Origin: Escherichia phage Mangalyan
Length of the DNA: 64,000 nt
Sequence record: OR449013
Strand: one strand, 5' to 3'
Shown here: positions 1 to 64,000 of the stretch, piece after piece
How the letters are laid out: the number at the start of each line of letters is the position of its first letter
Position numbering within the stretch: position 1 is the stretch's first letter
Notes under the pieces: generated by a model
Told to the model about the DNA's origin: nothing
The model's database searches: none
Seen by the model: the letters and a program-made list of their open reading frames with translations, nothing else
Position numbers and translations under genes: made by a program

Positions 1-54
1 TATCGTGACTTCGCTTTAAAAGACATTCTTCAGTTTTACTAAGGAATCTTAACG

Positions 55-1038
55 ATGATGACAAAGTTAACTCTTGAGCAAATTTTAACACTAAAGCAAC
101 AAGGATACACTAATAGACAAATTGCTCGTGAATTTTTAGGCCGTGAGTCACGTGAGAGCTGGATCCGACTACAGCTTAAACGTGCACAAGAGAATATGTC
201 AGAGATTGTAGGAGAAGCAACGGAGCGCTTCCTTGAAGAGCACAAAGGTGCTAAAGTTTGGGTGTATGATACAGAGACATCCCCAACAAACGGCTGGTTC
301 TTTGGGCACTATAAGACCAACATTCAAACCTGTGGTATTGAAGTTATGCCCTATATGCTAACTTTCGCAGGTAAGTGGTTAGACAGCTCTAGTGTGGTTG
401 ACTGCGCTCTTCCAGATTACAAAATGTGGGATGAGGATATTCACAATGATCTCGAATTGATTCAGGATTTGTGGTATTATCTGGATAAATGCGATGTCGC
501 AGTAGCCCACAATTCAGGTTTTGACTGCGGGTGGGCCAACCAACGATTTGCATTTCACGGGTTGCCTCCAACAAGCCCCTACAAAGAGGTTGACACCCTT
601 AAAATGATCAAGAAGGCATTCCGTTTGAATGCAAACACTTTAGAGTATGCATGCAAATACTTCCAACTGGCCCGACAGAAACTGATTGACCACACATTTG
701 AAATGTGGATCAAGTGTGTCCATGGCGATCTTGAGGCATTTAAACAGATGCGGGAGTATAATGTTGGTGATATCCTGTCTCTGGAAGGCTTGTATTTGCT
801 GGCTCGCCCGTTTGCTAAGCAGCACCCAAACATGTCATTGTACTACCAGGACGAGGAGCCAAAGGTTCGTTGCCCACGCTGTGGTGGAGAACACCTTCAC
901 GAGGAAGAAGCTTTGGCGTATACTCAGCTGAGTGCATTTAAAACATACCGCTGCGAAGGTTGTGGATCTGTTGTTCGTGATCGTAACAACATCCGTACCA
1001 GAGAAGAGATGAAAAACACCCTGATTCAGATAATCTAA
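55..1038 (+). CDS. HTH + DEDD-type (DnaQ-like) 3'-5' exonuclease-like protein with C-terminal Cys4 zinc ribbon
   Basis: 327-aa ORF, SD AAGGA upstream of ATG; motifs YDTET (Exo I), HNSGFD (Exo II), YNVGD (Exo III); CPRCG...CEGCG ribbon. Confidence 0.5.
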   Translation: MMTKLTLEQILTLKQQGYTNRQIAREFLGRESRESWIRLQLKRAQENMSEIVGEATERFLEEHKGAKVWVYDTETSPTNGWFFGHYKTNIQTCGIEVMPYMLTFAGKWLDSSSVVDCALPDYKMWDEDIHNDLELIQDLWYYLDKCDVAVAHNSGFDCGWANQRFAFHGLPPTSPYKEVDTLKMIKKAFRLNANTLEYACKYFQLARQKLIDHTFEMWIKCVHGDLEAFKQMREYNVGDILSLEGLYLLARPFAKQHPNMSLYYQDEEPKVRCPRCGGEHLHEEEALAYTQLSAFKTYRCEGCGSVVRDRNNIRTREEMKNTLIQII

Positions 1039-1045
1039 CAAGTAG

Positions 1046-1075
1046 AGGGAGGCTTGCGCCTCCCTTTTCCTTTTG
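1046..1075 (+). terminator. rho-independent terminator
   Basis: GGGAGGC-ttgc-GCCTCCC hairpin followed by TTTTCCTTTT, directly after the stop at 1038. Confidence 0.6.
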
Positions 1076-1083
1076 GAGGCACT

Positions 1084-1902
1084 TTGAGCAAGAAAGAGTC
1101 TAACGACAAGTATTACACAAACCCAGGGTATGCAGAATATCTTGTTGGTAAAGTAAAAGATAAGTATGGGAATTGTGCATACGTTGAGCCTTCTGCTGGA
1201 AGAGGTTCTTTTTCAAAACTATTTTCAGAGATACTGTCGTACGATTTAGTACCAGATCCTGAATTTGAAGGACCAACACCGTGCATTCAGGCAAACTTCT
1301 TGGAGATGCACCCCAAGGCAGATGTCTTCATAGGTAACCCACCATTTGGCAAGAATTCATCTTTAGCTTGCAAATTCTTTAACCATTGTGCATCATTGCT
1401 AGAGCTTGGCGGGGCTATAGCCTTCATCTTGCCACGGACATTTGAAAAAATATTTTTTTCAAACAAACTGGACATGTCTATGCACCTTGTCTACAGCGAA
1501 AGGTGCCCTAAGAACTCGTTTTTACTTAATGGCAAACCTTATGACGTGCCATGTGTTTTCCAAATTTGGGAGAAAAAGGCGTGCAATAGGGATCCTGTAG
1601 AGATTGGAGAGAATAAGTTATTTTCTTTTAGCACACCGGATGACTACGACTTCTGTGTAAGACGTGTTGGGTATAACGCTGGAAAAGTATTGGGTGATGA
1701 TGATCCAAAATCTGAAGAATCTACATATTTCATAAAATCTTTAGTTGACGGTGTTGACAGAGTGTTTGCTGAATGCTATTCTTCTTTTCAAGAAGAAGCA
1801 GGTAAGACTGCTGGAATGAAGAGTATAGGCAAGAAAGAACTACAATACATTTTGGAGACCCGGTATGATCAAAAGCATAGACTTGACCAAAGAACTTGCT
1901 GA
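1084..1902 (+). CDS. N6-adenine DNA methyltransferase-like protein
   Basis: EPSAGRGSF (AdoMet motif I-like) then FIGNPPFG (motif IV NPPF); no in-frame ATG before motif I, so TTG 1084 after GGAGG is assumed; start uncertain (track gives 1054). Confidence 0.5.
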   Translation: MSKKESNDKYYTNPGYAEYLVGKVKDKYGNCAYVEPSAGRGSFSKLFSEILSYDLVPDPEFEGPTPCIQANFLEMHPKADVFIGNPPFGKNSSLACKFFNHCASLLELGGAIAFILPRTFEKIFFSNKLDMSMHLVYSERCPKNSFLLNGKPYDVPCVFQIWEKKACNRDPVEIGENKLFSFSTPDDYDFCVRRVGYNAGKVLGDDDPKSEESTYFIKSLVDGVDRVFAECYSSFQEEAGKTAGMKSIGKKELQYILETRYDQKHRLDQRTC

Positions 1903-1945
1903 TGCAAAAGCTTTTGGTGAGACAGCGGTACAAAGAGGCCAGGCT

Positions 1946-2323
1946 ATGGGACTGGCACTACCTTTCGTCTTAAAAGAGCACTTTACAGATTTTCAACTTA
2001 TCAAGGGTGATAAGGGAATTCTTATCCTGGAGCATAAGTTGAGTAAGAAACGCTATAAAGTTGTTTTTAATTCTAAAGCTCCAACAAAACTGGGATTCAG
2101 AACTTACAATCTTAACCCATCCTACACTAAGGGTGTAGGAAGAGTAGAACAACAGCATTTCAGTGCTAGAGCTTCTTTAGCCCCCTTGATGCTAAATTTT
2201 TCAGGGGTGGCTTTAGGATACCTTGACAAGAAAAGAGTTCTTCATGTCCGTTTCACAGACTTTGTAACGCTTTTAGCTAACAATGAGGTAGATGAAAAGG
2301 GACGTGTAAAAACAAACTTCTAA
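1946..2323 (+). CDS. hypothetical protein
   Basis: ORF track 1865..2323; internal ATG 1946 preferred because of SD AAGAGG 7 nt upstream; no recognisable motif. Confidence 0.35.
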   Translation: MGLALPFVLKEHFTDFQLIKGDKGILILEHKLSKKRYKVVFNSKAPTKLGFRTYNLNPSYTKGVGRVEQQHFSARASLAPLMLNFSGVALGYLDKKRVLHVRFTDFVTLLANNEVDEKGRVKTNF

Positions 2324-2350
2324 TAACGCATAGTATGATTGGAGACCGCA

Positions 2351-2542
2351 ATGACACTAAAGTTAACAGTTCCAGACAGCTTTTCAGAAAACTTTATCCC
2401 AGAAATGATGGATAAGATGCGATCATTGCTTGATCAGATTGAAGAGGCTGTTTGGGAAGACGATGCTGTAGTGGCTAACGAGCTGGTAGATAAGTGTAAA
2501 AGTATTATTGATGCAGTTGAAGAATACCACGGAGGTTTTTGA
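2351..2542 (+). CDS. hypothetical small acidic protein
   Basis: SD GGAGA 5 nt before ATG 2351; stop overlaps next start (TGATG). Confidence 0.4.
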   Translation: MTLKLTVPDSFSENFIPEMMDKMRSLLDQIEEAVWEDDAVVANELVDKCKSIIDAVEEYHGGF

Positions 2543-3156
2543 TGGATATTATTGTTCTTAACGCCCCACCTAGTAGTGGTAAGGATCACATTGCAGATCT
2601 CTTGTTGGAAGCTATTCCTAACTCACACCATCGTGAGGTTAAGGAGATGCTCTTCAGCGTGGCAATTAAGGCAGCTGGTGTAACTCCTCAACTCTGGAAT
2701 GCACTTTATGACCGCCACTACAAAGAAGAGCCTTGCCCTTTCTTAATGATAGACGGTAAGCATGTTTCTCCGCGAGAGTGGATGATCCATTGTAGTGAAA
2801 ATCTGATTAAACCTATCTTTGGTGAAGATGCTTTCGGTAAGGCCGCAGTCACATCCTTGAAGAAAGATTTCCCTAAAGGTAAAGGGGTTGTTGTTTACTC
2901 CGATGGTGGATTCAAAGAGGAGCTGGCATGCCTTAGTGAGTACGCATACAGCACAGGTGGAGATCTGTTGTTGTTCCGTATTCACCGTGTCGGATATGAC
3001 TGGGGAAATGATTCCAGAACCTATCTAAGTCTGGAAAAGAACGGAATAAAAGGGATTGAGTTCGATGTTGTAAACCCTGAAGGTGCACCTTGGGAGTGTG
3101 CATCGGAGATTGTGTGCAAGTATATTGATGCTAAAGAGGCCCAAGAAGAATGTTAA
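2542..3156 (+). CDS. deoxynucleoside monophosphate kinase-like (P-loop) protein
   Basis: SD GGAGG; N-terminal P-loop LNAPPSSGKD resembles the start of phage dNMP kinases. Confidence 0.5.
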   Translation: MDIIVLNAPPSSGKDHIADLLLEAIPNSHHREVKEMLFSVAIKAAGVTPQLWNALYDRHYKEEPCPFLMIDGKHVSPREWMIHCSENLIKPIFGEDAFGKAAVTSLKKDFPKGKGVVVYSDGGFKEELACLSEYAYSTGGDLLLFRIHRVGYDWGNDSRTYLSLEKNGIKGIEFDVVNPEGAPWECASEIVCKYIDAKEAQEEC

Positions 3157-3743
3157 TCGGAATTGATGTAGATTTGACACTGGTAGATTCAGGAACAGCA
3201 TGGTGGGAGTGGTTGGAGCGTTTGTATGGTCCAGCCAGTAAGACAGTCGCTAAACCTTCTAATGGACTGATGTATTACGATCTGTCAAAGTATTGGCCTG
3301 ATCGCCCCAAAGAAAACATCATAGGGCCTTTTGATTTCTGGAGTGACCCATTCCTCTACGACTTTCTTAAGCCTGAAGAGGGGGCTATTGAGGTTATGAA
3401 AGATTTGGTGGCTCGTGGTCACAAGCTTGCATTTATCTCGGTATGCAAGAAAGGTCACCTTGCATCTAAATCAAGGTTCTTAAAGCGTTGGACCAGTGAT
3501 TTTATGGATCTGGACGATCACACCCAGGGTCACGGCTTCTACGCCACACATTTCAAAGGAAATGTGGCTGTAGATGTTATAATTGACGACAGGCATGAAT
3601 ACCTTAACCAATTCGCTTCACGACCTGAAGTTATTAAAATCCTAAAAGATACGCCTTATGAGCAATTCGAGGAGTTAAAGGTCAGTGTTGACTATACCGC
3701 CAATAGCTGGTATAAAATAGGAAAGTTTTTAGAAGGTATTTGA
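3150..3743 (+). CDS. HAD-superfamily 5'-(deoxy)nucleotidase-like protein
   Basis: N-terminal GIDVDLTLVD matches HAD motif I DxDxT; later IIDDRHEY. Confidence 0.45.
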   Translation: MLIGIDVDLTLVDSGTAWWEWLERLYGPASKTVAKPSNGLMYYDLSKYWPDRPKENIIGPFDFWSDPFLYDFLKPEEGAIEVMKDLVARGHKLAFISVCKKGHLASKSRFLKRWTSDFMDLDDHTQGHGFYATHFKGNVAVDVIIDDRHEYLNQFASRPEVIKILKDTPYEQFEELKVSVDYTANSWYKIGKFLEGI

Positions 3744-3744
3744 A

Positions 3745-3945
3745 ATGGGCAGATGTTCTAAAGGTGGCGATCCTGTAGTCAGATACGGTGACTGGCTGGA
3801 GGTATATGATCTGGGAGGTAAGCTAGTGTATGCCTCCAGGATCACCCAAGACATGTGCTCTGATATGTTTAACAGATACCTTGCATTTAAGGCCAACATA
3901 AACCCAGACGAAATTTCCAAAATTAAAACAAGGAGAGCTAAATAA
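3745..3945 (+). CDS. hypothetical protein
   Basis: 66-aa ORF tightly packed between neighbours; no motif. Confidence 0.4.
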   Translation: MGRCSKGGDPVVRYGDWLEVYDLGGKLVYASRITQDMCSDMFNRYLAFKANINPDEISKIKTRRAK

Positions 3946-4928
3946 TGCTAAAACTGTGCACTGCAAAGATCATTGCTGACAGCATTTCCGAGAAAGGTAA
4001 GCGTATCACCACTTTTGAGCTAGAGTATCCTCGAATTATTCACTCAGAGCTTATGACGCACCGAGTGTTCAGCCGAAACGCCATGTCTTCCCGTGCAGTT
4101 CCTGTCGGCAAGATGCTGCAGCAGATTGTGGAGAATCCGGCAATGCCAGTTCGCTTCGGTGTAAATAAGCGAGGTATGGAAGATGGTGGAGAACACGATC
4201 AAAAGATCCGTGTAGAGTACACTGACATGGAGCTAACCCCTGAAGAGTTTTGGAAAGAAGCTGCAAAAAACGCCGCTTGGCATGCAGAGAAGTTCGCCCT
4301 TGCTGGTTACCATAAACAAGTATGTAACCGCTTAGTGGAGCCGTTTCAGCGCATGAAAACAGTTGTAACAAGCACAGAGTGGAATAATTTTTTCCATCTC
4401 CGTTGCTGGCACGATGCGGATCCTACGATTCAGATGTTGGCTAATTGTATGTGGGAAGCTCTTGTGAATAGCACTCCTGAAATCCTTAAACCATGGCAAT
4501 GGCACACTCCATATGTAGAGCACGTTTATTTGGACGGAGAGTTTAACTACGCTGTACGTGACACAGAAGGAAAGCTCTGCATTCTCGATACTAAAGAAGC
4601 TCTGTCTATCAGTGCTAGTTGCTGTGCACAAGTATCTTATCGAAATATTGACAGCACGTTTGAAAAGGCAGACAGTGTGGCTAAAAAATTGATTGGTGGG
4701 GATCGTATCCATGCAAGCCCTTACGAGCACCAGGCAACACCTATGGATCACGATAACGCAATGGAACGTTTAAACTACTACCTGTCTTCATGTGAAATCA
4801 CACAAGACAGCTGTGTTTGGCAGGAAGGTGTAACCCATCAAGACCGTGATGGTAAATTCTGGTCTGCCAACTTTTGTGGGTGGGTTCAGCACAGACAACT
4901 GCTTAATAACCACTTCGTGAAAGGTTAA
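3945..4928 (+). CDS. thyX: FAD-dependent thymidylate synthase ThyX-like protein
   Basis: SD AGGAGAG; ELMTHRVFSRNAMSSR resembles the ThyX RHRxxSxNxxSxRY block; HLRCWHDADPTIQ resembles ThyX LRADSHAQWEIQ; divergent, with a C-terminal extension. Confidence 0.55.
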   Translation: MLKLCTAKIIADSISEKGKRITTFELEYPRIIHSELMTHRVFSRNAMSSRAVPVGKMLQQIVENPAMPVRFGVNKRGMEDGGEHDQKIRVEYTDMELTPEEFWKEAAKNAAWHAEKFALAGYHKQVCNRLVEPFQRMKTVVTSTEWNNFFHLRCWHDADPTIQMLANCMWEALVNSTPEILKPWQWHTPYVEHVYLDGEFNYAVRDTEGKLCILDTKEALSISASCCAQVSYRNIDSTFEKADSVAKKLIGGDRIHASPYEHQATPMDHDNAMERLNYYLSSCEITQDSCVWQEGVTHQDRDGKFWSANFCGWVQHRQLLNNHFVKG

Positions 4929-4929
4929 T

Positions 4930-4957
4930 CCTATCACAGCGATAGGTAACTTTTGTG
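4930..4957 (+). terminator. weak hairpin terminator after thyX-like gene
   Basis: CCTATC-acagc-GATAGG then taacTTTTgtg. Confidence 0.3.
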
Positions 4958-4986
4958 TTGACTAATAGTATCAGATAATCTATAAT
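4958..4986 (+). promoter_or_regulatory. sigma70-like promoter
   Basis: TTGACT, 17-nt spacer, TATAAT. Confidence 0.6.
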
Positions 4987-5014
4987 AATGGCTCACTTTG
5001 TTGGTGAGCCAGAA

Positions 5015-5488
5015 ATGGAGACAGATATGAGTAATGTTATGATTCCTAAAAAGACATTTATTTCAGTTACTTTAGATTTCCTAGCTACCGTCCCTGGGTT
5101 TAACGTTCGCACACGAAACGGTCTCCGAGCTGCACTCTTTGCCGTAGGGTTTGATTTAAAAAGTATTGATGTTCTTCGTGGAAAAAACGTTCGATGCAAA
5201 AATAAGCCAACACATTATCGAAAGGCAGATGTATTTGCTGGTGTTATGCGTGCAGACTTTAGATACCCGCAAATGTATAACGGTGTAGATATTTTAGATG
5301 TGGATAAAGCACCTGGTGAGGCAATGCTTGTTCAAGATCTCCCGTATGATATCCCAGTAGAGGATCGTGTTAATGTAAGAAAGTATACAAAACAATCTGA
5401 AAAGGCTGAAGATATTCATATTGTTGATGAACCTTTCAATTTTGAAGATCTGCATCGCCTGGAAAAATTATTCGGTATTGAAAGCTAA
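5015..5488 (+). CDS. hypothetical protein
   Basis: ORF track start 4988 lies 1 nt after the -10, so a downstream in-frame ATG is preferred (5015 with GGTGAG SD, or 5027 with GGAGA SD). Confidence 0.45.
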   Translation: METDMSNVMIPKKTFISVTLDFLATVPGFNVRTRNGLRAALFAVGFDLKSIDVLRGKNVRCKNKPTHYRKADVFAGVMRADFRYPQMYNGVDILDVDKAPGEAMLVQDLPYDIPVEDRVNVRKYTKQSEKAEDIHIVDEPFNFEDLHRLEKLFGIES

Positions 5489-5498
5489 GGTGGTGAAG

Positions 5499-5729
5499 AT
5501 GAGCCATAACTCCAAGTGGAAGGATCTTGGTTTTGCAAGTCGGGCAGAGTATGTTGGTTGGCTTTGGTTCAACGGCCTGACAAACGATATTAAAATGTAT
5601 GATGATGTTTATTATGACGAGTATACAGGTAAAATTATAAATATCTCTGTAGAAGAGGATACCTTTATCCAGCAAGATACTGATACCTGCCTTGATAAAT
5701 ACGTTAATGAAGTGGAGGAAGCAAATTGA
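5499..5729 (+). CDS. hypothetical protein
   Basis: ATG 5499 preceded by AAGGTGGTG; track ORF 5421..5729 trimmed. Confidence 0.45.
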   Translation: MSHNSKWKDLGFASRAEYVGWLWFNGLTNDIKMYDDVYYDEYTGKIINISVEEDTFIQQDTDTCLDKYVNEVEEAN

Positions 5730-8041
5730 TCACCAAGGTAATTAAAAGCAACGGATGTGAGGTAGCATTCGATCCAGAACGTTTAAATAAGGCAGCTATT
5801 TTCGGTGACGACGGTAACGGCAATTGGTCACATATTGCACTGGATGCATACAAACGACTGTATGATGGATGTACAACCAAAGAAGTTAACCAAGCTATCA
5901 TAGACTCCTGTGTTAGCCGTAAAGACGAAGCACATTCCCGTATGGCTGGTCGTGTTCTTATTGGTCAGATTTATAAAGAGGCTTTTGGAGGGTTTACAAA
6001 GATCCCTTCCTTACCATCATTTTACAATACCATGGTTGAGAAAGGGTATTGGGAGGATATGGGCTATAGCTTTACCGAGCTAAACACTTTAGACGCTGTT
6101 ATTGACCACAGTAAAGATCTCGGTTATGGCTATGCAGTCCTTAAACAGTTTCGCGACAAATACGGGATCAAGGATACTCTTAAAGACACCTTGTTTGAAT
6201 CTCCCCAGATGATGTTTATGGGGATAGCAATGGCTGTCATGAAGAATATGCCGAAAGAACGTCGTATCAACGATGTTGTAAAATTATACACTTATCTGTC
6301 CGACTTAAAGATCAATGCCCCGACACCGTACTTAAACGGGCTGCGCACAGGTAAGACAGGGTATGCATCTTGTTGTGTAATAAAAGCTGACGATACAGCA
6401 AAATCTATTGGTGTGGCACGTGAAGTTGCGTACACAATGACGGTTAACCAAGCAGGTATCGGCTACTATTTATCATCAAGATCTGCAGGCGATGGTGTTC
6501 GTGGTAACACTATTAAACACATGGGTAAGATTCCATATTATCGAGGTATTGATGCTGGGGTTAAGGAGAACAGACAACAATCACGTGGCGGTTCTGCAAC
6601 AGTATCATTTCTTGCACTAGACCCGCAGATTGATGAGCTAATCCGTTTGAGAAACCCTATGACTGTTGCTTCAAAAAGAATCAACACCATGGACTACTCC
6701 ATCGGTATTAATAGGTCGTTTATCAACCGTGTGGCTAAGAATTTGGATTGGATGCTTGTTTCTTATAAGCACGCGCCTCAACTGCATGAGGGTATCTTCA
6801 CCATGTCTATGGAGGAGTTTGATGCAGAGGTTGATCGTATTGCTAAAGATGACAGTATTCCTAAAACATGGATCCGGGCCAGAGATCTTGCTGTTGAACT
6901 GATCACGCAGCGTACTGAGGTGGGAAGGCTGTATGTATACTGGACAGATGAGATGAATAGACATACACCTTTTAAAGATGTGATCTATTCAAGTAACCTG
7001 TGTGCAGAAATAGCCCTCCCGACAAAAGGCTATTCAGATATGCGTAATATCTTCAAGTACGATGCTGATGATGGAGAGGTTGCATTGTGCTTCCTGTCAT
7101 CTCTTGTAGCTGGGAGGGTTACTCCAGAGGAGTATGAGGATGTTGCATACTATACGGTGCTTATGATTGACAATGTTATGGAAATCATGACATATCCGTA
7201 TGAAAATATGGAAAGCACAGTTAAAAAACGCAGATCCATCGGGGTTGGCCTTACCAATGTTGCACATTTTATTGCCAGCCACAAGGTTACTTACGGATCT
7301 CCTGAAAGTAAACAGCTCGTTCACGATCTTGCAGAACTTCACAGCTACAGCTTGCATAAGGCAAGTTTACGGTTGGCAAAAGAGCGTGGTGTCTGCGAGT
7401 GGATGCATAAAACAAAATATCCAGAAGGTTGGTTACCAATCGACACCTATAACAAAGAGGTCGATAGCGTGGTGAAAGATCCTTCTCTTAAACAGGATTG
7501 GGAAGGGTTACGTAAAGAAATCATTGAAAATGGTGGGCTACGTAATAGCGTTCTTGAAGCATATATGCCTAATGAAAGCTCTTCGCTGGCAACAAACACC
7601 ACTAACGGGGTCTATCCTGTCCGTGAGCACATTATCTTTAAAAAGTCGCCACAAGGGCAGGTGCTGTTTATCGTTCCTGACTATGATGAGTTGAAAGAGT
7701 ATTACACTTCGGCTTGGGACGTTGATACTAACGACATGATCGATATGTATGCTGTGATTCAAAAATTCACAGGTCAGGCAATCAGCGCGGATTTGTACAT
7801 AGACTACACCAAGTTGAAAGATGGTAAAATTTCAATGAAGGAGCAGCTAGGGTACCTTATCCGTGCCACTAAATTCGGAATGAAGACATGGTATTATTTA
7901 AACTCTAGGGTTGGTGCTGGCGACTCCTTGGCAGAGGAACTTCATGCCAAGAAACAGGCTGAAGATGAAACCAGAAAGAACTATCCTTTGAATGCAGATA
8001 GTTCAGTTGAAGATCAGTATTGCGAAAGTTGTGCACTATAA
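5726..8041 (+). CDS. nrdA: class I ribonucleotide reductase large subunit
   Basis: 771 aa; N-terminal ATP-cone-like VIKSNGCEVAFDPERLNK; active-site block SSNLCAEIALP; TTG start after GGAGGAAG. Confidence 0.85.
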   Translation: MITKVIKSNGCEVAFDPERLNKAAIFGDDGNGNWSHIALDAYKRLYDGCTTKEVNQAIIDSCVSRKDEAHSRMAGRVLIGQIYKEAFGGFTKIPSLPSFYNTMVEKGYWEDMGYSFTELNTLDAVIDHSKDLGYGYAVLKQFRDKYGIKDTLKDTLFESPQMMFMGIAMAVMKNMPKERRINDVVKLYTYLSDLKINAPTPYLNGLRTGKTGYASCCVIKADDTAKSIGVAREVAYTMTVNQAGIGYYLSSRSAGDGVRGNTIKHMGKIPYYRGIDAGVKENRQQSRGGSATVSFLALDPQIDELIRLRNPMTVASKRINTMDYSIGINRSFINRVAKNLDWMLVSYKHAPQLHEGIFTMSMEEFDAEVDRIAKDDSIPKTWIRARDLAVELITQRTEVGRLYVYWTDEMNRHTPFKDVIYSSNLCAEIALPTKGYSDMRNIFKYDADDGEVALCFLSSLVAGRVTPEEYEDVAYYTVLMIDNVMEIMTYPYENMESTVKKRRSIGVGLTNVAHFIASHKVTYGSPESKQLVHDLAELHSYSLHKASLRLAKERGVCEWMHKTKYPEGWLPIDTYNKEVDSVVKDPSLKQDWEGLRKEIIENGGLRNSVLEAYMPNESSSLATNTTNGVYPVREHIIFKKSPQGQVLFIVPDYDELKEYYTSAWDVDTNDMIDMYAVIQKFTGQAISADLYIDYTKLKDGKISMKEQLGYLIRATKFGMKTWYYLNSRVGAGDSLAEELHAKKQAEDETRKNYPLNADSSVEDQYCESCAL

Positions 8042-8048
8042 TTTTAAA

Positions 8049-8068
8049 GGGGCTTCGGCCCCATTTTA
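8049..8068 (+). terminator. intergenic hairpin between nrdA and nrdB (attenuator or partial terminator)
   Basis: GGGGC-ttcg-GCCCC followed by ATTTTA. Confidence 0.35.
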
Positions 8069-8080
8069 GAGGTTAGAATA

Positions 8081-9169
8081 ATGGCTGTATTTAATGCTGA
8101 GAACACCGCTCATAAAACTGGTGACTATCCGCTGTTTCTAGGACAGCAAATGGGTATGTACGACTCTATCAACAAAAAATATCCACAACTGTTTGAACTA
8201 TACAAAAAACAAAAAGAACAAGACTGGGCAGAGGATGAAGTGGATTTGTCGCAATCTATTTCAGATTTTGTAACATGCTCAAAGTCAACTTATGACGTGA
8301 TGGTGCAGACCTTGATGTGGCAATGGGAGGCTGATAGCGTTGCGGCAAGATCTATCATTTGTCTGTTTTCACCATTTATCACCAATAGTGAGCTTTTCAC
8401 TCTATTGATGAAACAGTCAGAGATTGAAGTTCTTCACGCACTAACTTACTCAGAGATTGTTAGACAATGCCTCCCCAATGCCCGTGAGATTATAGAAGAG
8501 ATTCAGGAAAACCAAAACGTTCTGAGCAGATCCGGCGTTATTGTCAAATACATGCAAGAGCTTGAGGTTATTGGTGCAAAATACCGACTGGATCCTTCTA
8601 GTGTTGAAGAAGATGTTGTGCGGAAATGCATTCTTAGAGCGCTTTTTGCACTTTTAGCTCTGGAAAGTATTGAGTTTATTGCAAGTTTTGCATGCACTTT
8701 CGCAGTAGCTGAGCAGGGTATCTTTGTTCAGGTGGCGCAGCTTGTTCAAAAAATCATGCTTGACGAAATGCTACATTCGAAAGGTGATTTTGCCATCATT
8801 GATATCCTGCTTAATGATCCCGCATGGGAGAAAAGCTTCCTTGAGATAAAAGGGGAGTTAAAAGAGATTCTTGATGAAGTACGAACCAAAGAGTACGGTT
8901 GGAGTGACTATATTTTCAGCGAAGGAAGAGCGATTATAGGTCTTAACTCACCGTTGCTTAAAGAATGGGTTGACTATAACTGCTCACCGATTTATGATTA
9001 CTACGACATCGACAAAGACTTTGTGCCGCCAACAAAGGACCCTCTACCGTTTATGCAGGTGTGGATGAAACCTTCATTGCAACAGACGGCGAACCAAGAA
9101 ATGTCGAACACTGACTACCGCGTCAACACAACTGTTAACGACGCTGAAGAAGAAATTTGGGAGTTTTAA
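8081..9169 (+). CDS. nrdB: class I ribonucleotide reductase small subunit
   Basis: 362 aa immediately downstream of nrdA; ferritin-like E..H pairs (VLHALTYSE, DEMLHSKGD); acidic C-terminal tail. Confidence 0.8.
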   Translation: MAVFNAENTAHKTGDYPLFLGQQMGMYDSINKKYPQLFELYKKQKEQDWAEDEVDLSQSISDFVTCSKSTYDVMVQTLMWQWEADSVAARSIICLFSPFITNSELFTLLMKQSEIEVLHALTYSEIVRQCLPNAREIIEEIQENQNVLSRSGVIVKYMQELEVIGAKYRLDPSSVEEDVVRKCILRALFALLALESIEFIASFACTFAVAEQGIFVQVAQLVQKIMLDEMLHSKGDFAIIDILLNDPAWEKSFLEIKGELKEILDEVRTKEYGWSDYIFSEGRAIIGLNSPLLKEWVDYNCSPIYDYYDIDKDFVPPTKDPLPFMQVWMKPSLQQTANQEMSNTDYRVNTTVNDAEEEIWEF

Positions 9170-9172
9170 TAC

Positions 9173-9451
9173 ATGAGCTGTGAAAAATCTTTTTTCTTTA
9201 TTATTTACGGTAAAGATAACTGCCCACATTGTGTAAGAGCAAAAGAATTTGCAGTCAGTAAGGGTCTGCCTTTTGTATATAAGACACTTGGCGAGGGTTA
9301 CACAAAAGAAGAGCTTATTGAGAAGTGCAGTCCAATCGTACCCAGAACGTTGCCGCAGATCTTCTTAGAAAGTAATCTTGAAAGTGTCCATATAGGCGGT
9401 GCCGACGATTTCATCTCTTTTGTTAAGAATGGTTTTGGAGAGAAAAAGTGA
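9173..9451 (+). CDS. glutaredoxin/thioredoxin-like protein (NrdH/NrdC-like)
   Basis: 92 aa with CPHC redox motif; located between nrdB and nrdD. Confidence 0.6.
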   Translation: MSCEKSFFFIIYGKDNCPHCVRAKEFAVSKGLPFVYKTLGEGYTKEELIEKCSPIVPRTLPQIFLESNLESVHIGGADDFISFVKNGFGEKK

Positions 9452-10308
9452 AAGTTGTAAAACGGGACGGTAGAGAAGAGGTCTATAACGGAATTAAGGT
9501 GATCAAGGCGGCAGAGTCCGCCTTACTTGAGTCTGGACATACTGAAGAAGAAGCTTACCGGATCGCCTGCGCGGTTAATGAAGTTGTTGCTAACACTCTA
9601 CCAACCGACCAGTGCACGATCTCTGTAAAAAATATCCATATCCTTGTTGAAGACGCTCTTATGGATATGGGTTTAAAATGTGCAGCCAGAGAATACATCC
9701 AGTATAGGCAGACAAGAGATAATAATAGAGAGGCAGGTGGAAAACTGCTTGCAGATATTAGTGGCTTCTTGGATCGCACTTGTGATGAATTTACAAAAGA
9801 AAACGCAAATAAGCCTACCAATCATGTACACACTCATCGTGACCTGCTTGCAGGCATCCTTAGCAAACACCTTGCATCAACACAGATCCTGCCAGACCGT
9901 GTCTCAGAAGAGCACAATAGAGGCTTCATCCATGTGCATGATCTTGACTACTTGATCAGTCCGTTAACAAACTGTTGTTTGGTAAATTATCCAGATATGT
10001 TGGAAAACGGATTCAACATTGGTAACGCCCATGTCAGTAAGCCGAAGTCAATAGGGGTTGCAACAACAATCCTTAGCCAAATCTCTAGTGCAGTAGCTAG
10101 TGCTCAATATGGTGGTCAGACTATGAGCCATATTGATCATTATCTGGCACAGTATGCTGAAGCGACCTATGAGAAGAACCTTAAATTTTGCCAGGAACAT
10201 TGGTTGCCAGATGCTGAGACTGTTGCAATGCAAATGACAGATAAAGACGTATTTGACAGCATGCAGACTTTGCTCTATCAAATCAATACGTTAACTTCTG
10301 TCAACGGT
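9448..10308 (+). CDS. nrdD: anaerobic ribonucleotide reductase NrdD, exon 1
   Basis: ATP-cone start MKVVKRDGREEVYNGIKV; frame ends ...LYQINTLTSVNG; last exon base is T, as expected for a group I 5' splice site. Confidence 0.75.
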
Positions 10309-11099
10309 TAACAAACTGGCCGTTGTAAAACTCTCCTAACCTCATAAGAGGGGTCGGTAAATCCGGCTAACGGGGAACGCTAAGGCGAAAGCTATGCCAA
10401 TCCCGTGACTAGTTCTTACAGGAGTTGGAACGGTTGTAACGACTAACGAAAGGCAGAGATGCTTGACAAACATTTCTGAACCAAGTAGTGTAGGGGTTAG
10501 TTGAAATACTAACTTCGAAATGGAGAGGCTCTATGAAAAAGATCATTCTTAATGGTGAAGAATCAAACTATGTGATTGATGAGGTTGGAAACGTATACGG
10601 AAAACGTGGAATGCTACACCCAATATTGTGGGGAGGTTATGGAAAAGGTAAAAAGCATGTTAAACGCCGTTATATGTACTCTTTCAACCACAAAGGTAAA
10701 AAGATTCGAATCCAAACCTCAAGGATTGTTGCCTTGTATTGTTTGCCGGATGTCCCAGAAGACCCTGAAAACTGGGAAGTGAATCATAAAGATGGCAATA
10801 CATTGAATGATCATCCGTCTAACCTAGAGTGGGTTTTGCCGGAAGATAATAAGAGACATGCTTTCCGAACAGGACTTTGTCCAGGTAAGTGCTATAGGAA
10901 AGTGCAGGCATACAAAGGGAAAACCTTGGTGGGTGAATATCCTTCACTCTATGCCTGTGCAAAAGCCTTAAATTTGAACGTAGGTAACGTTCATAGGGCT
11001 ATCGAAGGAAATGCCGAAGGTAAGCATCTCACAATAAAGGGTTATTATCTTATTGAAGTAGAGTAAGAGATAGTCTGGCCCTGTGGAAACACAGGGAGG
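10309..11099 (+). mobile_element. group I intron interrupting nrdD (boundaries +/- a few nt)
   Basis: nrdD reading frame breaks at 10309 and resumes in another frame at ~11100; 5' part 10312-10532 is ORF-free and GC-rich with GNRA-like loops (GCGAAAGC); internal HNH ORF; intron ends in G. Confidence 0.6.
10533..11066 (+). CDS. intron-encoded HNH homing endonuclease
   Basis: 177 aa; HNH block EVNHKDGNTLNDHPSNLEWVLPEDNKRHA; SD GGAGAGG before ATG; lies entirely inside the nrdD interruption. Confidence 0.65.
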   Translation: MKKIILNGEESNYVIDEVGNVYGKRGMLHPILWGGYGKGKKHVKRRYMYSFNHKGKKIRIQTSRIVALYCLPDVPEDPENWEVNHKDGNTLNDHPSNLEWVLPEDNKRHAFRTGLCPGKCYRKVQAYKGKTLVGEYPSLYACAKALNLNVGNVHRAIEGNAEGKHLTIKGYYLIEVE

Positions 11100-12368
11100 A
11101 GACAGCAGACTCCATTCATCACATTGAGTTTAGGACTGGATACCTCGGTCTTTGGTAGAATGATTACCAAAAACTACTTGAAAGTCCACAAAATGGGTCT
11201 TGGTGAAGAACGTATTACACCTGTATTCCCTAAAGTGCTGTTCTTCCTGGAAGAGGGTGTTAACATGAACCCTGGGGATCCTAACTATGATTTGAAACGA
11301 TTAGCTCTGGAATGCTGTGCAGAACGTATCTACCCTGACTTCGTATCTGTACCACTAAATAGAAAAGTGACAGGCTCGACAGATGGCAAAGTAACGAGCA
11401 TGGGTTGCCGGAGTTTTCTTAGCAAATATAATGACTTGGAAACAGGTGAGGAAAAATACCTTGGCAGATTCAACTTGGGTGTTGTTAGCCTTAACCTGCC
11501 AATGATTGCGGCAAAAGCTAAGACGGAAGGTGTTGATTTCTTTGCAGTTCTTGACGAATACTTGGATCTTGCATACGAGGCTCACCTTGTAAGGGTTAAC
11601 CGTCTAAAAGGAACAAAGGCAGGGCAGAACCCCATCATGTGGTGTGAAGGCGCTCTTGCTCGCCTGGATCCTGAAGAAAGTATTGATAAACTCTTCTATG
11701 ACGGGTACGCTTCCATCAGCATTGGGTATATTGGTGTGTATGAAACCTGTCAGATTTTGGGCAGAGAGGGTGACAAGGCTTTAGCTCTTGGAATCCTTCA
11801 GCACATGAGAGATGCTTGTGAGCGATACAAGAAGGAAAGTAGACTAGCGTTTAGCTTGTACGGCACCCCTTCTGAGAGTCTATGCTATAAAGCTGCAACC
11901 TGTCTGGATCGTGAATATCCTGAAGTGTTGAAGCACGAGCATGAATATCTCACCAACAGTTTCCATCAGCCAGTATGGATCAATAGCTCTCCTTTTGATA
12001 AGTGGGCGTATGAGGAAGGTTTTGCTATGATCTCCTCTGGTGGCAACATCGGATATGTAGAGACACCGAATCTGAAAAACAACTTAGATGCTTTAGAGGC
12101 TCTTGTTGACTTCGGGTATAAACACATTATGTATTTTGGTATTAACCAACCTGTGGATAAATGTCTCAAGTGTGGTTTCTCTGGGGAGTTCAGTGCAACA
12201 GCTAAAGGCTTTGTATGCCCAGAGTGTGGAAACCATGAAGAGGGAACGATCAGTGTGATCAGACGTGTGTCTGGATACCTTTCCAGTCCTAACTCCCGTC
12301 CTTATAATAAAGGTAAGCAAGCGGAAGTTATCGAGCGAGTTAAGCACTATGGAAGTTGTAGTTGCTGA
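11100..12368 (+). CDS. nrdD: anaerobic ribonucleotide reductase NrdD, exon 2
   Basis: frame reads RQQTPFITLSLGLDTS... from 11100 (no start codon needed); C-terminal Cys4 CLKCG...CPECG and glycyl-radical motif RVSGYL. Confidence 0.75.
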   Translation, partial: RQQTPFITLSLGLDTSVFGRMITKNYLKVHKMGLGEERITPVFPKVLFFLEEGVNMNPGDPNYDLKRLALECCAERIYPDFVSVPLNRKVTGSTDGKVTSMGCRSFLSKYNDLETGEEKYLGRFNLGVVSLNLPMIAAKAKTEGVDFFAVLDEYLDLAYEAHLVRVNRLKGTKAGQNPIMWCEGALARLDPEESIDKLFYDGYASISIGYIGVYETCQILGREGDKALALGILQHMRDACERYKKESRLAFSLYGTPSESLCYKAATCLDREYPEVLKHEHEYLTNSFHQPVWINSSPFDKWAYEEGFAMISSGGNIGYVETPNLKNNLDALEALVDFGYKHIMYFGINQPVDKCLKCGFSGEFSATAKGFVCPECGNHEEGTISVIRRVSGYLSSPNSRPYNKGKQAEVIERVKHYGSCSC

Positions 12369-12432
12369 TACTTGACAAAAGCCACAAGGATGTGGCACCA
12401 TACAGATGTTTAGGGAAGTTAGGAAACAAGAG

Positions 12433-13566
12433 ATGGCTAAATTATCGACAGAAGAGTTTATAGAGAAGGCGAAAATCATTCACGGTTATAAATACAATTA
12501 CAAGAAAACAGTGTACGTGGATTGCTATGCGAAGGTTTGCATTACCTGTCAAATCCATGGAGATTTTATGCAAGCACCTTGTCAACACTTGCAAGGTCGT
12601 GGTTGTCCTTTTTGTGCAAAACTTTCTCGTGCTACAAAGTGTAATAAAGGTCTTAAATTTGTAGAAAGAGCCAAAGAAATCCATGGAGATAACTATGACT
12701 ACTCTCTCGTATACTACAAGACTTGCAAAGATAAAGTAGAAATAATCTGCAATACTTGTGGAAATCACTTTACACAGACACCTGACAATCATATAAATTT
12801 GAAAAGAGGTTGTCCAGTTTGCAAGGGGTCAAGAATCTCACAAAGCAAAACCAAACCTCATGAAAAGTGGGTTGAGGACATAGAGAAGAAAAATACTTAT
12901 ATTGAAATATTAGAAGAGATCACCACTGGGTGGAATAAAGTATTATGTCGTTGCAAAGTTTGCAACCACGAATGGTCAGCTACGCCTGTTATCCTTAAGC
13001 GTGGTCACGGCTGCCCCGGATGTGGCGGATCTATGAAAAAGACCACTGAAGAGTTTATCCAGGACGCTGTGGCTATCCACGGGAACAAGTATGATTACTC
13101 TAAAGTGAGGTATGTGAATTCACACATCAAGGTTACAATTGTTTGCACAGATCATGGAGATTTCTGTCAATCCCCTACCCAGCATTTAGGAGGGGGAGGG
13201 TGTCCTAAATGCACCAAAAGAGGATTTTTATCCCACGATTGTGGTAAACTTTACATTATGGTTGATGATCCGGAAGTGCCTACATTTATGAAAATAGGTG
13301 TCAGTCATAATGAAAGTAAGCGAAGAGACCAGATACTTAAAAGTGCACAAAGATCTGGAGCTGGTATCTGCGATCTGTACATAGTGAAAACGTTGGAAGG
13401 ATCAACTGAAAACATGCTGGCTGTAGAAAAATCTATGCACAAAGCCTTCAGTAAATATAAAATAAACTTCCCTGTAAAATTTGATGGTAGCACCGAATTC
13501 TTCTACTACAGGCCTGAGGTGTTCAGCACAGTGGAAGCAGCGTACAAAGAGATCTGCGGTAAATGA
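12433..13566 (+). CDS. multi-zinc-ribbon protein with C-terminal T5orf172/GIY-YIG-like domain
   Basis: four tandem ~45-aa modules (IHG.KY.Y ... GCPxC); C-terminal YIMVDD...KIGVS...R...E resembles the GIY-YIG/T5orf172 fold; SD AGGAAA before ATG 12433. Confidence 0.5.
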   Translation: MAKLSTEEFIEKAKIIHGYKYNYKKTVYVDCYAKVCITCQIHGDFMQAPCQHLQGRGCPFCAKLSRATKCNKGLKFVERAKEIHGDNYDYSLVYYKTCKDKVEIICNTCGNHFTQTPDNHINLKRGCPVCKGSRISQSKTKPHEKWVEDIEKKNTYIEILEEITTGWNKVLCRCKVCNHEWSATPVILKRGHGCPGCGGSMKKTTEEFIQDAVAIHGNKYDYSKVRYVNSHIKVTIVCTDHGDFCQSPTQHLGGGGCPKCTKRGFLSHDCGKLYIMVDDPEVPTFMKIGVSHNESKRRDQILKSAQRSGAGICDLYIVKTLEGSTENMLAVEKSMHKAFSKYKINFPVKFDGSTEFFYYRPEVFSTVEAAYKEICGK

Positions 13567-13618
13567 TCGTAGAAAGATACACATATCTTAAACATGCTAT
13601 AAACTAAGGAGGTACAGT

Positions 13619-13735
13619 ATGTCTACAGGCATTTATAAAATTTGCAAGTGTGGTTGTCGTTGCAATCTTCGTTGGTGCAAGGCACTGGACGATTTTATTT
13701 GGCATTGTCCTGAATGCGATGCAGAGTACTTATAA
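13619..13735 (+). CDS. small Cys-rich (zinc-ribbon-like) peptide, 38 aa
   Basis: perfect SD AAGGAGG 7 nt before ATG; 8 Cys in CKCGCRC...CPEC; below the track's 60-aa cutoff. Confidence 0.4.
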   Translation: MSTGIYKICKCGCRCNLRWCKALDDFIWHCPECDAEYL

Positions 13736-13886
13736 GCATAAGGGGTCGAAATGCGGAAATCTATCAAGAAAATCAAGATAAAATTGTTAGCACTGAAGCG
13801 TAAGTATAAAAAGTTATACGGCTTCATCAAATGGACTTTTATAAGTTTATCTTGAATAGAAGCACACCACAGAAGAGAGGTTCCTT

Positions 13887-14123
13887 ATGGTAGGTGTCTG
13901 TGTAAAAGCTAACAGATGGTTTACATTCGGCAAGGATTACGAAATTATCTTTCATTCGGACAGAGCCACAACAGTAGAAAGCGATGATGGGTGCTACTGG
14001 TTCGTTAGTTACCAGGGTGATGGGTATTATAGATCTACTGATTCCAGAGGGGAAGAAGCTGTTTTCTTAGATAGAGCTTATTGTGGGCCTGAATATCCCT
14101 ACCTCAAAGAGGGTAAGGAATGA
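13887..14123 (+). CDS. hypothetical protein
   Basis: 78-aa ORF; stop overlaps nrdG start. Confidence 0.45.
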   Translation: MVGVCVKANRWFTFGKDYEIIFHSDRATTVESDDGCYWFVSYQGDGYYRSTDSRGEEAVFLDRAYCGPEYPYLKEGKE

Positions 14124-14593
14124 ATGTTGTTAATATTATAGAGTGTAGCATGGTTGACGGCCCAGGCATTAGGACAACGGTGTTCTGTTCTGGTTGTCCA
14201 CATCACTGCGTTGGTTGCCAAAACAAAAGTGTTTGGTCACCCGCTAAAGGGGAACCGTTAACAAATGACACAATTGAGAGTATACTTCACTCTATAGAGC
14301 CGAAACATATTACTGGCGTTACATTATGCGGTGGCGAACCTTTAGCGCCTTACAATATCGATGGTATGTACTCGATCATTCTCGCTATCCGTGAACGCTT
14401 CGGCAACACAAAAACTATCTGGGTGTACACAGGGTATTTGTTTGAAGAAGTCCCAGGTTATATTAAAGATAGTGTCGATTACATTATGGATGGTAAGTAC
14501 GAAAAAGATAACCCCACCAAAAAACCATTCAGAGGTAGTGATAACCAAAGAATGTTTAAAAAAGTATCAGGCGGTTGGGTTCAGGTAGACTAG
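14120..14593 (+). CDS. nrdG: anaerobic RNR activating enzyme (radical SAM)
   Basis: 157 aa; CSGCPHHCVGC (Cx3Cx2C radical-SAM cluster); adjacent to nrdD. Confidence 0.75.
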   Translation: MNVVNIIECSMVDGPGIRTTVFCSGCPHHCVGCQNKSVWSPAKGEPLTNDTIESILHSIEPKHITGVTLCGGEPLAPYNIDGMYSIILAIRERFGNTKTIWVYTGYLFEEVPGYIKDSVDYIMDGKYEKDNPTKKPFRGSDNQRMFKKVSGGWVQVD

Positions 14594-14596
14594 CTG

Positions 14597-14626
14597 TTGA
14601 CAAAGCTTTGTTTAGATAGGTATAAT
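14597..14626 (+). promoter_or_regulatory. sigma70-like promoter
   Basis: TTGACA, 18-nt spacer, TATAAT. Confidence 0.6.
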
Positions 14627-14657
14627 TATCGTAAAATGAAAGCAGAGGAGGTGCCAA

Positions 14658-14771
14658 ATGGCTAAAAAAGCCTTGAAGAAGGCGTACAAAAAAGAAATTG
14701 CGCTTGAGCTCAAGAAAAAACACAAGCGTGAAAAGAAACATCATGAGGATGAAGAGGAGCTGCAACAGTGA
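14658..14771 (+). CDS. small highly basic peptide, 37 aa
   Basis: SD GAGGAGG before ATG; MAKKALKKAYKKEIALELKKKHKREKKHH...; stop overlaps next GTG start. Confidence 0.4.
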   Translation: MAKKALKKAYKKEIALELKKKHKREKKHHEDEEELQQ

Positions 14772-15118
14772 CACAAGAACGTATCGATTTGGCTAATAAG
14801 TTTGTAGATCTCATTTTGCCACGGTTAGTTACTCAACATGCAGACGCTATTTCTACTAATCTTGATGGCTTACGCCTAATGCTGAATCGCACAGATGACC
14901 CTCGCATTCGGGCTGATTTAGAAGCCTCTGCCAACAAACTGGAAAAGTTCTTGCAAGTAGATACGCAAGAAGCCTTACACAAGATTATGGTGGAAGGTTT
15001 CTCTAAAGAATTTACCATTAAAGAGCTTAAGGAGCTGATCCACCAAGAAGAGATGAATATCCGAGTTCAGGCTGTTGCAAGCAGCATGGAAGCGGCTATT
15101 GAAAAACTGTTGCAGTAA
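14768..15118 (+). CDS. hypothetical protein
   Basis: 116-aa ORF, GTG start overlapping upstream stop. Confidence 0.45.
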   Translation: MTQERIDLANKFVDLILPRLVTQHADAISTNLDGLRLMLNRTDDPRIRADLEASANKLEKFLQVDTQEALHKIMVEGFSKEFTIKELKELIHQEEMNIRVQAVASSMEAAIEKLLQ

Positions 15119-15156
15119 AAGTACTTGGCACATCTCAATCTGAAAGGAGTCCCAAC

Positions 15157-15945
15157 ATGGGTCGAGCTAAAGAAACAAAACGCATGCGTGATGAAGCTAG
15201 AGAGGCTCGCAAATCTGATCGCCTGCGCAAGGCTGCTGAGAAATTTGCTGACGAAAGAGAGCACACCGCTCCAGCTCTCCGACCAATGAATAAGAAGCAG
15301 CAAAAGTATCTTGATTATCTAGGGTCACGTAAGATTATCATTGTAAACGGTGTGTTTGGATCCGGTAAGACATTCATGGCATCTGCATATGCAGGTGATC
15401 TTCTGCGTAAGAACGAGATTGATAAGATCATTGTTGCACGTCCTTACGTTCAGACAGGAAAGACTTCAGGATTTAAACCTGGAAATGCAATGCAGAAACT
15501 GTGGCCCTATCTTCGAAGCATGATGGACACGATTTGTCGTCGTGTTGGCAAAGGTGCTTTTGCCGCAATGCTGGGAGACGGTCAGAACAGTCGTATCGAG
15601 ATTTGTGAAGTTGAAAGCATTCGTGGTCGTAGTTTCGATGAGCGATGCTTTGTCCTGATTGACGAGGCACAGCAAACTAACCCTGAAGAAATGTTGTCAA
15701 TTATCACAAGGATCTCTGATCAGGCCACCCTTGTAATCATGGGCGATAATAGCCAACGTGACATCCCTGGTAAATCTGGACTTGCATGGGTGACGGATTT
15801 CTTTACTCGTCATCCAGATCCTGAGGTTGGAATGATCAGCTTTGATAGTCCAGACGATGTCGTTCGTTCCGGATTGGGTCGTCAGATTGCACTCAATCTT
15901 ATTGAGGATCGTGCAAATCATATTTGGACCCCTGTTTCCGAGTAA
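15157..15945 (+). CDS. phoH: PhoH-like ATPase
   Basis: 262 aa; Walker A VNGVFGSGKTF; Walker B-like CFVLIDEAQ. Confidence 0.8.
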   Translation: MGRAKETKRMRDEAREARKSDRLRKAAEKFADEREHTAPALRPMNKKQQKYLDYLGSRKIIIVNGVFGSGKTFMASAYAGDLLRKNEIDKIIVARPYVQTGKTSGFKPGNAMQKLWPYLRSMMDTICRRVGKGAFAAMLGDGQNSRIEICEVESIRGRSFDERCFVLIDEAQQTNPEEMLSIITRISDQATLVIMGDNSQRDIPGKSGLAWVTDFFTRHPDPEVGMISFDSPDDVVRSGLGRQIALNLIEDRANHIWTPVSE

Positions 15946-15989
15946 CACAGAAGGGTGGTTATTCCACCCTTAGATATCTAAAACAGTTG

Positions 15990-16018
15990 TTGACAAACAG
16001 GTAAGCTTTAGATATTAT
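15990..16018 (+). promoter_or_regulatory. sigma70-like promoter
   Basis: TTGACA, 17-nt spacer, TATTAT; preceded by a GGGTGG-ttatt-CCACCC hairpin. Confidence 0.55.
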
Positions 16019-16043
16019 TATCGGACAAGGAGAAGGAGATAGT

Positions 16044-16355
16044 ATGGCTACAGTACAAGAGAAACTGAATAAAATATACTGCCTGTTTGTCTATAACGGC
16101 GAGACAATTCTGGCATATAAAGGATCCAAGAATGTATGGATCAAGGACAGTGGTGGTAATATAATCAACTTAGCGTTGCTACGTGAGCGCCGACACAGAT
16201 TCTTTATCGAGTCTCGGATTATTGAAAGCAGCACCTGCTACAGAACAGGCGATAAAGTAATTGTTGACAATGATACGTGGTATGTGGTAGACTGGCAATC
16301 ACTGAGCTGTGATGCTTCTGACAATCGTAAGTACTCTATAGTGATTGCTAAATAA
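16044..16355 (+). CDS. hypothetical protein
   Basis: 103-aa ORF with SD AAGGAGA. Confidence 0.5.
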   Translation: MATVQEKLNKIYCLFVYNGETILAYKGSKNVWIKDSGGNIINLALLRERRHRFFIESRIIESSTCYRTGDKVIVDNDTWYVVDWQSLSCDASDNRKYSIVIAK

Positions 16356-16415
16356 AGGTAAATGTGAATCAGGTTTAAATAAATAGCTTTCAACTTCCAA
16401 TATTAAGGATCTCTC

Positions 16416-17465
16416 ATGAATTTAACACCTCGCAGCACCATGGTACACGGCATGAAAGAAAAACAGAACGGTTTCGAACCTATGAGTAATAAAATGTTTG
16501 GTATGCCGGGGGGTATTATGGAAACATATAGCTACCCAACACCTGTTGTTGACCACGTTCTTTATATCGACGATTTGGAAGACTTACAAGATCATATGTC
16601 TCGTCTGCAGACGATCCGTATGGCTCAGCCGGAAGAAAGCATTCGGGTGATCATCAATAGCCCAGGGGGCTGCGTGCACATTGCAATGGCTTATTTGCAG
16701 GCATTCCGCGAGTCTCAGGCAAGCGTTGTTGCACACGCTGAAGGGATGTGCTGCTCGGCAGGAACAATCTTATGGCTGGGCTGCAAAGAACGAACTGTGG
16801 CTCCGGACACAGAATTTATGTTCCACTACTATCAAGGTGGCACCTATGGTAACGGTGTGAACATGAATACCCAGATCAACTACTGGAAGAAACGTTTTGA
16901 ACGCCTGATCGAAAAATACTACGGTGGGGTGTTAACAGAAGATGAGATCGCATCCATCACAGCTGGCGGTGAAGTGTGGTTAGATGGAGAAGAACTGGCA
17001 TCTAGAACTGGTGCTATCATTCTGGACGATGAAAACATTCAGCGCATTCAGAATGGACAGAAACCGAAAAAGCTTTTGGCAAAAAGTGATGAAGAAGGTG
17101 TGCTAGGCGAAGCAGGCCTGCCAGAGATTCACCAATGCACATCTCTGGACGAGCTGGTTCATGCTGTTGAGTCTGCAAAAGCAAATGGTATGAAAGATGA
17201 TGTTCACACTGTGTTCCTGAATCTGCAGATGGAAAGTGGCGAGACCGTCCGGATCGCCCTGGGTGAAATTACTTCAGAAGATCTGCAGCGATTCTCTGTC
17301 GTCGAACTTCAGGATATTCTGTCTCAATTGAAGACTACTCTGAACGGCGGTGAAGAGGTTAAGGTGAAAGACAAGACCCGCAAGCGTCTGATGGACAATA
17401 TCATTAAAACAGCAAAAGAGCTCAATGAAAAAATCCTGGGTGCAGGAATTGTCGAAGAAGCTTAA
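16416..17465 (+). CDS. ClpP-like (S14) serine peptidase with C-terminal extension
   Basis: INSPGG; GMCCSAG (catalytic Ser context); FMFHYYQGG (His context); ~150-aa acidic C-terminal extension. Confidence 0.6.
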   Translation: MNLTPRSTMVHGMKEKQNGFEPMSNKMFGMPGGIMETYSYPTPVVDHVLYIDDLEDLQDHMSRLQTIRMAQPEESIRVIINSPGGCVHIAMAYLQAFRESQASVVAHAEGMCCSAGTILWLGCKERTVAPDTEFMFHYYQGGTYGNGVNMNTQINYWKKRFERLIEKYYGGVLTEDEIASITAGGEVWLDGEELASRTGAIILDDENIQRIQNGQKPKKLLAKSDEEGVLGEAGLPEIHQCTSLDELVHAVESAKANGMKDDVHTVFLNLQMESGETVRIALGEITSEDLQRFSVVELQDILSQLKTTLNGGEEVKVKDKTRKRLMDNIIKTAKELNEKILGAGIVEEA

Positions 17466-17479
17466 ACATTAATTCTAAA

Positions 17480-17500
17480 GCCCTCTTCGGAGGGCTTTTA
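17480..17500 (+). terminator. rho-independent terminator
   Basis: GCCCTC-ttcg-GAGGGC followed by TTTTAT. Confidence 0.6.
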
Positions 17501-17516
17501 TGATCTGGAGATTTGC

Positions 17517-18050
17517 ATGACTTGTGCTAGAAAACCTGATGAACAACGTAACGCCTACGATGAGTATGTGACACCGGAGTGGTGTGCAGAAGGGCTGTAT
17601 GACCTTATTCCGTTCCCAGAAGACTGGACCTACTTAGAGCCTTGCAGGAATAGTGCCTCAGGTGTGTTCTACTCCCGTATGCCGTTAGGATCTGCATGGG
17701 GAGAAATACAAGAAGGTGTTGACTATCTGAATACAGAATACAACCATGTTGACTGTATTATCACCAACCCACCATACAGCCTGGCTCGTGAGTTTGTAGA
17801 CAAGGCGTTGAAAGATGCTGACGTAGTTATTATGCTTTTGCGTCTTAATTTTCTGGAAAGCAAAGCCAGATTTGAATGGTGGCTTGATAATGCACCTACT
17901 ACTGTGATCACAATATCTAAGCGTCCATCATTTCAATCAAACGGCAGAACTGACGGGCAAGCATATGCATATTTTGTGTGGGATAAGAAAAACCGTTTAG
18001 ACTTGCCGCCGTTTATGTGGTTGGCACCCCCAGAGGTAGACCTGAAATGA
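17517..18050 (+). CDS. N6-adenine methyltransferase-like protein (paralog of 1084..1902)
   Basis: IITNPPYS (motif IV); N-terminal YVTPEW parallels YYTNPGY of the other copy. Confidence 0.45.
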   Translation: MTCARKPDEQRNAYDEYVTPEWCAEGLYDLIPFPEDWTYLEPCRNSASGVFYSRMPLGSAWGEIQEGVDYLNTEYNHVDCIITNPPYSLAREFVDKALKDADVVIMLLRLNFLESKARFEWWLDNAPTTVITISKRPSFQSNGRTDGQAYAYFVWDKKNRLDLPPFMWLAPPEVDLK

Positions 18051-18331
18051 AAATGAGTGCTAAGGACAAATTACACCAGCTAGCGCTAAAACGCCCTGTA
18101 ACGCTCCCTGACGAGCTTAACTCCATTTATGATGCGATTGTAGGGGAGATACAAAATAAAGCGTTAGCAGGCTTTCTGGGGTGCGGATTTTCGATAAATC
18201 TACCCTCGCATCTCTCAGATTACTTCCCGCACATTGTTGGAGATTTAAGGGCAGGAGGTCTGCAGGTAGATGTTGTTGGCATCTCCCCAGAGAAAAATAA
18301 TACGGTTGCCTACTTGACAGTAACCTGGTAG
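18047..18331 (+). CDS. hypothetical protein
   Basis: ATG overlapping upstream stop (ATGA); track ORF 18017..18331. Confidence 0.45.
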   Translation: MKMSAKDKLHQLALKRPVTLPDELNSIYDAIVGEIQNKALAGFLGCGFSINLPSHLSDYFPHIVGDLRAGGLQVDVVGISPEKNNTVAYLTVTW

Positions 18332-18367
18332 TTGTGTATTGTTGTTTTCAACAAGAGGGGGTCATTT

Positions 18368-18607
18368 ATGTACAAGTCATTTTCAATCTACTCAAGACAG
18401 GCGAAACACTACACAGAGATCCTGATCACTCAGAAAAAATCTGTGGAAGGTGAGTGGGAATATCACCATAAAATGTTGCGTCCAGACTGGGTTTTTGATA
18501 GACTTATTGCTATGATCCCTCTCGGAGAAGTATACCCTCTGACAGCCCATCGCGATGCTTGGGATTTAATTGATTACATAGATTCATTTAAGGAGCCTAG
18601 ATTATGA
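18368..18607 (+). CDS. hypothetical protein
   Basis: SD GAGGGGG before ATG 18368. Confidence 0.45.
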   Translation: MYKSFSIYSRQAKHYTEILITQKKSVEGEWEYHHKMLRPDWVFDRLIAMIPLGEVYPLTAHRDAWDLIDYIDSFKEPRL

Positions 18608-19002
18608 AGATTGAGATTACTAAAGAAGGTAAGAAAGTGTCCGGCAACTATGCAACAGTAATTCGGGATTTAATGTTTGAAGCCACCAAGATCGGTACAT
18701 CTAAAGTTGGTCAAACTGTTAGTGTGAAAAGTAATATCTCCACAGGAGAGAAGGTATTCATTGTGGTCAAAGGGCAGGATCCCGTGGAAGGAACAGTGGG
18801 CCGAGGTGGCTACCTGTGCATTTCTGAAGAGCCGCGTATGTTAGTGGCTGACGCTACTATGGGTGGGAAACGTGTGTGCGAGGCGGATGAGGTAATGATT
18901 ATCCAACCTGTTGATCCAGATGACCCAGCAACTTGGGTGGTAGGAAATGAAATCTTCTCTTTAGAAGAGTTATCCTTCCCAGCACCGCGCTCTGTTCAGT
19001 AA
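18604..19002 (+). CDS. small acidic protein, MKxK paralog family
   Basis: SD AAGGAG; starts MKIEITKEG. Confidence 0.5.
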   Translation: MKIEITKEGKKVSGNYATVIRDLMFEATKIGTSKVGQTVSVKSNISTGEKVFIVVKGQDPVEGTVGRGGYLCISEEPRMLVADATMGGKRVCEADEVMIIQPVDPDDPATWVVGNEIFSLEELSFPAPRSVQ

Positions 19003-19041
19003 TAATTTATCTTACCAGGGACGGTAGAAGCAGGAGGTAGC

Positions 19042-19275
19042 ATGAAAGTTAAATTTCTTACAGATTTAGGGTACCCTTCCTTGGTTGACTGCGTTGGTAA
19101 AATTGTGGAAGCAAAACGGCTATCTGCAAACGAGAATGTTGTCCTGGTTAAGGGAAAGGATTTACTAGCTGCAGGTGCAGAGTCTGGCAGGATCTCTCCT
19201 GACTATACATATTACCTATCTTTAAGTAATCTGCCAGAACGAGGCGGCAAAGGCCTTGAAGTTGTGGAGGAGTGA
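19042..19275 (+). CDS. small acidic protein, MKxK paralog family
   Basis: SD AGGAGG; MKVKFL...LVKGKDLLAAGA...LEVVEE. Confidence 0.5.
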   Translation: MKVKFLTDLGYPSLVDCVGKIVEAKRLSANENVVLVKGKDLLAAGAESGRISPDYTYYLSLSNLPERGGKGLEVVEE

Positions 19276-19280
19276 CAGGT

Positions 19281-19805
19281 ATGCTTCTTATTAACTGGGA
19301 AGACCTCTATGGGGACAAAGACCCTGTTGCGTTTGTTGATCGTAGATGGAGATATACTGAAGAACAACTGGCTGCAAAAAATTTAACTGCGAAACGCAGA
19401 AAGATTATCCAGTGCAAGTACAAATACGCACAGTTTGCTGCAAAAGTGTCTCCACAAATCGAGAGCTTTGTACTTAAATTGTATGACGAGTATCTCAAAT
19501 TCAAATTGGATTTTGTGCAGGTATACCGTGCACAGGTACGCCCAGATACCAGCATTTGCAGATGGAAGGTTGTTTGTGACGGTAAAGCTTTGCCGATCAG
19601 CTTGACAATTGAGCAGCGTTGGGGGTATCATGAGTGTGGTCTGTATGAGACTTGGGATGTCATTGTAGATCCTGCTAAGTACCTGAACACAGAGGAGCTG
19701 GAATATATCAATAAGGTTATTCTAGATATGTTTTTCAACTACACCCGTGAAAACTCTGAGAAAGAACGAGATAATTTTCTTGACACCATCAGCAACCATC
19801 TGTAG
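19281..19805 (+). CDS. hypothetical protein
   Basis: SD GGAGGAG 10 nt before ATG 19281. Confidence 0.5.
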   Translation: MLLINWEDLYGDKDPVAFVDRRWRYTEEQLAAKNLTAKRRKIIQCKYKYAQFAAKVSPQIESFVLKLYDEYLKFKLDFVQVYRAQVRPDTSICRWKVVCDGKALPISLTIEQRWGYHECGLYETWDVIVDPAKYLNTEELEYINKVILDMFFNYTRENSEKERDNFLDTISNHL

Positions 19806-19835
19806 TATATAATTTAACCTACAAAGAGAGGACTA

Positions 19836-20072
19836 ATGAGTATAGATGTTGCGCTAATAGGTTACCTGGTAATAGCCGTTATAACGGCAGTATTCTTGAC
19901 AGGTGTATGCATCGTGTCCACACGAAGGGTGAAGTTTGATGATTTTATCACTATCATCACTGCTGCACCTTTTTGGCCTGTTGTTATCTTCATCGTGATA
20001 ATGTGCCTGGTGGATTACTACAAGAATACCCGTAAGGAGAAAAAGGAGAGTAGGGATGGAGACTGCACCTAA
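19836..20072 (+). CDS. small membrane protein (two predicted TM helices)
   Basis: hydrophobic segments LIGYLVIAVITAVFLTGV and FWPVVIFIVIMCLV; SD AGAGAGG. Confidence 0.45.
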   Translation: MSIDVALIGYLVIAVITAVFLTGVCIVSTRRVKFDDFITIITAAPFWPVVIFIVIMCLVDYYKNTRKEKKESRDGDCT

Positions 20073-20291
20073 AACTGTTTATACTGTTCTTAAAGAGATT
20101 GCGTTCTACGCAGATCTTAGCCAGGCACCTTTATGGGAAAAGAGCATGTATTTAAAATGGTGCATTAATTTAGGGAGATCTTCCAGTGTTTCAAGCCATG
20201 TTTATTGAAATGCTATCTGGGGTATTGTTACTGGTAACCATCTTAGGTGGTGCAGTTCTGATGTATAACTATCTTGAAAAAGGAGACAGCA

Positions 20292-20477
20292 ATGGTAAAA
20301 AATAAATCTTTAGAGCAGGCTGAAAACCTTCTCCACGAGCTGGTAAAGGAGTGGAAAGTTGAATACTCAGATTTTAATGCAAGAGAGGGGGAAGATTATT
20401 GGCCTACGGAGCGCTCAGAGGGAGAGTGGTATCAAGATTTCATAGAATGGTTATATCAGACGTGTGATGAGGGGTGA
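20292..20477 (+). CDS. hypothetical acidic protein
   Basis: SD AGGAGA 5 nt before ATG. Confidence 0.4.
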   Translation: MVKNKSLEQAENLLHELVKEWKVEYSDFNAREGEDYWPTERSEGEWYQDFIEWLYQTCDEG

Positions 20478-20479
20478 CG

Positions 20480-20935
20480 ATGTTTGTTAAATATGTAAAA
20501 ACGTGCCTCAACAACCTTGGTAGAGAGCATTGGTACACCTTGCTTGAAAAAGGAGAAATTTTAACAAAATCTGGAAAGATAACTTTGATACCCTTGGATG
20601 ATAAAGACCCGTCACTACTTGTCATAGATGATTACGTTACAGGTGTGTCGTACGAGGTCTCTGTGGAGAGGTTAATACGCAGATCTGGAGGGCCTTATGA
20701 CCGAAGAGAGTATGTTTTCGATTCTGTTACAGAGAAGGAGGATCCGTCTCTAATGTTTAGGATGGTAATCAGGGATATGAAATCATCTATAAATAGGATC
20801 GTAAAGGACATTAAAGAGCCTTTTAGGGTAAAAGTTAAGAAGTTTTTTGATTCTAAGATTAACATACTCGCCGTTGTACTAGGCGTAATTCAACTTCTGT
20901 TAATTTTGCACTATCTTGAACTGTTGTTCAAGTAG
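20480..20935 (+). CDS. hypothetical protein with C-terminal membrane anchor
   Basis: C-terminal ILAVVLGVIQLLLIL. Confidence 0.45.
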   Translation: MFVKYVKTCLNNLGREHWYTLLEKGEILTKSGKITLIPLDDKDPSLLVIDDYVTGVSYEVSVERLIRRSGGPYDRREYVFDSVTEKEDPSLMFRMVIRDMKSSINRIVKDIKEPFRVKVKKFFDSKINILAVVLGVIQLLLILHYLELLFK

Positions 20936-20995
20936 TGTGCAACAAGGCACAAAGGAGGTGCCATGATTAAATAAACTAAGAAAGAGGTAGAGAGA

Positions 20996-21343
20996 ATGCC
21001 AAAGATTAAGTCGGTATTAATGTGGGCAGCTGTTGTAGCTTTTGTAGGATACTGGACTTGGGAAACTGAATTAAAAGATATCGGATATACCAGTCTTGAG
21101 AGCAAGGCATGCATTGGCATAACCGATGCATTCAGGCAAAATGCTATGGATCACGAATGTGTTGATGCAGATATAGATGAGAAACTGTCTAAGGACAAGG
21201 ATTTTTACCATGGTCATGCCTTGCTTGATAGTGGTGACACTGTGGAATTCTGGTCGTGGTTCCGTGAAGATGGAACAATAAAGACAGCAGTAAAGATTTC
21301 CAACAAAGAGTTAATGCTGTTGCAGCAGAAGGAGGTGCAATGA
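20996..21343 (+). CDS. hypothetical protein with N-terminal TM/signal anchor
   Basis: SD GAGGTAGAGAG; N-terminal SVLMWAAVVAFVGYW. Confidence 0.45.
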   Translation: MPKIKSVLMWAAVVAFVGYWTWETELKDIGYTSLESKACIGITDAFRQNAMDHECVDADIDEKLSKDKDFYHGHALLDSGDTVEFWSWFREDGTIKTAVKISNKELMLLQQKEVQ

Positions 21344-21627
21344 TTTGGATATCCTACACTGATGGCACCATGCTGTATACCGCAGGTACTAGGTATGAAG
21401 TTCAGGAGGACGATAAAAAATTTATCGTAAAAACATTTGACAAGGACGACAACCTTTTGCTAGAGTTAACTTACAAAGTTGGAGAGGTATCCAATATCCA
21501 GCTGGATTGCGGTCATAAAGATAATCCACTCAAAAAACCTGGGATAGGCAAGGCTTCAGAAGAACGTTTGTCTCGTGTTGCAGAAAGCGTTTCTCCCCAA
21601 AAATCTAAGAAGAGGATTAGAAAATGA
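21340..21627 (+). CDS. hypothetical protein
   Basis: SD GGAGGTG; overlaps upstream stop. Confidence 0.4.
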   Translation: MIWISYTDGTMLYTAGTRYEVQEDDKKFIVKTFDKDDNLLLELTYKVGEVSNIQLDCGHKDNPLKKPGIGKASEERLSRVAESVSPQKSKKRIRK

Positions 21628-21824
21628 GTGACAAAATTCTTAAATTTAATACCTACTATGAGAATGATTTGAACGATCTGTATTATATAGTGCGTAGCGA
21701 AAACCCAAATGTAGTACTGTTTTGTCGAGAACCTTTCAAAAAAGAGGAGATTGAATCTACCATGAATGTGGATCAGATTTCACACCTGCTGCTCCTTGGA
21801 TCATTAAAAGAGGCTGTATTCTAA
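21624..21824 (+). CDS. hypothetical protein
   Basis: 66-aa ORF, coupled start. Confidence 0.4.
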   Translation: MSDKILKFNTYYENDLNDLYYIVRSENPNVVLFCREPFKKEEIESTMNVDQISHLLLLGSLKEAVF

Positions 21825-21843
21825 ACCAGGGTGGAGGGTTTTT

Positions 21844-22029
21844 ATGAAGCACTACTGTCTGTCTGGTAGAATGGGTGCAGATTGTGATTGGGTTTTCTTG
21901 AAACTTGTCAGTATTCGAGAGTTCATTCCAGAGGAAGAGCAAGAAAGCGAGCTGATGTCATGGATCAACCATTACGGTAACACTTTTAGGCATGTTAAGG
22001 TGGAAGAGTTGCCAAGCGAGGCTGATTGA
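21844..22029 (+). CDS. hypothetical protein
   Basis: SD GGTGGAGGG. Confidence 0.4.
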   Translation: MKHYCLSGRMGADCDWVFLKLVSIREFIPEEEQESELMSWINHYGNTFRHVKVEELPSEAD

Positions 22030-22124
22030 CTATGATTGCATCAATATTAACGTTTATGGGTGGCGTGGCATTCGGATTCATTGTTTGCCTGTTTATAGTG
22101 ATTATGTCTATGCGAGGCTGAATT

Positions 22125-22418
22125 ATGAAACTTTTTGAGTGGTTTAAAAAGTTTAAATATAAAGCTGTAGCCATCGTGCCGTGGTCCATTCAGTGGGTGG
22201 ACGATGAGGGATTACCAATTCCAGGTGATAAAGACACGGGATACTGGATCATGCTTGAGAACGGGTTCGGTAAACGGAAATATTCCTGCACGGATACCTC
22301 AGGAGCATCTTTTAGGAGAATTCCTGGGTATAAATGTATGATTGTGTGGAAGATGTCTGGTGTACCTCCGGCTAATGCACAATATCTTACTACCAATCCA
22401 ACCACAGAAGAGGACTAG
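22125..22418 (+). CDS. hypothetical protein
   Basis: 97-aa ORF. Confidence 0.4.
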   Translation: MKLFEWFKKFKYKAVAIVPWSIQWVDDEGLPIPGDKDTGYWIMLENGFGKRKYSCTDTSGASFRRIPGYKCMIVWKMSGVPPANAQYLTTNPTTEED

Positions 22419-22420
22419 TA

Positions 22421-22702
22421 ATGAAAAAGATTTGCGATACAGATGTGGAGTTCAAGGTGTGTAGTAAGGAGACCTATTGGGAAGTGAGACAAAAGGTATA
22501 TTTGTTTGGACTTATCCCATATTGGTCTAAATTCTACTGGGGAGCAGATGAATTAGGGAGATATGCCACCAAAGCTATGGCGCTTATAGGTATAGCTGAA
22601 TATATTGCTGCTAGGGACAGGGCTGGAAAAACCTGCTACTACACTGCTGACGAGATTCGTAACAGTGTTTACGTCCCCCAACCACCTGAAGGAGACCGTT
22701 GA
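22421..22702 (+). CDS. hypothetical protein
   Basis: 93-aa ORF, SD GAGGA. Confidence 0.4.
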   Translation: MKKICDTDVEFKVCSKETYWEVRQKVYLFGLIPYWSKFYWGADELGRYATKAMALIGIAEYIAARDRAGKTCYYTADEIRNSVYVPQPPEGDR

Positions 22703-22926
22703 TGAAAGTTAAAGTTTTAGATTCAAGCTTCTATATTGGTCAGGAGCCTTTAGTGGGTAAAGTGTTTACCGCTGTCCCTAACGAAGATTACCCTGACCTT
22801 TTAAAAATAAAGGGTGCAGATCTTATTGCCGCTGGTGCATCTCAGGACTGCTTTGACAGCCAGTGGACCTACAACTTTGCCCTAGGTGAGGATGTGGAGA
22901 TAATGGAGGACGATCATGAAGGTTAA
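22702..22926 (+). CDS. small acidic protein, MKxK paralog family
   Basis: SD AAGGAGA; MKVKVLDSSFYIGQ...IKGADLIAAGA. Confidence 0.5.
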   Translation: MKVKVLDSSFYIGQEPLVGKVFTAVPNEDYPDLLKIKGADLIAAGASQDCFDSQWTYNFALGEDVEIMEDDHEG

Positions 22927-23170
22927 AATTCTTGATTCTAACGTCTACTTGGGGCAATCCTTTCTTAAAGGGAAGGTTGTACCTGCGGTATACTTCGAAG
23001 GGTTGCCGTGGGATGATCCTGTGCGGCAACATCACAGTTATGTAGGCCACAACGTGGTGTTTATCTTAGGATCAGACCTGATCACCGCTGGTGCACCTGA
23101 ATATTATTTCGGGGAAGAGTCCTATTATGCCTTTGGGGTAGGTTCAGATGCAGATATTGTAGAGCTGTGA
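22916..23170 (+). CDS. small acidic protein, MKxK paralog family
   Basis: SD GGAGGA; MKVKILDSNVYLGQ...LGSDLITAGA. Confidence 0.5.
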   Translation: MKVKILDSNVYLGQSFLKGKVVPAVYFEGLPWDDPVRQHHSYVGHNVVFILGSDLITAGAPEYYFGEESYYAFGVGSDADIVEL

Positions 23171-23182
23171 TGGGTAACCGTT

Positions 23183-23581
23183 GTGAAAAATAAACTGTTC
23201 AAAGTTACAATGAAAATTCGCGGAGCTTGGAGCGTAAAGCAAGGGCGTATTCCGGAATTTGAGAAAGACTTCTACGTAGTCTCCACCTCGGAGGAGGCTG
23301 CATGCTGGCAGGCTGGCTATGCCTATGCAAGAACCTGGTACGAAGGATACCAGACTGGGGGCTATGACGGAGAAATTGTCAGCAAGGGTGTAGAAGAAAT
23401 TAATGTGTTGACAAGTGAAAAAGTTTTTGTTATAGTGCATCCAGATTCCAGAGTGAAGCATTACTGGAATGCCAGAACAAAAACTTGGACACCGTTTGCA
23501 GACTCTGCTACACCACTTTTAAACCAAAAAGCTCTTGACTCTGCCCCGAGCTATGGGGTTGTTGAAGAAAAGCTAAACTGA
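23183..23581 (+). CDS. hypothetical protein (paralog of 25391..25786)
   Basis: shared C-terminal block HYWNARTKTWTPF vs YYWDVLNNEWTPD; start uncertain. Confidence 0.4.
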   Translation: MKNKLFKVTMKIRGAWSVKQGRIPEFEKDFYVVSTSEEAACWQAGYAYARTWYEGYQTGGYDGEIVSKGVEEINVLTSEKVFVIVHPDSRVKHYWNARTKTWTPFADSATPLLNQKALDSAPSYGVVEEKLN

Positions 23582-23598
23582 AACAGTGAGGTGTCACT

Positions 23599-23889
23599 AT
23601 GATGGATTTAATTCTAAATATTGATAACGCAGAAGAGGTTAAAGACGATGGTGTAACAAGCATGGACCAACCATGCCCTGCCAAGATTGACTCAAAATGG
23701 ACATATAAGTTTGACGGAGAGATCTCTGCAAATGATGAAAAGGTTGTAGATGCTGCAGCCATTTTGAACGCTCTAGGGTACGACCCTGTAAATTCTTTGA
23801 TCAAGGATCCTGTTGAGTTTGCAGAGTATGTTCGAAAAATGGCAGATCTTGCTGTAGATATTTTAAATACTATCGACAACAATCTGTAA
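23599..23889 (+). CDS. hypothetical acidic protein
   Basis: SD GTGAGGTG. Confidence 0.45.
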   Translation: MMDLILNIDNAEEVKDDGVTSMDQPCPAKIDSKWTYKFDGEISANDEKVVDAAAILNALGYDPVNSLIKDPVEFAEYVRKMADLAVDILNTIDNNL

Positions 23890-23895
23890 AAACTG

Positions 23896-23924
23896 TTGAC
23901 ACAACGCTTCAGCTATAGTATTAT
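23896..23924 (+). promoter_or_regulatory. sigma70-like promoter
   Basis: TTGACA, 17-nt spacer, TATTAT. Confidence 0.6.
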
Positions 23925-23971
23925 TGTTTTCAAAGAGAGAGTTATTCCCTCTTCTTTAAAAGGAACACGTT

Positions 23972-24289
23972 ATGCAAATTGAGATCACTGGCAACGTAGA
24001 AATCACCGAAGGTATGGTGTCTTTCATTTCCCACAAAATGTCAAAACTGGAGCGTCTACATCCTTCTGTAAATCATGCACGTGTAAGTGTAAAAGTTGAA
24101 AATGATCACCAGGAAGTTATGGCGTTCATTTTTGACACTTCTGGAAAAGAAGTTATTGCCAAAGCTAAAGGCAGTGATGCTTACGAGGCAACTGACCGTA
24201 TGGTAGATGTTGCAGCACGTCAGCTGGCTAAATGCGGTGGAAAGAAAGGTAAAGGGAAAGGAAAAGTAAAGATTGACTTTGGAGAATGA
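23972..24289 (+). CDS. small protein, MKxK-related, Gly/Lys-rich tail
   Basis: MQIEITGN...; C-terminal KKGKGKGKVK. Confidence 0.45.
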   Translation: MQIEITGNVEITEGMVSFISHKMSKLERLHPSVNHARVSVKVENDHQEVMAFIFDTSGKEVIAKAKGSDAYEATDRMVDVAARQLAKCGGKKGKGKGKVKIDFGE

Positions 24290-24426
24290 GGTGCTACAAT
24301 GGGCGTGATTAAGAAATTAGTCCCAAGTGTATAGATTGCATGCTTTGAAATTATGTTTGCAATCGCAGTTGTAGTTAATGTGTTAGGTTACGGCTATTAA
24401 TATCAAATAATTGAGGAGACCTCTAA

Positions 24427-24696
24427 ATGAAAATTAAATTATTCAAAACCGAGCTGGCAGACAAAAACTGTGGACTGGTTGAAGGCATGATCGTTGAAGC
24501 ACAACCAGTGGACTACATGAAGGTAGTTCGTGATGCCTTGGGTGAAGGTTTTGATCTGATGGAACCAGCTCTGCGAGAAGATGTTATTGAGATGGCTAAA
24601 AAGCACACACCTGAAGGTTTGGTGGTGTTTGTTGCACCTGGTAACGGAGAAGAGTTGATTGTAACCCCTGATGTGTATGAGATTGTAGAAGAGTAA
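24427..24696 (+). CDS. small acidic protein, MKxK paralog family
   Basis: SD GAGGAGA; MKIKLFKTE...VYEIVEE. Confidence 0.5.
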   Translation: MKIKLFKTELADKNCGLVEGMIVEAQPVDYMKVVRDALGEGFDLMEPALREDVIEMAKKHTPEGLVVFVAPGNGEELIVTPDVYEIVEE

Positions 24697-24790
24697 TCCT
24701 GCTCGGATCAGCATACTCCTTCAATAAAAAGAAAAGTTTGTAATTATTTGTGGGAAAGGAGTCCCCATCTCTTGCCAGAGGTGATACTAT

Positions 24791-25054
24791 ATGATTATTT
24801 ATTTTAAAACTTCAGGTGGATACCCTGATTCTCAAAGCTTGATCGGAAAAACGTGCACAGCATACTCACCTCTTGATGAGGAGGTAAGCGATATCATACG
24901 AGATATGTATCGGATTGACCCCCAAGAAGCTTTTGATCAAAACCTTGTATTTGTCAAGGGCTCAGACATGAAGTCTTTGGGAGCATTTCCTGAAGCAGAT
25001 GATGATGCCGTTTATTCGTTTATGGCCCCTTTTGAAGCTATGGTTGTTGGGTGA
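24791..25054 (+). CDS. small acidic protein, MKxK-related
   Basis: VFVKGSDMKSLGA block shared with family. Confidence 0.45.
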   Translation: MIIYFKTSGGYPDSQSLIGKTCTAYSPLDEEVSDIIRDMYRIDPQEAFDQNLVFVKGSDMKSLGAFPEADDDAVYSFMAPFEAMVVG

Positions 25055-25058
25055 GAAT

Positions 25059-25391
25059 ATGAAAGTACGATTTATTGGTGAAACAATTCCTGTGCATCTC
25101 CGGTCGCCTGAAGATTCTGCAGATCTTGCATCTCAGAAGGCGAGAGGTTATGATAAGAAAGTAATCTCAACCGATGTAGAACTTGAGGCTACTAGTTTAC
25201 CTGACCCTGCTGCATTCTTTAATCATTATGGATACTATTTCAGCAATCTGATGAATATCGGTGAGCTTGTGTTTATTAGTGGTGGAGAAATTGTCAGCAA
25301 GCTTGGCGGCGATCCGGATGTCTTTCATGAAACCTGTCCTTTTGCATTTGTGGTGGGTTCAGATGTGGAAGTTATTGAGGAGGTGCGGTAA
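25059..25391 (+). CDS. small acidic protein, MKxK paralog family
   Basis: ATG 25059 (MKVRFIG) preferred over track start 24999; ends VEVIEEVR. Confidence 0.45.
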   Translation: MKVRFIGETIPVHLRSPEDSADLASQKARGYDKKVISTDVELEATSLPDPAAFFNHYGYYFSNLMNIGELVFISGGEIVSKLGGDPDVFHETCPFAFVVGSDVEVIEEVR

Positions 25392-25786
25392 TGGTAAGCC
25401 TATACCGTGTTGAGTATAGCTCAGATACTGTGTACAACGTAAGAAGCAAAGATCGCAGCGACAGAGTGCAAGAAATGTATGTTCTTGCCGACAGTCAGTT
25501 ATCTGCAGCGTTCAAGGCAGGGGCTCTTGCATCTCGTTGGAAATTTGAAGGCGGATCTTTCTATGAAGAAACCCTTGAAGATTCTGTTGTTATTTCTTCT
25601 GTAGAGGTTTCAGATGACTACGAAGGGAAAAAGTTCGTAATGCGGCACCCACACAGCAACATTGCGTACTACTGGGATGTTCTGAACAACGAGTGGACCC
25701 CAGATCTTCAGAAGGCTACTGTGCTAACACCGTTTTTGGCAGATAAGTTCCCACCAGAAGGTAATTTATCCGCACTGTTTCAGTAA
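25391..25786 (+). CDS. hypothetical protein (paralog of 23183..23581)
   Basis: shared C-terminal YYW...WTPD block. Confidence 0.45.
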   Translation: MVSLYRVEYSSDTVYNVRSKDRSDRVQEMYVLADSQLSAAFKAGALASRWKFEGGSFYEETLEDSVVISSVEVSDDYEGKKFVMRHPHSNIAYYWDVLNNEWTPDLQKATVLTPFLADKFPPEGNLSALFQ

Positions 25787-25804
25787 TTTTCTTGCACACA
25801 GGTG

Positions 25805-25833
25805 TTGACAACACCAACCCTGTGTGAAATAAT
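25805..25833 (+). promoter_or_regulatory. sigma70-like promoter with -35 inside a palindrome
   Basis: TTGACA, 17-nt spacer, AATAAT; -35 embedded in GGTGTTGACAACACC, itself inside CACACAGG...CCTGTGTG. Confidence 0.5.
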
Positions 25834-25865
25834 ACCTTCATCTTAACAAGACAGGAGACTGATTG

Positions 25866-26123
25866 ATGAAGATTAAACTGAAAAACCTTGAAATGGCAGA
25901 GATTCAGGATGGTGTTGATTTCCGCTCTAAAGATGGTGACATCTTAGAGGTAAATCTTCCAACCTACAAGCTGATTAAAGGTTTTGGCAACGTTCCGGAA
26001 GAGGATATTCCAGAAATTCTTATGATGTTGATTCTTGACGGAACTGTGTTTGTAGGTGAAGGTGAGAACGCTATTGCAATCCCAAGCCATTTTTATGAAG
26101 TAGTTGACGAAGAGGTGCTGTAA
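25866..26123 (+). CDS. small acidic protein, MKxK paralog family
   Basis: SD AGGAGA; MKIKLKNLE...YEVVDEEVL. Confidence 0.5.
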   Translation: MKIKLKNLEMAEIQDGVDFRSKDGDILEVNLPTYKLIKGFGNVPEEDIPEILMMLILDGTVFVGEGENAIAIPSHFYEVVDEEVL

Positions 26124-26474
26124 ATGAAAGTAGAAATTACCGGTTTTGATGTGAATGCGGTTCCGGAAGATATTTTATCTAAATTGCCGGAAGGTTTTGG
26201 TAACGGTGTTGTGGTGGACGCTGTTCCTCCTACCAAAGACATTCTGCTGCAGTATGGTGTAGCAGAGGAAGATGTTGATAAAGTTCTTACAATGATGGCA
26301 ATCGATCGTGTTGTCGTTGTTAAAGGTCTCGATAATTTTGAGAGTGATCCTCTGATTATTCGTGGAGATGACTACAAAATCATCGATAATGAAGGCCAAG
26401 AGTTCTATGAGCCTTGTGCAGAAGATATTCTTAACTTATTACTGGAAGCAGGCACCGAAGAGGAGGACGAATAA
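26124..26474 (+). CDS. small acidic protein, MKxK paralog family
   Basis: SD GAGGTG; MKVEITGFD. Confidence 0.5.
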   Translation: MKVEITGFDVNAVPEDILSKLPEGFGNGVVVDAVPPTKDILLQYGVAEEDVDKVLTMMAIDRVVVVKGLDNFESDPLIIRGDDYKIIDNEGQEFYEPCAEDILNLLLEAGTEEEDE

Positions 26475-26803
26475 TGAAGATTGACCCGTTACTGAAGGCT
26501 CGTGCAGAAAAAGCGTACACCATTAAGCTGACCAACCTAGTTCCTACTTGTCATCCAGATGTAGGTTGGCCCGAAGGTTTGGTGGAAGGAACTGTAACAG
26601 CTGCATACCTTCCTAACATCAAATACCTCATGGAGATCTTAGAGATGGATGAGGAAACTGCAGAACAGTTCCAGTTGGATATGAAACAGAGTGGGACTCT
26701 GGTTATTCACGGGTGGTATAATACTAAAGATGCAGAAGACCCTCTGGTAACTTCTAATCTGGCATATGAAATCTTAGGGCCTTTGAACCTGGAGGAAGAC
26801 TAA
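26474..26803 (+). CDS. small acidic protein
   Basis: SD GAGGAGG; MKIDPLLK. Confidence 0.45.
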   Translation: MKIDPLLKARAEKAYTIKLTNLVPTCHPDVGWPEGLVEGTVTAAYLPNIKYLMEILEMDEETAEQFQLDMKQSGTLVIHGWYNTKDAEDPLVTSNLAYEILGPLNLEED

Positions 26804-27090
26804 TGAAAGATCTGGTTAAGATTAAGATTAAAGATACCAATGGGGAGCTCAGCCATTTTGGAATTAATGATGGTGACGAGCTGATCGCACACCTGCCTAC
26901 CAAGGAGGTTGTAAGCAAAGCAGTTGCCGGAGAAGAAGCTGCAATGCAGGCTGCAGGTGTGGATGAAAACTATGTAGCTATGTGCATGTGCCGAGATCAG
27001 GTTGTTCTGTATAAAGCGTATAGACCAAACGGAGCCACGGAGTGGCTTGTATTCCGACCCGAAGGATATGAAATCTTAGAGGCACTATGA
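26803..27090 (+). CDS. small acidic protein, MKxK-related
   Basis: SD GGAGGAAG; MKDLVKIKIKD...GYEILEAL. Confidence 0.45.
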   Translation: MKDLVKIKIKDTNGELSHFGINDGDELIAHLPTKEVVSKAVAGEEAAMQAAGVDENYVAMCMCRDQVVLYKAYRPNGATEWLVFRPEGYEILEAL

Positions 27091-27179
27091 TAAATCTTGC
27101 CAAGGTTGCAACGGCACTGTTAATTATTTGCTGGTCAGTAACCTTAACACTGTGTCTTGTATTTCAGTGAGGTGCTTGT

Positions 27180-27443
27180 ATGAACATCCTGATGTGGGTT
27201 GTAGCAGTGGCGTTTGTTGCATGTTTTTGCTGCTGGGTTGCGGTGAGGATTTCTGTAGCTACCCTTCGGAAGTTGGGGTTCTCAGAGTGGGATATTAATA
27301 TCCTTTCTTTTCGCAATGAAACAATCTCAGCCGCCCTGCTCTGTAAGAAATTCAAGTGGGAACCTTGCGAGGTCATGAACTATCTAAGAACGGGAGATAT
27401 CCCTGAAAGATTTAAAAAAGTTCTTGACGACAAGGATAAATGA
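27180..27443 (+). CDS. small membrane protein
   Basis: N-terminal ILMWVVAVAFVACFCCWVAV; SD GTGAGGTG. Confidence 0.45.
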   Translation: MNILMWVVAVAFVACFCCWVAVRISVATLRKLGFSEWDINILSFRNETISAALLCKKFKWEPCEVMNYLRTGDIPERFKKVLDDKDK

Positions 27444-27471
27444 TAGTATAGTGACTAACAAGAGGTGAGGA

Positions 27472-27612
27472 ATGACTGATTTTACTGAAGCTTTAATGAT
27501 GGCCTTGTCTGTTTTAGCGCTATCGGTGTGTTTTGGGGCGTTATTCACATCTCTGGTTAAAGTTTTACATACAGTATTATTACCCAAGGAGCGCAGTAAT
27601 GACGAAGATTGA
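27472..27612 (+). CDS. small membrane peptide, 46 aa
   Basis: SD AGAGGTGAGGA before ATG; hydrophobic ALMMALSVLALSVCFGALF; below track cutoff. Confidence 0.35.
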   Translation: MTDFTEALMMALSVLALSVCFGALFTSLVKVLHTVLLPKERSNDED

Positions 27613-27850
27613 CTTAAATGCTGGAGACCATGTTGTTGTCAAATGCATCGGAGATTATCTTGGATTCACAATCGGCAATACTTACGAGGCGGTAGTGGCG
27701 AAGGTTTACCATGATAAAGTCCTCAGTCTTGTATTTGACTGCGATGATGATGGGGATGACCGATACGTCTGTGAGGTGCTGGCACGAGACGATAGTGAAG
27801 ACCAGAAATTCCTGGTTATTGAACTGAACGGTATTTTTGTAGAACGTTAA
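27599..27850 (+). CDS. hypothetical acidic protein
   Basis: ATG 27599 with SD AAGGAG; track ORF 27533..27850 trimmed. Confidence 0.45.
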   Translation: MTKIDLNAGDHVVVKCIGDYLGFTIGNTYEAVVAKVYHDKVLSLVFDCDDDGDDRYVCEVLARDDSEDQKFLVIELNGIFVER

Positions 27851-27878
27851 TTTAAAACAACATAAGGAGACTCTTACT

Positions 27879-28184
27879 ATGGCTAAATCTAAAGTTGAAC
27901 TGTTCACCTCTCTTCCTTCTGACACTGCAGAGCGTGATCGCCTTCGCAAAACAATCGAAGAACTGGTAGAACTCCAACTTCAGATTAAAGATCTGAAAGA
28001 TGCCATTAAGGATATCATTCTCGTTGAGAAGCAGGATCACCTGTATTCTCCTAAATTCATCAAATCTCTGGTGGCTACCGAGTTCGATATTCGCTATGAG
28101 GCTGAAAAACGTCGAGCTAAAATCGAAGAAGAGGTTGAGCACATGTCCGAGGCAGACATTCTGTTCAAACGCTCTGTAGAATAA
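27879..28184 (+). CDS. hypothetical coiled-coil-like protein
   Basis: SD AAGGAGA; charged heptad-like sequence. Confidence 0.5.
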   Translation: MAKSKVELFTSLPSDTAERDRLRKTIEELVELQLQIKDLKDAIKDIILVEKQDHLYSPKFIKSLVATEFDIRYEAEKRRAKIEEEVEHMSEADILFKRSVE

Positions 28185-28192
28185 TGACAAAA

Positions 28193-28216
28193 AGAGGGGC
28201 TTGGGCCCCTCTTTTT
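28193..28216 (+). terminator. rho-independent terminator
   Basis: AGAGGGGC-ttgg-GCCCCTCT followed by TTTTACT. Confidence 0.65.
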
Positions 28217-28239
28217 ACTATCTATGAAGGAGATTTGAG

Positions 28240-28572
28240 ATGGGTATACCGATCACTGTAAAAGAATTGAATGAACGTGATGCAGGTGGTCTATGGCCTG
28301 CACGAAAAATACGCTGCATCCGTATGAAAGAGAACCTTGAGCATCTTGAGCAACAGAAACGGATTGAGGTTGGTGATATTTTCGAAGTATTTTATTCTGA
28401 TCGCCGTAACTGGGAAACCATTCAACCTTCCGGTTTTGTTCTTGCTAAGCTTGACACTGGAGAAGTGATTGTTCCTGGGTTGGATATTGTCTTCGAAATT
28501 ATCCAGGAGTGGGATCCGGACAAGATTAGATACGAAGAGCTATTCGGTGAAGGTATTATCAAACCTGTGTGA
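28240..28572 (+). CDS. hypothetical protein
   Basis: 110-aa ORF, SD GAAGGAGA. Confidence 0.5.
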   Translation: MGIPITVKELNERDAGGLWPARKIRCIRMKENLEHLEQQKRIEVGDIFEVFYSDRRNWETIQPSGFVLAKLDTGEVIVPGLDIVFEIIQEWDPDKIRYEELFGEGIIKPV

Positions 28573-28580
28573 GGTGGATT

Positions 28581-28880
28581 ATGTCTACAAAGGCGGCTAA
28601 ATACTCCTACATGCCATCAACCTCTGCAGAGGTAGACTTTAGTTTCGATGTGTTTCCACTGTTTGAGGTGGTTCTGGCATACCCAACAATACTATCTACT
28701 CCTGAATCACTTGTGCCTGTTAAGTTGCAGAACGCTATGCATTCCATGCACTACAACAACAAATGTAGGCACAGATGGTGTCAGGACGAGGAAAAAGATT
28801 TGGATAGTTTGAGAGATTTTGACAGTCACCTTTTGACACCTTTCAGCTACTCCAACCTTGATAAGCCTTCGTGGGTATAG
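28581..28880 (+). CDS. hypothetical protein
   Basis: ATG 28581 with SD GAGGTGGA; track 28569..28880. Confidence 0.45.
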   Translation: MSTKAAKYSYMPSTSAEVDFSFDVFPLFEVVLAYPTILSTPESLVPVKLQNAMHSMHYNNKCRHRWCQDEEKDLDSLRDFDSHLLTPFSYSNLDKPSWV

Positions 28881-28904
28881 CAAAATATCAAATTTAAGAC
28901 ACCT

Positions 28905-28930
28905 AGGACGCTCTGTGGCGTCCTTTTCTT
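28905..28930 (+). terminator. rho-independent terminator
   Basis: AGGACGC-tctgtg-GCGTCCT followed by TTTCTTTATC. Confidence 0.6.
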
Positions 28931-29093
28931 TATCTGGTGCACGATTGCATACCTTGGGCAGTTAATCTCATTACAGAGCGTTTAAGAGCTCCCTACAAAC
29001 AACTCCATATTTCGAGCGTAGCGAGAACGCACGTCCGTTTTGACCCAAATCACCATACGCTCGGATTTTAACCAAACCCTCGCGGCGTTTCTG

Positions 29094-29122
29094 TTGACAC
29101 ATTACCGATCCAGTGATAGTAT
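29094..29122 (+). promoter_or_regulatory. sigma70-like promoter
   Basis: TTGACA, 17-nt spacer, TAGTAT. Confidence 0.5.
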
Positions 29123-29154
29123 CCACACATAGTTTGTAGAATATGGAGTACACA

Positions 29155-29244
29155 ATGAGAACATTGTCCGAAGTTTTAGTGGTGATCCTGATGATCATTA
29201 CGTCCATAGCGGCTGTTGCCGGAATACTCACGGGTGGAACATGA
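29155..29244 (+). CDS. small hydrophobic peptide, 29 aa
   Basis: SD GGAG before ATG; MRTLSEVLVVILMIITSIAAVAGILTGGT; stop overlaps next ATG (ATGA). Confidence 0.35.
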   Translation: MRTLSEVLVVILMIITSIAAVAGILTGGT

Positions 29245-29453
29245 TAAACACACATGCATCTGAAGAGACATCCAAAGGAGTGACTATATGTCCCTTGGCT
29301 GAGCCAGTGAAAGAGGAAAACTTAGATTCTGAAGATTCTCCATCTTCGCTCCAGGTAGATCCTGAGGCTGATGACCTAACGTGGGAAGACATCGTAGACA
29401 TCTGGTTCTCCATTATGCCTGAGCACGAAGAGTTCAGAGGTGGTAGACTATGA
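29241..29453 (+). CDS. hypothetical acidic protein
   Basis: 70-aa ORF coupled to upstream peptide. Confidence 0.4.
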   Translation: MINTHASEETSKGVTICPLAEPVKEENLDSEDSPSSLQVDPEADDLTWEDIVDIWFSIMPEHEEFRGGRL

Positions 29454-29574
29454 AGCACCGAGCCCACACAGGTTCCTCATGCTAAAGCATGGCCTGAAGA
29501 GGCAAACGTGTATAATTCCTGTGCATTAGAACGTATAAAACCCTGTTCACACTTTCATTCCCAGAGGAGATTTT

Positions 29575-29790
29575 ATGAAGATAGAGATATTTGGTGGAGC
29601 TGACAACACTCGTGGCCTGATTTACCTTGAATTCGATGAATCATACCTGCCAGAGGTGTTAAATATGGACTCTGTTGCTGAGGCTTTGGGAGTAAGTCCT
29701 AAAGATCTCCACTCTGGTGCTGAGATTGATGGTTGGGAGGAGACCATGAACATCGATTTCAGTGAAGTAGGGGATGAACCACTGGACTGA
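29575..29790 (+). CDS. small acidic protein, MKxK paralog family
   Basis: SD GAGGAGA; MKIEIFGG. Confidence 0.5.
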   Translation: MKIEIFGGADNTRGLIYLEFDESYLPEVLNMDSVAEALGVSPKDLHSGAEIDGWEETMNIDFSEVGDEPLD

Positions 29791-31319
29791 CACACAATTA
29801 GTTGCCCGGCTAAAGTGCTGGGAGCACCCATAACACATCTTTCAACTAAATTTTCTACCACCACAATCACTTACCTCCCACACATGACTGTTTGCTTGTT
29901 TAGTGAGCAGTCATGCCTTGACATTCTTGCCTATCCTGATAAAATTAAGTTCTTCTCTTTTCTTTTACCGAGTAATTCGGGTTTTCTGTTCTCTTCGGTT
30001 TGAAGGGGTATGGAGATACACCTGAGTGAACAGGGTGAACAACCGAACCATTGGCTATGGCATTAGCATGGCGAAGCGGACGGGTGACGAAAGAGGGGCC
30101 GGAGGACACCAGTCACTGCCATATGATATATGGGTGATAACCTGAAGAGTCTGAATAAGTGTTTAAGTACCAGTCAGAGGAAAAGGTGAATGGTAGCCGA
30201 AGGGGGAGGGGGGTTACCTGCTTCTGTAAACATGCATCTGAAATACTACTTTAGATAACCTGAACCTGCCTTTCTGACAAATATTCCCTATTAAACTTGA
30301 ATTATTTATAGAAAATACCACAACACCACTTAAGTCTTTGATTTTACACACAAATCTTACAGATATTAAACCTCTCTATTTAACATACCTGTAACATATA
30401 CTATACTCCACCTGTCTGATCAATTTCCCCAACTACATCCCCATATTTTCCCTGTCTGTACTACCCCTGCCCCGCCGGGAGTCCCGTCATATCTGGCTTT
30501 CCAGCAAATATCACACCCACAAATATCATCACCTGAAGAGGGTTTCATCCCATAATACATGCCTTACCTGAAGAGCGCTTCATACACCACATAAATTTTT
30601 TAATTGACCCCCTCCCCGCCGCCGGAGAGGTTGGCTTTTCCCACACAGACCTGGAGAGTCAGCCAGAAATATCTGAAGAGGGTCTAGTTCTGCCCTGTCA
30701 TAAGCGGTAGCGACTGGAGTGCTGCTAGGCGGACGAAATGGGAATACTTCTCATTCTTATAACAATTCTCAAATATCGAGGCAGTGAGGCAAATTAATAG
30801 GTGAGGCCGTTCACACAGTGGCACAACATTTGCAACCTATCTTGTGGGATTGAATGAGAATACCTATCATTGTGAGAACTGTTATCATTACGGGCAATTT
30901 AACATAATACCCATTATGCGCACCACTGGCGATACATACAGGGATTGATAACATGGGTTACTGTTTACGCACATAACAATTATATTTCTTACTATTTGTG
31001 TGGGATATAGTTAGCAGCCGATAGATTAGATATTAACCTGCAGACTTCTGACCGTCCAGACGTCTAAACGCCCACACACCAAGGATTATACATACACTCC
31101 TGAATGTAAACAGGGCCGCAAAAATGCTACCATACAAGCTTGTAAATTTTTCATGCAGCACTTGACAAAGAGGAGAAAAACTTGTCTGACATAATGTGAC
31201 CTAACTGACACAACATGACACTTTTACACACCTATTAGTTTACACACTGGATTGTTTACATTCCTGATTGTTCACATGCTAACCATTTACATGATTGACT
31301 GTTTACACACCGATAATCA

Positions 31320-31339
31320 GCCATGCCATTCGTTTGCAT
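31320..31339 (+). repeat. 20-nt direct repeat GCCATGCCATTCGTTTGCAT (copy 1)
   Basis: identical 20-mer recurs at 31551..31570. Confidence 0.7.
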
Positions 31340-31397
31340 GACAATAATTATACATGACAATAATCGCACTGATCATAATTAGCATGACATAATATAA

Positions 31398-31437
31398 AAG
31401 CAGGGCAACTATTAGCAGATCTATAGTTGCCTTGCTT
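31398..31437. repeat. inverted repeat, 15-nt arms around a 10-nt spacer containing AGATCT
   Basis: AAGCAGGGCAACTAT ... ATAGTTGCCTTGCTT (1 mismatch); GGCAACTAT/ATAGTTGCC recurs at ~31464 and ~31563. Confidence 0.65.
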
Positions 31438-31550
31438 GTTATGTCATGATTAACTAAATACAAGGCAACTATGATCTGATTAATAGTTTGCAGACAAACT
31501 ATCACGGGGGTGATGGTTACTGCTTTTATATTATGTCGCGACTCCGTCGC

Positions 31551-31570
31551 GCCATGCCATTCGTTTGCAT
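31551..31570 (+). repeat. 20-nt direct repeat GCCATGCCATTCGTTTGCAT (copy 2)
   Basis: identical to 31320..31339. Confidence 0.7.
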
Positions 31571-32176
31571 AGTTGCCTTATTGTTACAGATAAAATAATT
31601 GTATTGTTAATTATTTCTTATCTTTCTATTAGTCATCTAATGATTTCAGTTAATATAGTAACGTACAGTAAACATTAGACGACTAAAGATTTCTATGCTT
31701 ATGGTAACCTAACGTGACAATTCCAGACTGTTTACGAAAAATGTTGACACCTGGGCCGATTTATGTTATGCAGTTTACACGAATAATTATTTTATGCAGG
31801 TATTGACTATTCCGTTATTCTATGGTTGGAATAAATGCTTAGCAGGCTATAGAATGGCGAGCGTACGTAAATTCTGAGATCTGGCGGCTATAGTTATACT
31901 CGATTTTTCACGTAGAAAACGCTTTTGTAGTTATGTAAGTGTATGACTTATAAAGTTGACAAGCTATTGAATATATGCATCAGGTTAAATTTTGTGCAAA
32001 TGCTGCATTACGTGCAATTTTGGAAGGAAAAACGTGTAAAAATGGCCCTGCTACCACACAATGAAAAATTATGCAATAGTTATTTTATATGTATGTTTGT
32101 ACAGTGTGTGGGATTGATGGCTCGTCAATTATTCCACTTGCCAGGTAGGGCCGTTTATGGTAGGGGGAAGAGCAGA

Positions 32177-32202
32177 CAAAAAGAAAGGGGCCTAAGCCCC
32201 TT
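32177..32202 (-). terminator. rho-independent terminator closing the - strand gene block
   Basis: on - strand AAGGGGC-ttag-GCCCCTT followed by TCTTTTTGTCT. Confidence 0.55.
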
Positions 32203-32220
32203 GATAATTCAGTTAAAAAA

Positions 32221-32640
32221 TTATAATGATTCGTATATTTCAAAAATCCGATTTGCCAGGTCGTTACGGTAGCGGAATTTTTCCTCGCGTTTGATCATAA
32301 GATCTTTATAGCCGTACTCTTTAAGCACTTCATTAACTTTATGGCGGCATACTTTCATATTATCCTGCGCGTCACCAATAAATCTGTTGCTATGGTGCAT
32401 GGCTTTAATTTCTTCTTCCAGGACCAGGGCAACTATGCGGACCGGATCAAGCTGATAGGCGGTAACATCCATGCGGCATTGTAGACGGCTTTTAACGTCT
32501 GCCACCGGATATACTGCAACCTCTTCCCCGTCAACATTGACAATAATTAGTTTACCATCGATTTCGAATCCTTTCGCCGCCGGACCGTGACAAAAAGCGT
32601 TATCAAAGCTATATGCCGGATTATTAGATTTAATGTTCAT
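32221..32640 (-). CDS. hypothetical protein
   Basis: 139-aa ORF; SD AAGAGGT before ATG. Confidence 0.5.
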   Translation of the reverse strand: MNIKSNNPAYSFDNAFCHGPAAKGFEIDGKLIIVNVDGEEVAVYPVADVKSRLQCRMDVTAYQLDPVRIVALVLEEEIKAMHHSNRFIGDAQDNMKVCRHKVNEVLKEYGYKDLMIKREEKFRYRNDLANRIFEIYESL

Positions 32641-32689
32641 GGTGTTTTTACCTCTTAGTTAATTTTCTTACAACTCCCCTTCAAAAAAG

Positions 32690-32718
32690 AATATAGCAAA
32701 ACTGCCGATCCCTGTCAA
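32690..32718 (-). promoter_or_regulatory. sigma70-like promoter with -35 inside a hairpin
   Basis: - strand TTGACA, 17-nt spacer, TATATT; -35 lies in ATCCCTG-gttga-CAGGGAT. Confidence 0.5.
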
Positions 32719-32783
32719 CCAGGGATAGCATAATTTTTATGTGATCAAGGGGCTTTATTACCCCCTGACCGTAACTTGTTGTA

Positions 32784-33047
32784 TTATTTGTTGCTCATCC
32801 AGTTTTCCCAAGCTGCCTGATAATCTGCCTCACTGCGGCGGATCTCTTCTTGTTCTTCAAGCCGGATCTCTTCTTCCAGGTACCCCAGGATATCGGATTT
32901 TTTGGTCTGGCGTAGCATCCAGTCATCTTTTTTGCGAGTAAAGATCTTATAAGCTTTCTCGCAAACCTCTTTTTTGCTACCTTTTTGGACTTCAAGAATT
33001 CTGTAGGCCATGTACTGAACTAATTTAAGCTGATCCAGACGTTTCAT
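32784..33047 (-). CDS. hypothetical charged protein
   Basis: ATG 33047 with SD AGAGGA; track start 33119 is TTG. Confidence 0.45.
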   Translation of the reverse strand: MKRLDQLKLVQYMAYRILEVQKGSKKEVCEKAYKIFTRKKDDWMLRQTKKSDILGYLEEEIRLEEQEEIRRSEADYQAAWENWMSNK

Positions 33048-33125
33048 GATGTTTTCCTCTTTATGCGGTTCGTTTTGATTAGTTGATAATACAGCAGTTC
33101 GCAGATCAGTCTTTAGCAATTCATG

Positions 33126-33344
33126 CTATTTACTCACAACGGTGTCGAAAACAAATTTTTCTTTGTTGTCTAAACTCACGTATCCGATTCGACCACGCAA
33201 GCCGCAAGTAGTGCCGTACTCGTAACCATTAAGGCCTTTAACCTTCCAATCCGTACCCATTAAAACCGCATTATATTCCTGACCAACTACAAAAGCGCCC
33301 CCAGTCGATTCAATGCAAACAACTTTAATTTTACGGGTTGTCAT
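33126..33344 (-). CDS. hypothetical protein
   Basis: 72-aa ORF, SD AGAGAGAAAG. Confidence 0.5.
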   Translation of the reverse strand: MTTRKIKVVCIESTGGAFVVGQEYNAVLMGTDWKVKGLNGYEYGTTCGLRGRIGYVSLDNKEKFVFDTVVSK

Positions 33345-33404
33345 TTTCTTTCTCTCTTTGTGTGGTTCTGATTAGTGGGCCTTTTGGCCCGTGTCATTAT
33401 CTTA

Positions 33405-33677
33405 TTACTTACGGCGGCAGAATTCAAGCGTTTTTAATTGATAATCTTCCTCAGCCTGGAGTACAACCGCCTCGATCATTTCGTTGGCATTGTTGAAGCC
33501 ATACCCTTTAGCGAACTCATCCGCACCACCTTCGTGATCATGTTCTGCGTTCATCGCTTCCACGAAATGGAATTCAAGATTATTGAGATAAGGGCTTGAT
33601 GTTCCGTCCTCTTTTTCGATGAGATCCCAAATAGCATTAAAACGTGATTCGACTTCTTGATTAATCCAGCTTGACAT
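33405..33677 (-). CDS. hypothetical acidic protein
   Basis: SD GAGAGGA before ATG. Confidence 0.5.
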   Translation of the reverse strand: MSSWINQEVESRFNAIWDLIEKEDGTSSPYLNNLEFHFVEAMNAEHDHEGGADEFAKGYGFNNANEMIEAVVLQAEEDYQLKTLEFCRRK

Positions 33678-33731
33678 AATGTTTTCCTCTCTTCTGGTTG
33701 TTGTGTGGGCACTTTTGCCCCTTCAAGATAA

Positions 33732-33760
33732 ATGTTACCCCACCACCTGGCAGATGTCAA
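33732..33760 (-). promoter_or_regulatory. candidate sigma70-like promoter
   Basis: - strand TTGACA, 17-nt spacer, TAACAT. Confidence 0.4.
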
Positions 33761-33784
33761 CGGTTTTTATAGTTCTTATATGAC

Positions 33785-33829
33785 AGGCAGGCCCGGTGAT
33801 TGTCTCCACCCGTCGCCAGGTGCCTGCCG
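33785..33829 (-). repeat. GC-rich hairpin element, copy C (reverse orientation)
   Basis: reverse complement CGGCAGGCACCTGGCGACGGGTGGAGACAATCACCGGGCC matches 42999..43034 and 43133..43174. Confidence 0.6.
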
Positions 33830-33888
33830 TGAAACAAGTATAACAAAAAACAGGACCATTGCAAGCCCTGTTTTGTAGTTTATAAGGA

Positions 33889-34080
33889 TTATATTTTTTC
33901 GCCTATGTAGTCCGGTCGGTTTTTCTCTGTCATGCGCTTGAGCAATTCTTGCATGTTGCTTATGGCTTGCAGTGTATCCCCTTCCAGGCTTGAATCGACA
34001 TAATCAGGATCGTCTATGACCTTTCTATGATTATGATAACGCAGTACCGCCAATACCTTTCTAACTTGTTCGATATTCAT
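33889..34080 (-). CDS. hypothetical protein
   Basis: 63-aa ORF. Confidence 0.45.
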   Translation of the reverse strand: MNIEQVRKVLAVLRYHNHRKVIDDPDYVDSSLEGDTLQAISNMQELLKRMTEKNRPDYIGEKI

Positions 34081-34093
34081 TTTTTATCGCTCT

Positions 34094-34228
34094 TTAAAAC
34101 AAGGTGCCAACCGTTTCCAATAGATCACTGACCATCAGGACAATACTGATCAGCACATATCTAACCATAAGGGGAAAGAGCGCCAGCGATCCCGCCACGA
34201 TCCCCATGGTAATAATTATCTTTCTCAT
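34094..34228 (-). CDS. small hydrophobic membrane peptide, 44 aa
   Basis: ATG 2 nt after upstream stop (coupled); MRKIIITMGIVAGSLALFPLMVRYVLISIVLMV; below track cutoff. Confidence 0.35.
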   Translation of the reverse strand: MRKIIITMGIVAGSLALFPLMVRYVLISIVLMVSDLLETVGTLF

Positions 34229-34230
34229 GG

Positions 34231-34515
34231 TTAACGGTTCACGTAAGTTTTCCCGTTTACGGTTATCGGCAGATCCTCCAGGTCTGGATCTTCTTTAAGG
34301 TCGCGAGCAAGCTCACCGCACCGGATACCCTCGAATCCGTAGTACTCTGTTGTGCCGTCCTTAAAAGTTTTTGCGGCAAGGCATAACCGATAAGTAACAC
34401 CGATTTGATTGACTGCATGAATATCTGTTAGATTAACCTCTTTTGCCAGCTCTTTGGCCATTGCAGGCGCATTAAGTCCAACAACCAGGGCAACCACTGC
34501 GATCATCTTTTTCAT
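34231..34515 (-). CDS. small secreted/periplasmic protein (signal peptide)
   Basis: SD AAGAGGA; N-terminal MKKMIAVVALVVGLNAPAMA followed by KE. Confidence 0.5.
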   Translation of the reverse strand: MKKMIAVVALVVGLNAPAMAKELAKEVNLTDIHAVNQIGVTYRLCLAAKTFKDGTTEYYGFEGIRCGELARDLKEDPDLEDLPITVNGKTYVNR

Positions 34516-34604
34516 TGTGTCTATCCTCTTTCTGCTGCGTTTAAGGCGGTCACCGCCGCCTGTTTATGCTTTGTTAGTTAATGGGGCGCACGGTATAGAT
34601 TAAA

Positions 34605-34829
34605 CTATGCTGTACGCTCAACTATAACAACGGCTTGAGGGATCTCACCTTCCACCACTATCAAGGCTTTTTTCTGCGTAATGGATATCTTTACCCGTTG
34701 CAGCGTGGCGGTGAAGTCTTTCATTTCGTCACGTGGTGTTTTAGTGCAATGCCAGATCTCAGGTTTGCCGATCTGCAAGCCGCGTAAAAATTCCGTTTTG
34801 CCTGTTTTGTTAGTTATCATTTGATTCAC
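34605..34829 (-). CDS. hypothetical protein
   Basis: 74-aa ORF; SD GAGGTG. Confidence 0.45.
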   Translation of the reverse strand: MNQMITNKTGKTEFLRGLQIGKPEIWHCTKTPRDEMKDFTATLQRVKISITQKKALIVVEGEIPQAVVIVERTA

Positions 34830-34830
34830 C

Positions 34831-34935
34831 TCAACCGATACCGTGGGAAGATAGGATCATGTTAGCCATAGTTGCAACCAATCCAACCAATAATGCCAGG
34901 CCAACTACTACAACCGTGAAAATTTTTTCTAACAT
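34831..34935 (-). CDS. small hydrophobic membrane peptide, 34 aa
   Basis: SD GAGGG before ATG; MLEKIFTVVVVGLALLVGLVATMANMILS; the antisense track ORF 34859..35104 is rejected. Confidence 0.35.
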   Translation of the reverse strand: MLEKIFTVVVVGLALLVGLVATMANMILSSHGIG

Positions 34936-35012
34936 GATTCTACCCTCAGTAATGGCGGGAAGTATTCCCGCGCTATGTAGTACACTTTACCAGATTGTTG
35001 ACTGTTGTCAAA

Positions 35013-35207
35013 CTAATTTTTACAAGGGATCAGTAAACTTCTTGCTACTGCTTCACGTAGTCCTTGACTTTTTATCAGATCTATTGTTGCAGGATGGCAA
35101 GTAAAAGCCTTTGACCATTTTTGATCCCCTGGTTTACGGGCAAAAATGTAAACTTCCCCGTCGATTTCATCCCAACGAGTATTGCTTGTTAGTTTTTTAA
35201 GCGCCAT
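35013..35207 (-). CDS. hypothetical protein
   Basis: ATG 35207 with SD AAGAGA; track start 35237. Confidence 0.45.
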   Translation of the reverse strand: MALKKLTSNTRWDEIDGEVYIFARKPGDQKWSKAFTCHPATIDLIKSQGLREAVARSLLIPCKN

Positions 35208-35295
35208 GATGATTTCTCTTTTAGTTGTGAGCGGCACTATTGCCGCCCTATATGATAAACTATACCAGAATAAAAAACAGTGTCAAGCTATTTTA

Positions 35296-35535
35296 TCACA
35301 TTCCAACCATCGCGGCACGGATCGCCGTAGTGCTGTACTTGAAGCCGTCCGGGGTCTTATCTTGTCCGGTTAGCTCCAGAAAAAGCATCATATCCCGCGC
35401 CGCATCATTACGATTAGCATTAGCGTTAATAAAGCCTTGGGCCAACCGGTACAATGACTCATCGTTATTAATCCAAAGGCTTACATTCCAATGAGTTTTG
35501 TTTTTGTAACCGTTATAACCTTTATTGCTTTTCAT
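35296..35535 (-). CDS. hypothetical protein
   Basis: 79-aa ORF, SD GAGGT. Confidence 0.5.
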   Translation of the reverse strand: MKSNKGYNGYKNKTHWNVSLWINNDESLYRLAQGFINANANRNDAARDMMLFLELTGQDKTPDGFKYSTTAIRAAMVGM

Positions 35536-35626
35536 GGTGTTTACCTCTTCTTTGTTCCGGGTGGAGGATCATTCTACCACCTTATGTATTATGCTTTGTT
35601 AGATGGTTGTTTGTTGCCAAACTATT

Positions 35627-35806
35627 TTAACGATAATCATCATATGCTTTATTTACCTGGCGAATATAACATTCAAAAGCCAGATCAATAGATTTATATT
35701 CACGGATATACTCACCATAGGAAACCACATACATTTCTATAGCTTCCTCATATGCGAGGAGAATAGAATCTAAGCCTACGATCTCAGTTTTTGCAATAAT
35801 AGCCAT
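35627..35806 (-). CDS. hypothetical protein, 59 aa
   Basis: SD AGAGGA before ATG; fills an otherwise empty 350-nt gap; just under track cutoff. Confidence 0.45.
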   Translation of the reverse strand: MAIIAKTEIVGLDSILLAYEEAIEMYVVSYGEYIREYKSIDLAFECYIRQVNKAYDDYR

Positions 35807-35881
35807 GATTTTTATCCTCTTTGTGGTTGGTGGGGCTTGTTGCCCCCTTTGATTTATATACTACAGTTTTATATGGTCATG

Positions 35882-36115
35882 TCAACACTTTTCAAAAAAT
35901 TTTTCTGCCGTGATATTCTTCCCGGTAGGGTTCGCTACTTTCAAAATTTTATCATGCACTGGACGCCCAAAAGAATAAGATCCGTATACAGTAAACCAAT
36001 AATCTCCGTCAGGCTGTACTATTACCGCCGCATATGGTACGCCTTTTTCGTTTTTGCTGACAAAATAGATCACATTACCATTAATAGCCTCAGCGCGTTT
36101 AATTTGTTCCATCAT
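35882..36115 (-). CDS. hypothetical protein
   Basis: 77-aa ORF, SD AGAGAGG. Confidence 0.5.
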   Translation of the reverse strand: MMEQIKRAEAINGNVIYFVSKNEKGVPYAAVIVQPDGDYWFTVYGSYSFGRPVHDKILKVANPTGKNITAEKFFEKC

Positions 36116-36182
36116 GATGATTTGCCTCTCTTTATTTTTTTTATGATTTTATGCTGTAGGGGCCTTTTCGGCCCCGCCAGGT

Positions 36183-36467
36183 TTATTTATTGATAGCGTG
36201 CAGCGGGAAAGCTACGCCAGGTTGATAGATAACCTTTACAACCTCATCAGGACAAAAGAAATTGCAGAACTCACCGCAATAGGCCTCATCCTCTTTTAAT
36301 TCTTCATCAACATACTCAAAAAAGTAGTCGATGCTTGGATAATCCTGGCCGGGATTATAGTCGACCATCGTTAATAATAACTCTTGATCATTCCGTAAGA
36401 TATGCATACCCGCTTTTAAGTATTTTGCTTCCATTTCTACTGCATCGCCAGCGGTAACAATAGCCAT
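36183..36467 (-). CDS. hypothetical acidic Cys-containing protein
   Basis: SD AGGAG; CGEFCNFFC. Confidence 0.5.
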   Translation of the reverse strand: MAIVTAGDAVEMEAKYLKAGMHILRNDQELLLTMVDYNPGQDYPSIDYFFEYVDEELKEDEAYCGEFCNFFCPDEVVKVIYQPGVAFPLHAINK

Positions 36468-36690
36468 GGTTTTAACTCCTATCTATCCGGTTAATGATTT
36501 GGGGCCGCCCCCTGATGCGTCCTATTATCCATATTGTGGGGCTTGATGCAAGTACTTCTTTAAAAATTTTTTAAGCGCCTTGGGGCCGCTGTAACGCTAA
36601 AATAATAAAGACCATGCAACCGCATAGCCTTAATGTGATTATATCGCTGCAGGCCCTGCTAGGGGCCTTATTTTGCATCATTTACCGGAA

Positions 36691-36990
36691 CTATACAGAG
36701 AAAACATCGTTCACAATAGCGATCACAATGCCGCCCACCTTGTCACGGTCAACAATGCACAAATCACCATAGATCATGTGGTAGTCTGGATGATCTTTCA
36801 CAGAATAGTCAATAAGCGTTTTCTTGTCGTCCAGCTTCGTAACTTCCATTCTCATAACGATATGAGAATCATCAAAGGCATTATTCCGAAAAATCATAGC
36901 CTGGCCGCCAGGGCACCCGGTGATCTCCACTTCCACACCATCTACGATCTGACCATCAAAGAAATAAAGATTATTAGCCTGGATAAACAT
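36691..36990 (-). CDS. hypothetical protein
   Basis: ATG 36990 with SD AAGGAG; track start 36999 is GTG inside the spacer. Confidence 0.5.
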   Translation of the reverse strand: MFIQANNLYFFDGQIVDGVEVEITGCPGGQAMIFRNNAFDDSHIVMRMEVTKLDDKKTLIDYSVKDHPDYHMIYGDLCIVDRDKVGGIVIAIVNDVFSV

Positions 36991-37036
36991 GCCTATCACT
37001 CCTTGTTAACTGCGTGGTATTTTAACAGGGTTTAAA

Positions 37037-37081
37037 TTTACTTTATTGATGGCCTTGGAGTCAAGGCCATCTAAAAATAAA
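37037..37081 (-). promoter_or_regulatory. conserved ~45-nt promoter cassette, copy 1
   Basis: - strand TTTATTTTTAGATGGCCTTGACTCCAAGGCCATCAATAAAGTAAA: AT-rich upstream, 9-bp hairpin carrying TTGACT, then GTAAAT/TAAATT. Confidence 0.5.
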
Positions 37082-37083
37082 TT

Positions 37084-37284
37084 TTACAGGCCTACAATCT
37101 CTTTAATTCGTTTTACTGCTGCCTCAGCGCCTTGAGGGTAAAAATTATGGTAACCAATCACGCGAGTGATACTAATCGCCGTTTGATGATCTTCATAATC
37201 ACCTTTAAAGATTTCTTGACCGTCAATCAGCACGGCAATTTTTTCTTCTTTTTTGAAGTTAATAACGCGGATATTGTTGCTCAT
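37084..37284 (-). CDS. hypothetical protein
   Basis: 66-aa ORF, SD AAGGAG. Confidence 0.5.
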   Translation of the reverse strand: MSNNIRVINFKKEEKIAVLIDGQEIFKGDYEDHQTAISITRVIGYHNFYPQGAEAAVKRIKEIVGL

Positions 37285-37425
37285 TTTGTTTCTCCTTTCT
37301 GGTTTTTGTGGTGGTGGGGATTAGCTCCCCGTTGATTGTTATTATCCACATTCCGGACCGGATTGCAACACCCCGGAAGAATTTTTTTTTTTTTAAAGAT
37401 AGGCCCCCATGATCGGGGGCCGTTC

Positions 37426-37545
37426 TTAGTTACTTACAGCGATAAAGTACATCCCTACGCCTAGCAATATTTCAAGGGCGATAATCTCAAGCCATACCAT
37501 AACGCGGCGCACCTTATCGGTGCGGGGCTTATCCTTGGGTGTCAT
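37426..37545 (-). CDS. small membrane peptide, 39 aa
   Basis: SD GGGGGAG; ATGA overlap with upstream stop; MTPKDKPRTDKVRRVMVWLEIIALEILLGVGMYFIAV. Confidence 0.4.
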   Translation of the reverse strand: MTPKDKPRTDKVRRVMVWLEIIALEILLGVGMYFIAVSN

Positions 37546-37787
37546 CGTCTCCCCCTTCCCTTCTGGTAGTAGTGACGTGGTTTACAATGGCCCCCAGGAG
37601 TATTATCACCACGCACATTACAAGAAAAATTATCTCTGTCGTTGTTCGATCCATTGTTATAAAATTCCTTAAGATCAGGCCTGAAAATAAAGCTTTCATT
37701 ATTGAATCCATCCCGCCAGGCGGCTGGCCTCAAATCTTCACTAAATGGATTAATTAACGTGGTATTATTTAAACGGCTGGCCCACAT
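37542..37787 (-). CDS. hypothetical Asn/Gly-rich protein
   Basis: ATG 37787 with SD GAGAGGA; stop overlaps downstream ATG. Confidence 0.4.
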   Translation of the reverse strand: MWASRLNNTTLINPFSEDLRPAAWRDGFNNESFIFRPDLKEFYNNGSNNDRDNFSCNVRGDNTPGGHCKPRHYYQKGRGRR

Positions 37788-38136
37788 ATTTTCTATTCCT
37801 CTCAAATAAGCGATCCGCCTCAGTTAAACAAATCTCATGGGCGTGATCTCTGGTTTTAGCTTCATCGAAAACCTGTTGTGCAAGGCTGCAACGTAGGGAG
37901 ACTGGAAGATCACTATAATAGGCGTTGACAAACGTTTGAGCGTCGTACAGGTCGGAAAATACTTTACCCTTTCTATTATTCCCCTTGTCAACAATTGCAA
38001 GGATAACCAATACAATAGTTGCAACCACCCCCAGGAAAATAGATATAATAAACCATAAAAAGGCGGATCTTCCCATCTTGCCAGCGATCCAGGCGTTAAA
38101 CAAGGCAACCAATACAGCCAAAATAATAAATTCCAT
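37765..38136 (-). CDS. membrane protein (two N-terminal TM helices)
   Basis: ATG 38136 with SD AAGAGGT; MEFIILAVLVALFNAWIAG...FLWFIISIFLGVVATIVLVILAIV. Confidence 0.5.
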   Translation of the reverse strand: MEFIILAVLVALFNAWIAGKMGRSAFLWFIISIFLGVVATIVLVILAIVDKGNNRKGKVFSDLYDAQTFVNAYYSDLPVSLRCSLAQQVFDEAKTRDHAHEICLTEADRLFERNRKYVGQPFK

Positions 38137-38200
38137 TCTATGTACCTCTTTTACAGTTCTGATTAACAATAAGGCGGCAAATATGCCGCCTGTTACCTGA

Positions 38201-38581
38201 TTAAAAATTATCGCCGTAAATCTTTCCGCTTTCTACCCATACCACCACGCGAGGCATACTATCCCACACGTCTTGTTTTAGATTGAGCGCGTGCAATTCT
38301 TCGGTGGTGCTCATACCGGGCACGGGCTGATTGTATACTGCAAAACGACCGCCTGCATAATCATAGGCCAGGGTTAAATCACACTGGATCATCTTTTTGA
38401 TCATGGCATTAAGCATGGCGTTAGCCGCATATTGGTCACGTTTTAAAGGCAACTCTTTGATTAGTTTGCGATAGTTTTCGATATGGTCGCACACTGTTTC
38501 ACGCGGAAGATCTTTCATATCCTCGCGAAAGGTAACCAGGTTAAACATAACGGTGTCAATAGCCTTGGTAGTGTTTTTCAT
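38201..38581 (-). CDS. hypothetical protein
   Basis: 126-aa ORF, SD AAGAGGA; GC hairpin in 5' leader. Confidence 0.5.
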   Translation of the reverse strand: MKNTTKAIDTVMFNLVTFREDMKDLPRETVCDHIENYRKLIKELPLKRDQYAANAMLNAMIKKMIQCDLTLAYDYAGGRFAVYNQPVPGMSTTEELHALNLKQDVWDSMPRVVVWVESGKIYGDNF

Positions 38582-38635
38582 GATTTTATCCTCTTTGTTT
38601 TGTGTGGGGGCAAACGTCTTGCCCCCTTGAGTTTT

Positions 38636-38663
38636 AATATAGCAGGTTTTTAGGTTATTGCAA
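38636..38663 (-). promoter_or_regulatory. candidate sigma70-like promoter
   Basis: - strand TTGCAA, 16-nt spacer, TATATT. Confidence 0.45.
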
Positions 38664-38671
38664 CACTTTAT

Positions 38672-39295
38672 TTATGAAAAAGTCATCTCGCCATATTCAT
38701 CCACATCAAACCGCCAATCATTGGCCTCGATAAGGCCGATCAGGTTTTCGGTAGTGAATTGTTCAAGATAGGCCCCCTCCAGGTCTACGTAAACCTTGCG
38801 GGATAGCTCCCGTACCGTCTCGGTGATCAGCTCTTCCAGGTCTTCCACTTTGTTTTCTTGTTTGGCGGTCAGATCTAGCCAGGTGGTATCAATGTATCCG
38901 CTTACAGTGTTTTCATGGCTGTAATGGCTGTACTTGTCGCGTTCAACACTGGCCGATAACTCGCCATCGTGCATTGTGCCGAACAAGTGACGAATTGATC
39001 GGAACTTGGTCAGGGCCTTGACTTTACGCAAGAATTTTTCTAAGTCTACATTTTCAGCACTAATCGATGCGCCATCGCCTTGACACCAAAAGCCGGACCA
39101 ATGTACTTCGGTATCTTCAAGGCCGTACTCTGGAAAAACTTGTTCTTTATAGTATTCAATTACATTTTCTGCAAAAAAGTTATCCCCGCTGTGTTCTTCT
39201 CTTTCGCGTACCATTTCAATGGCTTTTTCTTTTTGTTCGTCGGTCAGCACGTCGAAAGATAAATTGTAACCTGTGGTAATGTTAACGGTGGTCAT
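38672..39295 (-). CDS. hypothetical acidic protein, 207 aa
   Basis: SD AGGAG; conserved-looking HWSGFWCQGDGASI block; family not recognised. Confidence 0.5.
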   Translation of the reverse strand: MTTVNITTGYNLSFDVLTDEQKEKAIEMVREREEHSGDNFFAENVIEYYKEQVFPEYGLEDTEVHWSGFWCQGDGASISAENVDLEKFLRKVKALTKFRSIRHLFGTMHDGELSASVERDKYSHYSHENTVSGYIDTTWLDLTAKQENKVEDLEELITETVRELSRKVYVDLEGAYLEQFTTENLIGLIEANDWRFDVDEYGEMTFS

Positions 39296-39369
39296 GATAT
39301 TTTCTCCTGTTTTCTTTGTTAGTGGCGGGAAGTTTTCCCGCCTATGTTTTTAATTATACTTATCAAGAT

Positions 39370-39630
39370 TTACTTGTCAACACTATTTTTTAAATTATTG
39401 TGGCGCAAAATGTTTAAAATCTCCTCAACGTCATCAACACGGCGGCAATTTTTAAACGCTACCAATTGCCCCAAGATTTTAATTACTGGGCGGCCTTGCC
39501 AGTGACCTTGAAGAAAGCGCGCTTTAACTTTATCGGTGGAACTATCACGCCACCAAATAGCCTTGTTGTTGCAGTAGTAAAAATTATTCAGGATAACATC
39601 AACCTTATCAAAATTTTTTAATTTACGCAT
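39370..39630 (-). CDS. hypothetical basic protein
   Basis: 86-aa ORF, SD AAAGGAG. Confidence 0.5.
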   Translation of the reverse strand: MRKLKNFDKVDVILNNFYYCNNKAIWWRDSSTDKVKARFLQGHWQGRPVIKILGQLVAFKNCRRVDDVEEILNILRHNNLKNSVDK

Positions 39631-39840
39631 GGCGTTTACTCCTTTCTCTCTTTGATGTGGTTAGTATAGCTAACCTGTTTAAGATGTCAAGCTTTAAATA
39701 AAATCACTGTCAATAATATTTTTAACGCCATAAAACGGTCCTGGGCGATGTTTTCAGGTTAAAGGGGGCGATTTTGCATAGGTGGGGGCCTTTTTGGCGC
39801 TTACAGGGCCAACCAGGGGCGCTATTCGTAGGATAGAAAC

Positions 39841-39865
39841 AAAAAGCCCCGCACAATGGCGGGGC
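39841..39865 (-). terminator. rho-independent terminator
   Basis: on - strand GCCCCGC-cattgt-GCGGGGC followed by TTTTTGTTTC. Confidence 0.65.
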
Positions 39866-39873
39866 GTTGGTTG

Positions 39874-40071
39874 TTATTTGTCTTTATGGCGGTACCGTTC
39901 CGCCTGTCGTTCACGTTCCAAAAGTAGGCTGGGCAATTTACGATCATAATGATTGCGCCAGATCTTCCCAAACCTTTTTGGCTTATTCAGTTTATTGTTA
40001 CGCTGGCGGCGTTCCGGCAGCTCTTCGGAATCATGAGGGCGCTTTACAATTTTCTCGAAATTAATTTTCAT
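39874..40071 (-). CDS. small highly basic protein
   Basis: 65 aa, Arg/Lys-rich; SD GGGGGG. Confidence 0.45.
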   Translation of the reverse strand: MKINFEKIVKRPHDSEELPERRQRNNKLNKPKRFGKIWRNHYDRKLPSLLLERERQAERYRHKDK

Positions 40072-40415
40072 ATATTCCCCCCCTTGCTAACTTCAATATT
40101 GGCCTGAATGGCCCGGATACGGCGCTTTATAACTTCCTGATCTGTGTGATCGTATCCCCAAAAGTCCACAATTTTTGCGCCCCCCGCCTCCAGGCGGTAT
40201 AGTGTTTCCTGCATTTTGTAAGCCGGGATCGGTCGCGGTGTTACTTGGTCACCTTCTTTATTTTTATACTTTATAATATAATCTTCGTTATCGTTAAATG
40301 TCCAAAATGGATATTCTGCAAGGGCGGTACTTCCTCTTTCCTTTTTATCCTGGATCTTGTTTACAATTAAAGCCGTAGCAATAGCGCCAATAATAAAACT
40401 AGCCCCGCTAATCAT
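40068..40415 (-). CDS. membrane-anchored protein
   Basis: ATG 40415 with SD AAGGAG; N-terminal TM ISGASFIIGAIATALIV. Confidence 0.45.
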   Translation of the reverse strand: MISGASFIIGAIATALIVNKIQDKKERGSTALAEYPFWTFNDNEDYIIKYKNKEGDQVTPRPIPAYKMQETLYRLEAGGAKIVDFWGYDHTDQEVIKRRIRAIQANIEVSKGGNI

Positions 40416-40489
40416 GTACTTTCTCCTTTCATTGTATTGATAAACTATCTTTATAGATGGCCCTGCAACCAGGACCACCGAAAAAATAA

Positions 40490-40735
40490 CTATTTCACAA
40501 TGCCTACAAAACAGATTCCGCCTTCACCTATATAGGCAATATCGGTAATTTTATAATTTGTCAAGATCCGCGTGTTCAGCTCATTAATAAAATCGGTCAT
40601 CGCGTTGGTGTAGTTGTCTTCCGTATCTAAGGCATAATCCCAGGTGTAAACCTTTTTACGTCCGAAGCCTTTTACCATGATACGGGCGCTTTTGGTGTTG
40701 GTAGGGGCATAATATTTGGTGATTAGTGCTGCCAT
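40490..40735 (-). CDS. hypothetical protein
   Basis: 81-aa ORF, SD AGGAG. Confidence 0.5.
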   Translation of the reverse strand: MAALITKYYAPTNTKSARIMVKGFGRKKVYTWDYALDTEDNYTNAMTDFINELNTRILTNYKITDIAYIGEGGICFVGIVK

Positions 40736-40778
40736 GGTTTTAACTCCTATGCATTAGTTCAGTGTTAACAGTATAAAG

Positions 40779-40823
40779 TTTACTTTATTGATGGCCCTGG
40801 TGTCAAGGCCATCTAAAAATAAA
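40779..40823 (-). promoter_or_regulatory. conserved ~45-nt promoter cassette, copy 2
   Basis: near-identical to 37037..37081; -35 here is TTGACA. Confidence 0.5.
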
Positions 40824-40824
40824 T

Positions 40825-41166
40825 TTACTCGTTTTCTTCCAGTTCTGCAAGCTCTTCTTTCACTTCTTCCAGCTCTGTCTGCAATTCTTGGTACTCTTCA
40901 TCGTCCTCAATATCCAGGCTGTCGATGTAGTCGCTAAATCCGCAGCGGTAAGCGATAGGATCTAACTCCTTGAGGATACGCGACGGAAGAAAAGAAATGT
41001 TTCCGATCATAATTTCGCCATAGATCTCGTCTAGCCATTCATCATAGTTTTCGTCGTACTTGTCCTCGTCGATTTCAAAGTTATCGATCTTGTTCTCAAG
41101 GTCTGCGATCTGTTTTTTCAGCGCGGCGATCTGAATAGCTTTTTCTGCGGCGGTCATAGTAGTCAT
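40825..41166 (-). CDS. hypothetical acidic coiled-coil protein
   Basis: 113-aa ORF, SD AAGGAGA. Confidence 0.5.
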   Translation of the reverse strand: MTTMTAAEKAIQIAALKKQIADLENKIDNFEIDEDKYDENYDEWLDEIYGEIMIGNISFLPSRILKELDPIAYRCGFSDYIDSLDIEDDEEYQELQTELEEVKEELAELEENE

Positions 41167-41216
41167 GGTGTTTTCTCCTTTTTGTGTTTTGGGAAGTTTT
41201 CCCGTTTACGTGTTTA

Positions 41217-41244
41217 AGTATACCGATTTGGGTTAGCTTGTCAA
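41217..41244 (-). promoter_or_regulatory. sigma70-like promoter
   Basis: - strand TTGACA, 16-nt spacer, TATACT. Confidence 0.5.
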
Positions 41245-41364
41245 TTAAAAATTTAAGAAAAATTTTGCAAAACTGTTGGCGCTACCCATCAACATTTGCG
41301 CCAGGATGTACCCAATGATGCAAACGATGATGGTTACCTTTGTGTGCTGGCGTGTAGTGCTCAT
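41245..41364 (-). CDS. small hydrophobic peptide, 39 aa
   Basis: SD GGAGGC 6 nt before ATG; MSTTRQHTKVTIIVCIIGYILAQMLMGSANSFAKFF. Confidence 0.35.
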   Translation of the reverse strand: MSTTRQHTKVTIIVCIIGYILAQMLMGSANSFAKFFLNF

Positions 41365-41398
41365 CTTTAAGCCTCCTTTTCCGCTCAACTGTGGTTAG

Positions 41399-41443
41399 TT
41401 TACTTTATTGATGGCCCTGGAGTCAAGGCCATCTAAAAATAAA
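41399..41443 (-). promoter_or_regulatory. conserved ~45-nt promoter cassette, copy 3
   Basis: near-identical to copies at 37037 and 40779. Confidence 0.5.
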
Positions 41444-41444
41444 C

Positions 41445-41840
41445 TCAATAAGTTTTTAGTACTTTCCCGTCCAATCTGTCAAGCTGGATCTCGATAGCTG
41501 CAGAAAACCTATTGTAAACCACATCGCCCAGGGAGTCCAGCCAATCTATGACGTTATATACCTGCTCTTTATTCTTGCAAGTCCGGATCCGTTTCATTAC
41601 GTAAGACGGATCAATATTAGCGCTCTCGTTGTTGTGGTCCTGCGCCTGGCCTGCTGCGCTAATTATAGATTTTACAACCACCTGAAAGGGCTTTAAGGTG
41701 CCTTTTGCGTTCATCTCACGCGCTTTTGCGGCGCGGTTGTTATATGTTACACAACGGCGGCAAATGTTGACCAAATGCATATCAATAATTTTTTCATCGT
41801 TTGCCAGTTCGTTCATGATGCGGCGTACGTTCTTATTCAT
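41445..41840 (-). CDS. hypothetical protein
   Basis: 131-aa ORF, SD AAAGGA. Confidence 0.5.
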   Translation of the reverse strand: MNKNVRRIMNELANDEKIIDMHLVNICRRCVTYNNRAAKAREMNAKGTLKPFQVVVKSIISAAGQAQDHNNESANIDPSYVMKRIRTCKNKEQVYNVIDWLDSLGDVVYNRFSAAIEIQLDRLDGKVLKTY

Positions 41841-41922
41841 GATCTTTTTCCTTTGTGCTGGCGGGAAACATTCCCGCCTTTTGTGTCTAGTTTACTTAAA
41901 TTTTGCAGCGTGTCAATGATTT

Positions 41923-42321
41923 TTATTCGTGGGCGCATGTTACAATGTGTTTTTTATAGCCCAGGTGGTCAGCAAGTGCCGACAAAAACTCTTCTTCGTA
42001 GATCCAGCCGTCGGCAGTGATCCCCATAGCATTTAATGCGCTCTCAAGTGCTGCGTTAGCTTTATCGTAACCGTGACCGCTCGCCTTGCCGCCAGTATAA
42101 CCGTACTTATTGTTCTTGTTGTCGTGAATCCAAAACACGCAGTAGTGAGTGTTCCCGCTGGCGGCGGCATAATACCGGATCTCAGCTACTTCGTGCAAAT
42201 TATTGTCATCGTCCAGGCCCACCAGATTATAAGCCTTGTAAAATCCACGATCACGGCGGCAGTTCTTGACATCAGAAAAAGAAAAGTCCGCATTATCAAA
42301 ATTAAAGGTAGTGGTTTTCAT
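41923..42321 (-). CDS. hypothetical protein
   Basis: 132-aa ORF, SD AAGAGGA; family not recognised. Confidence 0.5.
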   Translation of the reverse strand: MKTTTFNFDNADFSFSDVKNCRRDRGFYKAYNLVGLDDDNNLHEVAEIRYYAAASGNTHYCVFWIHDNKNNKYGYTGGKASGHGYDKANAALESALNAMGITADGWIYEEEFLSALADHLGYKKHIVTCAHE

Positions 42322-42385
42322 GATTTTATCCTCTTAGTGTCTTTTGTGCTTTTAGTGTATTTGGTGTCTGACTATATGTCAATAC

Positions 42386-42583
42386 TTATTTTTTATTAAA
42401 CCAGTGGTTGATCTGGCCTTTTGTCAGGGCGCAACGATTAAGCTGTTGCCGGGTATAGCTCTGACCGCGACGGAATTTATAAAGGCCTTGCCCGTTGTTG
42501 ATGGTTACGTCCACCTGGCAAACCATTTGATCGGTGACGGCCTGGCGAGTGTTGCGACGTACTTTAATTCCGTAGGCGTTCAT
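42386..42583 (-). CDS. hypothetical basic protein
   Basis: 65-aa ORF, SD AGAGGA. Confidence 0.45.
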   Translation of the reverse strand: MNAYGIKVRRNTRQAVTDQMVCQVDVTINNGQGLYKFRRGQSYTRQQLNRCALTKGQINHWFNKK

Positions 42584-42998
42584 GATTTTTTATCCTCTCT
42601 GTTAATTAGTGTGGTGTTGTTCACCTTGCGAGGATAAGAATAACAGAACTATCCGAGCTGTCAACCATTAGTTAGAATTATTTTTTGGGCAGAATTCTCC
42701 AGCCGCCGCCCCTGCCAGGTTAACCATCATTTTTTCGTACTCTTCTTTATGTTCCAACGCTCCCGCCATAGCCTTTTCAACCAGGGCGATAACTTCAGCG
42801 GCATTGATCGCTACATTTTCCAGGGGATTATATTACTTTTCATTTTTGTACCTCTTCTGTAGCTGCTTACTTTATAGCGTGGACCTGCCAGGCTGGCCCC
42901 GCCAGGTTGCAACGGTTAGCGCATCAGGTTAGAATTTTTTTTTTGAAAAGTGTTGACAGCGGCCCCGCCAGGTGGCACAATATACCTATCGAAAGGAC

Positions 42999-43034
42999 GG
43001 CAGGCACCGGTGACGGGGGAGACAACCACCGGGG
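42999..43034 (+). repeat. GC-rich hairpin element, copy A
   Basis: GGCAGGCACCGGTGACGGGGGAGACAACCACCGGGG; CCGGTG/CACCGG stem; followed by GAGAACGGTTATCATTATCATTTAAAAA. Confidence 0.6.
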
Positions 43035-43132
43035 ATGGGCGCTGCATAAAATGAGAACGGTTATCATTATCATTTAAAAATTTATGCAAAAAGTCCTTGC
43101 TTTCTTTGTCCTGTGTGATACTATAATAACAA

Positions 43133-43174
43133 GCCGGGGCAACAGGGGCCGGGAGACAATCACCGGGGGTGCCC
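43133..43174 (+). repeat. GC-rich hairpin element, copy B
   Basis: GGGGCCGGGAGACAATCACCGGGGGTGCCC; followed by GAGAATGATTATCATTCAAAAT. Confidence 0.6.
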
Positions 43175-43321
43175 GTTATTCTGCAAACGAGAATGATTAT
43201 CATTCAAAATTCTAAATGAGAACTCCTCGCATTTAATAAATTTAATTAGCATGCTAATTACCCTCCGTAACAATTTCCTATAAAACAGTATCCCATAAAA
43301 TATTCCCATATAGAAATTTTA

Positions 43322-43504
43322 AAAATCCATTTCTGAAAACGAAAAATCGATTTCGTCCCCAAAAATTTCAGGTCGAGATCCGGAACGATTTCCAGAAAAT
43401 CCGATTTAGAAAACGAAAAACAGATCGAGTACTGAGAAATTTATCGAGAAAAATTTTCAGAAAATCCAAGCCATGAAATGAAAAGTAGATCGAGTACTGG
43501 AAAA
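43322..43504. repeat. AT-rich iteron array (~60-nt period)
   Basis: three degenerate direct repeats built on TTTCAGAAAATCC...GAAAA..AGATCGAGTACTG; inverted copies near 43672-43700. Confidence 0.55.
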
Positions 43505-43806
43505 ATTGTACCGCAACCCACTGATAGTGATGGGTTTTCCGTCATAAATCACTAAGAGTGAGTGGAGAAAGGTATGGTGGAGAGGTGTGTATGTGTGGGA
43601 AATATGGAACGGTGATCTCGAGTATGGTGCAAACGGCTAGATAGATTGGCACAATTTTCCGCGCTTGTGTTGAAAAAATCCATTTTAGTTTTCGATCCAT
43701 TTTCTGATTTTCTAAGAATTTTAAAATATCTATGTGTTCAAAATATCAGGAGAAAATACATTTTAGAAATTCCCCTGATTTCTGGCAACTTGGCAATTTA
43801 AAAATA

Positions 43807-44139
43807 TCAGGTGCCCAGTTTGTTCTTTCCTTTATATAAACGCAAGGGTATAGTTTTTGTAACAGTCCACCTTCCCACACCTTCCCAGTTCCAGTTGTAG
43901 GCATGGTACCCGGTTACGCATGCACTGCTAGAGTGGTCATAGGCATAAGAGAACGCTATACGCACCAAATGGAACCAGTCTTTCCACGGTTGTGGTCCGT
44001 AAGCTTTTCTCCAACACCGACACAAACTAAATGTCTCAAGAATAGGCAGGATAACAAATCCATACACCGCCACCAGAATAGCCAGCGCAATGATTGTCAG
44101 GAATACATACCCTGCAGTTGAAACGATGATCTCTGTCAT
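43807..44139 (-). CDS. membrane protein
   Basis: N-terminal hydrophobic IIVSTAGYVFLTIIALAILVAVYGFVILPIL. Confidence 0.45.
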   Translation of the reverse strand: MTEIIVSTAGYVFLTIIALAILVAVYGFVILPILETFSLCRCWRKAYGPQPWKDWFHLVRIAFSYAYDHSSSACVTGYHAYNWNWEGVGRWTVTKTIPLRLYKGKNKLGT

Positions 44140-44333
44140 TTGTCGTCCCCTTTCTTACGGATATAGATGTGAGAGCCTGCCTGTATATAAATTTCTCGAC
44201 CATCTTCTGCAAAGATATGAAATACACGATCACCTTCATACTCGATACGTGATATCTTCATAATGGTCTTTCCACCTGGGATGCGGATCTCGTCCCCCAC
44301 AGCGATGTTCCATGCAGATTTAAGCTTAAACAT
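44136..44333 (-). CDS. hypothetical protein
   Basis: ATG 44333 with SD AAGGAGGG; track start 44339 is GTG. Confidence 0.45.
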   Translation of the reverse strand: MFKLKSAWNIAVGDEIRIPGGKTIMKISRIEYEGDRVFHIFAEDGREIYIQAGSHIYIRKKGDDK

Positions 44334-44571
44334 CTGCACCCTCCTTTGGGAACTTAAACTCTGGCATAGCCATATACGCTACAACAGGGTTGTGATCAAA
44401 GTAGAACTGACCGTTAATTATCCCGGTTTTACTCACATAGTTACCAGATCCTGCAAGAACAACCTCGCAAGCTCCGAAATCTACATTGCCATCCTCATCA
44501 GCCATGGCTACGATATACTTTCCAAGAGGCATGTTTTTAACGCCATCTACAAATGTCCACTCTGTGTTCAT
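44326..44571 (-). CDS. hypothetical protein
   Basis: 81-aa ORF. Confidence 0.45.
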   Translation of the reverse strand: MNTEWTFVDGVKNMPLGKYIVAMADEDGNVDFGACEVVLAGSGNYVSKTGIINGQFYFDHNPVVAYMAMPEFKFPKEGADV

Positions 44572-44580
44572 ACTTTACCC

Positions 44581-44913
44581 TTAAGGTAGCCAGTAAACAA
44601 TCTCGCCTTTCAGCTTCATGTCGTTTCCAACATAAATTTCCCAGCCATCCATCTTAGCAACTGTAGGCCCAAAGTCATCCGCACCCCTTACCTCTTTCCA
44701 GGTCCCGTAGTCAGGTTGCCAGATATAGAATCCACCCTCTTTATCCCATGCTCCGTACACTACGTTTAACAGGTTTCCCATTGCAACAATGGTGGGCCGT
44801 GGGAATAATACATCTACAGATGCGCCACAATTTCTGGTATCTTTTAAGTTGCAATCCCAAAAGATGTCTGCCAGTGTGGCGGCGATAGCTTTACGTCTTT
44901 CCAATGTTACCAT
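44581..44913 (-). CDS. hypothetical protein
   Basis: 110-aa ORF. Confidence 0.5.
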   Translation of the reverse strand: MVTLERRKAIAATLADIFWDCNLKDTRNCGASVDVLFPRPTIVAMGNLLNVVYGAWDKEGGFYIWQPDYGTWKEVRGADDFGPTVAKMDGWEIYVGNDMKLKGEIVYWLP

Positions 44914-44920
44914 ATCATAC

Positions 44921-45112
44921 TCACTTGTTGTTAATAAGTTCTAAAACTTTCTGTCTTACTTTGTCAAGGTCTGTGGATTCAAAAACTGTACGGTATCCCC
45001 AACTTTGCCCATAGGAGTGACTGCAATCCCCGTAGCACCATTGCTCAATTTGATAGTATTCAAGGAACGGGTGCTGTCTAACTATGATACCATCTCGGTT
45101 AAAAATTACCAT
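44921..45112 (-). CDS. hypothetical protein
   Basis: 63-aa ORF. Confidence 0.45.
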   Translation of the reverse strand: MVIFNRDGIIVRQHPFLEYYQIEQWCYGDCSHSYGQSWGYRTVFESTDLDKVRQKVLELINNK

Positions 45113-45175
45113 AATACATCGCTCTCTGTTAGTTTATGCGTATATTATACACTGCAGTTTTCAGATGTCAACCTC

Positions 45176-45370
45176 TTACAGATTGCTCCAGTACAATCGG
45201 CATTTACATTTTGGGCAATGAGGTTCTTTTATATAATAACCATCAGTCTTTGGAACACTTTTTGGTGCAGTTTTAAGATTGTACCTGGTAAAACATCGGA
45301 AGCAGGTTACCTCTCCCACCTGTTGATCGTTGATCCACTCACCAGAGTAAAGTTCTTTCTTGTTTCTCAT
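45176..45370 (-). CDS. small zinc-ribbon protein
   Basis: ATG 45370 with SD GGGAGAG; CFRCF...CPKCKC. Confidence 0.45.
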   Translation of the reverse strand: MRNKKELYSGEWINDQQVGEVTCFRCFTRYNLKTAPKSVPKTDGYYIKEPHCPKCKCRLYWSNL

Positions 45371-45602
45371 AATTCTCTCCCAAATCATCTGCAATCTTAT
45401 ACCAAAATCTCCAGCCAGAAAGCACACGGGAACACTTTGAGGATTGAATCTTTACTTGGCTCGGAAGTTCTTTTTCCGTATGATAGGTAGAAATACCCTC
45501 CTGCAGATTCGAATATAGCTCCTTCGGTTGTATCTACCACAGCAAGAATTAAGATTTTAGTCTCCACAGTGCTCTCCTCTCTTAGTTGTTGTGGAAACTA
45601 TA

Positions 45603-46118
45603 TCACCTCAGAAGATGGTCGTCAACACTTTTGTACTCTACTACAACCACATCAATATCTGTGGTTGCAAGATTAATTACATCTTCTACATGTTCCCACT
45701 TTAGACCTCCAATACCGCATCCGATTTTAGGAATGTAGAACGGCAATGACATACCTTTGAATACCTCGTTGACTCGCTCAAAACCTTTCATGATTGAGAA
45801 GTATTCAGCATTGGGCCCTGGGTAGAACTGGGTATACAGGTTGATTCCATATACGACCCTGGCCTTGGCAAAATGCTCCCAACAAGAAAACATACCCAGC
45901 TTGTCTAGATTACCATAAGCAGTCTCTTTGTCGGCTGCCAGTGCTTGAGGGAACTCACGGGCAATATCTTTCGCTATACCTGCACCCATTGTGTGAAAGC
46001 AGTTACAACCGTGGATCATGTGGCCTGACCCTTTCTTGAAAATGGAGATTAGATCTCCCTTTACAGTATCAATAATCACGGTATTCCAGCTCCTCTTCTG
46101 CAATTTCCAAAAACTCAT
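45603..46118 (-). CDS. macrodomain protein, TARG1/OARD1-like ADP-ribose hydrolase (start uncertain, 46076-46178)
   Basis: VKGDLISIF...HMIHGCNCFHTMGAGIAKDI and PKIGCGIGGLKWEHVEDVI align by eye with human OARD1 (YVKGDLFACP...AHCISEDCRMGAGIA; PRIGCGLDRLQWENV); 5' end overlaps upstream gene. Confidence 0.7.
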   Translation of the reverse strand: MSFWKLQKRSWNTVIIDTVKGDLISIFKKGSGHMIHGCNCFHTMGAGIAKDIAREFPQALAADKETAYGNLDKLGMFSCWEHFAKARVVYGINLYTQFYPGPNAEYFSIMKGFERVNEVFKGMSLPFYIPKIGCGIGGLKWEHVEDVINLATTDIDVVVVEYKSVDDHLLR

Positions 46119-46494
46119 CCCAACCCTGTGGCATATTTGAGTTGCCGAAGTGGCTTTCGTAGTAGAGATTTTTACCACTTGGAAGGTAGAAATCTGTTAC
46201 CTCATAGAATCCACAATCGTCGCACTCACCTTCTTCAAACTTGGCCTCAACCTTAATACCGAGGAAGGTGAAAAGTTTATGGATATCTTCAGTTTCGAAC
46301 TCCCAGTGAATGTTGTTTTCCGCATCGGTGTAGAACTGGATCAGCAGACCATTGTCCAGTTTACCAAAATACTCTGTGAAGTAACTTCCTTCCCAGAAAT
46401 CTTTATGACAAATAATATCCATGCGTTTGCCCATAATAATGGTGTGAGCGTTTTGGGCATCGTCACGAATCAGTTTTGGCATTTCATAGGTCAT
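46069..46494 (-). CDS. hypothetical acidic protein
   Basis: 141-aa ORF, SD GGAGAA; overlaps macrodomain gene start. Confidence 0.5.
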   Translation of the reverse strand: MTYEMPKLIRDDAQNAHTIIMGKRMDIICHKDFWEGSYFTEYFGKLDNGLLIQFYTDAENNIHWEFETEDIHKLFTFLGIKVEAKFEEGECDDCGFYEVTDFYLPSGKNLYYESHFGNSNMPQGWDEFLEIAEEELEYRDY

Positions 46495-46562
46495 CTTAGT
46501 TCTCCGGGTTCAACAGGTGGTGGCGCTATAGGAAGATCATAAAACATGGCTATCACATCCTC

Positions 46563-46760
46563 TTACACAGGAATTGCTTCAAATAGACCGTTATCTATAC
46601 CGTCCTTCAGATAGAGATTATATTCTATGTCGGTATCTGTATAAAGGGCAGCATCCAGCATTCTATCTGTGAGTCCATCCATCGGGTGGAGAAACCACCA
46701 CCCACGCCAGTCAAAGTAACAGCCTGGTGCATCTTCTCTTACACGGATTCGATAAATCAT
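46563..46760 (-). CDS. hypothetical Trp-rich protein
   Basis: 65-aa ORF, SD AGGAGG. Confidence 0.45.
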   Translation of the reverse strand: MIYRIRVREDAPGCYFDWRGWWFLHPMDGLTDRMLDAALYTDTDIEYNLYLKDGIDNGLFEAIPV

Positions 46761-46855
46761 GGGCAGTGGCCTCCTGTTAGTTATACATCCCAGTTTTCTT
46801 CGTTCATCACGTCCTCCCGTCTATGAAGTTATAATTGCACACCTTTCAACCTGTG

Positions 46856-47272
46856 TCAACAGAAAACTTCAACAAACTCTTCCACAGTTTTAATGTCGTG
46901 GGAAAAAGGTTTACGGCTATAACGGGCAATAGCACTATCAACCACCGCTCGGTACTCAAGATCTTCAGAGTATTTCATGAAGCATTGCAGTGTTTCTGGA
47001 CAGATAGCTAGATAGCTCCACCACCCTTCATCAGATTGATAGTCAAAGCCCATGCTCTCCAACCATGAAGCATATACGCCTGCACCTTCCAGCCAGTGAG
47101 TATTTTCATCCAGAAACTTGTTAACAGACATGTGAGCTTCTAAGCACTTGTCCAGCTCTTTTCCGTTAACCAGCCACGCACTAACTGTGGCGCATCCAAG
47201 GTCTACAGATTGAGTTGACAGGTTGTATTGGTCATAGTTCTCAGGTTTAACAATGATATCTTCTAATGTCAT
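46856..47272 (-). CDS. hypothetical protein
   Basis: 138-aa ORF, SD AAGGAG. Confidence 0.5.
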   Translation of the reverse strand: MTLEDIIVKPENYDQYNLSTQSVDLGCATVSAWLVNGKELDKCLEAHMSVNKFLDENTHWLEGAGVYASWLESMGFDYQSDEGWWSYLAICPETLQCFMKYSEDLEYRAVVDSAIARYSRKPFSHDIKTVEEFVEVFC

Positions 47273-47290
47273 TTTTCAGATCTCCTTATA

Positions 47291-47319
47291 CAAAAATGCC
47301 CCACCCTTTCGGGCAGGGC
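47291..47319 (-). terminator. rho-independent terminator (copy 1 of an identical pair)
   Basis: on - strand GCCCTGCCC-gaaa-GGGTGGGGC (9 bp incl. 2 G.U) followed by ATTTTTG; the same stem has A.C mismatches if read on +. Confidence 0.7.
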
Positions 47320-47334
47320 TATGTTAGTTAGGTG

Positions 47335-47958
47335 CTAAAAGTATTCATAGAGGTATCCATCGGGGGCTGGAATTTTTTCATGAATGTAGTAATCAACACA
47401 TATTCCGGTTTCTCTTCTACAAGAATTGTGGGATACCCATTCTTTAAGAACGTTTCCATTCATGTCCAGCCTTCTTACATTTTTACACCGTCTACCGCTG
47501 GTGCTTCTATGCAACAGAATATCCTCCGTCTGCTTGTCTTTATTTTCTCCCCAGGTCGTTAAACGGATATTATCAAAAGAGTACCCTTTGAAATCATCTA
47601 TCCTGTCACAAGAAGGCTTTTTCCTTTTGTCGTATCCGCTGGCTACCCACTGATCATACAACTCTTTGTAACCGTTCAGGTATAGCCACTCCTTAAACTC
47701 TTTTTTGGTGTAAGTCGGAGGAGGGTGGCCTCTTTGCTTGCTGTTGCACTTTTGAGCCTTGTACAGCACGCGTATTACACCTTTTTCTGAAGAGTCGTGG
47801 GAAAACCTGTCAGCCTCCCTGCTGGCCTTCTTGCAACACTCTTTGCACTTATTAAGATGACCGTCAGACATCTTTGGGTGTTTGTAGAACTCGGAGAGGT
47901 TTTTCACCTCTCCGCACTTGATGCACCTCTTACAATGCGTGGATTCTGCTTTTTCCAT
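47335..47958 (-). CDS. zinc-finger HNH-like endonuclease (putative homing endonuclease)
   Basis: N-terminal CKRCIKCG...[10 protein letters not shown]; later [26 protein letters not shown] resembles an HNH core; ATG 47958 assumed. Confidence 0.45.
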
Positions 47959-49201
47959 ATTGCAAACCCACCGGAGCGAAAGGTATGTCATCACAGAAGT
48001 CATACTGTGCTGGATTCTGATCCATCGGGTCATCTTCCTCGTCATTTACAGGAGGAGCGTCTACAGTGTTTTGCTGTGGAGCTGCTTCCTGTTTGGCAGC
48101 TTGAGGTTCTTGATGGTCAGTGGACCCAGCACCGTTCTTGATCCAATCGTACAACGGCTCAGCCAGATTAGTCAAGACATCTTTTGCTTCTGCAGTAATT
48201 GCCGCTGCAAAATCATCAACTTTCGTTTTCTTGTCAATACGGCGACAAGCGTTCAACACCGCATTGCCGACACTGGCACCTACTTCATCTTCAGTTCGGT
48301 TGGTGGCTTGAGCATACTCTTTCTTAAGCTCGATGGTGACTACGTGCAGTGTTTTAGCCACGCCTAGTGGGTCGTCTACCTTAAACCCACGATCCAGGAT
48401 GATCTGCAACGCATTGATGCTATGCCCCGTCTCCACACCAATAGGGTCGTAAGAGGATTTACGCTTGCCACCAGGGCCTTGAGTGCCGTTCTCTGCCTTA
48501 GGTGGGTAGGCTTTGAAACCACTGATAATGTTTCCGGTGTCTTTGTCCACAATGGCTGCAACACGACCGCCTACCACCAGGTCTTTAAGCTGCTCATCAG
48601 TTACAACCATAGCACCTTCGCCAATCTTGTGGTCATTTACAGTAACCACGTTGCCAACAATCTGAGTCACATCACCATAGATGCGTAAAACGTCCTGATT
48701 GGCATTCTGCTGAGGTTTCTGCTTCTGGCCTTGTGATTGTGCACCTTGTTGCTGTTTTTGCTGCTGAGTCGCTGCTGGAGCCTCTCCTGCGCCCAGCTTA
48801 ACCATCTTAGCCAGTGAGCCTTTGTAGTAGGTCTTACCGTTATGCTCGTTTGCCTTCAAAGGGATATTTACGATCCATCCTGGCGTTACGGTTTCCCACT
48901 TGTCATCAATCTTAACAGAGACAGAGTCTTGATGACCCGGTTTAAGCAGTTTATCACCCATGCTGATCCAGACTTCTTCACCACCTTGAAGCAGGTTATC
49001 AGAGGAATCCAGTTCAGAAATCAGTAAAGAGATGGTGTGGCTGGACTCAATTTTCTTACCTTGCCACACAGTGGTTTTAATACCTGTTGTAGGATCAGCA
49101 CCTTTGATAGGCTTGATGCTGACGCGTTTAATCATGCCGTGAGCCAGTAAAACAGTTTCACGCGGATTCATCGGGTTAGCGAATTGTTGAATAACGCTCA
49201 T
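47930..49201 (-). CDS. SSB-like protein with acidic C-terminal tail
   Basis: 423 aa; Gln-rich linker; acidic tail [22 protein letters not shown] resembles the SSB C-terminal DDDIPF tip (frame continues 16 aa beyond); SD AAGGAGA. Confidence 0.4.
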
Positions 49202-49566
49202 TATTTGTCTCCTTGTTCTTCGTTAGTGTTTGCCGTGTGTGCAAACCCTGCTTGAATTAATTTGTCCTGAACTTGAGCCAACAGGCCCATTGCAAAACTT
49301 GTGGTCCCAGAGAGGGCCATCAGCATATCTCGTTGTTGAGCTACCCAACCTAAGGCATAGTCCAAACGACGATATTTTTCTTCTTCACGCAGAGCCTGAA
49401 ATAATTGTTCAGCCTCCGGTTGTTGTGTGAGCTCCTGAAGTCTTCCCATGAAAGAAGAAAGCACTAGCAAAAGAGACACTTGATCTTTACTTAACCCTAA
49501 GAAAAATTCTTGAGGTTGTTCTTGCTCGTTCATCGCAACCGACGCTTGATCGTTCATTTGTTCCAT
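49201..49566 (-). CDS. hypothetical acidic protein
   Basis: 121-aa ORF, SD GGAGA; TAATG overlap with downstream gene. Confidence 0.5.
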   Translation of the reverse strand: MEQMNDQASVAMNEQEQPQEFFLGLSKDQVSLLLVLSSFMGRLQELTQQPEAEQLFQALREEEKYRRLDYALGWVAQQRDMLMALSGTTSFAMGLLAQVQDKLIQAGFAHTANTNEEQGDK

Positions 49567-49649
49567 TATGGAATCTCCGATTTTATTTGAACAACATAGA
49601 AGGAGACACTATTTTAGCATCCCCTTCTGTAAATTACAATAGGTATTTG

Positions 49650-49895
49650 TTAGCCAATCACTTCGAAAGTTCCCCAATTCCCGTCCAGCAGGCAGGTGAT
49701 CGGATCCCCATCGTCGTCAAAGATTTCAAAGTTTTCAGCATCCAGGATGTGGCCCTCGAACACAATACTTTCGTCGCCACCACCAGAAATAACAGCGTAT
49801 TCCTTACCTTGAGTCAAGTTTTGACACCCTTTGCCACCAAAACCTACTTCAACACAACGTACTTTCTGTCCTGCGCGAGCAACTACTTCAGTCAT
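49650..49895 (-). CDS. hypothetical protein
   Basis: 81-aa ORF, SD AGGAGA. Confidence 0.5.
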   Translation of the reverse strand: MTEVVARAGQKVRCVEVGFGGKGCQNLTQGKEYAVISGGGDESIVFEGHILDAENFEIFDDDGDPITCLLDGNWGTFEVIG

Positions 49896-49912
49896 CTTAA
49901 GGTCTCCTGATA

Positions 49913-50215
49913 TTAATCGTCAAGTTCAAAATAGATTTTAACAGCTTCATCAAAGATTGGAATCCCGATGTTGTTAATAAGCTGCCAAACTACCATATCT
50001 TTACCTGGGTCGGGGAGAATGTCAACCTTTCTCCATGCGCTGTATATCCAGTTCGGACCACCTTCTGCACTAACTGGCAGATTTTCACCAGCCTCCTGCA
50101 GATACTTATACAGCAAAAGATATTCTGGATACTCTAGAACACTGTCCTCTGTAGTATATAGCAGTTCACGGTATACTTTTAAGAACCCTGCGGGGGTGAT
50201 GTTTTCAGTCTTCAT
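49913..50215 (-). CDS. hypothetical protein
   Basis: ATG 50215 with SD AGGAGAAG; track start 50233 lacks SD. Confidence 0.45.
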   Translation of the reverse strand: MKTENITPAGFLKVYRELLYTTEDSVLEYPEYLLLYKYLQEAGENLPVSAEGGPNWIYSAWRKVDILPDPGKDMVVWQLINNIGIPIFDEAVKIYFELDD

Positions 50216-50594
50216 TTGCTGCTTCTCCTGCATTCATCAGATCTGCCATAGCGTCACCCACGAAGAGAACAACCACATCGTTGACAGCGTCAGCATCATC
50301 TTTGTTGACGTTGCTGAATTTAGGACACACAGCAATGATCATATAGACACCGTTACCAACTTGAACTGTCCGTGTGGTGCACATCATGGCGGTATTTGTG
50401 CCTTCTTTGAAGGCGAAGCCTTGAAGACGCTCCTCTAAAGTGTTACCGGTAGATTTCAGAAGCGCCAGCTCGTCCAAGGCATAGATGATATCTCCGGAAG
50501 TTAGTGTTGCCTTGCCATCAGACACCATAATCACTCCATCAGCACCATCAAACTTAGAGGCTTCAAAGATATCGATATCCCAAATATTTTTCAT
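50205..50594 (-). CDS. hypothetical protein
   Basis: ATG 50594 (track GTG 50597); SD GAGGAAG. Confidence 0.45.
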   Translation of the reverse strand: MKNIWDIDIFEASKFDGADGVIMVSDGKATLTSGDIIYALDELALLKSTGNTLEERLQGFAFKEGTNTAMMCTTRTVQVGNGVYMIIAVCPKFSNVNKDDADAVNDVVVLFVGDAMADLMNAGEAANED

Positions 50595-50866
50595 CACGCT
50601 TCCTCATCATCTAAGTAATCATCAAGAGAGGTGAAGATTTCACCGAAGTATTCTAAGATTTCTAGCTCACGTGTGGTGCAGCAAACATAATCGCCTTGGT
50701 CGTCCTTAATAGTGGCCTCTTTACCCAGAATATCTACTTCAAGTTCATCGTTCAACAGGACGGCCCCTGTGTAAACTTTGTCAGCTGTGCAGTCCCGAAA
50801 AGCAGAGTCCTTCTCCAGATAGTCTGGCTTAACCTTGGCTTTAATTCGTTGATATTGTTTGGTCAT
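50594..50866 (-). CDS. small Cys-containing protein (paralog of 50930..51184)
   Basis: ATG 50866 with SD AAGGGGA; shared block SAFRDCT vs RAFKDCT. Confidence 0.45.
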   Translation of the reverse strand: MTKQYQRIKAKVKPDYLEKDSAFRDCTADKVYTGAVLLNDELEVDILGKEATIKDDQGDYVCCTTRELEILEYFGEIFTSLDDYLDDEEA

Positions 50867-50929
50867 TGCTGTGGTCCCCTTTCGTTTTGATAGGGCCATT
50901 ATAGTAGGCCCTATGACTGTTGTCAAGCA

Positions 50930-51184
50930 TTAATGTTCAGGTTTTACAAAAACTACTTCATTAACAGTGCACCAGACAGAGTCTCCTTCATCATCTTTAA
51001 AGGTAAGGCACTGTGCTGAGTTTTCCAACTCATCAAGCTCTTCCTGTGATAGAGGAGCTCCTTCTTCCAGAAGGGCTTTTACCAAAGGGTTCTCACAAAA
51101 CTCTGCTTCATAAATTGCACCGATTGTGCAATCTTTAAAAGCTCGGTCATTTTCAACGCATTCTGGCTTCAGAGTAATTTTCAT
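50930..51184 (-). CDS. small Cys-containing protein (paralog of 50594..50866)
   Basis: SD AAGGAGA; RAFKDCT block. Confidence 0.5.
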   Translation of the reverse strand: MKITLKPECVENDRAFKDCTIGAIYEAEFCENPLVKALLEEGAPLSQEELDELENSAQCLTFKDDEGDSVWCTVNEVVFVKPEH

Positions 51185-51284
51185 CTTAGCGGTCTCCTTA
51201 AGTGTTAAACAATCAACGCTCTGTTTGTGTGAAGCATCTTATATCTAATCTTACTTCCTGTCAACGACTATTTTCGATCATCCA

Positions 51285-51632
51285 CTAAGGATCAAGATAA
51301 GTTTGTTGACTTTTTGCCCACTGACAAACTTCATTGTACATCTGAACCTCGTTGTCCGTCAATTCACGAATAGGTTCATCTATACCCTCATTTTTATGGT
51401 AATCCCATTCTGCGTCTATCTCCCACAGCCATGACTTGTTGTCACCACGCTTACGCACACAGAAATCACCAGGGCGGCCTGCCAGTGCATTTAAGAACTC
51501 GTTCTCCGCTCGCTCCTGGAGAATACTAAGGAGCAAAACGTTGGAGCATGACCGTAAAATATGCTTCAGCTCACAATCATCAATCTCAACTTCAATACGT
51601 TGTTTGACTGTGTGGGTACCTTTTACTAACAT
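51285..51632 (-). CDS. hypothetical protein
   Basis: ATG 51632 with SD GAGGAGG; track start 51659 is TTG. Confidence 0.45.
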   Translation of the reverse strand: MLVKGTHTVKQRIEVEIDDCELKHILRSCSNVLLLSILQERAENEFLNALAGRPGDFCVRKRGDNKSWLWEIDAEWDYHKNEGIDEPIRELTDNEVQMYNEVCQWAKSQQTYLDP

Positions 51633-51642
51633 CCTACCTCCT

Positions 51643-51837
51643 CTAAACGAACTCTGCAAGAGTTGTGTTGTTCACTGCACCGCAGTAAATGGAGTATCCC
51701 AGCCCATTAGAGTGCAGAAACCACGGCGTGCCGAAATTATCTTTCACGTAGACATCACCGTTGTTTGTAAAGGGCCAATATTCTTCACCAAGGGTAAAAT
51801 ACCTATTCATACCTTCAGCAAGATACTTTACTTTCAT
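51643..51837 (-). CDS. small protein, 'GKxY...KDxxG..W' paralog family
   Basis: SD GAAGAGGA; FTLGEEYWPF...VKDNFGTPWFL. Confidence 0.5.
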   Translation of the reverse strand: MKVKYLAEGMNRYFTLGEEYWPFTNNGDVYVKDNFGTPWFLHSNGLGYSIYCGAVNNTTLAEFV

Positions 51838-52061
51838 AGGTCCTCTTCAACAACTACAAACTTGGCAAGCAAAGTGGTTCCGTAGATATGATACTCACCG
51901 TTTGCCAGGTGAGAGATATACCAGGCAACCCCTTCCTCGTCTTTAATCATTTTGTTTGCACGAGCTTTATCGTAATAAACCTCGTAGGTCTTTCCTTCTT
52001 TAAAGAATGACAGGTCTGTCATCTTTTCTTCTACAAAGGTAGCTTTAACCAAAGTCGTCAT
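51834..52061 (-). CDS. small protein, 'GKxY...KDxxG..W' paralog family
   Basis: SD AAGGAGA; FKEGKTYEVYY...IKDEEGVAWYI. Confidence 0.5.
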   Translation of the reverse strand: MTTLVKATFVEEKMTDLSFFKEGKTYEVYYDKARANKMIKDEEGVAWYISHLANGEYHIYGTTLLAKFVVVEEDL

Positions 52062-52342
52062 TGATCGGTCTCCTTCTTGTTAAGTCTGAATACTGCAATA
52101 ATAGCATTCCCAAGGTGCAGTGTCAAGTCATTTCCAAGATACCACAGCATCCCACGGTCATCTTTAATGAAAGGGTAACAATCTGGTGCCTTCCAGACAT
52201 TGTACACTTTCCCAACCTGAAAGAAATCAGGCCCTGTTGGGATTTTAGTGCCTGGCCACACTTGAGATACCTGAACACACTCCACCTGCATAATAACAGG
52301 GATAGTCATGGATGTAAATGTTTTTGTTGGTTCTACTACCAT
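52058..52342 (-). CDS. small protein, 'GKxY...KDxxG..W' paralog family
   Basis: ATG 52342 with SD AGAGGAGA; FQVGKVYNVW...IKDDRGMLWYL. Confidence 0.45.
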   Translation of the reverse strand: MVVEPTKTFTSMTIPVIMQVECVQVSQVWPGTKIPTGPDFFQVGKVYNVWKAPDCYPFIKDDRGMLWYLGNDLTLHLGNAIIAVFRLNKKETDQ

Positions 52343-52391
52343 AAAAGTCTCCTCTTTGCTCAACAACACTTCCATGTGTTGATAGTTTACA

Positions 52392-52748
52392 TTAGTGACA
52401 ATCACCCCAATTACGACCACACAGGTATTCACCTGTGATCTGGAACGGGACGCCCATCATTTTAGAAGCTTGCCAGAAGCAATGCACCACCATTTCACCC
52501 ACAGGGCTCCAGATAAGTTCAAGCTTTCCGTCATCGTTCAGGATAGGATCGTACACCGTGTTTCCGTCTCTGTCAACCACTTCGTTTCCGTCCTCATCCT
52601 TGCGTGCCTTTTTGTACTTATGACCGTCGAACACATGAAGTTTGGCCTCCTGCTCTGCCTTAAATGCTTCCAGTTCTTCGATTGTGTCGAAGGTGTACAC
52701 AGTCTTATACTTCGGTGTGTCAGGGACCTGAAGTTGGTACTCATCCAT
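52392..52748 (-). CDS. hypothetical protein
   Basis: 118-aa ORF; no SD upstream of ATG; preceded by a 190-nt structured leader. Confidence 0.45.
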   Translation of the reverse strand: MDEYQLQVPDTPKYKTVYTFDTIEELEAFKAEQEAKLHVFDGHKYKKARKDEDGNEVVDRDGNTVYDPILNDDGKLELIWSPVGEMVVHCFWQASKMMGVPFQITGEYLCGRNWGDCH

Positions 52749-52940
52749 CTGTTCAGGTAGGTCGTTAAGCTACCCCGCACCATTACGTGCATAGCCATAC
52801 AGTTTCCTGTATGGATCGGACTACCTCACTGCCTTGGTAACAAGGCACCTCCCATTTCGACCGCACTTGCTGGCCTACTCTACTCGCTTCTTCACACCAA
52901 CCTGTGTTGGAGCTATGCTTTCGATAGTCTCTGAACGTTA

Positions 52941-53447
52941 CTACCAGGTGTAGTTTTTAGAGATATGTTTCCACTGTCTTCTTTGCTTTATGGCTCTGAC
53001 CGTCTCATAAGGATACCCAAGATCCCTAATCTCACATTGTCGTAGACCACTCTGCAACAGTTCGCAAATCTCTATTACCTCATCTTCTGTCAGCACAGCG
53101 TTGGCATTATACTCACCAACTGGCCTTACTCTGAGGTCATTATCATAGGCGTGCTTGATATTTCCACCAGGGGTGGTCCATTCCAGGTTCCAGTATGCAT
53201 TGTTGTACTTATTCCCATCCTTATGGTTCACCCATGTGAGCCTTTCAGGATCTGGGTTTGATACAAAGCATTCAGCAACCAGGTGGTGGACACCTTTTGT
53301 GCACTGCTTCCCCTCGATTAGCATGGTTACGCAAAGGTAACCTCTACCATTATCAAAATAAAACATTGTTGTATGATCACGTTTCGATAAAGGTATTGTT
53401 CCATCATCAAACACGGTATACCCGTGATAATCAGCTGTTCTAGCCAT
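52941..53447 (-). CDS. free-standing HNH homing endonuclease-like protein
   Basis: VHHLVAECFVSNPDPERLTWVNHKDGNKYNNAYWNLEW (HNH core), same family as the intron ORF; SD AAGGGG. Confidence 0.7.
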   Translation of the reverse strand: MARTADYHGYTVFDDGTIPLSKRDHTTMFYFDNGRGYLCVTMLIEGKQCTKGVHHLVAECFVSNPDPERLTWVNHKDGNKYNNAYWNLEWTTPGGNIKHAYDNDLRVRPVGEYNANAVLTEDEVIEICELLQSGLRQCEIRDLGYPYETVRAIKQRRQWKHISKNYTW

Positions 53448-53582
53448 TTTAACTACACCCCTTTAGTCTTCGCTGCGGATTAGCATATTGAGCTTTTACC
53501 ATACTCAGGTGTAAAAGTCAACTTAGCTTTCCCGTCAATTAAAGAGGTTATTCGACATAGATCACTCTATGAAGCCACAATG

Positions 53583-56500
53583 TTATTTATGGTAATAGAT
53601 AATACGACGAACACCTTCATCGTACCACCCACGCTTCACCATTTGATGGTGCATGAGTATCCCAACTAAGTCACACAACGATGCGCCGCCATTTTGTTGG
53701 TATGCATTAAGTAAAGAGTGTTTAGATCGGGTCCAGATGGCATGACCATCAAAAGAGTAGATAAACTTCTTACCCGTTGCTTCCCAGAATTTCTCCAGAT
53801 CTTCTTTACGCCCCTTAAGACCAGGGTTGGCATCCCAAAGTGCATCGATTACCCTTTGTCCCAACTCTGGAGAGATATCCAGCATGTCTGCAACTTTATC
53901 TTTTTGTGCCCCGTACATAACACCGTACGTGACAGGTTTACCGTCGTTACGGGAAATCTCCTTGCCTGCTACAGAAGAGTAAGCTTTGGCGTTATTACAG
54001 TTACCGCACACTGCCACTTTACCATTCCTTCTCACAATGATTGCTCCAGAAGGGACGGTAACGCAATAAACCAAAGAACCGCTCACCTCGACAGACTCTT
54101 TAGATAGTGTCAGCAACCCTGCTCTCTGTTTGCTACCAATCGTGATTCTGTGCTGTACGGAACGACCTTTTTTGTGAATCGCCACCGTATTATTCCGTAA
54201 ACCACACTGAGTAGCCAGCGCAGACACAACCTCTACAGATTTCTTCCTGCACTCGGCCTGAGAGTAGTAGGCAACTTTTCCACCTTCGGAAGATACCCAC
54301 CCGTCCCAGTTAGATAAAGAAGCTATAAACAGGTTTTTAGATTCTTTATCAAGGTCCATCAGGTTGTAGGTGAAATCCTTATTGCTGTCCAAAAACTCAA
54401 ATACCCAGGACGGAACGTGGAATTGGAACCTTCTCGCCAGTAAGCCCCCTTTTGTGGTTTTCCCGCTCTGCTCTACATAACTAAGGCTTAGAGCAGAAAA
54501 AGTATCTAAAAGCGTTGCAACTTTTCTGCCCTTCCCGACCTGAATCCTGCACACGATGCTGCCGTCCTTATTTGTATGCAAGTGCCCATCATCGTGAATA
54601 GCAATAAGCAAATTAACCTGGGCAGGAGATAAGGTTGTATTCCCATAAAACTCTGCCGCATGGATAAACCTTCTTCCTGAATTAGACCCTTTACCTGCTT
54701 TCAGGTCTTTTGCCAAATCTTCAAACAATTTATTGCTTCTGTGATCCACGGTCAGCATCCTGTGTTGATCTGTAACCATAAAATCCACACTGCTGTTGTG
54801 GAAATGATACATATCCCCACAATAACTACGCTTAACGTAATTTAATGGAGTAACAAGGTTCATCGACGAGGTGTTGTGATCGTACTGGAACACTTGTGTT
54901 CCCGGATCAAGATCTTCAAACCTCACCCACCCTTTCTCCGTGAGAATTTGTGTATCTCCTGAATAACAGTGTGCATCGCCATTACTTACAACATCATAAT
55001 ACAGACCGTTGTCAAACTCAAAGGCACCCCAGGCCCCGATGAGCTGCTCTAAGTTGGACCCGTCAATACCGATCTCAAAGTATCCTGGAGGAACACCCCA
55101 CAGACTACGCATCTCTTTACCCATAACCACTTTAGGAGATGGTTTAGGCATGTTTGCACAAATACTGTGTTTCTGTCGGGAAGTGTTTGTTAACCCAGAA
55201 CTTTTAGCAGGAAGCTTATGGTCAATCTTCAAACGTGGGTGATTAAGAAGACCAGTATCAACCTTATCCTCCTTGATTGGATCAAGGACCGATCTGCGGT
55301 TTCGCAATGATAACCACAAGACGATATCTTTAGCCATCTCTCCGTTCAATTTTTCAAGATTCGGGCATAGGTGTCCAAACGTATCTTTCAGTTGCGGAGA
55401 AGTAATAAGTGCCCTAGCTTTTCTACGTATTTTCCCGAATACTTCCTTTTTAATCCTTTCGGAGTTAGGAAAGCTTCGGAACTTGTGCACGGTTGTCTGG
55501 AACTTAGCATCAGTTTTGTTCCAGAAGTTGATAATTAGGTCACAATACTCTGACTCTAAAAGCTCGTCCATATATGCATACACTCGTGCATCAACATCTG
55601 CATCAGGTAGAGCTTTCTTCTTGCTGTCTTTAGTTACATCCTTAGTTCTCCACATTGTCGGAAGCCAACCAGCACTGATCAGGTATCGCTTAATGTCGTC
55701 CTGATTGCTGATTTTCATAGGTATCTTGCAGTCCGGCATTCGCTTCTGCTGTAGATCACTTATTGCCTGATCCATTAGCTCTTTAGGTAAAGGTTGTGGT
55801 GTGGAAGTGCCCTTAATATAGCCTCTCAAGAAATCAGCCATCTTATCAGGGTCTTTGCAGCCCATCTCTTCACACCATTTTATCCCCATCTTGCTGACAT
55901 CTCCTGTGGAGGTAAATGCTCGCTTAGGCGGGGCTTTGAACTCTAAAGCACTCATGTCCACAGGATAGCCAAGCTTATCTTTTAACCATTTCCAACCATT
56001 GTTGGAGATTGTCCCATCTTGGTTAAACGGCTTTTCAGGGAACTTGGGCCGCTGAGACATTGACAGCTCTTTTAAAGGAAGTTGAGGTTCAACACGATCA
56101 GCGATTTCTTTCATCCACGCATCGCAACGGTCACGTAAAGCAATAGCTCCATCTATGTCGAAGTATACACCCTGACGGGCCTGCAGCTCCATCAGGAAGT
56201 GCTGCAGCATGCCTCGACGTAGTGCGTTCTTCCAGGTGATCTTCTTGAACCCTTTCGGCTTCTCTTTGGCTGGATCGTACATAAAGTTCTGCATGTCAGA
56301 TTTGCCGTAGAATACACCTTTTGATTCCGCTACCAGCTCTTTCCAGAGCAGCTCCTGGATGATAACGTCCTCGAATACACGATCCACATACTTCCACAAC
56401 GGAAGATCGCGCCAGTCATCGATTTGAACTTTCTGGTTACCAAGGGCGTAGCCCCATGCCATAAGGCCGTGAGGACCAACAGGCTGCATTTTCTTAGTAA

Positions 56501-56981
56501 CCGGGTTGAATACAGAGTCCGGACAACCTTTTGGTAAAGGGCGATCAGGCCACAAGATTCGGCTCATCGCCAACGTATCAAACAGGTTAACCTGGTGGTC
56601 GTTGATAGTCCCCATACATTTAGGATCACGGAACATATCAAAATGAATACCGGATAATCTCTCCATCAGCATAAAGTCATAACTGTAGCAGTTATGGCAG
56701 TTCAAAGCTGTTGGTGACCAGTCGGAATTGCCTGTAAGCCAACCCTCCAACTCTGAAAAATCTGCTATGCGAACTTCAAAATCTTTATAAAGAGTTTTCT
56801 TTGCCAGAATAAAGTTCTTAGCCTTCTCTATATCCTCCTCGGAATAGTGTGTGCGGTCATTTAGAGGGAGGAACAGCATAAAACGGTTCTTATTCAGCTC
56901 TTTAAACAGGCCGCAGTGATAATAAAGATCTGGGTCTTCCAGCAAACCGGATGACTCAAAGTCGAACGACCACATGCTCAT
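53583..56981 (-). CDS. family A (T7-like) DNA polymerase precursor containing an intein
   Basis: SD AAGGAGA; N-terminal exonuclease FDFESSG...HCGL and HNCYSYD (T7 gp5-like); motif A GIDGSNLEQLIGAW; motif B-like RNDGKPVTYGVMYGAQ after the intein; 1132 aa including a 323-aa insertion. Confidence 0.75.
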   Translation of the reverse strand: MSMWSFDFESSGLLEDPDLYYHCGLFKELNKNRFMLFLPLNDRTHYSEEDIEKAKNFILAKKTLYKDFEVRIADFSELEGWLTGNSDWSPTALNCHNCYSYDFMLMERLSGIHFDMFRDPKCMGTINDHQVNLFDTLAMSRILWPDRPLPKGCPDSVFNPVTKKMQPVGPHGLMAWGYALGNQKVQIDDWRDLPLWKYVDRVFEDVIIQELLWKELVAESKGVFYGKSDMQNFMYDPAKEKPKGFKKITWKNALRRGMLQHFLMELQARQGVYFDIDGAIALRDRCDAWMKEIADRVEPQLPLKELSMSQRPKFPEKPFNQDGTISNNGWKWLKDKLGYPVDMSALEFKAPPKRAFTSTGDVSKMGIKWCEEMGCKDPDKMADFLRGYIKGTSTPQPLPKELMDQAISDLQQKRMPDCKIPMKISNQDDIKRYLISAGWLPTMWRTKDVTKDSKKKALPDADVDARVYAYMDELLESEYCDLIINFWNKTDAKFQTTVHKFRSFPNSERIKKEVFGKIRRKARALITSPQLKDTFGHLCPNLEKLNGEMAKDIVLWLSLRNRRSVLDPIKEDKVDTGLLNHPRLKIDHKLPAKSSGLTNTSRQKHSICANMPKPSPKVVMGKEMRSLWGVPPGYFEIGIDGSNLEQLIGAWGAFEFDNGLYYDVVSNGDAHCYSGDTQILTEKGWVRFEDLDPGTQVFQYDHNTSSMNLVTPLNYVKRSYCGDMYHFHNSSVDFMVTDQHRMLTVDHRSNKLFEDLAKDLKAGKGSNSGRRFIHAAEFYGNTTLSPAQVNLLIAIHDDGHLHTNKDGSIVCRIQVGKGRKVATLLDTFSALSLSYVEQSGKTTKGGLLARRFQFHVPSWVFEFLDSNKDFTYNLMDLDKESKNLFIASLSNWDGWVSSEGGKVAYYSQAECRKKSVEVVSALATQCGLRNNTVAIHKKGRSVQHRITIGSKQRAGLLTLSKESVEVSGSLVYCVTVPSGAIIVRRNGKVAVCGNCNNAKAYSSVAGKEISRNDGKPVTYGVMYGAQKDKVADMLDISPELGQRVIDALWDANPGLKGRKEDLEKFWEATGKKFIYSFDGHAIWTRSKHSLLNAYQQNGGASLCDLVGILMHHQMVKRGWYDEGVRRIIYYHK
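54000..54968 (-). mobile_element. intein (323 aa) with LAGLIDADG-like endonuclease motifs
   Basis: starts CYSGDTQILTEKGWVRFEDL (block A), ends ...GKVAVCGN followed by +1 Cys; internal LLIAIHDDG and LFIASLSNWDG; inserted between polymerase GDAH and motif B. Confidence 0.65.
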
Positions 56982-57039
56982 ATACAGTTCTCCTTAAAGG
57001 GGAGGCGGTTGTACTACCCCTCCCACTCTTGGTTAAACA

Positions 57040-59118
57040 TTAAAAAGGTGTTTCATCGTCCTCAAAACCAGGGACAGGGTCAGAGGATGGATCATCGTAC
57101 TGGAGGTCTTCCTGCGTGTCAACAGGCTTAACAGTAGGAGTTACAACCTTATCAGCCACAACCTTACCCATAGGTGTTTCTACAACTGTATGCTCCTGAT
57201 CCTCAAACATAGCCTGAGGTCTCCAAACAACCTCCCCACCTTCTCCGTCTGTAAACATCTGCATTTCTTTGTCCCAGTACCAATTGCTGGCATCATGGAA
57301 CTTGCCTGTGTGAGGGTCCATAACTAAAGTGTCAGCAATACCTAAAGTTTTTGCTGGACGGTTTTTAAGACCTACCAGACGGACACGTCCACGAGAACGA
57401 TCCACCATTTCTTCGGCCTCGACACCTATGACTACCCAACTCAACTGTTCAAGCCCAGCCGATCCTCGCAAATTCTCTTTTCGCACAGGATACCAGAAAG
57501 GTAACGGGTTACCATCCTTGTCCTTAGGAGGCACAATCTCTATACGCTTGAGGTGAGCGATCACCAAGATAAACACGTTAAACTGCTTACAAAACGCAGC
57601 CAGTTGGGTCATAGCCATGTCCAGTTCTTTTCGCTCATCCTTAACATTAAGCCCTGAAATTACCATGGACAGGTGATCCAGTACAATATAACGACAATGG
57701 TACAGGCAAACCATTTGCTTAAGCTTAGTAATCAACTCGTCCACCGGAATAGATCCGAAATGTTTGAACACTTTGATTTTTCCAGCTTTTGCCCATGATT
57801 GGTGAATCTCTGCGTGTTCTTGATCAGTTAAAAACTGGCTAGGATCTTCAACAAACTCTTTAACATCAAACCCTAACTGGTTTGCATACAAGGAGTTAAT
57901 TGCTTCCTCTGGGTCCTCCTCAAGATGGATCATGCATAGACGATCATCCTCTTCGTAGTCATCGGCCTTCGGACATGTCGGGTCCATTAGGTATCTTGCA
58001 ATACAGTGTTCCAGTTTTTTAGCTACGGTTGTTTTACCGCCACCTGACGGACCTGTAAGCATTACAAGTGTCCCTTTGTGCAAGCCTTTTAGCATTTTTT
58101 GCAGTTTTGGGAACTCTGCGCTGATATCTACCCCGTTGGAAGTCTTTTTCCGCAAAGACTCGATAGAGAAGTCTTCTAAATCCGACACAGCATCAGGCAC
58201 ATATTTAACAGGGTGCCGGAACATGTTGACAATATCTTCCAGCTTTTTAGCCTTCAGCATGTCTCGGATATCTTTTACACCGTCAGGGTCGTTTACTTCA
58301 CCAGGGTATTCTACGTGGTAAACGTTATCGGCCATCAAAAATGCTGCGATATTGTGCGTGGCCTCAACACCTTTAATGACGTGTTTTTGCTTCTCTACCT
58401 CGTTAGCTGCATCGTTATCCATTGCCAGCACAACTGTTCCATAGCTACGGATAAACTTCTCATTGTTTGCAAAAGTATCTACTGCGTTTGCACATCCACA
58501 GTTAATTCCAACAAAAGGCAGGCAGGGTTTTCCTGCCAGATCACCACCATTGATAACTGCGTCGATCCCGTCCTGGACCTCTTTAGCCCACTGCTTCACC
58601 TTTGCCGGGGCTTTAGCGTTGGTGAGAATCCCTTTTACTTGTATCTGATATGCAGCCTGCCATGCTGCAATAACATCCCCTTCTCCCTCACAAACGTTAA
58701 TCTGCTTACGGTTGTTGGAAGATGCACACAGCTTTTGACCAAACATCTGAGAGTTAGCCTTTACGATGCCAACAACGGAGAAATGGCCCCTTTGCTCTTT
58801 AGGAATCGTCCAGTCACGCTTTTTGAAACCGGACAGATTTCCGTAGCGGTCGTAATATGGGAAATATGTTGCAGTGACTGTCACACCGTCTTCTTGGGAC
58901 AATGCTGATCGCACACCAAAATATTGTGCAGCCATCAGACCGATATTTTGTTGTGGGACAGGGACAATTTTAGTATTTTCTAAAACAGTTTCTACAGTTT
59001 CAACTTCTTTTTCATCACGATAGTCTCGTTTCACACTTCCCCCACTCTTATACTTAGTTGCTTTCGGGTTTGGCTCACCGAAACGGTTGTATGCAGATGC
59101 CATAAATTTACTTCCCAT
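57040..59118 (-). CDS. primase-helicase (TOPRIM primase domain + DnaB-like helicase, T7 gp4-like)
   Basis: TOPRIM-like INVCEGEGD and LAMDNDAAN; Walker A LTGPSGGGKTT; 692 aa; SD AAGGAG. Confidence 0.6.
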   Translation of the reverse strand: MGSKFMASAYNRFGEPNPKATKYKSGGSVKRDYRDEKEVETVETVLENTKIVPVPQQNIGLMAAQYFGVRSALSQEDGVTVTATYFPYYDRYGNLSGFKKRDWTIPKEQRGHFSVVGIVKANSQMFGQKLCASSNNRKQINVCEGEGDVIAAWQAAYQIQVKGILTNAKAPAKVKQWAKEVQDGIDAVINGGDLAGKPCLPFVGINCGCANAVDTFANNEKFIRSYGTVVLAMDNDAANEVEKQKHVIKGVEATHNIAAFLMADNVYHVEYPGEVNDPDGVKDIRDMLKAKKLEDIVNMFRHPVKYVPDAVSDLEDFSIESLRKKTSNGVDISAEFPKLQKMLKGLHKGTLVMLTGPSGGGKTTVAKKLEHCIARYLMDPTCPKADDYEEDDRLCMIHLEEDPEEAINSLYANQLGFDVKEFVEDPSQFLTDQEHAEIHQSWAKAGKIKVFKHFGSIPVDELITKLKQMVCLYHCRYIVLDHLSMVISGLNVKDERKELDMAMTQLAAFCKQFNVFILVIAHLKRIEIVPPKDKDGNPLPFWYPVRKENLRGSAGLEQLSWVVIGVEAEEMVDRSRGRVRLVGLKNRPAKTLGIADTLVMDPHTGKFHDASNWYWDKEMQMFTDGEGGEVVWRPQAMFEDQEHTVVETPMGKVVADKVVTPTVKPVDTQEDLQYDDPSSDPVPGFEDDETPF

Positions 59119-59872
59119 TAATTCTGCTCCTTACTACAGGCTCGTTTGCTAAGAATACGGCTTTTGCCCAGCCACGTGGTGTGAGGCTTCGGATCATCTT
59201 CGTTCTTGCACTCTTTCCACCCAGCTTGGCGTGTTGCATGGAATACCCGCTAACCGCGTCAACTATTTGCGGGACAGGTTTTGTGGCCGGGATTATAAAT
59301 CCATTACCTATCCAGCCGCAAGTTATTTTTGGATAGGCATCACGTGGAGCTATAAATTCAGGAAACCATGGGTTTACATCATCTTCCGGTAAATACCCGC
59401 CATAATCCGAAGGGTGAAAACGGTAATCAGGTTTGCGCCACAGTGTGGACATAACACCCACAGGATTCTCTACATGCCACGGGCAATCGTAAATCTCTCC
59501 CAGCTCTTCCGCAACCCGAGCATCCTTTACAGCATTAATTTGGATCATGGGGTCCTTAGCCAGCTTTTTCTTAAAATGTGCAGCACCTGATACCGCTAAA
59601 TGCGTGCACGGAGGAAATGCAAGAATAAAGTCTGGAGCCGGATACATGCAAAAAGTTTCCTGAGGGAACCACGGGTCAATCCAATAGTCCACATAGTGAA
59701 TGTTGGGATGATCGGTGATCACCTCTGCATAACTGCCGTGATCAGCGCCTTCTGCATTAAAGCACAGACACAGGTACCCAGCTTTTGCCCAGTCAATGAC
59801 TGCACCGCCAGATCCGTCAAATAGACTCCACACAACACCTTTGTGGTAGTGTTCTTTATAGATAAATTTCAA
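59108..59872 (-). CDS. DNA (cytosine-5)-methyltransferase-like protein (short form)
   Basis: motif I SLFDGSGG, motif IV FPPCTHLAVSGA, motif VI HVENPVG; TTG 59872 after AGGAGA assumed because track start 59902 falls inside the terminator hairpin. Confidence 0.5.
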   Translation of the reverse strand: MKFIYKEHYHKGVVWSLFDGSGGAVIDWAKAGYLCLCFNAEGADHGSYAEVITDHPNIHYVDYWIDPWFPQETFCMYPAPDFILAFPPCTHLAVSGAAHFKKKLAKDPMIQINAVKDARVAEELGEIYDCPWHVENPVGVMSTLWRKPDYRFHPSDYGGYLPEDDVNPWFPEFIAPRDAYPKITCGWIGNGFIIPATKPVPQIVDAVSGYSMQHAKLGGKSARTKMIRSLTPRGWAKAVFLANEPVVRSRINGK

Positions 59873-59889
59873 TTTGCTGTCTCCTAATG

Positions 59890-59917
59890 CAAAAAGCCCC
59901 ACCCTTTCGGGCAGGGC
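59890..59917 (-). terminator. rho-independent terminator (copy 2 of an identical pair)
   Basis: same GCCCTGCCC-gaaa-GGGTGGGGC + TTTTTGC as at 47291..47319. Confidence 0.7.
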
Positions 59918-59923
59918 CTAGTG

Positions 59924-60406
59924 TTAAACCCGGATACCTATTGTATACTCGGTGGATACCAATGTCAAATCTAAATTTAAAATTTCTTGCATCTCATAGT
60001 ATGCATCCAGGGTGAGATACATTTCCCCATCCTTTTCTACATACTTGTCCAAGTGCTTGAGGCATTTCGGATAACTATCAAGGGCAGCCTTTAGGCACTC
60101 AAACTCTGTGCTGTTGATGAGTCCTTCCATCTTGGCTACCCGTTCTGGGGTAACGATAGCACTGTAGTGAGATTTAGCTTCCTGAATGCAATGGGTCCAA
60201 GCATCAACTTTCTCTTCGAAAAGTCCGAAGAACTTCTTTTTGGTGAGCTTCAGATTCTTTAAGTGCTTAAGCACTCGGTTGCCGATCACAGCTACATCAC
60301 GAAACTTAAGGATCACTTTGTCGATATCCTCGCGGCCTATTTTCACAAAGCAAGCCTCACACATTTCAGGAGCTGCGTAACCTACTTTCCACATAAAATC
60401 TGACAT
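59924..60406 (-). CDS. hypothetical protein
   Basis: 160-aa ORF, SD AAGGAGA. Confidence 0.5.
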   Translation of the reverse strand: MSDFMWKVGYAAPEMCEACFVKIGREDIDKVILKFRDVAVIGNRVLKHLKNLKLTKKKFFGLFEEKVDAWTHCIQEAKSHYSAIVTPERVAKMEGLINSTEFECLKAALDSYPKCLKHLDKYVEKDGEMYLTLDAYYEMQEILNLDLTLVSTEYTIGIRV

Positions 60407-60418
60407 AACACTATCTCC

Positions 60419-60817
60419 TTATTCTTCCTGAAAAGCAACGATATCATATGAACTTGCAGACGATCCTGGTGAAGAATGACTCCAGTCTAGGTCATCAGAG
60501 TAGTCAGCGTATTGTGCACCACTACGTAGTTTATATTTTACCCACTTACCTGGTGCAGGGTTTTCACCACCTTCCCATACTTCCCAGCCTTCTGGCAGGC
60601 CGTCCTGGGGATAGTCATCCACCTCACTGATAATCTTAGGGTTTGGCACCAAGATCCCTGCAGGCTCCTCCTTCCGGATAAGTGTCCACACAACGTAGGT
60701 GTCTGAGCAGGAGCATGATAGCAAAGTATATCCACTGTTCAGAACTTCTGCAAGCTCTTTTTCAGCATCTTCCAATTTAGTTAAGTGGTATTGGAGAATC
60801 TTCACACCTGTAATCAT
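60419..60817 (-). CDS. hypothetical protein
   Basis: 132-aa ORF, SD GGGAGG. Confidence 0.5.
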   Translation of the reverse strand: MITGVKILQYHLTKLEDAEKELAEVLNSGYTLLSCSCSDTYVVWTLIRKEEPAGILVPNPKIISEVDDYPQDGLPEGWEVWEGGENPAPGKWVKYKLRSGAQYADYSDDLDWSHSSPGSSASSYDIVAFQEE

Positions 60818-61119
60818 CAGAAACCTCCCACTTCTTCAGCAAATGCAGCTGCTGTCGTCGCTGCATCCAGATAGGACTCTAGTTCACGGGCTGCACGTTT
60901 GTAAATTGAGTGGCGAATATCGTTTGGCAGTTGGTGGAAGTCCACCTCTTCACCGTTGTGGTAAACATGCACATCAGTGATCTGTCTAAATCCGTAATAG
61001 TCAACATCAGAATCACGGCACTCCGGGTCTGGCAACTGGACAACTGCCTGAGCTTCTACAGTGAACATATCGTCAAGTTCGAAATCGATTTCAAAAGTGT
61101 ATGGTTTATAACGTTTCAT
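60817..61119 (-). CDS. hypothetical acidic protein
   Basis: 100-aa ORF, SD AAGGAAG. Confidence 0.5.
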   Translation of the reverse strand: MKRYKPYTFEIDFELDDMFTVEAQAVVQLPDPECRDSDVDYYGFRQITDVHVYHNGEEVDFHQLPNDIRHSIYKRAARELESYLDAATTAAAFAEEVGGF

Positions 61120-61179
61120 CGTTTAGTGCTTCCTTAGTTTTTGTGGGGAGGAGTGCCTCCCCTTTATACTCACATCTTA

Positions 61180-61521
61180 CTACTCAAGGTCTTCAGAGTC
61201 AAGCTCAAAAAGAATCAAACTGTGCATGCCTGCAGAGAGATCAACACACCCTGCAACAATAAGGGTTTGATAGTAAGGTTCAGCACCCTCAATGTCTTCG
61301 TTAAAATCCACAACAAGGTAGTCACCTTTGTTAAAGGTGTATTTGTCCGATGTAAACGCAAAACCTGCCCAGTCCCCTACTGCAGGATCTTTATCAGTCA
61401 CCTTTGTTAGCAGTAGATCTTTTTCACGAGATCTTTTAGTAAAATCGTGAATCACAACATCCTTCTCTTCAGGAGTTGGATTGCCACACACGTAGTTAAC
61501 GATATTTCTCCACAAACTCAT
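61180..61521 (-). CDS. hypothetical protein
   Basis: 113-aa ORF, SD AGAGGGGGA. Confidence 0.5.
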   Translation of the reverse strand: MSLWRNIVNYVCGNPTPEEKDVVIHDFTKRSREKDLLLTKVTDKDPAVGDWAGFAFTSDKYTFNKGDYLVVDFNEDIEGAEPYYQTLIVAGCVDLSAGMHSLILFELDSEDLE

Positions 61522-62888
61522 ACGTCCCCCTCTTCTGCTCTGGTTTCAAAATCTTTCCTGACAATTTTGTCTAAGTCAGGGAATGTTGTATTGTAAAACT
61601 CTACGACTCGCGGGTCAACAATAATGTCAACTTCTCTTAGTGGACGCAACAAGTTTATTCCCTGTATTGTCTTAACTCTACTCAAAGCGACATACGTCAT
61701 CCCAGGAGAGAAAGCTCCGTTCTTTCCAAGGTCTAGGTTGTAACAATCTAGAGTAAGTCCTTGACTTTTATGAGATGTTACGGCGTACCCAGATTTCAGA
61801 GGAAGTTGCTTGTATGACCCAATCACTACCCTCTCTATAAACTTCTCCATCTTCCTTTCTGCAATGTTGTATCTCTGAGAGGGCTTATACTCGTTATTCT
61901 CCCACAACCTCTGCTCTATGTCAACCTGTGTTCCATCTTCAAGCTCTACCACCACTGCCTTGTTCTTAAATTTAACAATTGTGGCACGTGTTCCGTTAAC
62001 ATAATAAGGTACTTTGTGCGTCGGGTCAACATCGTTGGCGGTTATCATAACTTTCATGCCAATTTTCAACTTCATCTCCTGCTCAACTGGCAGGGTGGAG
62101 GGAAACTTACCCTTCATTTCACCAGTGTATACCTTCTCTGGGGCGTTGATGGCATCATAGAACCTTCTGTTCACTTCCTCTGCTTGTTTGTTGGTGGCGC
62201 AAATTGTGAGAGCGTCTGTTGGTACACCGCCTTTGTAACAGCGAGCATTAAGTTCTGCTACAACCTCTTTTATGCGACGACCCTCACGAACACAGTTGAG
62301 CATTGTGGCAAATCGAATAGACTCCTGTCGGAACTGATCTATTAGAGCTATGTTGTGGAGGTCAAGTTCTTTCCAAGATTCGGTGTAGCAACACAGGTCC
62401 GTATGGTAGAAGTTGAAGTAGGCTTCCTTCTCCATAGAAGAGACAACAGGAGGTGCCTGGTAAAAATCGCCAAACAATATGACCTGTATGCCTCCGAAAG
62501 GTTTGTCATTTTTTCGAAGGAAGCGGAGTTTCCTATCCATCTCTATAAACTTATCAGCACGGATCATAGAGATTTCATCGATAATTAGGATGGTAAATGC
62601 CTTGCTTTTCAAAGGCTTTGCTGTTTTTGCCCTTATTGCGGTCCAGTCTGACTCCATGCTCACACCTGCTGCAAGATCGAAGGTTCGGTGTGCTGTTGCT
62701 CCATTAACGTTTAAAGCGGCTACCCCTGTCGGGGCAACCGTTATGCAAGAGTCTCCATACATTGACTGGATCATGTTGATGAGGTACGTCTTCCCACAAC
62801 CTGCGGGTCCTGAAACGAAGACATTCTCACCGCTCATGATTGCAACGAGGGCAGCATCTGTGCCTACATCATACTGCCCTTTTTCCAT
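61518..62888 (-). CDS. Dda/PIF1-like SF1B DNA helicase
   Basis: Walker A VSGPAGCGKTYL; Walker B ILIIDEISMI; VTSHKSQGLTLD; SD GAGGAGG. Confidence 0.75.
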   Translation of the reverse strand: MEKGQYDVGTDAALVAIMSGENVFVSGPAGCGKTYLINMIQSMYGDSCITVAPTGVAALNVNGATAHRTFDLAAGVSMESDWTAIRAKTAKPLKSKAFTILIIDEISMIRADKFIEMDRKLRFLRKNDKPFGGIQVILFGDFYQAPPVVSSMEKEAYFNFYHTDLCCYTESWKELDLHNIALIDQFRQESIRFATMLNCVREGRRIKEVVAELNARCYKGGVPTDALTICATNKQAEEVNRRFYDAINAPEKVYTGEMKGKFPSTLPVEQEMKLKIGMKVMITANDVDPTHKVPYYVNGTRATIVKFKNKAVVVELEDGTQVDIEQRLWENNEYKPSQRYNIAERKMEKFIERVVIGSYKQLPLKSGYAVTSHKSQGLTLDCYNLDLGKNGAFSPGMTYVALSRVKTIQGINLLRPLREVDIIVDPRVVEFYNTTFPDLDKIVRKDFETRAEEGDV

Positions 62889-64000
62889 TACGCCTCCTCG
62901 TAAAGAATGTCGATAGTGTTACCGTCACGATCAACTACATATTCAATAGGGTCTCCATCTTTGCGTGCTTCCGGAGCTACCACAATCTCATAGCGGCATG
63001 CACGGCACTTAGCGCTATTGTGTTGATATGGCACACTAACTACATCTGCAGGGTCAACCATGACAGTCATTACAGTGCCGTAGCTCTTTGCATACTCTTT
63101 GCTGGCGCAGTGTAAGCCATAGGAGCACGCAGCTTCAGGATCATCCTCTACAAAGTTACGAGGCATGGATACAAAAGCACCTTGGTATTGTGGGACTTTA
63201 CCACTGTGCCAATCCACCCACTTGCTGCCGTTAAACTGAACCCCTTTGTAGCAAATGATTCGACCATCTTCTGCAATCTGAATATCATTGGCCTGCATAA
63301 AATCGTAGAGCATGTTTACAGATTTTGCAGAAGGATTGCGTAGCAGGCGAACGAGGAATTTCACATAGCGGTCATCCAGCGTTCCGTCTGCATAATCTTT
63401 CTCAATTTTCTTTGCAATGGTGGATCGCATCTCTACACCGTAGTAGTAGAGCTTACCATCTTTCATGATCAGGTTGTCTGCAAGTGTGGTGAACTCATTC
63501 TTGCGTTCCAGCCAGACAAGGATTTCACCAATTGCCTCATCATATTCCTGAACAGAGATATGGTCGAAGACTTTCTGGTAAACTTCCTCACTTTCGCTGC
63601 GGCGAATTTCAAAAATTCCTTCGTTGCAGGTGATCTGGAGGAGTTCCCCGCAAATAACTACCAAAGGCTCGATGCTTCGAGTCTGTTGCTGAGACACACT
63701 GCTCACCACTTCCAGCACCGGATCTTTGACTTCTACTAAAGGTTCTTCTGACTTGATTGCTACCCCAGTAAACCCCACACCGTGAACAACACACAGTGGG
63801 TATACCACGCCCCAACGTTTAACGGAACCTTCGCCTAAGTCTAAGATCATGGCGTACTTACCGTTATCTTCCAGCCCATATCTAAATAAACGGGCCTCTT
63901 CACGGGTTTCAAAATCCTCACGGGTGTAGCAGACGCTGTCACGGTCAGGATCGAACAACTCTGGGGCACCAACTGCCAGTGTCCAGGTTGTGTCGCCTTT
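62888..64000 (-). CDS. hypothetical protein, 5'-truncated at window edge
   Basis: frame stays open through 63959-64000 upstream of the track start, so the gene continues beyond the window; no motif recognised. Confidence 0.45.
   Translation of the reverse strand, partial: KGDTTWTLAVGAPELFDPDRDSVCYTREDFETREEARLFRYGLEDNGKYAMILDLGEGSVKRWGVVYPLCVVHGVGFTGVAIKSEEPLVEVKDPVLEVVSSVSQQQTRSIEPLVVICGELLQITCNEGIFEIRRSESEEVYQKVFDHISVQEYDEAIGEILVWLERKNEFTTLADNLIMKDGKLYYYGVEMRSTIAKKIEKDYADGTLDDRYVKFLVRLLRNPSAKSVNMLYDFMQANDIQIAEDGRIICYKGVQFNGSKWVDWHSGKVPQYQGAFVSMPRNFVEDDPEAACSYGLHCASKEYAKSYGTVMTVMVDPADVVSVPYQHNSAKCRACRYEIVVAPEARKDGDPIEYVVDRDGNTIDILYEEA

Follow-up and report, generated by a model that had tools for sequence, protein, structure and literature searches.

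Promoter-early stem-loops (PeSLs) have been described in the T4-like phages RB49/phi1, PST and nt-1 (Arbiol et al. 2010, PMC2839356; Comeau et al. 2014, PMC4122927). In RB49/phi1 they have demonstrated promoter and terminator/attenuator activity; one subclass carries the stem-loop over the -35 element, one stem-loop lowered the expression of downstream lacZ as much as rrnB T1, and recombination between two PeSLs leaves a chimeric PeSL behind (PMC2839356). A second system for comparison is provided by the early RNase III signals of phage T7 (R0.3, R0.5, R1, R1.1 and R1.3) and by uR1.1 (Pertzev & Nicholson 2006, PMC1540722).

The window analysed here is a stretch of 64,000 nucleotides from Escherichia phage Mangalyan (OR449013), a Vequintavirus (rV5-like coliphage). 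An earlier reading of the sequence alone had noted three near-identical copies of a 45-nt cassette, described as promoters with the -35 hexamer buried in a 9-bp hairpin. All three are exact matches to the pattern (37037-37081, 40779-40823 and 41399-41443 in + coordinates), which was absent from shuffled sequence (0 matches, n = 100). A diverged fourth copy, here named type B, had been overlooked. The family has four copies per genome, spread over 4.4 kb, and is not genome-wide like the PeSLs of RB49. All genes in the cassette region are on the - strand, and 0–2 nt separate the start of each copy from the stop codon of the gene before it (Table 1). On present sequence evidence, the cassette looks to be primarily an RNA hairpin, conserved in the coding strand, with three of the four copies promoter-like.

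Table 1. Cassettes and neighbouring features of the early gene block, in order of transcription.
Feature	Position	Strand	Elements	Fold (kcal/mol)	Covariance model (bits)	Setting
Promoter of 131-aa gene	41889-41916	-	TTGACA-16-TAAACT			5' GC hairpin after it
Early gene, 131 aa	41445..41840	-				transcript enters copy 3
Type A copy 3	41399..41443	-	sense TTTATTTTTA GATGGCCTTG ACTC CAGGGCCATC AATAAAGTAAA; upper stem 41410-41433; -35 TTGACT 41421-41426; -10 TAAACT 41397-41402	sense -25.1 (z -7.1)	81.8	starts 1 nt past stop codon of ORF 41445-41840
620-bp module between copies 3 and 2	40801..41420	-				present or absent among genomes
Module: 39-aa gene	41245-41364	-				
Module: canonical promoter	41217-41244	-	TTGACA-16-TATACT			with 5' hairpin
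Module: 113-aa gene	40825-41166	-				
Type A copy 2	40779..40823	-	loop ACAC; -35 TTGACA 40801-40806; -10 TAAACT 40777-40782	-22.5	82	starts 1 nt past stop codon of ORF 40825-41166; following ATG 40735
81-aa gene	40490..40735	-				between copy 2 and type B
Type B cassette	about 40445..40489	-	sense TTATTTTTTC GGTGGTCCTG GTTG CAGGGCCATC TATAAAGATAG	sense -20.2, antisense -9.2	68.6	starts directly after stop codon of ORF 40490-40735
Type A copy 1	37037..37081	-	-35 TTGACT 37059-37064; -10 TAAATT 37035-37040	-23.9	80.2	starts 2 nt past stop codon of ORF 37084-37284; following ATG 36990

The cassettes were compared across 14 genomes (53 copies, 37 variants), and an alignment, A1, was made of 34 distinct variants from the 14 genomes. 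The sense RNA has a conserved hairpin, in which a 2x3 internal loop separates a 10-bp GC stem from a 10-bp AU stem. There is thus a hairpin around the -35, as had been claimed, but its upper stem (GATGGCCTTG/CAAGGCCATC) is 10 bp long rather than 9, and only the 37037 copy has it in perfect form, with U-A at stem position 8. In the other two type A copies this C/T position forms a C.A mismatch on the + strand and a U.G wobble on the - (coding) strand.

In alignment A1, 98.1% of the paired cells can pair in the sense orientation, against 86.9% in antisense and 35–56% when the partners are shifted. Pairing in the upper helix is complete (100%) although four positions carry one-sided changes, while the lower helix has compensatory two-sided changes at four pairs (columns 9-49, 10-48, 7-51 and 6-52; the states are UA/AU/GU/GC at 9-49, AU/UA at 10-48 and UA/CG at 7-51), although the number of independent substitutions is small because the genomes are closely related (93–95% identical) and the copies undergo gene conversion. 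Among the 17 core pairs, G.U is found at six positions and A.C at none. The minimum free energy (MFE) is -23.6 kcal/mol for sense and -15.0 kcal/mol for antisense, with sense lower in 34/34 variants. The feature shown by this comparison to be constrained is a predicted two-tier hairpin of about 50 nt in the sense-strand RNA.

Type B, with 69% identity, occurs in 14/14 genomes and has the same two-tier hairpin without a conserved -35 or -10. Across its variants the MFE is -24.5 kcal/mol in sense and -10.0 kcal/mol in antisense. Both stems are kept while the loop (GCTG, GTTG, GTAA or GTAG) varies freely, so that any -35 located there would vary too.

The three type A copies have sigma-70-like hexamers on the coding strand (TTGACT/TTGACA, 18 nt, TAAACT/TAAATT; score 9–10/12), and in this respect the promoter reading is partly supported. 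Their -35 lies 62, 71 and 74 nt before the next ATG, so the placement some 60–80 nt upstream of a small gene was correct. Within the 26 type A variants TTGAC is invariant, including loop bases 1-2 (AC), and loop bases 3-4 are free, with up to four nucleotides. The variants have T18/A6/G1/C1 as the sixth base, and their -10 reads TAAACT in 19 and TAAATT in 7. All three copies have a C(T/A)GTT motif 7–9 nt past the putative -10. TTGAC is the -35 of essentially all other promoters of the gene block, and TAAACT recurs as the -10 of a canonical promoter nearby, at 41916. The promoter is nevertheless suboptimal, with an 18-nt spacer against 16 in its neighbours and a -10 that matches at 4/6 positions. 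The promoter reading does not extend to type B, which lacks the hexamers, and insertions change the spacing in 2/14 genomes: the spacer is 19 nt in copy 3 of Phage 203, and an IMG/VR contig has a 5-nt loop plus an insertion, and TTGATA with options of 15- or 20-nt spacing. Conservation of the hexamers is confounded with that of the hairpin, because they overlap stem positions. A promoter is plausible since the three copies keep TTGACN-18-TAAAYT, and we put the chance that type A copies double as a sigma-70 promoter at somewhat better than even.

Most of the adjacent intergenic gaps contain TTGACA-16-TATAAT followed by a GC hairpin, and are another PeSL subclass. Elsewhere in the window, TTGACA lies in a short inverted repeat at 25797-25833 (+) and at 32703-32722 (-), each with a -10-like hexamer 17 nt downstream, as the sequence-only reading had reported.

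Phages phiWec189, ECP26 and ime have a single hybrid cassette, with the upstream flank of copy 3 and the downstream flank of copy 2, and are missing exactly the 620 bp between these copies. The ime sequence aligns 140/140 to 41560-41421 of the window and then 150/150 to 40800-40651, placing the junction inside the cassette. Loop variants are often common to the copies of one genome. The comparison of genomes thus shows that the copies, being near-identical direct repeats, recombine homologously with one another, which deletes or inserts the gene module between them and homogenises the copies. The 81-aa gene behaves as a mobile accessory gene: using tblastn, matches of >90% identity are confined to Vequintaviruses, and unrelated phages such as CAjan, Greed and slur01 have 31–47%.

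Like PeSLs, the cassettes are intergenic: they begin at the stop codon of the gene before, pass through an AT-rich tract and reach a sigma-70-like -35/-10, with a stable stem-loop that contains G.T pairs and overlaps the -35 as in one published subclass. They likewise lie together where small accessory early genes form a block, and when flanking copies recombine, the gene between them is lost and a single chimeric cassette remains, as in ime, ECP26 and phiWec189. They differ in belonging to the Vequintavirinae lineage and showing no sequence similarity to T4-like phages; in having four copies per genome within 4.4 kb rather than dozens; in the stem, which is GATGGCC.../...GGCCATC rather than Gn-loop-Cn; and in the second, AU-rich tier with its internal loop. 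One copy is a stem-loop without a promoter, and the activities of the Mangalyan cassette are predicted ones. E. coli REP elements can protect upstream mRNA from 3' exonucleases and serve as recombination substrates. They too are repeated imperfect palindromes right after stop codons without a U-tract, but they are host elements with a different consensus, hundreds of copies and no promoters.

The cassette covariance model was also run against 6 kb of T7 early DNA on both strands. The top three matches were full-length and lay over intergenic hairpins, which we take, after Dunn & Studier 1983, to be R1, R0.3 and R1.1, although they were weak (E 0.4–6.7) and amount to no detectable homology. The boxes of the cassette were mapped on the uR1.1 register (PMC1540722). 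In type A, db1 is U-A, db2 is U.G, pb2 is A-U and pb4 lacks G-C; the middle-box pairs are the same as in uR1.1 or favourable, and proximal-box 1 and 3 are U-A and G-C, where the uR1.1 optimum is G-C and A-U. The U.G distal-box pair is present in 25/26 type A variants and absent from type B; its position at db2 would explain an otherwise odd pair. By analogy, the cassette RNA hairpin resembles the T7 processing signals. Both are intercistronic hairpins in coliphage early transcripts made by host polymerase. A tetraloop closes a 9–11-bp upper stem containing G.U, below which an asymmetric internal loop leads to a lower stem, the whole spanning about two helical turns. They share the distal box (U-A then U.G, base pairs 2-3 under the loop) and the A-U of proximal-box 2, and promoters share these gaps in T7 also (E. 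coli promoters B and C; T7 promoters phi1.1A, phi1.1B and phi1.3). Apart from proximal-box 1 and 3, the differences are that the lower stem of the cassette is longer and almost purely A-U, that its promoter is inside the hairpin itself, and that its cleavage is predicted only.

It is possible, though we think it rather improbable, that the element works solely as an RNA hairpin (an intercistronic processing site, 3' stabiliser or attenuator) with no transcription start at the cassette, the -35 and -10 of type A being a by-product of a TTGAC-topped stem and an AU-rich lower stem. Type B maintains the hairpin without any promoter, the two orthologs with altered promoter spacing keep it too, the -10 positions all lie in the lower stem, the promoter score is modest and the spacer long, and the cassette is missing from the promoter table of the rV5 authors. 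Set against this are the invariant loop AC beside free bases 3-4, which TTGAC needs and the stem does not, the use of TTGAC and TAAACT by nearby promoters, and the C(T/A)GTT motif in all three type A copies. An intrinsic (Rho-independent) terminator that simply stops transcription of the upstream gene is unlikely. The Murica annotation does label the orthologs of copy 1 and of type B as 45-nt terminators on the coding strand, all copies are immediately behind a stop codon, and there is the precedent of the PeSL stem-loop that matched rrnB T1 (PMC2839356). However, the stem lacks a U-tract behind it: its 3' tail reads AAUAAAGUAAA and the T-tract stands 5' of it, and the other strand is no different. 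A consensus terminator scan called true terminators nearby (39846-39865, 37402-37421 and 38172-38191) and none of the cassettes, the EdH4 annotation has no terminator label on them, and terminators are not characterised by an AU-rich lower stem that is conserved and compensated and adjoins an internal loop.

The sequence-only reading had suggested a shared operator or DNA-structure-dependent promoter control. Such a model, with the palindrome bound by a dimeric regulator of phage or host, or extruded as a promoter-gating cruciform, now seems more unlikely still. Imperfect dyads are common operators; near-perfect inverted repeats do surround TTGAC in three copies, and two more promoters in the window hold TTGACA within short inverted repeats. 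The pairing is strand-specific, however, since G.U in the sense strand is A.C on the other. This is unexpected for a double-stranded dyad or a cruciform, because a cruciform needs both strands paired, and dsDNA symmetry cannot explain the preference for sense pairing and folding described above. Moreover, the stem reaches into the AT-rich 'UP-like' and '-10' flanks and has compensatory changes there, beyond any plausible half-site; the half-sites of type B have diverged from each other and still pair as RNA, with no promoter to regulate; and no regulator is evident. Strand asymmetry alone cannot tell RNA from single-stranded DNA, because DNA hairpins presumably tolerate G.T, and a hairpin of the coding-sense DNA strand acting in replication or recombination (priming, nicking or a hot spot) with no RNA role would fit the recombination documented between copies. 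We consider it the least likely of these accounts: all four copies sit precisely in the space that separates a stop codon from the following ribosome-binding site, oriented with transcription, their architecture and distal-box pairs fit RNase III substrates, and 45-nt direct repeats recombine without need of a hairpin.

The cassette is better described as an intercistronic RNA hairpin that may double as a promoter in three copies. On balance we lean towards the hypothesis that it is a composite PeSL-type regulatory element, promoter and stem-loop in one, within the hyperplastic block of early genes in a Vequintavirus. The hairpin would form in the sense (- strand) RNA of transcripts that pass the stop codon of the upstream gene, and would act at the mRNA level as a signal for intercistronic processing, for stabilising 3' ends or for attenuation. 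The most probable form is an RNase III-type site, with cleavage on the 3' side of the internal loop, after which the upper hairpin would cap the end of the upstream mRNA; the geometry and the distal-box pairs (U-A, U.G) match T7 R1.1-type signals. The type A DNA may also be a moderate sigma-70 promoter, made up of a T-rich tract, TTGACN topping the stem, an 18-nt spacer and TAAAYT, that would restart transcription for the next gene. In type B this promoter layer would have been lost or never present. An architecture already published for T4-like phages would thus now be found in the early block of a Vequintavirus.

The 45-nt pattern described in the sequence-only reading is found exactly at three places in the window, and 100 shuffles that preserved dinucleotides yielded no match to it. 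A fourth, diverged copy, with 69% identity, emerged from a repeat search and from a search for the stem under relaxed conditions. The first three copies and their orthologs are here called type A, and the fourth type B. All genes of the block are on the - strand. The sense (coding-strand) sequence of type A is TTTATTTTTA-GATGGCCTTG-ACNN-CA(G/A)GGCCATC-AATAAAGTAAA, and that of type B is GGTGGTCCTG-GNNN-CAGGGCCATC. The interval between the upstream stop codon and a copy is 0-2 nt in every case, that between the copy and the next ATG is 34-46 nt, and the flanking genes encode hypothetical proteins of 39-131 aa.

Positions of the cassettes and of other features discussed in the text
Feature	Sequence	Position	Strand
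Copy 1 (type A)	window	37037-37081	-
Copy 2 (type A)	window	40779-40823	-
Copy 3 (type A)	window	41399-41443	-
Type B copy	window	40445-40489 (about 40442-40492 in the repeat and stem searches)	-
81-aa gene	window	40490-40735	-
620-bp module	window	40801-41420	
Segments aligned to ime (140/140; 150/150)	window	41560-41421; 40800-40651	
Canonical promoter with -10 TAAACT	window	41916	
Gaps with promoter and GC-rich hairpin	window	35807-35893; 37285-37368; 38582-38679; 39296-39389; 41167-41252; 41841-41922	-
Inverted repeat CACACAGG...CCTGTGTG	window	25797-25833	+
Inverted repeat CCCTG-GTTGA-CAGGG	window	32703-32722	-
Non-coding gap, 243 nt	window	39631-39873	
Terminator within this gap	window	39846-39865	
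Extra DNA, ~550 bp	MiataMamis	about 7534-8299	
AT-rich array	window	43304-43507	
Run of ~13 T	window	37383-37398	+
Bidirectional-looking terminator hairpin	window	37402-37421	
Copies of AAAA(T/A)GCCCCACCCTTTCGGGCAGGGC	window	47293-47319; 59891-59917	
285-nt "Rho-independent terminator"	rV5 (DQ832317)	4771-5055	
T7 match, presumably R1	T7	3098-3155	
T7 match, presumably R0.3	T7	850-907	
T7 match, presumably R1.1	T7	5847-5902	

The region is 93-95% identical to the Escherichia Vequintaviruses EdH4, Murica, FV3 and rV5, and by BLAST the cassette is restricted to this genus, typically at three places per genome. Identity of 93-95% to E. coli Vequintaviruses is also seen here in about 17-21 MG0656xx "Campylobacter phage" records (C12, A142, A147 and others, labelled as Campylobacter jejuni phages), at least one of which is flagged UNVERIFIED; the hosts given for them are probably incorrect. 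In all, 53 copies were taken from the window and 13 related genomes, representing 37 distinct variants, with three type A sites and one type B site per genome. A covariance model built from the copies matches the 64-kb window at the four known sites and nowhere else. It detected no further diverged copies in ~100 kb of Murica and EdH4, a stretch that covers all but ~4-5 kb of a full genome (roughly Murica 50-54.6 kb). The family therefore numbers four copies, all in 4.4 kb of the early-gene block. No Rfam covariance model reached its gathering score in the window, and the matches at E up to 5 between 36900 and 41600 were no better than chance. A pattern scan of IMG/VR for the stem was uninformative, with 25 matches that were mostly unrelated palindromes. 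A protein-anchored search of IMG/VR returned one close Vequintavirus and seven distant contigs, whose repeats are unrelated and so add no covariation. Analogous cassettes were sought in other genera of the Vequintavirinae via the 81-aa gene downstream of copy 2, which gave no orthologous gap for comparison because the distant homologs of this gene occur only in unrelated phages.

With a few flanking bases, the 45 nt fold as one two-tier hairpin: an upper stem of 10 bp, capped by a tetraloop, is joined through a 2x3 internal loop to an A-U lower stem of ~10 bp. The sense strand folds at -20 to -25 kcal/mol and the other at -9 to -20 kcal/mol, and the z-scores of the sense-strand folds are -6.7 to -7.9. 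Pairing in the upper helix is 100%, in spite of four positions with one-sided changes (A-U/G.U, C-G/U.G, U.G/C-G/U-A and G-C/G.U). The lower helix has two-sided changes at four pairs, of which columns 9-49 follow the path A-U to G.U to G-C, and columns 10-48 go from A-U to U-A.

The earlier proposal that the dyad is an operator, or controls the promoter through DNA structure, implies that it should be kept at the level of double-stranded DNA, and this is not what is seen. In an ungapped alignment of 34 variants, standard pairs make up 98.1% of cells on the sense strand, 86.9% on the antisense strand and 35-56% with slid partners, although the independent events behind these counts are few, since the genomes are close relatives and sequence is exchanged among the copies. 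The mean minimum free energy is -23.6 kcal/mol for the sense strand against -15.0 kcal/mol for the antisense strand, the sense being lower in 34/34 variants; for type B alone the values are -24.5 and -10.0 kcal/mol. Among 17 core pairs, G.U occurs at six positions and A.C at none. Random transitions would give either equally, and by our own inference a sign test over positions puts this bias at about 1/64. A palindromic operator or a cruciform-gated promoter is not supported, in view of the pairing difference between the strands, these G.U positions and the weak antisense fold of type B. Judged from the substitutions, the constrained feature is the RNA hairpin of the sense strand, which very probably has some role at the RNA level.

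A terminator is the reading adopted in the Murica record, where the orthologs of copy 1 and of type B are annotated as 45-nt "terminators". An intrinsic (Rho-independent) terminator was rejected: there is no U-tract after the stem on either strand, the tail being AAUAAAGUAAA, and a scan for terminators (at least 5 T in 8) flagged none of the cassettes on either strand, while it did flag true terminators nearby. The cassettes are unannotated in the EdH4 record. The rV5 record and Table S4 of its paper list the neighbouring canonical promoters but not the cassette, and neither stem arm is present in that paper's table of promoters and terminators. The rV5 record also has a 285-nt terminator feature that nearly coincides with ORF196, apparently an annotation error. 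A MITE-like mobile element was likewise rejected, there being no target-site duplications and all copies being at fixed orthologous sites. Two conflicting readings of the same 45 nt are corrected, as a terminator in Murica and as a promoter with an operator in the sequence-only reading.

The promoter half of the latter is plausible for the three type A copies. These have TTTATTTTTA followed by TTGACN-18-TAAAYT, matching 9-10 of 12 consensus positions. TTGAC is invariant in 26/26 type A variants, including bases 1-2 of the loop; loop bases 3-4 vary (T/A/C/G and C/T), so that the hexamer is free at its sixth base. The -10 reads TAAACT or TAAATT, and a canonical promoter close by likewise has TAAACT. 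The neighbouring promoters have TTGACA-16-TATAAT (10-12 of 12), as against the 18-nt spacer of the cassettes. On balance the type A copies are somewhat more likely than not to be active promoters. The promoter does not extend to type B, which has no promoter hexamers: its loop is variable (GCTG, GTTG, GTAA, GTAG) and no -10 follows, so that here the hairpin is kept without a promoter. The hairpin is also retained in Phage 203, where a 1-nt insertion gives a 19-nt spacer, and in one IMG/VR Vequintavirus with a 5-nt loop and an insertion. A literature search found no published transcript mapping in a Vequintavirus.

The architecture of the hairpin resembles that of RNase III processing signals, for which box definitions and a helix-length rule are given by Pertzev & Nicholson (PMC1540722). 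The cassette has the helix geometry of such signals, with 10 + 10 bp around the internal loop, which is separated from the tetraloop by ten base pairs and an eleventh that is non-canonical (A x A or C x U). The internal loop of these signals, which limits cutting to one strand and leaves a 3' hairpin, has a counterpart in the asymmetric 2x3 loop, conserved in both type A and type B. The numbering of the boxes was checked on three pairs named in PMC1540722 (A9:U30, U12:G27 and C13:G26), and the proximal box used for comparison was of the uR1.1 type, G-C / A-U or U-A / A-U / A-U or U-A (PMC1540722).

Comparison of the type A hairpin with RNase III box preferences
Position	PMC1540722	Type A	Agreement
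Distal box 1	U-A	U-A	match
Distal box 2	U.G (strict)	U.G	match
Middle box	C-G, then U.G (G-C enhances)	C-G, then G-C	match
Proximal box 1	G-C	U-A	mismatch
Proximal box 2	A-U or U-A	A-U	match
Proximal box 3	A-U	G-C	mismatch
Proximal box 4	not G-C	A x A	match

The antideterminant positions 2 and 4 of the type A proximal box are free of G-C. The distal-box U-A and U.G are present in 25/26 type A variants (columns 25-32 and 24-33, respectively), and the strict U.G at distal box 2 would explain the conserved wobble. Base pair 3 below the tetraloop is U-A in copy 1 of the window and C-G in type B, in which the distal-box U.G is absent; the distal-box pairs also vary among natural T7 sites. The early intergenic gaps of T7 fold similarly, into upper stem, internal loop and lower stem, and when the cassette covariance model was run on 6 kb of T7, both strands, its best three matches were full-length and at sites that we take to be R1, R0.3 and R1.1. 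Their scores are weak (E 0.4-6.7), and they therefore indicate a shared architecture only, and not homology. Processing of the cassette hairpin by RNase III appears quite possible, if short of probable.

The closest known parallel is the promoter-early stem-loop cassette (PeSL), described in the T4-like phages RB49/phi1 (PMC2839356) and PST/nt-1 (PMC4122927). A PeSL lies between genes and combines an AT-rich tract and a sigma-70-like promoter with a stem-loop (PMC2839356, PMC4122927). They form five subclasses according to the position of the stem-loop, which in one overlaps the -35; in a lacZ assay the stem-loop behaved as a terminator/attenuator, promoter activity was confirmed, and recombination of flanking PeSLs yields a chimeric PeSL (PMC2839356). 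PeSLs are further characterised by the formation of mini-circles. The cassette studied here shares the position between genes and the stem-loop over the -35, with TTGAC at the top of the 10-bp stem. The AT-rich upstream region and sigma-70-like boxes are present in type A and not in type B, and the type A promoter is a weaker match than the consensus-identical promoters of PeSLs. In the literature we found no report of PeSLs beyond T4-like phages.

Cassette-bounded indels that leave a chimeric cassette are also seen. The 620-bp module between copies 3 and 2, which encodes proteins of 39 aa and 113 aa and also contains a canonical promoter, is exactly present or absent, with its junction within the cassette. 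In 3/14 genomes (phiWec189, ECP26 and ime) a single hybrid cassette is flanked upstream as copy 3 is and downstream as copy 2 is; ime aligns without mismatch to both flanks. Loop variants are often common to the copies of one genome, which suggests concerted evolution. Elsewhere in the block, a terminator and two promoter-like sites lie in the 243-nt non-coding gap. MiataMamis and an IMG/VR contig are longer by ~550 bp here, the additional DNA including several small ORFs, and type B and copy 1 are 3957-3958 nt apart in them, compared to about 3380-3410 nt in the others. This gap is another indel hot spot.

Most other gaps of the block have TTGACA-16-TATAAT and then a GC hairpin just past the -10, and are another PeSL subclass. 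A strong sigma-70 promoter (TTGACA/TTGCAA-16-TATAAT-like) is present in nearly every one, with the GC-rich hairpin (e.g. GGCGGGAAAACTTCCCGCC) 8-15 nt past the -10, followed by an A-rich leader. T-runs follow these hairpins on the opposite strand, where the scan flags + strand terminators; they may serve in 5'-end stabilisation, attenuation of read-through or blocking of antisense transcription. The two further promoters reported to hold TTGACA within palindromes were confirmed, each having a -10-like hexamer after a further 17 nt. Both agree with the PeSL subclass whose stem-loop overlies the -35, but in sequence they are unrelated to the cassette.

Some other repeats were noted in the window. 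Just upstream (in the sense direction) of the early-gene block are three tandem-like copies of a ~65-nt AT-rich unit, 62-100% identical, which could be iteron-like or regulatory. The two copies of AAAA(T/A)GCCCCACCCTTTCGGGCAGGGC, 96% identical, are probably a terminator hairpin repeated at distant points of the genome. The ~13-T run adjoins a bidirectional-looking terminator hairpin, and could be error-prone in sequencing or replication.

The best description of the cassette is a PeSL-like composite, whose conserved core is a sense-RNA hairpin with the architecture of RNase III signals, and which also brings about the gain and loss of modules. A more ambitious proposal is that the 45 nt are a "cistron insulator" that is self-contained and dual-coded. 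In the RNA, host RNase III would cut it, which would sever read-through transcripts and leave the upstream mRNA capped by a protective hairpin. In the DNA, a sigma-70 promoter formed by the same bases would start transcription anew. Being a repeat, it would turn the flanked gene into a portable, pre-wired module, swappable between phages. Taken as a whole this is unlikely, but if true, modular shuffling of the PeSL type would reach past T4-like phages and gain an RNA-processing mechanism.

The cassette is not a new kind of system, and its importance is therefore moderate. Host RNase III processing between early cistrons is a concrete, testable hypothesis, for which the exact sites of cleavage and of transcription start can be predicted, and if confirmed the cassette would be a compact natural part, combining transcript insulator and promoter, for engineering of phages or synthetic operons. 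Vequintaviruses are used for E. coli O157 typing and in phage therapy, and they too, not T4-like phages alone, have promoter/stem-loop cassettes by which small accessory genes are wired and shuffled.

Follow-up and report, generated by a model that had tools for sequence, protein, structure and literature searches.

The three long direct repeats near 43 kb of the window, the whole 64-kb stretch of the rV5-like coliphage (Vequintavirus) analyzed here, are, on the evidence of their conservation, a genuine cis-acting noncoding element under selection. They belong to a larger module of roughly 0.9 kb (positions 42950–43770), whose architecture is kept across two phage subfamilies. The repeats themselves are most likely cis-acting DNA sites bound by a protein specific to the phage lineage. 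An earlier sequence-only reading had taken the array for iterons of a replication origin or a partition site. Origin function is still the leading reading, but of a different type: we tentatively propose, with somewhat less than even confidence, that the module may be a transcription-activated replication-initiation region of the T7/T4/c2 type and not an iteron origin of the plasmid/lambda type.

The sequence-only reading described three direct repeats of ~60 nt at 43322–43504, and these were borne out by a repeat search with slightly wider limits (43304–43507). The unit is 65 nt long and is present in three direct copies, R1 (43304–43368), R2 (43378–43442), and R3 (43443–43507), spaced by 74 and 65 nt and 62–74% identical. 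The R1R2/R2R3 overlap gives E = 2.6e-7 in a self-BLAST of the region, with no other copies in the 64-kb window, and the array is single-copy in the complete rV5 genome (137,947 bp). R2, the reference copy, has the core CAGAAAATCCGATTTAGAAAACGAAAAACAGATCGAGTACTG. R3, with the core CAGAAAATCCAAGCCATGAAATGAAAAGTAGATCGAGTACTG, is 74% identical to R2, and R1, the most diverged copy at 62% identity to R2, carries the core AAAATCCATTTCTGAAAACGAAAAATCGATTTCG ... CAGGTCGAG when followed up to the start of R2 (43304–43377). The exact cores CAGAAAATCC, GAAAACGAAAA, and AGATCGAGTACTG are confined to the array within the 64-kb window. Of the motif on which the repeats were said to be built, R1 is missing AGATCGAGTACTG and carries CAGGTCGAGATCC instead, past an insertion of ~9 nt. 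Tandem Repeats Finder returned just one 12-nt, 2.1-copy array at this location. Among 13 genomes, 19% of alignment columns vary in R1, 23% in R2, and 25% in R3, which occurs in relatives as two haplotypes; a 37-nt core within R2 shares 81% identity with repeat 1 of Cronobacter phage CR3. Within R1–R3, no promoter passes the promoter scan on either strand. A CRISPR-like mini-array was considered and rejected, given that the ‘spacer’ parts are conserved between phages; R1–R3 also bear no known resemblance to the CRISPR repeats of E. coli.

The stretch that houses the repeats is truly noncoding. Variable alignment columns across 42916–43670 have no 3-nt phase (p = 0.58–0.80), as opposed to the four flanking genes, where this phase is present (p = 7e-3 to 4e-15). 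The earlier statement that the gap has no ORFs is thus correct in the sense that there is no coding signal. The ORFs annotated in the region differ from genome to genome, and a 95-aa ORF at 42916–43203 has no Pfam match; on these three grounds, we rejected a protein-coding explanation. The annotation can be corrected accordingly, as rV5 ORFs 198 and 199 and their equivalents in about 100 GenBank records lack a coding signature. Judged by its variable columns, the module is under purifying selection: the boxes and promoters vary at 0–17% of columns and the repeats at 19–25%, compared with 26–49% at synonymous sites of the neighboring genes, and no indels are found across 42950–43470 among the 13 genomes. 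A blastn search of 42940–43520 against 5,426 E. coli genomes, which addressed a host origin, gave no match.

The module is built of two tandem sigma70-like promoters, the GAGACAAYCACC element, Fur-consensus palindromes, an 18-nt palindrome, R1–R3, a hypervariable G-rich spacer, and an invariant AT-rich block. Conserved element 1 occupies 42995–43045 on the plus strand, with GAGACAACCACC at 43019–43030; a third copy is found on the minus strand at 33780–33830, behind its own promoter and inside the early gene cluster. Conserved element 2 (43134–43176, plus strand, with GAGACAATCACC at 43153–43164) corresponds to one of the ‘GC-rich hairpins’ described earlier beside the array. These GC-rich elements are conserved as sequence but have no common fold: with 8 homologues as input, RNAalifold gives 0 pairs, and folding of single sequences yields weak z-scores, just −0.56 for element 2, which led us to discard a conserved RNA hairpin. 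The perfect 18-nt palindrome TAATTAGCATGCTAATTA (43243–43260), in which 2 of 18 columns vary, lies between the boxes and the repeats.

Downstream of the repeats, the hypervariable spacer (43508–43670) has a fixed length of 163–164 nt and is G-rich and C-poor on the plus strand, with a GC skew of +0.25 to +0.42 in all 13 genomes. Codon phase is absent (p = 0.80), and 68% of its columns vary, versus 26–49% at third codon positions of the flanking genes. The AT-rich right block (43671–43731) is near-invariant, with variation in 13% of columns. It contains a direct copy of the short motif, AAAATCCATTTTAG (43675–43688), and two inverted copies of the repeat motif CAGAAAATCC, namely CCATTTTCTG (43697–43706) and GATTTTCTA (43706–43714); a further direct copy, GAGAAAATACATTTTAG, is found at 43750–43766 (88% family match) and is conserved in the alignment. 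Of the ‘inverted partial copies’ previously placed at 43672–43760, only CCATTTTCTG and GATTTTCTA are therefore inverted, whereas those at 43672–43688 and 43750–43766 (AAAAT[C/A]CATTTTAG) are direct. The description of the region as AT-rich was accurate: positions 43185–43485 are the lowest-GC 300 nt of the window (30.7% GC), and the 100-nt windows at 43671 and 43233 rank second and third in the window by AT-richness.

Far from being absent from relatives, the array is present in 115 of 116 Vequintavirus records, and a three-repeat array occupies the same position in Certrevirus and Stephanstirmvirinae phages. The parts follow one another in the same order (two antisense promoters, the GAGACAAnCACC element, palindromic boxes, three long repeats, spacer, and short-motif block) in CR3, phiTE, Tr1, and several 140–150-kb IMG/VR contigs, where the flanking protein is just 37–43% identical; phages with this layout infect Cronobacter, Pectobacterium, Citrobacter, and Klebsiella. 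Three long repeats are found each time, with spacing pairs of 65+74, 78+63, 67+76, and 67+75 nt that sum to 139–143 nt. Phages FBKp34 and KP13-16 keep the promoters, the element, and the boxes but lack the triple repeat. The upstream neighbor gene differs between genera. Across a 59-nt stretch that includes palindrome 2, the window and CR3 share 90% identity (E = 3.5e-17). Overall, the repeat sequence is lineage-specific and the boxes are constant, a pattern that would be anticipated with a phage-specific protein on the repeats and a conserved one on the boxes. The homologous repeats of the Certrevirus phages CR3 and phiTE are not AT-rich (49–50% GC), and hence the repeats would not in themselves provide a conserved element for unwinding. 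Having survived a divergence that left the flanking protein at ~40% identity, the module ranks among the most constrained sequences in these genomes.

Two promoter-like sites open the module on the plus strand. P1 (42953–42981) consists of TTGACA, a 17-nt spacer, and CACAAT with an upstream TG, and scores 10/12 in the promoter scan. P2 (43097–43127) consists of TTGCTT, a 19-nt spacer, and TATAAT, and was read by eye, its spacer falling outside the criteria of the scan. Both are oriented against all neighboring genes and have no downstream ORF. The 20 nt upstream of P1 are identical to those of a minus-strand early promoter at 35880–35899, and just 6% of P2 columns vary. Tandem ORF-less antisense promoters recur in four genera, with counterparts detected by the scan in CR3, FBKp34, and Tr1. 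The antisense strand of the module is purine-rich in all five phages compared (0.41–0.50 purine in the gene orientation versus 0.53–0.56 in flanking genes), which fits antisense transcription. A third sigma70-like site, recovered by the scan in the gene direction (43760–43788, minus strand; TTGCCA, 17-nt spacer, TAAAAT), is lineage-specific because its −35 hexamer lies in variable sequence that is not conserved in rV5 and others.

These parts can be assembled into a four-step mechanism. First, host RNA polymerase would start at P1 and at P2, against every neighboring gene. Second, the resulting purine- and G-rich transcripts would cross the Fur-box-like and 18-nt palindromes and enter the window's most AT-rich DNA, which carries R1–R3. 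Third, a protein–DNA complex of ~200 bp at the repeats, together with the transcript acting as opener or primer, would allow a T7-like replisome (PolA plus a gp4-like primase-helicase) to start. Fourth, the amount of transcription that reaches the repeats would be set by proteins bound to the palindromes, either host Fur or a conserved phage protein. Promoter firing, protein binding, and the start of replication at the module are all inferred.

Four lines of evidence point to initiation of this type. First, the repeats are real, single-copy, noncoding, and less variable than synonymous sites. Second, the order of parts is kept in distant phages, with three repeats and a near-constant total spacing. 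Third, tandem antisense promoters without ORFs are found in four genera, and the most AT-rich 300 nt of the window fall in the module. Fourth, the module is common to all lineages compared, unlike a candidate iteron locus near rV5 ORF79 that is confined to one genus. The predicted ORF-less promoters, P1 by scan and P2 by inspection, do read toward the repeat zone, and AT-rich DNA lies downstream of them in the window but not in the Certrevirus homologues. The plus-strand G-rich, C-poor spacer is the sole indirect hint of a primer or R-loop. The rV5 replisome is of the T7 type, with gp223 similar to T7 DNA polymerase and gp225 a primase/helicase, as also assigned in the rV5 genome paper (PMC3606486).

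Several observations weigh against an origin. The arrangement is not the ‘classic’ one for iterons: the units are ~65 nt long, 62–74% alike, and 63–78 nt apart, instead of 17–22-bp repeats in helical phase. Classical origin marks are absent. We found no DnaA box (TTATCCACA at ≤1 mismatch) in 42600–43900, oriC-type 13-mers at chance level only, a single IHF core match, which is no more than chance, and a GATC density not above the window average, and we therefore set aside an oriC-like origin. No initiator or partition gene lies next to the module: the eight neighboring ORFs have no Pfam match, and the PHROG matches of the flanking ORFs are of ‘unknown function’ only. The helicase and primase genes, which the sequence-only reading placed next to the array, are in fact 10–20 kb away, along with the polymerase gene. 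A partition site is likewise unsupported, in that the neighbors include no parA/parB-type gene and the phage is virulent. The plus-strand GC skew shifts only slightly at 43 kb, from −0.08 on the left of the module to −0.13 on the right, which is opposite to the change that an origin would predict and not the minimum expected at a bidirectional origin. To our knowledge, Fur-type operators are no component of any origin, and they point to transcription control. The 19-nt spacer of P2 also counts against initiation, and the promoter-plus-GAGACAAtCACC unit found in the early gene cluster indicates that this element is not origin-specific. For rV5 itself, skew analysis gave no origin, and every skew change coincides with a transcription switch (PMC3606486).

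Two other candidate origin sites exist in rV5-like genomes, which also tells against the module. The first is a textbook iteron locus near ORF79 of rV5 (65105–65658), with four tandem 21–22-bp palindromic iterons (65151–65236), an AT run of ~45 nt, and an HTH_36 gene whose RefSeq name is ‘replication initiation protein’. The second is a 2-kb repeat-rich noncoding region at 30200–32200 of the window. In phage ICP1, whose replisome is related and whose origin has been mapped to near 60 kb, positions 50–70 kb of HQ641347 contain no comparable noncoding gap. A literature search for Vequintavirinae returned no transcriptome, origin mapping, or description of the module region.

The strongest competitor to the transcription-activated origin, rather unlikely in our estimate, is a region in front of the early gene cluster that controls transcription and does not start replication. 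Fur or a conserved phage repressor would sit on the palindromes and a phage protein on the repeats; together with the antisense promoters, they would act by interference, roadblock, or insulation between the replication-gene block (44–64 kb) and the small early ORFs (32.8–42.6 kb), and control may depend on iron status. The palindromes argue for this reading. Scored against the 19-bp Fur consensus GATAATGATAATCATTATC, palindrome 1 (43049–43075, with GAGAACGGTTATCATTATC at 43053–43071) matches 16 of 19 positions, the best in the window, and palindrome 2 (43185–43207, with GAGAATGATTATCATTCAA at 43189–43207) matches 15 of 19 and is invariant in 13 genomes; they are the two best matches in the 64-kb window. 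The rV5 allele of palindrome 1, at 116910, reaches 17/19, the best in the whole rV5 genome, and shuffled genomes contain 0–4 matches at ≤4 mismatches. Boxes recur in six phages at 2–6 per genome (up to 17/19 in Tr1), and the consensus is kept in phages of five enterobacterial host genera. They are clustered, some at 29-nt spacing, and lie 50–90 nt downstream of P1 and P2; further boxes are found beyond the early cluster, within the second noncoding region, and the promoter-plus-element unit inside that cluster fits the same picture. The half-sites vary independently and without compensation, as in a degenerate protein operator and not an RNA stem. In addition, box 2 overlaps a gene-direction arrangement of TTGAAT, an 18-nt spacer, and CAGAAT, which is below the scan threshold but kept in most lineages.

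Several points speak against the control reading. Three long lineage-specific repeats of fixed overall span would have no role, and no ORF lies downstream for the antisense promoters to express. In phiTE and L030, the candidate −10 in the gene direction is CGGAAT, a poor −10, and a simple operator region would not usually be so densely conserved over ~500 nt. The boxes resemble the Fur operator arrays of enterobacterial iron-regulated promoters in their 15–17/19 match and their clustering; they differ in that the phage is virulent and in that they follow promoters without an ORF and do not clearly cover a −35/−10 pair. Fur binding is a consensus match only, and two consensus-predicted E. coli Fur sites have been shown not to bind (PMC2189734). 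The real ligand of the palindromes could be a conserved phage protein rather than Fur.

A noncoding RNA locus is an improbable explanation. P1 and P2 would make ORF-less plus-strand RNAs in which the repeats serve as A-rich modules (GAAAACGAAAAACAGA) that capture a host RNA-binding protein or defense nuclease as a sponge or decoy. The ORF-less promoters in four genera, the purine-rich sense strand, a G-rich and C-poor spacer that would evade Rho, and the dense sequence constraint are all consistent with such a role. By contrast, Rfam yields 0 matches at gathering score in the window and three related loci, the best sub-threshold match in E-value mode reaching 22.8 bits against a cutoff of 126, and a tRNA search was likewise negative. 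A scan detects no terminator-like site downstream on the plus strand, the promoter-proximal element has no conserved secondary structure and weak fold z-scores, and the palindromic boxes behave as DNA sites. The group precedent is the pseudo-ToxI locus of phage PhiTE, a repetitive decoy RNA of 36-nt near-identical tandem copies similar to ToxI at 106,714–106,772 (PMC3475682), which resembles the array in being noncoding and repetitive and in belonging to a related phage. The PhiTE counterpart of our module lies elsewhere, at about 38,964–40,262, and the repeats of the module are degenerate units of 63–78 nt. Mimicry of ToxI, or a type III antitoxin array with its constant period of 34–45 nt, was rejected on the basis of the uneven 63–78-nt period, the 62–74% identity, and the different locus.

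A more elaborate proposal, to which we give still less credence, is an iron-status switch. In this scheme, Fur on the palindromes would gate ORF-less antisense transcription into the triple array, thereby triggering DNA synthesis or the early-to-middle transition. If correct, it would describe a phage origin or switch controlled by a host metalloregulator in rV5-like and phi92-like myoviruses, across two subfamilies and five host genera. Fur binding to the palindromes, if real, would mean that a strictly virulent phage has wired a host metal sensor into its own program, which is rarely seen.

The pac region of a headful phage is a very unlikely identity for the module. Here the small terminase would bind the repeats and the short-motif block and cut the sequence-free spacer between them. 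In favor of this reading, three repeats are followed by a hypervariable spacer of fixed length and then by an invariant block in which their short motif recurs in direct and inverted form. The repeats also differ in sequence from lineage to lineage, much as terminases tend to differ in specificity, and both rV5 (PMC3606486) and PhiTE (PMC3475682) are reported to be circularly permuted and terminally redundant. The proposed arrangement resembles P1 pac, as well as lambda cosB, with its three gpNu1-binding R sites, and the pacL-pacC-pacR layout of SPP1; with the latter two, the module has in common three spaced repeats and a second block across a sequence-free interval. Pac sites, however, nearly always fall within the small terminase gene or beside it, and the module is far from the terminase genes: in rV5, it lies at about 116.8–117.6 kb, about 56 kb from the large terminase gene (58,027–60,872). 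Packaging would leave the promoters and the Fur-like boxes without a role, and the start points of GenBank records show no consistent terminus at the module. Finally, a functionless chance repeat of low complexity in AT-rich spacer DNA is extremely unlikely: short imperfect repeats arise easily in such DNA and these copies are just 62–74% identical, but the self-BLAST E-value, a variability below that of synonymous sites, and the return of the three-repeat architecture in distant genera already contradict it.

Phages of the rV5-like (Vequintavirinae) and phi92-like groups have been isolated widely and serve in cocktails for phage therapy and biocontrol. The module provides a concrete target for experiments on the origin, the packaging site, and early gene control in these phages. 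Were it the origin, genome engineering, rebooting, and the design of interfering plasmids would become easier.

Among known systems, the iteron origins of phage lambda and of plasmids P1, F, pSC101, and RK2, together with the PLE of Vibrio cholerae, share with the module direct repeats with internal dyads beside AT-rich DNA and a sequence that covaries with lineage. The PLE illustrates that repeats in a noncoding region can be a RepA-bound origin (PMC7145576). The module departs from this group in the length and the 63–78-nt spacing of its ~65-nt units, in having no adjacent rep gene, and in having no DnaA or significant IHF sites.

In lactococcal phage c2, the origin lies in noncoding DNA where an early promoter drives a transcript that is not translated but participates in initiation. 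Along with the ‘Per’ origin fragments of 936 and P335 phages, it resembles the module in its AT-rich noncoding character, direct and inverted repeats, ORF-less transcription (predicted for the module), and proximity to early genes. Its sequence is unrelated, and the host and replisome differ. In T7, the primary origin places an AT-rich segment after promoters phi1.1A and phi1.1B. This origin and T4 oriF, oriG, and oriE are matched here by two predicted tandem promoters that lead into an AT-rich noncoding stretch with no DnaA-type site. Compared with T7, the predicted promoters of the module are of the host sigma70 type and oppose the flanking genes, and the three long repeats and Fur-like palindromes between these promoters and the AT-rich DNA, neither of which T7 has, set the module apart.

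The three direct repeats of the sequence-only reading are real and weigh more than that reading could see, for they form part of a noncoding module of ~0.9 kb (42950-43770) whose conservation runs deep. A repeat search recovered a 65-nt unit in three direct copies, R1 to R3, starting at 43304, 43378 and 43443 (spacings of 74 and 65 nt; 62-74% identity), and self-BLAST aligned the repeat region with itself at E = 2.6e-7, with no further copies in the window. The exact repeat cores have no second occurrence within the 64 kb, and the complete rV5 genome likewise carries the array once. AT-richness was also borne out, the repeat region containing the window's most AT-rich 300 nt. Two details needed correction: the AGATCGAGTACTG end is not common to all repeats, R1 being without it, and, among the partial copies described as inverted, AAAAT(C/A)CATTTTAG at 43672 and 43750 is direct, while CCATTTTCTG (43697-43706) and GATTTTCTA (43706-43714) are indeed inverted.

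The module sits within a long run of - strand genes. DNA polymerase, primase-helicase and helicase genes at 44-64 kb are transcriptionally upstream, and these replisome genes are T7-like in type; downstream, 32.8-42.6 kb holds a small-ORF cluster with one sigma70-type promoter per ORF. By megablast, 42600-43900 matches 121 GenBank phage records, nearly all Vequintavirus, Escherichia myoviruses; the closest is phage DrSchubert (95.2% identity), and the rV5 counterpart is 116,407-117,755 (92.6%). Over the loci examined, 16-18 MG0656xx GenBank records titled 'Campylobacter phage' share 80-99% identity with this group of Escherichia phages, and their host label looks doubtful. The left module edge (42680-42890) is indel-polymorphic among relatives, with ~48 extra nt at 42886 in most and ~170 nt missing from phiWec193; the equivalent of rV5 ORF197 in the window phage is a small ORF apparently broken by a stop codon. 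In one relative, 241Ecol014PP (locus L005, 3097-3741), an additional 214-aa ORF with no Pfam match is inserted at window position ~43817, precisely between the module and the 110-aa gene upstream of it.

Read along the + strand, the module opens with the promoter-like site P1 (42953-42981: TTGACA, 17-nt spacer, CACAAT, TG upstream; promoter scan), whose 20 upstream nt recur unchanged ahead of a - strand early promoter at 35.9 kb. There follow conserved element 1 (42995-43045, holding GAGACAACCACC), palindrome 1 (43049-43075), a second + strand promoter-like site, P2 (43097-43127: TTGCTT, 19-nt spacer, TATAAT), conserved element 2 (43134-43176, holding GAGACAATCACC) and palindrome 2 (43185-43207). 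Between these Fur-box-like palindromes and R1-R3 lies a perfect 18-nt palindrome, TAATTAGCATGCTAATTA (43243-43260), near-invariant in 13 genomes, which looks like a candidate operator. Beyond the repeats, a hypervariable spacer (43508-43670) leads to an invariant AT-rich right block (43671-43731) carrying the short motif of the repeats both ways round. Both promoter-like sites, P1 and P2, are opposed to every neighbouring gene and have no coding sequence downstream. A third promoter-plus-GAGACAATCACC copy lies in gene direction inside the early gene cluster (33780-33860, - strand: TTGCAA, 16-nt spacer, TATACT, then ACGGCAGGCACC...GGAGACAATCACCGGG), directly followed by a second promoter-like site (TTGACA, 17-nt spacer, TAACAT).

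The region had been described as free of ORFs, and codon phase in an alignment of the window with 12 relatives (13 genomes) agrees. Variable columns fall overwhelmingly in one phase in the four flanking genes (48/4/5, 54/16/21, 17/7/4 and 31/4/4; p from 7e-3 to 4e-15) and show no phase across 42916-43203, 43210-43507 and 43508-43670 (p = 0.70, 0.58 and 0.80, respectively); annotated ORFs in the module are not the same from one record to another. The module DNA is thus noncoding, yet it is under selection. Third codon positions in the flanking genes are 26-49% variable, against 0% of columns in palindrome 2, 6% in P2, 9-11% in the GAGACAA elements, palindrome 1 and the 18-nt palindrome, 13% in the right block and 19-25% in R1-R3. 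The spacer apart, module DNA is more conserved than nearby synonymous sites, and no indels occur across 42950-43470 in the 13 genomes. In the spacer, 68% of columns are variable, above the synonymous sites of neighbouring genes, and its length (163-164 nt) and strong + strand G excess are held in 13/13 genomes.

A flanking 132-aa protein has homologues at only 37-43% identity in CR3 (host Cronobacter), phiTE (Pectobacterium), Tr1 (Citrobacter) and FBKp34 and KP13-16 (both Klebsiella), from the groups Certrevirus and Stephanstirmvirinae. In each of these phages a noncoding gap of ~1 kb lies a few kb upstream of the homologue's gene, with the module parts in matching order, except that the triple repeat is replaced in FBKp34 and KP13-16; to judge from sequence, the module is ancient. 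Exactly three long direct repeats occur in CR3 (spacings 78/63 nt), phiTE (78/63) and Tr1 (67/76), directly followed by 2-5 AATGAGAATnATTCTCATT palindromes and then a GGTGnTTGTCTC element. A pattern scan of IMG/VR found further 140-150-kb phage contigs with matching boxes, their repeats spaced at 78/63, 67/75 and 65/74; wherever both spacings are readable, they sum to 139-143 nt. Repeat sequence is lineage-specific around a common gene-strand core, GTTTTTCnnTTTTC, to which CTCGATC is appended in Vequintavirus and Certrevirus, and the palindromes follow a single consensus throughout all lineages compared. The - strand of 43149-43207 (TTGAATGAtAATCATTCTC...CAGAATAaCGGGCACCCCCGGTGATTGTCTCC) matches the CR3 locus (L015 1548-1606) over 59 nt at 90% identity (E = 3.5e-17), although a flanking protein is only 38% identical to that of CR3; this stretch is among the most constrained noncoding sequences of these genomes. 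The R2 core also aligns with CR3 repeat 1, at 81%. The promoter scan placed two tandem sigma70-like antisense sites each in CR3 (L015 1820-1792, 1658-1630), FBKp34 (L017 1382-1353, 1220-1193) and Tr1 (L018 3929-3901, 3762-3735), so that the ORF-less pair, 144-167 nt apart, is kept in four genera. In the two Klebsiella phages, two 45-nt repeats 186 nt apart (L017 772-816, 958-1002; KP13-16 locus L019 5002-5046, 5188-5232) replace the triple repeat; each is a near-consensus sigma70 promoter in gene direction (TTGACA, 17-nt spacer, CATAAT) containing AAAATCCATAAT, similar to the window's AAAATCCATTTT motif. CR3 (L015 1492-1785) and FBKp34 (L017 1052-1346), from different subfamilies, also share ~300 noncoding nt at 77% identity, including CTACCGGCGATyCACCTTCCGACCTGGCCCCG...GTACGTTAGCCCCGCC, with no obvious window counterpart; this stretch has no Rfam match and may be a structured RNA. 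None of the papers searched describes the module.

The 19-position Fur-box consensus GATAATGATAATCATTATC is best matched in the window at 43053-43071 (16/19), then at 43189-43207 (15/19); the best match in the complete rV5 genome (17/19) is the site equivalent to the former, and Tr1 has one 17/19 site. Related phages from five host genera carry 2-6 such boxes per genome, and further boxes at 30734-30755 and 30847-30892 place them in both noncoding regions flanking the early gene cluster. Shuffled genomes give 0-4 matches at <=4 mismatches, and Fur consensus matches can mislead (PMC2189734). Because differences between the CR3 half-sites would disrupt an RNA stem yet fit the hexamer consensus, the palindromes are read as predicted DNA operators, whose ligand may be either the host's Fur or a conserved protein encoded by the phage. 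A Fur-linked transcription control region, which these boxes would suit, is the strongest rival account of the module, though rather unlikely. A noncoding RNA with repeated modules is improbable: the GC-rich hairpins noted earlier, of which the unit at 33780-33860 is a third copy, are conserved as sequence, but an eight-homologue alignment yields no consensus structure, and single-sequence folds are modestly better than shuffles at most.

As a pac site the module is very improbable, and another candidate origin or pac region is the 2-kb noncoding 30200-32200, where + and - strand gene blocks converge (rV5 104,013-106,618, a box marked 'non-coding' in the rV5 paper). It is rich in TGTTTACA-type repeats, holds more Fur-like boxes and contains the window's most AT-rich 100 nt, at 31578. 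A perfect 20-nt direct repeat (31320, 31551) lies on either side of inverted GGCAACTAT repeats, and an 18-nt perfect inverted repeat occurs at 31386 and 31520. That the module has no function is scarcely credible; what probability remains goes to some function outside those considered.

The proposal of a classical iteron origin is not supported, several classical marks being missing. Repeat and tandem-repeat searches found no short phased iterons in the module; DnaA boxes, GATC clustering and a significant IHF site are absent from it, 13-mers are at chance level, and no flanking ORF has a functional match. GC skew of the + strand is -0.08 to the left and -0.13 to the right, with no origin-type minimum; in the rV5 paper, skew changes solely at transcription switches. 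The repeats of CR3 and phiTE are not AT-rich. The textbook arrangement meant by that proposal is instead found outside the window, at rV5 65,105-65,658 (L022 15105-15658), where four tandem 21-22-bp palindromic iterons GTGTCCGTATCACGGACAG (65151-65236) lie directly 3' of ORF79, beside a ~45-nt run of almost pure AT. This 116-aa protein, 'replication initiation protein' in RefSeq, has an HTH_36 match of 24.5 bits, just under the Pfam gathering cutoff of 25. The locus is kept in 118 Vequintavirus records, and tblastn did not find ORF79 outside Vequintavirus, unlike the module at 43 kb, which is common to every lineage compared.

We tentatively favour a transcription-activated replication-initiation region, in which the three repeats are predicted sites for a lineage-specific phage protein. 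Several considerations argue for it. Tandem ORF-less promoter-like sites lead into AT-rich DNA and are kept in four genera. The antisense strand of the module is purine-rich in five phages (purine fraction in gene orientation 0.41-0.50, versus 0.53-0.56 in flanking genes). The + strand downstream of P1/P2 is G-rich and C-poor. The replisome is T7-like. Moreover, every module part has a role under this reading, as under no rival. The module may be an origin primed by transcription, and in this it resembles the T7 primary origin, the T4 origins oriF, oriG and oriE, and the lactococcal phage c2 ori, and not the iteron origins of lambda or plasmids.

Follow-up and report, generated by a model that had tools for sequence, protein, structure and literature searches.

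A minus-strand gene in the window (the whole 64,000-nucleotide stretch of phage DNA analysed here) encodes a stand-alone macrodomain protein which, judging from its relatives, is probably a catalytically competent ADP-ribosyl-glycohydrolase of the Tk.4/AdfM lineage that erases DarT2 marks from phage DNA. Homology leads us to infer that its substrate is thymidine-ADP-ribose on DNA and its target DarTG2. The initial annotation had proposed the stand-alone phage macrodomain as a candidate eraser of ADP-ribosylation, and the proposal gains support from homology to T4 Tk.4/AdfM, which is needed on DarTG2 hosts. The idea is not new, since genes of this kind were published in 2025-2026 and relatives already carry macro domain annotations (the GenBank labels in some records read 'macro domain' or 'Poa1p-like').

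Matches to phage records identify the window as part of an rV5-like E. coli phage of the genus Vequintavirus, across which the macrodomain gene is kept. The 2.3 kb surrounding the gene is 98.3% identical to the BASEL phage JeffSchatz (Bas55) and others, and at least 80% of this region is covered in 115 phage records. Sixteen GenBank records labelled 'Campylobacter phage' (approximately 135 kb; C15 and A12a are examples) have about 97% identity to positions 45000-47300 of the window, which suggests mislabelled hosts or contaminating coliphages. The gene, its start and a variable site near its end are located as follows.

45603 to 46079, minus strand: macrodomain coding sequence of the Tk.4/AdfM type, 158 aa plus stop, assigned from the ORF, Pfam, PHROG, PADLOC and homology to T4 Tk.4
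46077 to 46095, minus strand: GTG start (46077-46079) with a GAGGAG Shine-Dalgarno (46090-46095), inside the 3' end of the upstream ORF
45629 to 45632, minus strand: run of four A residues (A4), A5 in relatives, from a DNA alignment with four relatives

The stop codon occupies 45603-45605. At the other end, the gene had originally been started at the ATG at 46116-46118, but this codon is CTG in two relatives and the 13 residues it would add are found in no homologue. We replaced it with the GTG at 46079 because that codon is conserved in all four aligned relatives, as is the GAGGAG 10 nt upstream, because it is the start chosen by the GenBank annotators in relatives, and because it fits the N-terminus MIxxTVKGDL of the family alignment. 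Shortening of the A-run by one base changes the C-terminus from EYKKC-stop in relatives to EYKSVDDHLLR-stop in the window, so that the terminal KC becomes SVDDHLLR. The altered end lies beyond the final conserved strand of the macrodomain, and the A4 run may be either a true variant or a homopolymer sequencing error.

The TARG1-like blocks first noticed by eye in this minus-strand ORF are present as KGDL, HGCNCFHTMGAGIA and PKIGCGIGGLKWEHV, and the protein also contains NLYTQFYPGPNAEY. The profile search that had been suggested as a check gave a match to Pfam Macro (PF01661) above the curated cut-off (25.7 bits versus 22, E=1.2e-5, profile positions 1-117 of 118), and PHROG 335 matched with E=6.6e-61. 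The macrodomain match is far above chance, and the profile scores, together with the BLASTP scores given below, exclude a chance resemblance. Both available DarG models align through their N-terminal macrodomain half only: the PADLOC model at E=7e-13 over profile positions 3-144 of 329, and the NCBIfam equivalog NF048014 at 46.1 bits (cut-off 250, E=4e-12) over positions 2-145 of 338. From the sequence-profile matches to solved macrodomains, a three-layer alpha/beta/alpha macro fold is predicted.

The lineage of the protein was examined in a search space of 5.8 billion proteins, which yielded 378 homologues. Most are approximately 150 aa long, many are on phage-sized contigs, and one carries the name Tk.4 from its source. 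By tblastn, 2835 of 50,697 phage records contain a homologue, which in T4-like phages sits at a single place per genome, at tk.4. In a direct BLASTP comparison with T4 Tk.4, itself a stand-alone phage protein of about 155 aa, 60 of 155 residues are identical end to end (39%; 66% positives, E=4e-44) with no large gaps. The two proteins have the same motif set, HGCNCFHTMGxG(I/V)A, NLYTQFxPGPNxEY and P(K/R)IGxGIG, including the glutamine of N-x-Y-T-Q, and have all active-site residues in common. Each gene sits among small accessory genes in a virulent myovirus of E. coli. The phages themselves belong to different groups, Straboviridae for T4 and Vequintavirinae for the window, and the neighbours differ as well, tk.4 lying next to the genes vs and tk.3, whereas the window gene has a 141-aa orphan upstream.

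The closest relative outside the Vequintavirinae is encoded in the Krischvirus UPWr_E1 (positions 3001-3456), where its gene fills the tk.4 slot, flanked by regB and tk. As it shares 68% identity with the window protein and only 44% with T4 Tk.4, the sequences suggest that the macrodomain gene has been exchanged horizontally between Krischvirus-like and rV5-like E. coli myovirus families. We found no compositional mark of recent transfer around the macrodomain gene, where the GC content (0.42-0.45) is like that of the flanks. A chromosomal homologue in Pelagimonas also stands alone, with no adjoining darT.

To identify residues involved in catalysis, equivalences were drawn from HMMER and MAFFT alignments, with a family alignment of 69 sequences. 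Searched against the PDB, the family profile matched SCO6735 (5e3b, 3.4e-15) and BT1257 (2FG1, 5e-15) best, followed by Mycobacterium tuberculosis DarG (5m3i, 1.1e-13), TARG1 (4j5r, 1.2e-13) and yeast Poa1p (6lfu, 3.3e-12). The top 15 PDB sequences comprise SCO6735, BT1257, DarG, TARG1, Poa1p and 7omu (E values from 3e-15 to 2e-9), and nsp3 macrodomains reach only 7e-3. On these scores, the closest solved relatives belong to the ALC1-like class; they are not members of the MacroD, PARG or viral nsp3 classes. Fourteen positions are invariant in all 69 sequences (G24, N26, C27, M31, G34, A36, D50, N80, Y82, T83, Q84, P117, G120 and G122), and the motif N-x-[YF]-T-Q is found in 116 of the 120 best homologues. 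The main elements of the predicted active site are encoded at the following positions.

46002 to 46004, minus strand: codon of Asn26, equivalent to DarG Asn22 and SCO6735 Asn27, invariant in 69 of 69
45828 to 45830, minus strand: codon of Gln84 in the N-x-Y-T-Q motif, equivalent to SCO6735 Gln85 and at the position of TARG1 Lys84 and DarG Lys80, invariant in 69 of 69
45708 to 45731, minus strand: diphosphate-binding loop P117-K-I-G120-C-G122-I-G124, with P117, G120 and G122 invariant, aligned to SCO6735 Gly126 and Gly128

In both the profile and the joint alignments, neither member of the catalytic dyad of TARG1, Lys84 and Asp125, is present. Gln84 of the window protein aligns with TARG1 Lys84, DarG Lys80 and PhiKZ gp104 Lys78, and the site of Asp125 is occupied by Gly124 (Ala or Gly in 69 of 69 sequences). 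The catalytic lysine of DarG is thus not kept, whereas its Asn22 is, as N26. In contrast, the equivalents of SCO6735 Gln85, Asn27, Gly126 and Gly128 are all there (Q84, N26, G120 and G122); SCO6735 and BT1257 have in common with the window protein the Gln at the catalytic-Lys position, the conserved Asn and the Gly-x-Gly, although they are only 21-27% identical to it and are bacterial chromosomal genes, not phage genes. A mobile loop that exceeds the DarG/TARG1 loop by five residues, with Lys89, is a trait of the SCO6735 subclass (PMC9411070). By alignment, SCO6735 and BT1257 have this insertion and the window protein does not; the loop that follows its Gln84 (FYPGPNAEY) has the DarG/TARG1 length. 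Lacking both the DarG/TARG1 lysine and the long loop of SCO6735, the window protein fully matches neither characterised active-site type. By its sequence, the phage clade is a Gln-type enzyme with a loop of DarG/TARG1 length, ALC1-like without being strictly TARG1, DarG or SCO6735.

The initial label 'TARG1/OARD1-like' therefore holds for the structural class but not for the active site, which has Gln84 and Gly124 in place of the TARG1 dyad and resembles SCO6735 and Tk.4. Human TARG1/OARD1 (4J5R/4J5S) belongs to the same class and fold family, with similar GDL, MGAGIA and PRIGCG..W loop motifs, and also cleaves T-ADPr DNA (PMC9411070), but has Ser where the window protein has Asn26. Loss of the catalytic residues in alignment had been named as a finding that would speak against an eraser. 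Residues are indeed lost, yet the criterion was itself wrong, because SCO6735, a very active enzyme, carries this Gln and depends on it, and T4 Tk.4 has it too. SCO6735 outpaces DarG and TARG1 in stripping thymidine-linked ADP-ribose off DarT-modified DNA, and it rescues cells from DarT (PMC9411070). On T-ADPr DNA its Q85A mutant is dead, N27S is nearly dead and G128E is reduced (PMC9411070); the roles of the Asn in SCO6735 and DarG are described in PMC9411070 and PMC13309987. The ALC1-like members tested, SCO6735, DarG and TARG1, all reverse thymidine ADP-ribosylation, termed 'a unifying function' (PMC9411070).

The link to DarTG2 comes from phage genetics. In a HIDEN-SEQ preprint of November 2025, tk.4 was the sole significant T4 match in a transposon screen on a DarTG2 host, and a clean T4 tk.4 knockout was sensitised to DarTG2, for which the gene was renamed adfM (anti-DarT factor Macrodomain); support for T4 AdfM is genetic only, and in preprint form (10.1101/2025.11.20.689424). 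The anti-DarTG2 phenotype belongs to T4 Tk.4, and for the window protein it is predicted by homology. Independently, PhiKZ gp104 was also named AdfM: it removes DarT2-made ADP-ribose from an oligonucleotide in vitro (PMC13309987, a 2026 Cell Reports article), and gp104 deletion mutants suffer multi-log restriction by DarTG2 (PMC13309987). The biochemistry of phage AdfM thus comes from gp104, a Lys-type protein with an identity of 21-22% to the window protein. Given that low identity and the DarG-type Lys of gp104, two phage macrodomain lineages share the name AdfM, with the window protein placed by sequence in that of Tk.4. Outside this gene family, Bas60-62, which are other Vequintavirinae, encode the NADAR protein AdfN against DarTG1 (PMC11825919), so that DarTG pressure on the Vequintavirinae is documented. 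A literature search for Vequintavirus together with DarTG2 returned nothing past the HIDEN-SEQ and AdfN papers.

DarG (M. tuberculosis 5M3I; T. aquaticus 5M31/5M3E) and PhiKZ gp104 have the ALC1-like class and the Asn in common with the window protein, and the reaction predicted for the window protein is the same as theirs, removal of T-ADPr from ssDNA. They differ from it in the catalytic Lys (K80 and K78, respectively, versus Gln). DarG also has a C-terminal DarT-binding domain with no counterpart in the window protein, which covers positions 2-145 of 338 of NF048014 only, and DarG adjoins darT, whereas the neighbours of the window macrodomain are small phage orphans. PhiKZ gp104 is further set apart by its import into the phage nucleus. 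In the mechanism we propose, infection of a DarTG2 host would free the DarT2 toxin, which would put ADP-ribose on thymidines in single-stranded phage DNA and so block replication. The phage macrodomain would hold the ADP-ribose in its glycine-rich cleft, where Asn26 and Gln84 would position the distal ribose, and would hydrolyse the thymidine-ribose bond. With unmodified DNA restored in this way, the macrodomain would in effect be an orphan antitoxin.

Three other readings of the protein were weighed against the removal of DarT2 marks. The best-surviving of these, which we nevertheless consider unlikely, is an active ADP-ribosylhydrolase whose main substrate is protein- or RNA-linked ADP-ribose made by other host ART toxins or defences, and not DarT2-modified DNA. 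SCO6735, the best solved match, also cleaves glutamate-linked protein ADP-ribose (PMC9411070), so the substrate range is not readable from sequence. ADP-ribosyltransferase defences beyond DarTG exist, CmdTAC for example, and an identity of 39% to Tk.4 leaves room for a shifted substrate preference, although the active-site residues are all common to the two proteins. With regard to RNA, SCO6735 is discussed in connection with RNA ends in PMC11833690, but the passages on this are inconsistent with one another; the enzyme was inactive on 2'-OH RNA ADP-ribosylation and, according to the results text, on 5'-phosphate ADP-ribosylation. The sole in vivo phenotype in the Tk.4 lineage is specific to DarTG2 (10.1101/2025.11.20.689424). 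Separately, and as a long shot, the phage Tk.4 clade, with its Gln site and short loop, may constitute a hydrolase subclass that differs in mechanism and acts on a substrate range of its own.

Much less probable is a mainly non-catalytic role, in which the protein binds or blocks DarT, or sequesters ADP-ribose or NAD-derived molecules. There is precedent in the catalytically dead SCO6735 Q85A, which still inhibits DarT in vitro by 'interaction-inhibition' (PMC9411070), and in other anti-DarT factors, AdfA and AdfB, which are stoichiometric binders. Against these stands the invariance of Asn26, Gln84 and the glycine loops over 69 diverse homologues, which argues for selection on catalysis; the absence of a counterpart to the DarT-binding domain of DarG also disfavours such a role. 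Slightly weaker still is the case for a metabolite enzyme, an ADP-ribose-1''-phosphate phosphatase or O-acetyl-ADP-ribose deacetylase, as the PHROG 335 label (phosphatase), the GenBank and JGI labels (phosphatase, Poa1p-like, Appr-1-p processing) and the Poa1p match would have it, because those labels are passed down from the superfamily, Poa1p scores below SCO6735, DarG and TARG1, no phage pathway making Appr-1''-p or OAADPr is evident among the 85 ORFs of the window, and the phenotype of the T4 orthologue is defence-specific.

An eraser of DarT2 marks would be expected to matter only under certain conditions, and both transposon data and natural variants fit an accessory, conditional counter-defence gene. 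Gene order in Bas54, as given in the HIDEN-SEQ supplementary tables, mirrors that of the window, with an essential 1272-nt gene, a homing endonuclease and then genes of 417, 198, 426 and 459 nt (10.1101/2025.11.20.689424). The 459-nt gene, bas54_0092, is the macrodomain orthologue; it carries insertions at 31 of 31 TA sites and is non-essential on K-12, a host without DarTG, just as T4 Tk.4 is non-essential on K-12. Its 426-nt neighbour bas54_0091 is likewise non-essential, with insertions at 21 of 23 TA sites (10.1101/2025.11.20.689424). Among the 120 best homologues of the macrodomain, four are broken alleles, including deletion and frameshift variants. One 121-aa protein (P0016, on a 135.5-kb contig) consists of the first 55 residues of the neighbouring 141-aa ORF fused in frame to the macrodomain from residue 84 onward. 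The 10-nt direct repeat CCAGTTCTAC is found both in the 141-aa ORF (46339-46330) and in the macrodomain gene (45831-45822), and a 508-nt deletion from one copy to the other accounts for the fusion, a natural variant that destroys both genes.

In the window, the macrodomain gene lies within a run of approximately 55 small minus-strand ORFs, downstream of rIIA/B, a helicase, methyltransferases, a primase-helicase and the DNA polymerase. Because the replication genes precede it on the same strand, its status as an early gene is plausible. No ADP-ribosyltransferase or NADAR was found among the 85 ORFs of the 64-kb window (out of a genome of about 136 kb) at E<3e-5. Three features lie upstream of the gene.

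46069 to 46494, minus strand: acidic ORF of 141 aa that shares 11 nt with the start of the macrodomain gene
46831 to 46859, minus strand: sigma-70-like promoter match, TTGACA-17-AATTAT with TG (consensus match only)
47298 to 47319, minus strand: terminator-like GC-rich hairpin with T-run, upstream of the unit (consensus match only)

The promoter (46859-46831) and the hairpin (47319-47298) may bound a small transcription unit made up of the 65-aa, 141-aa and macrodomain ORFs; in the promoter and terminator scan from which they come, match counts were not above those in shuffled sequence. Further upstream, an HNH/treble-clef zinc-finger ORF resembling homing endonucleases (47335-48045, minus strand) overlaps the 3' end of a gene at 47930-49201 whose Bas54 orthologue is essential. 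This ORF is present in the window, in bov10K2 (as 'endonuclease VII') and in Bas54, and absent at the site in JeffSchatz and A51.2, a patchy occurrence that makes it look like a mobile insertion.

The overlap between the 141-aa ORF and the macrodomain ORF, and the acidity of the 141-aa protein, both described at the outset, are real. With the GTG start, the overlap is 11 nt long (GTGATTATTGA), an arrangement typical of translational coupling, which is plausible here. The protein has a pI of 4.33, and neighbouring small ORFs are equally acidic (pI 4.3-4.8). It belongs to PHROG 8157 (labelled function unknown) and falls in four protein clusters only, all from Vequintavirus-like sources; it matches no known fold, searches of Pfam, the PDB, PADLOC and NCBIfam gave nothing, and no homologue was detected outside the Vequintavirinae. 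The cluster, PDB, PADLOC and NCBIfam searches found nothing tying it functionally to the macrodomain, and a functional partnership of the two is pure speculation. It would be a long shot for the 141-aa protein to supply the other half of the counter-defence, as a partner that binds the toxin or confers specificity, either forming with the macrodomain a split-DarG-like pair of eraser and DarT blocker or extending the eraser to another ADP-ribosylating defence.

Elsewhere in the window, an ORF-poor gap of approximately 2 kb (29870-31943) lies where the plus- and minus-strand gene blocks converge. Within it, repeats cluster at 31290-31600. A hairpin with arms AAGCAGGGCAACTAT and ATAGTTGCCTTGCTT (31398-31437) has related copies, a direct repeat of 20 nt starts without mismatch at 31320 and again at 31551, and inverted arms of 18 nt, also exact, occupy 31386-31403 and 31520-31537. 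Searches of the gap gave no tRNA and no Rfam match. It appears to be the Bas54 intergenic region without tolerated transposon insertions in HIDEN-SEQ, and may function as an origin or in regulation. On the plus strand, from 1 to 29000, genes for nucleotide metabolism form a block: ribonucleotide reductases of classes I and III with activase, ThyX, glutaredoxin, PhoH and a 5'-nucleotidase. Also encoded there are an S30AE protein resembling ribosome hibernation factors and a protein with a Clp protease domain.

If the window protein does erase DarT2 marks, the PHROG 335 entries now labelled 'phosphatase' or 'hypothetical protein' could be renamed, and the experimentally anchored AdfM family would extend past T4. 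The question raised is how Gln-type, short-loop macrodomains cleave thymidine-linked ADP-ribose without the lysine of DarG and TARG1. Vequintavirus comprises broad-host-range E. coli phages that are used in therapy and biocontrol work, and the whole genus would have a built-in eraser against DarTG2. Together with the NADAR eraser of Bas60-62 against DarTG1, this would mean that selection by DarTG recurs in this group of phages.
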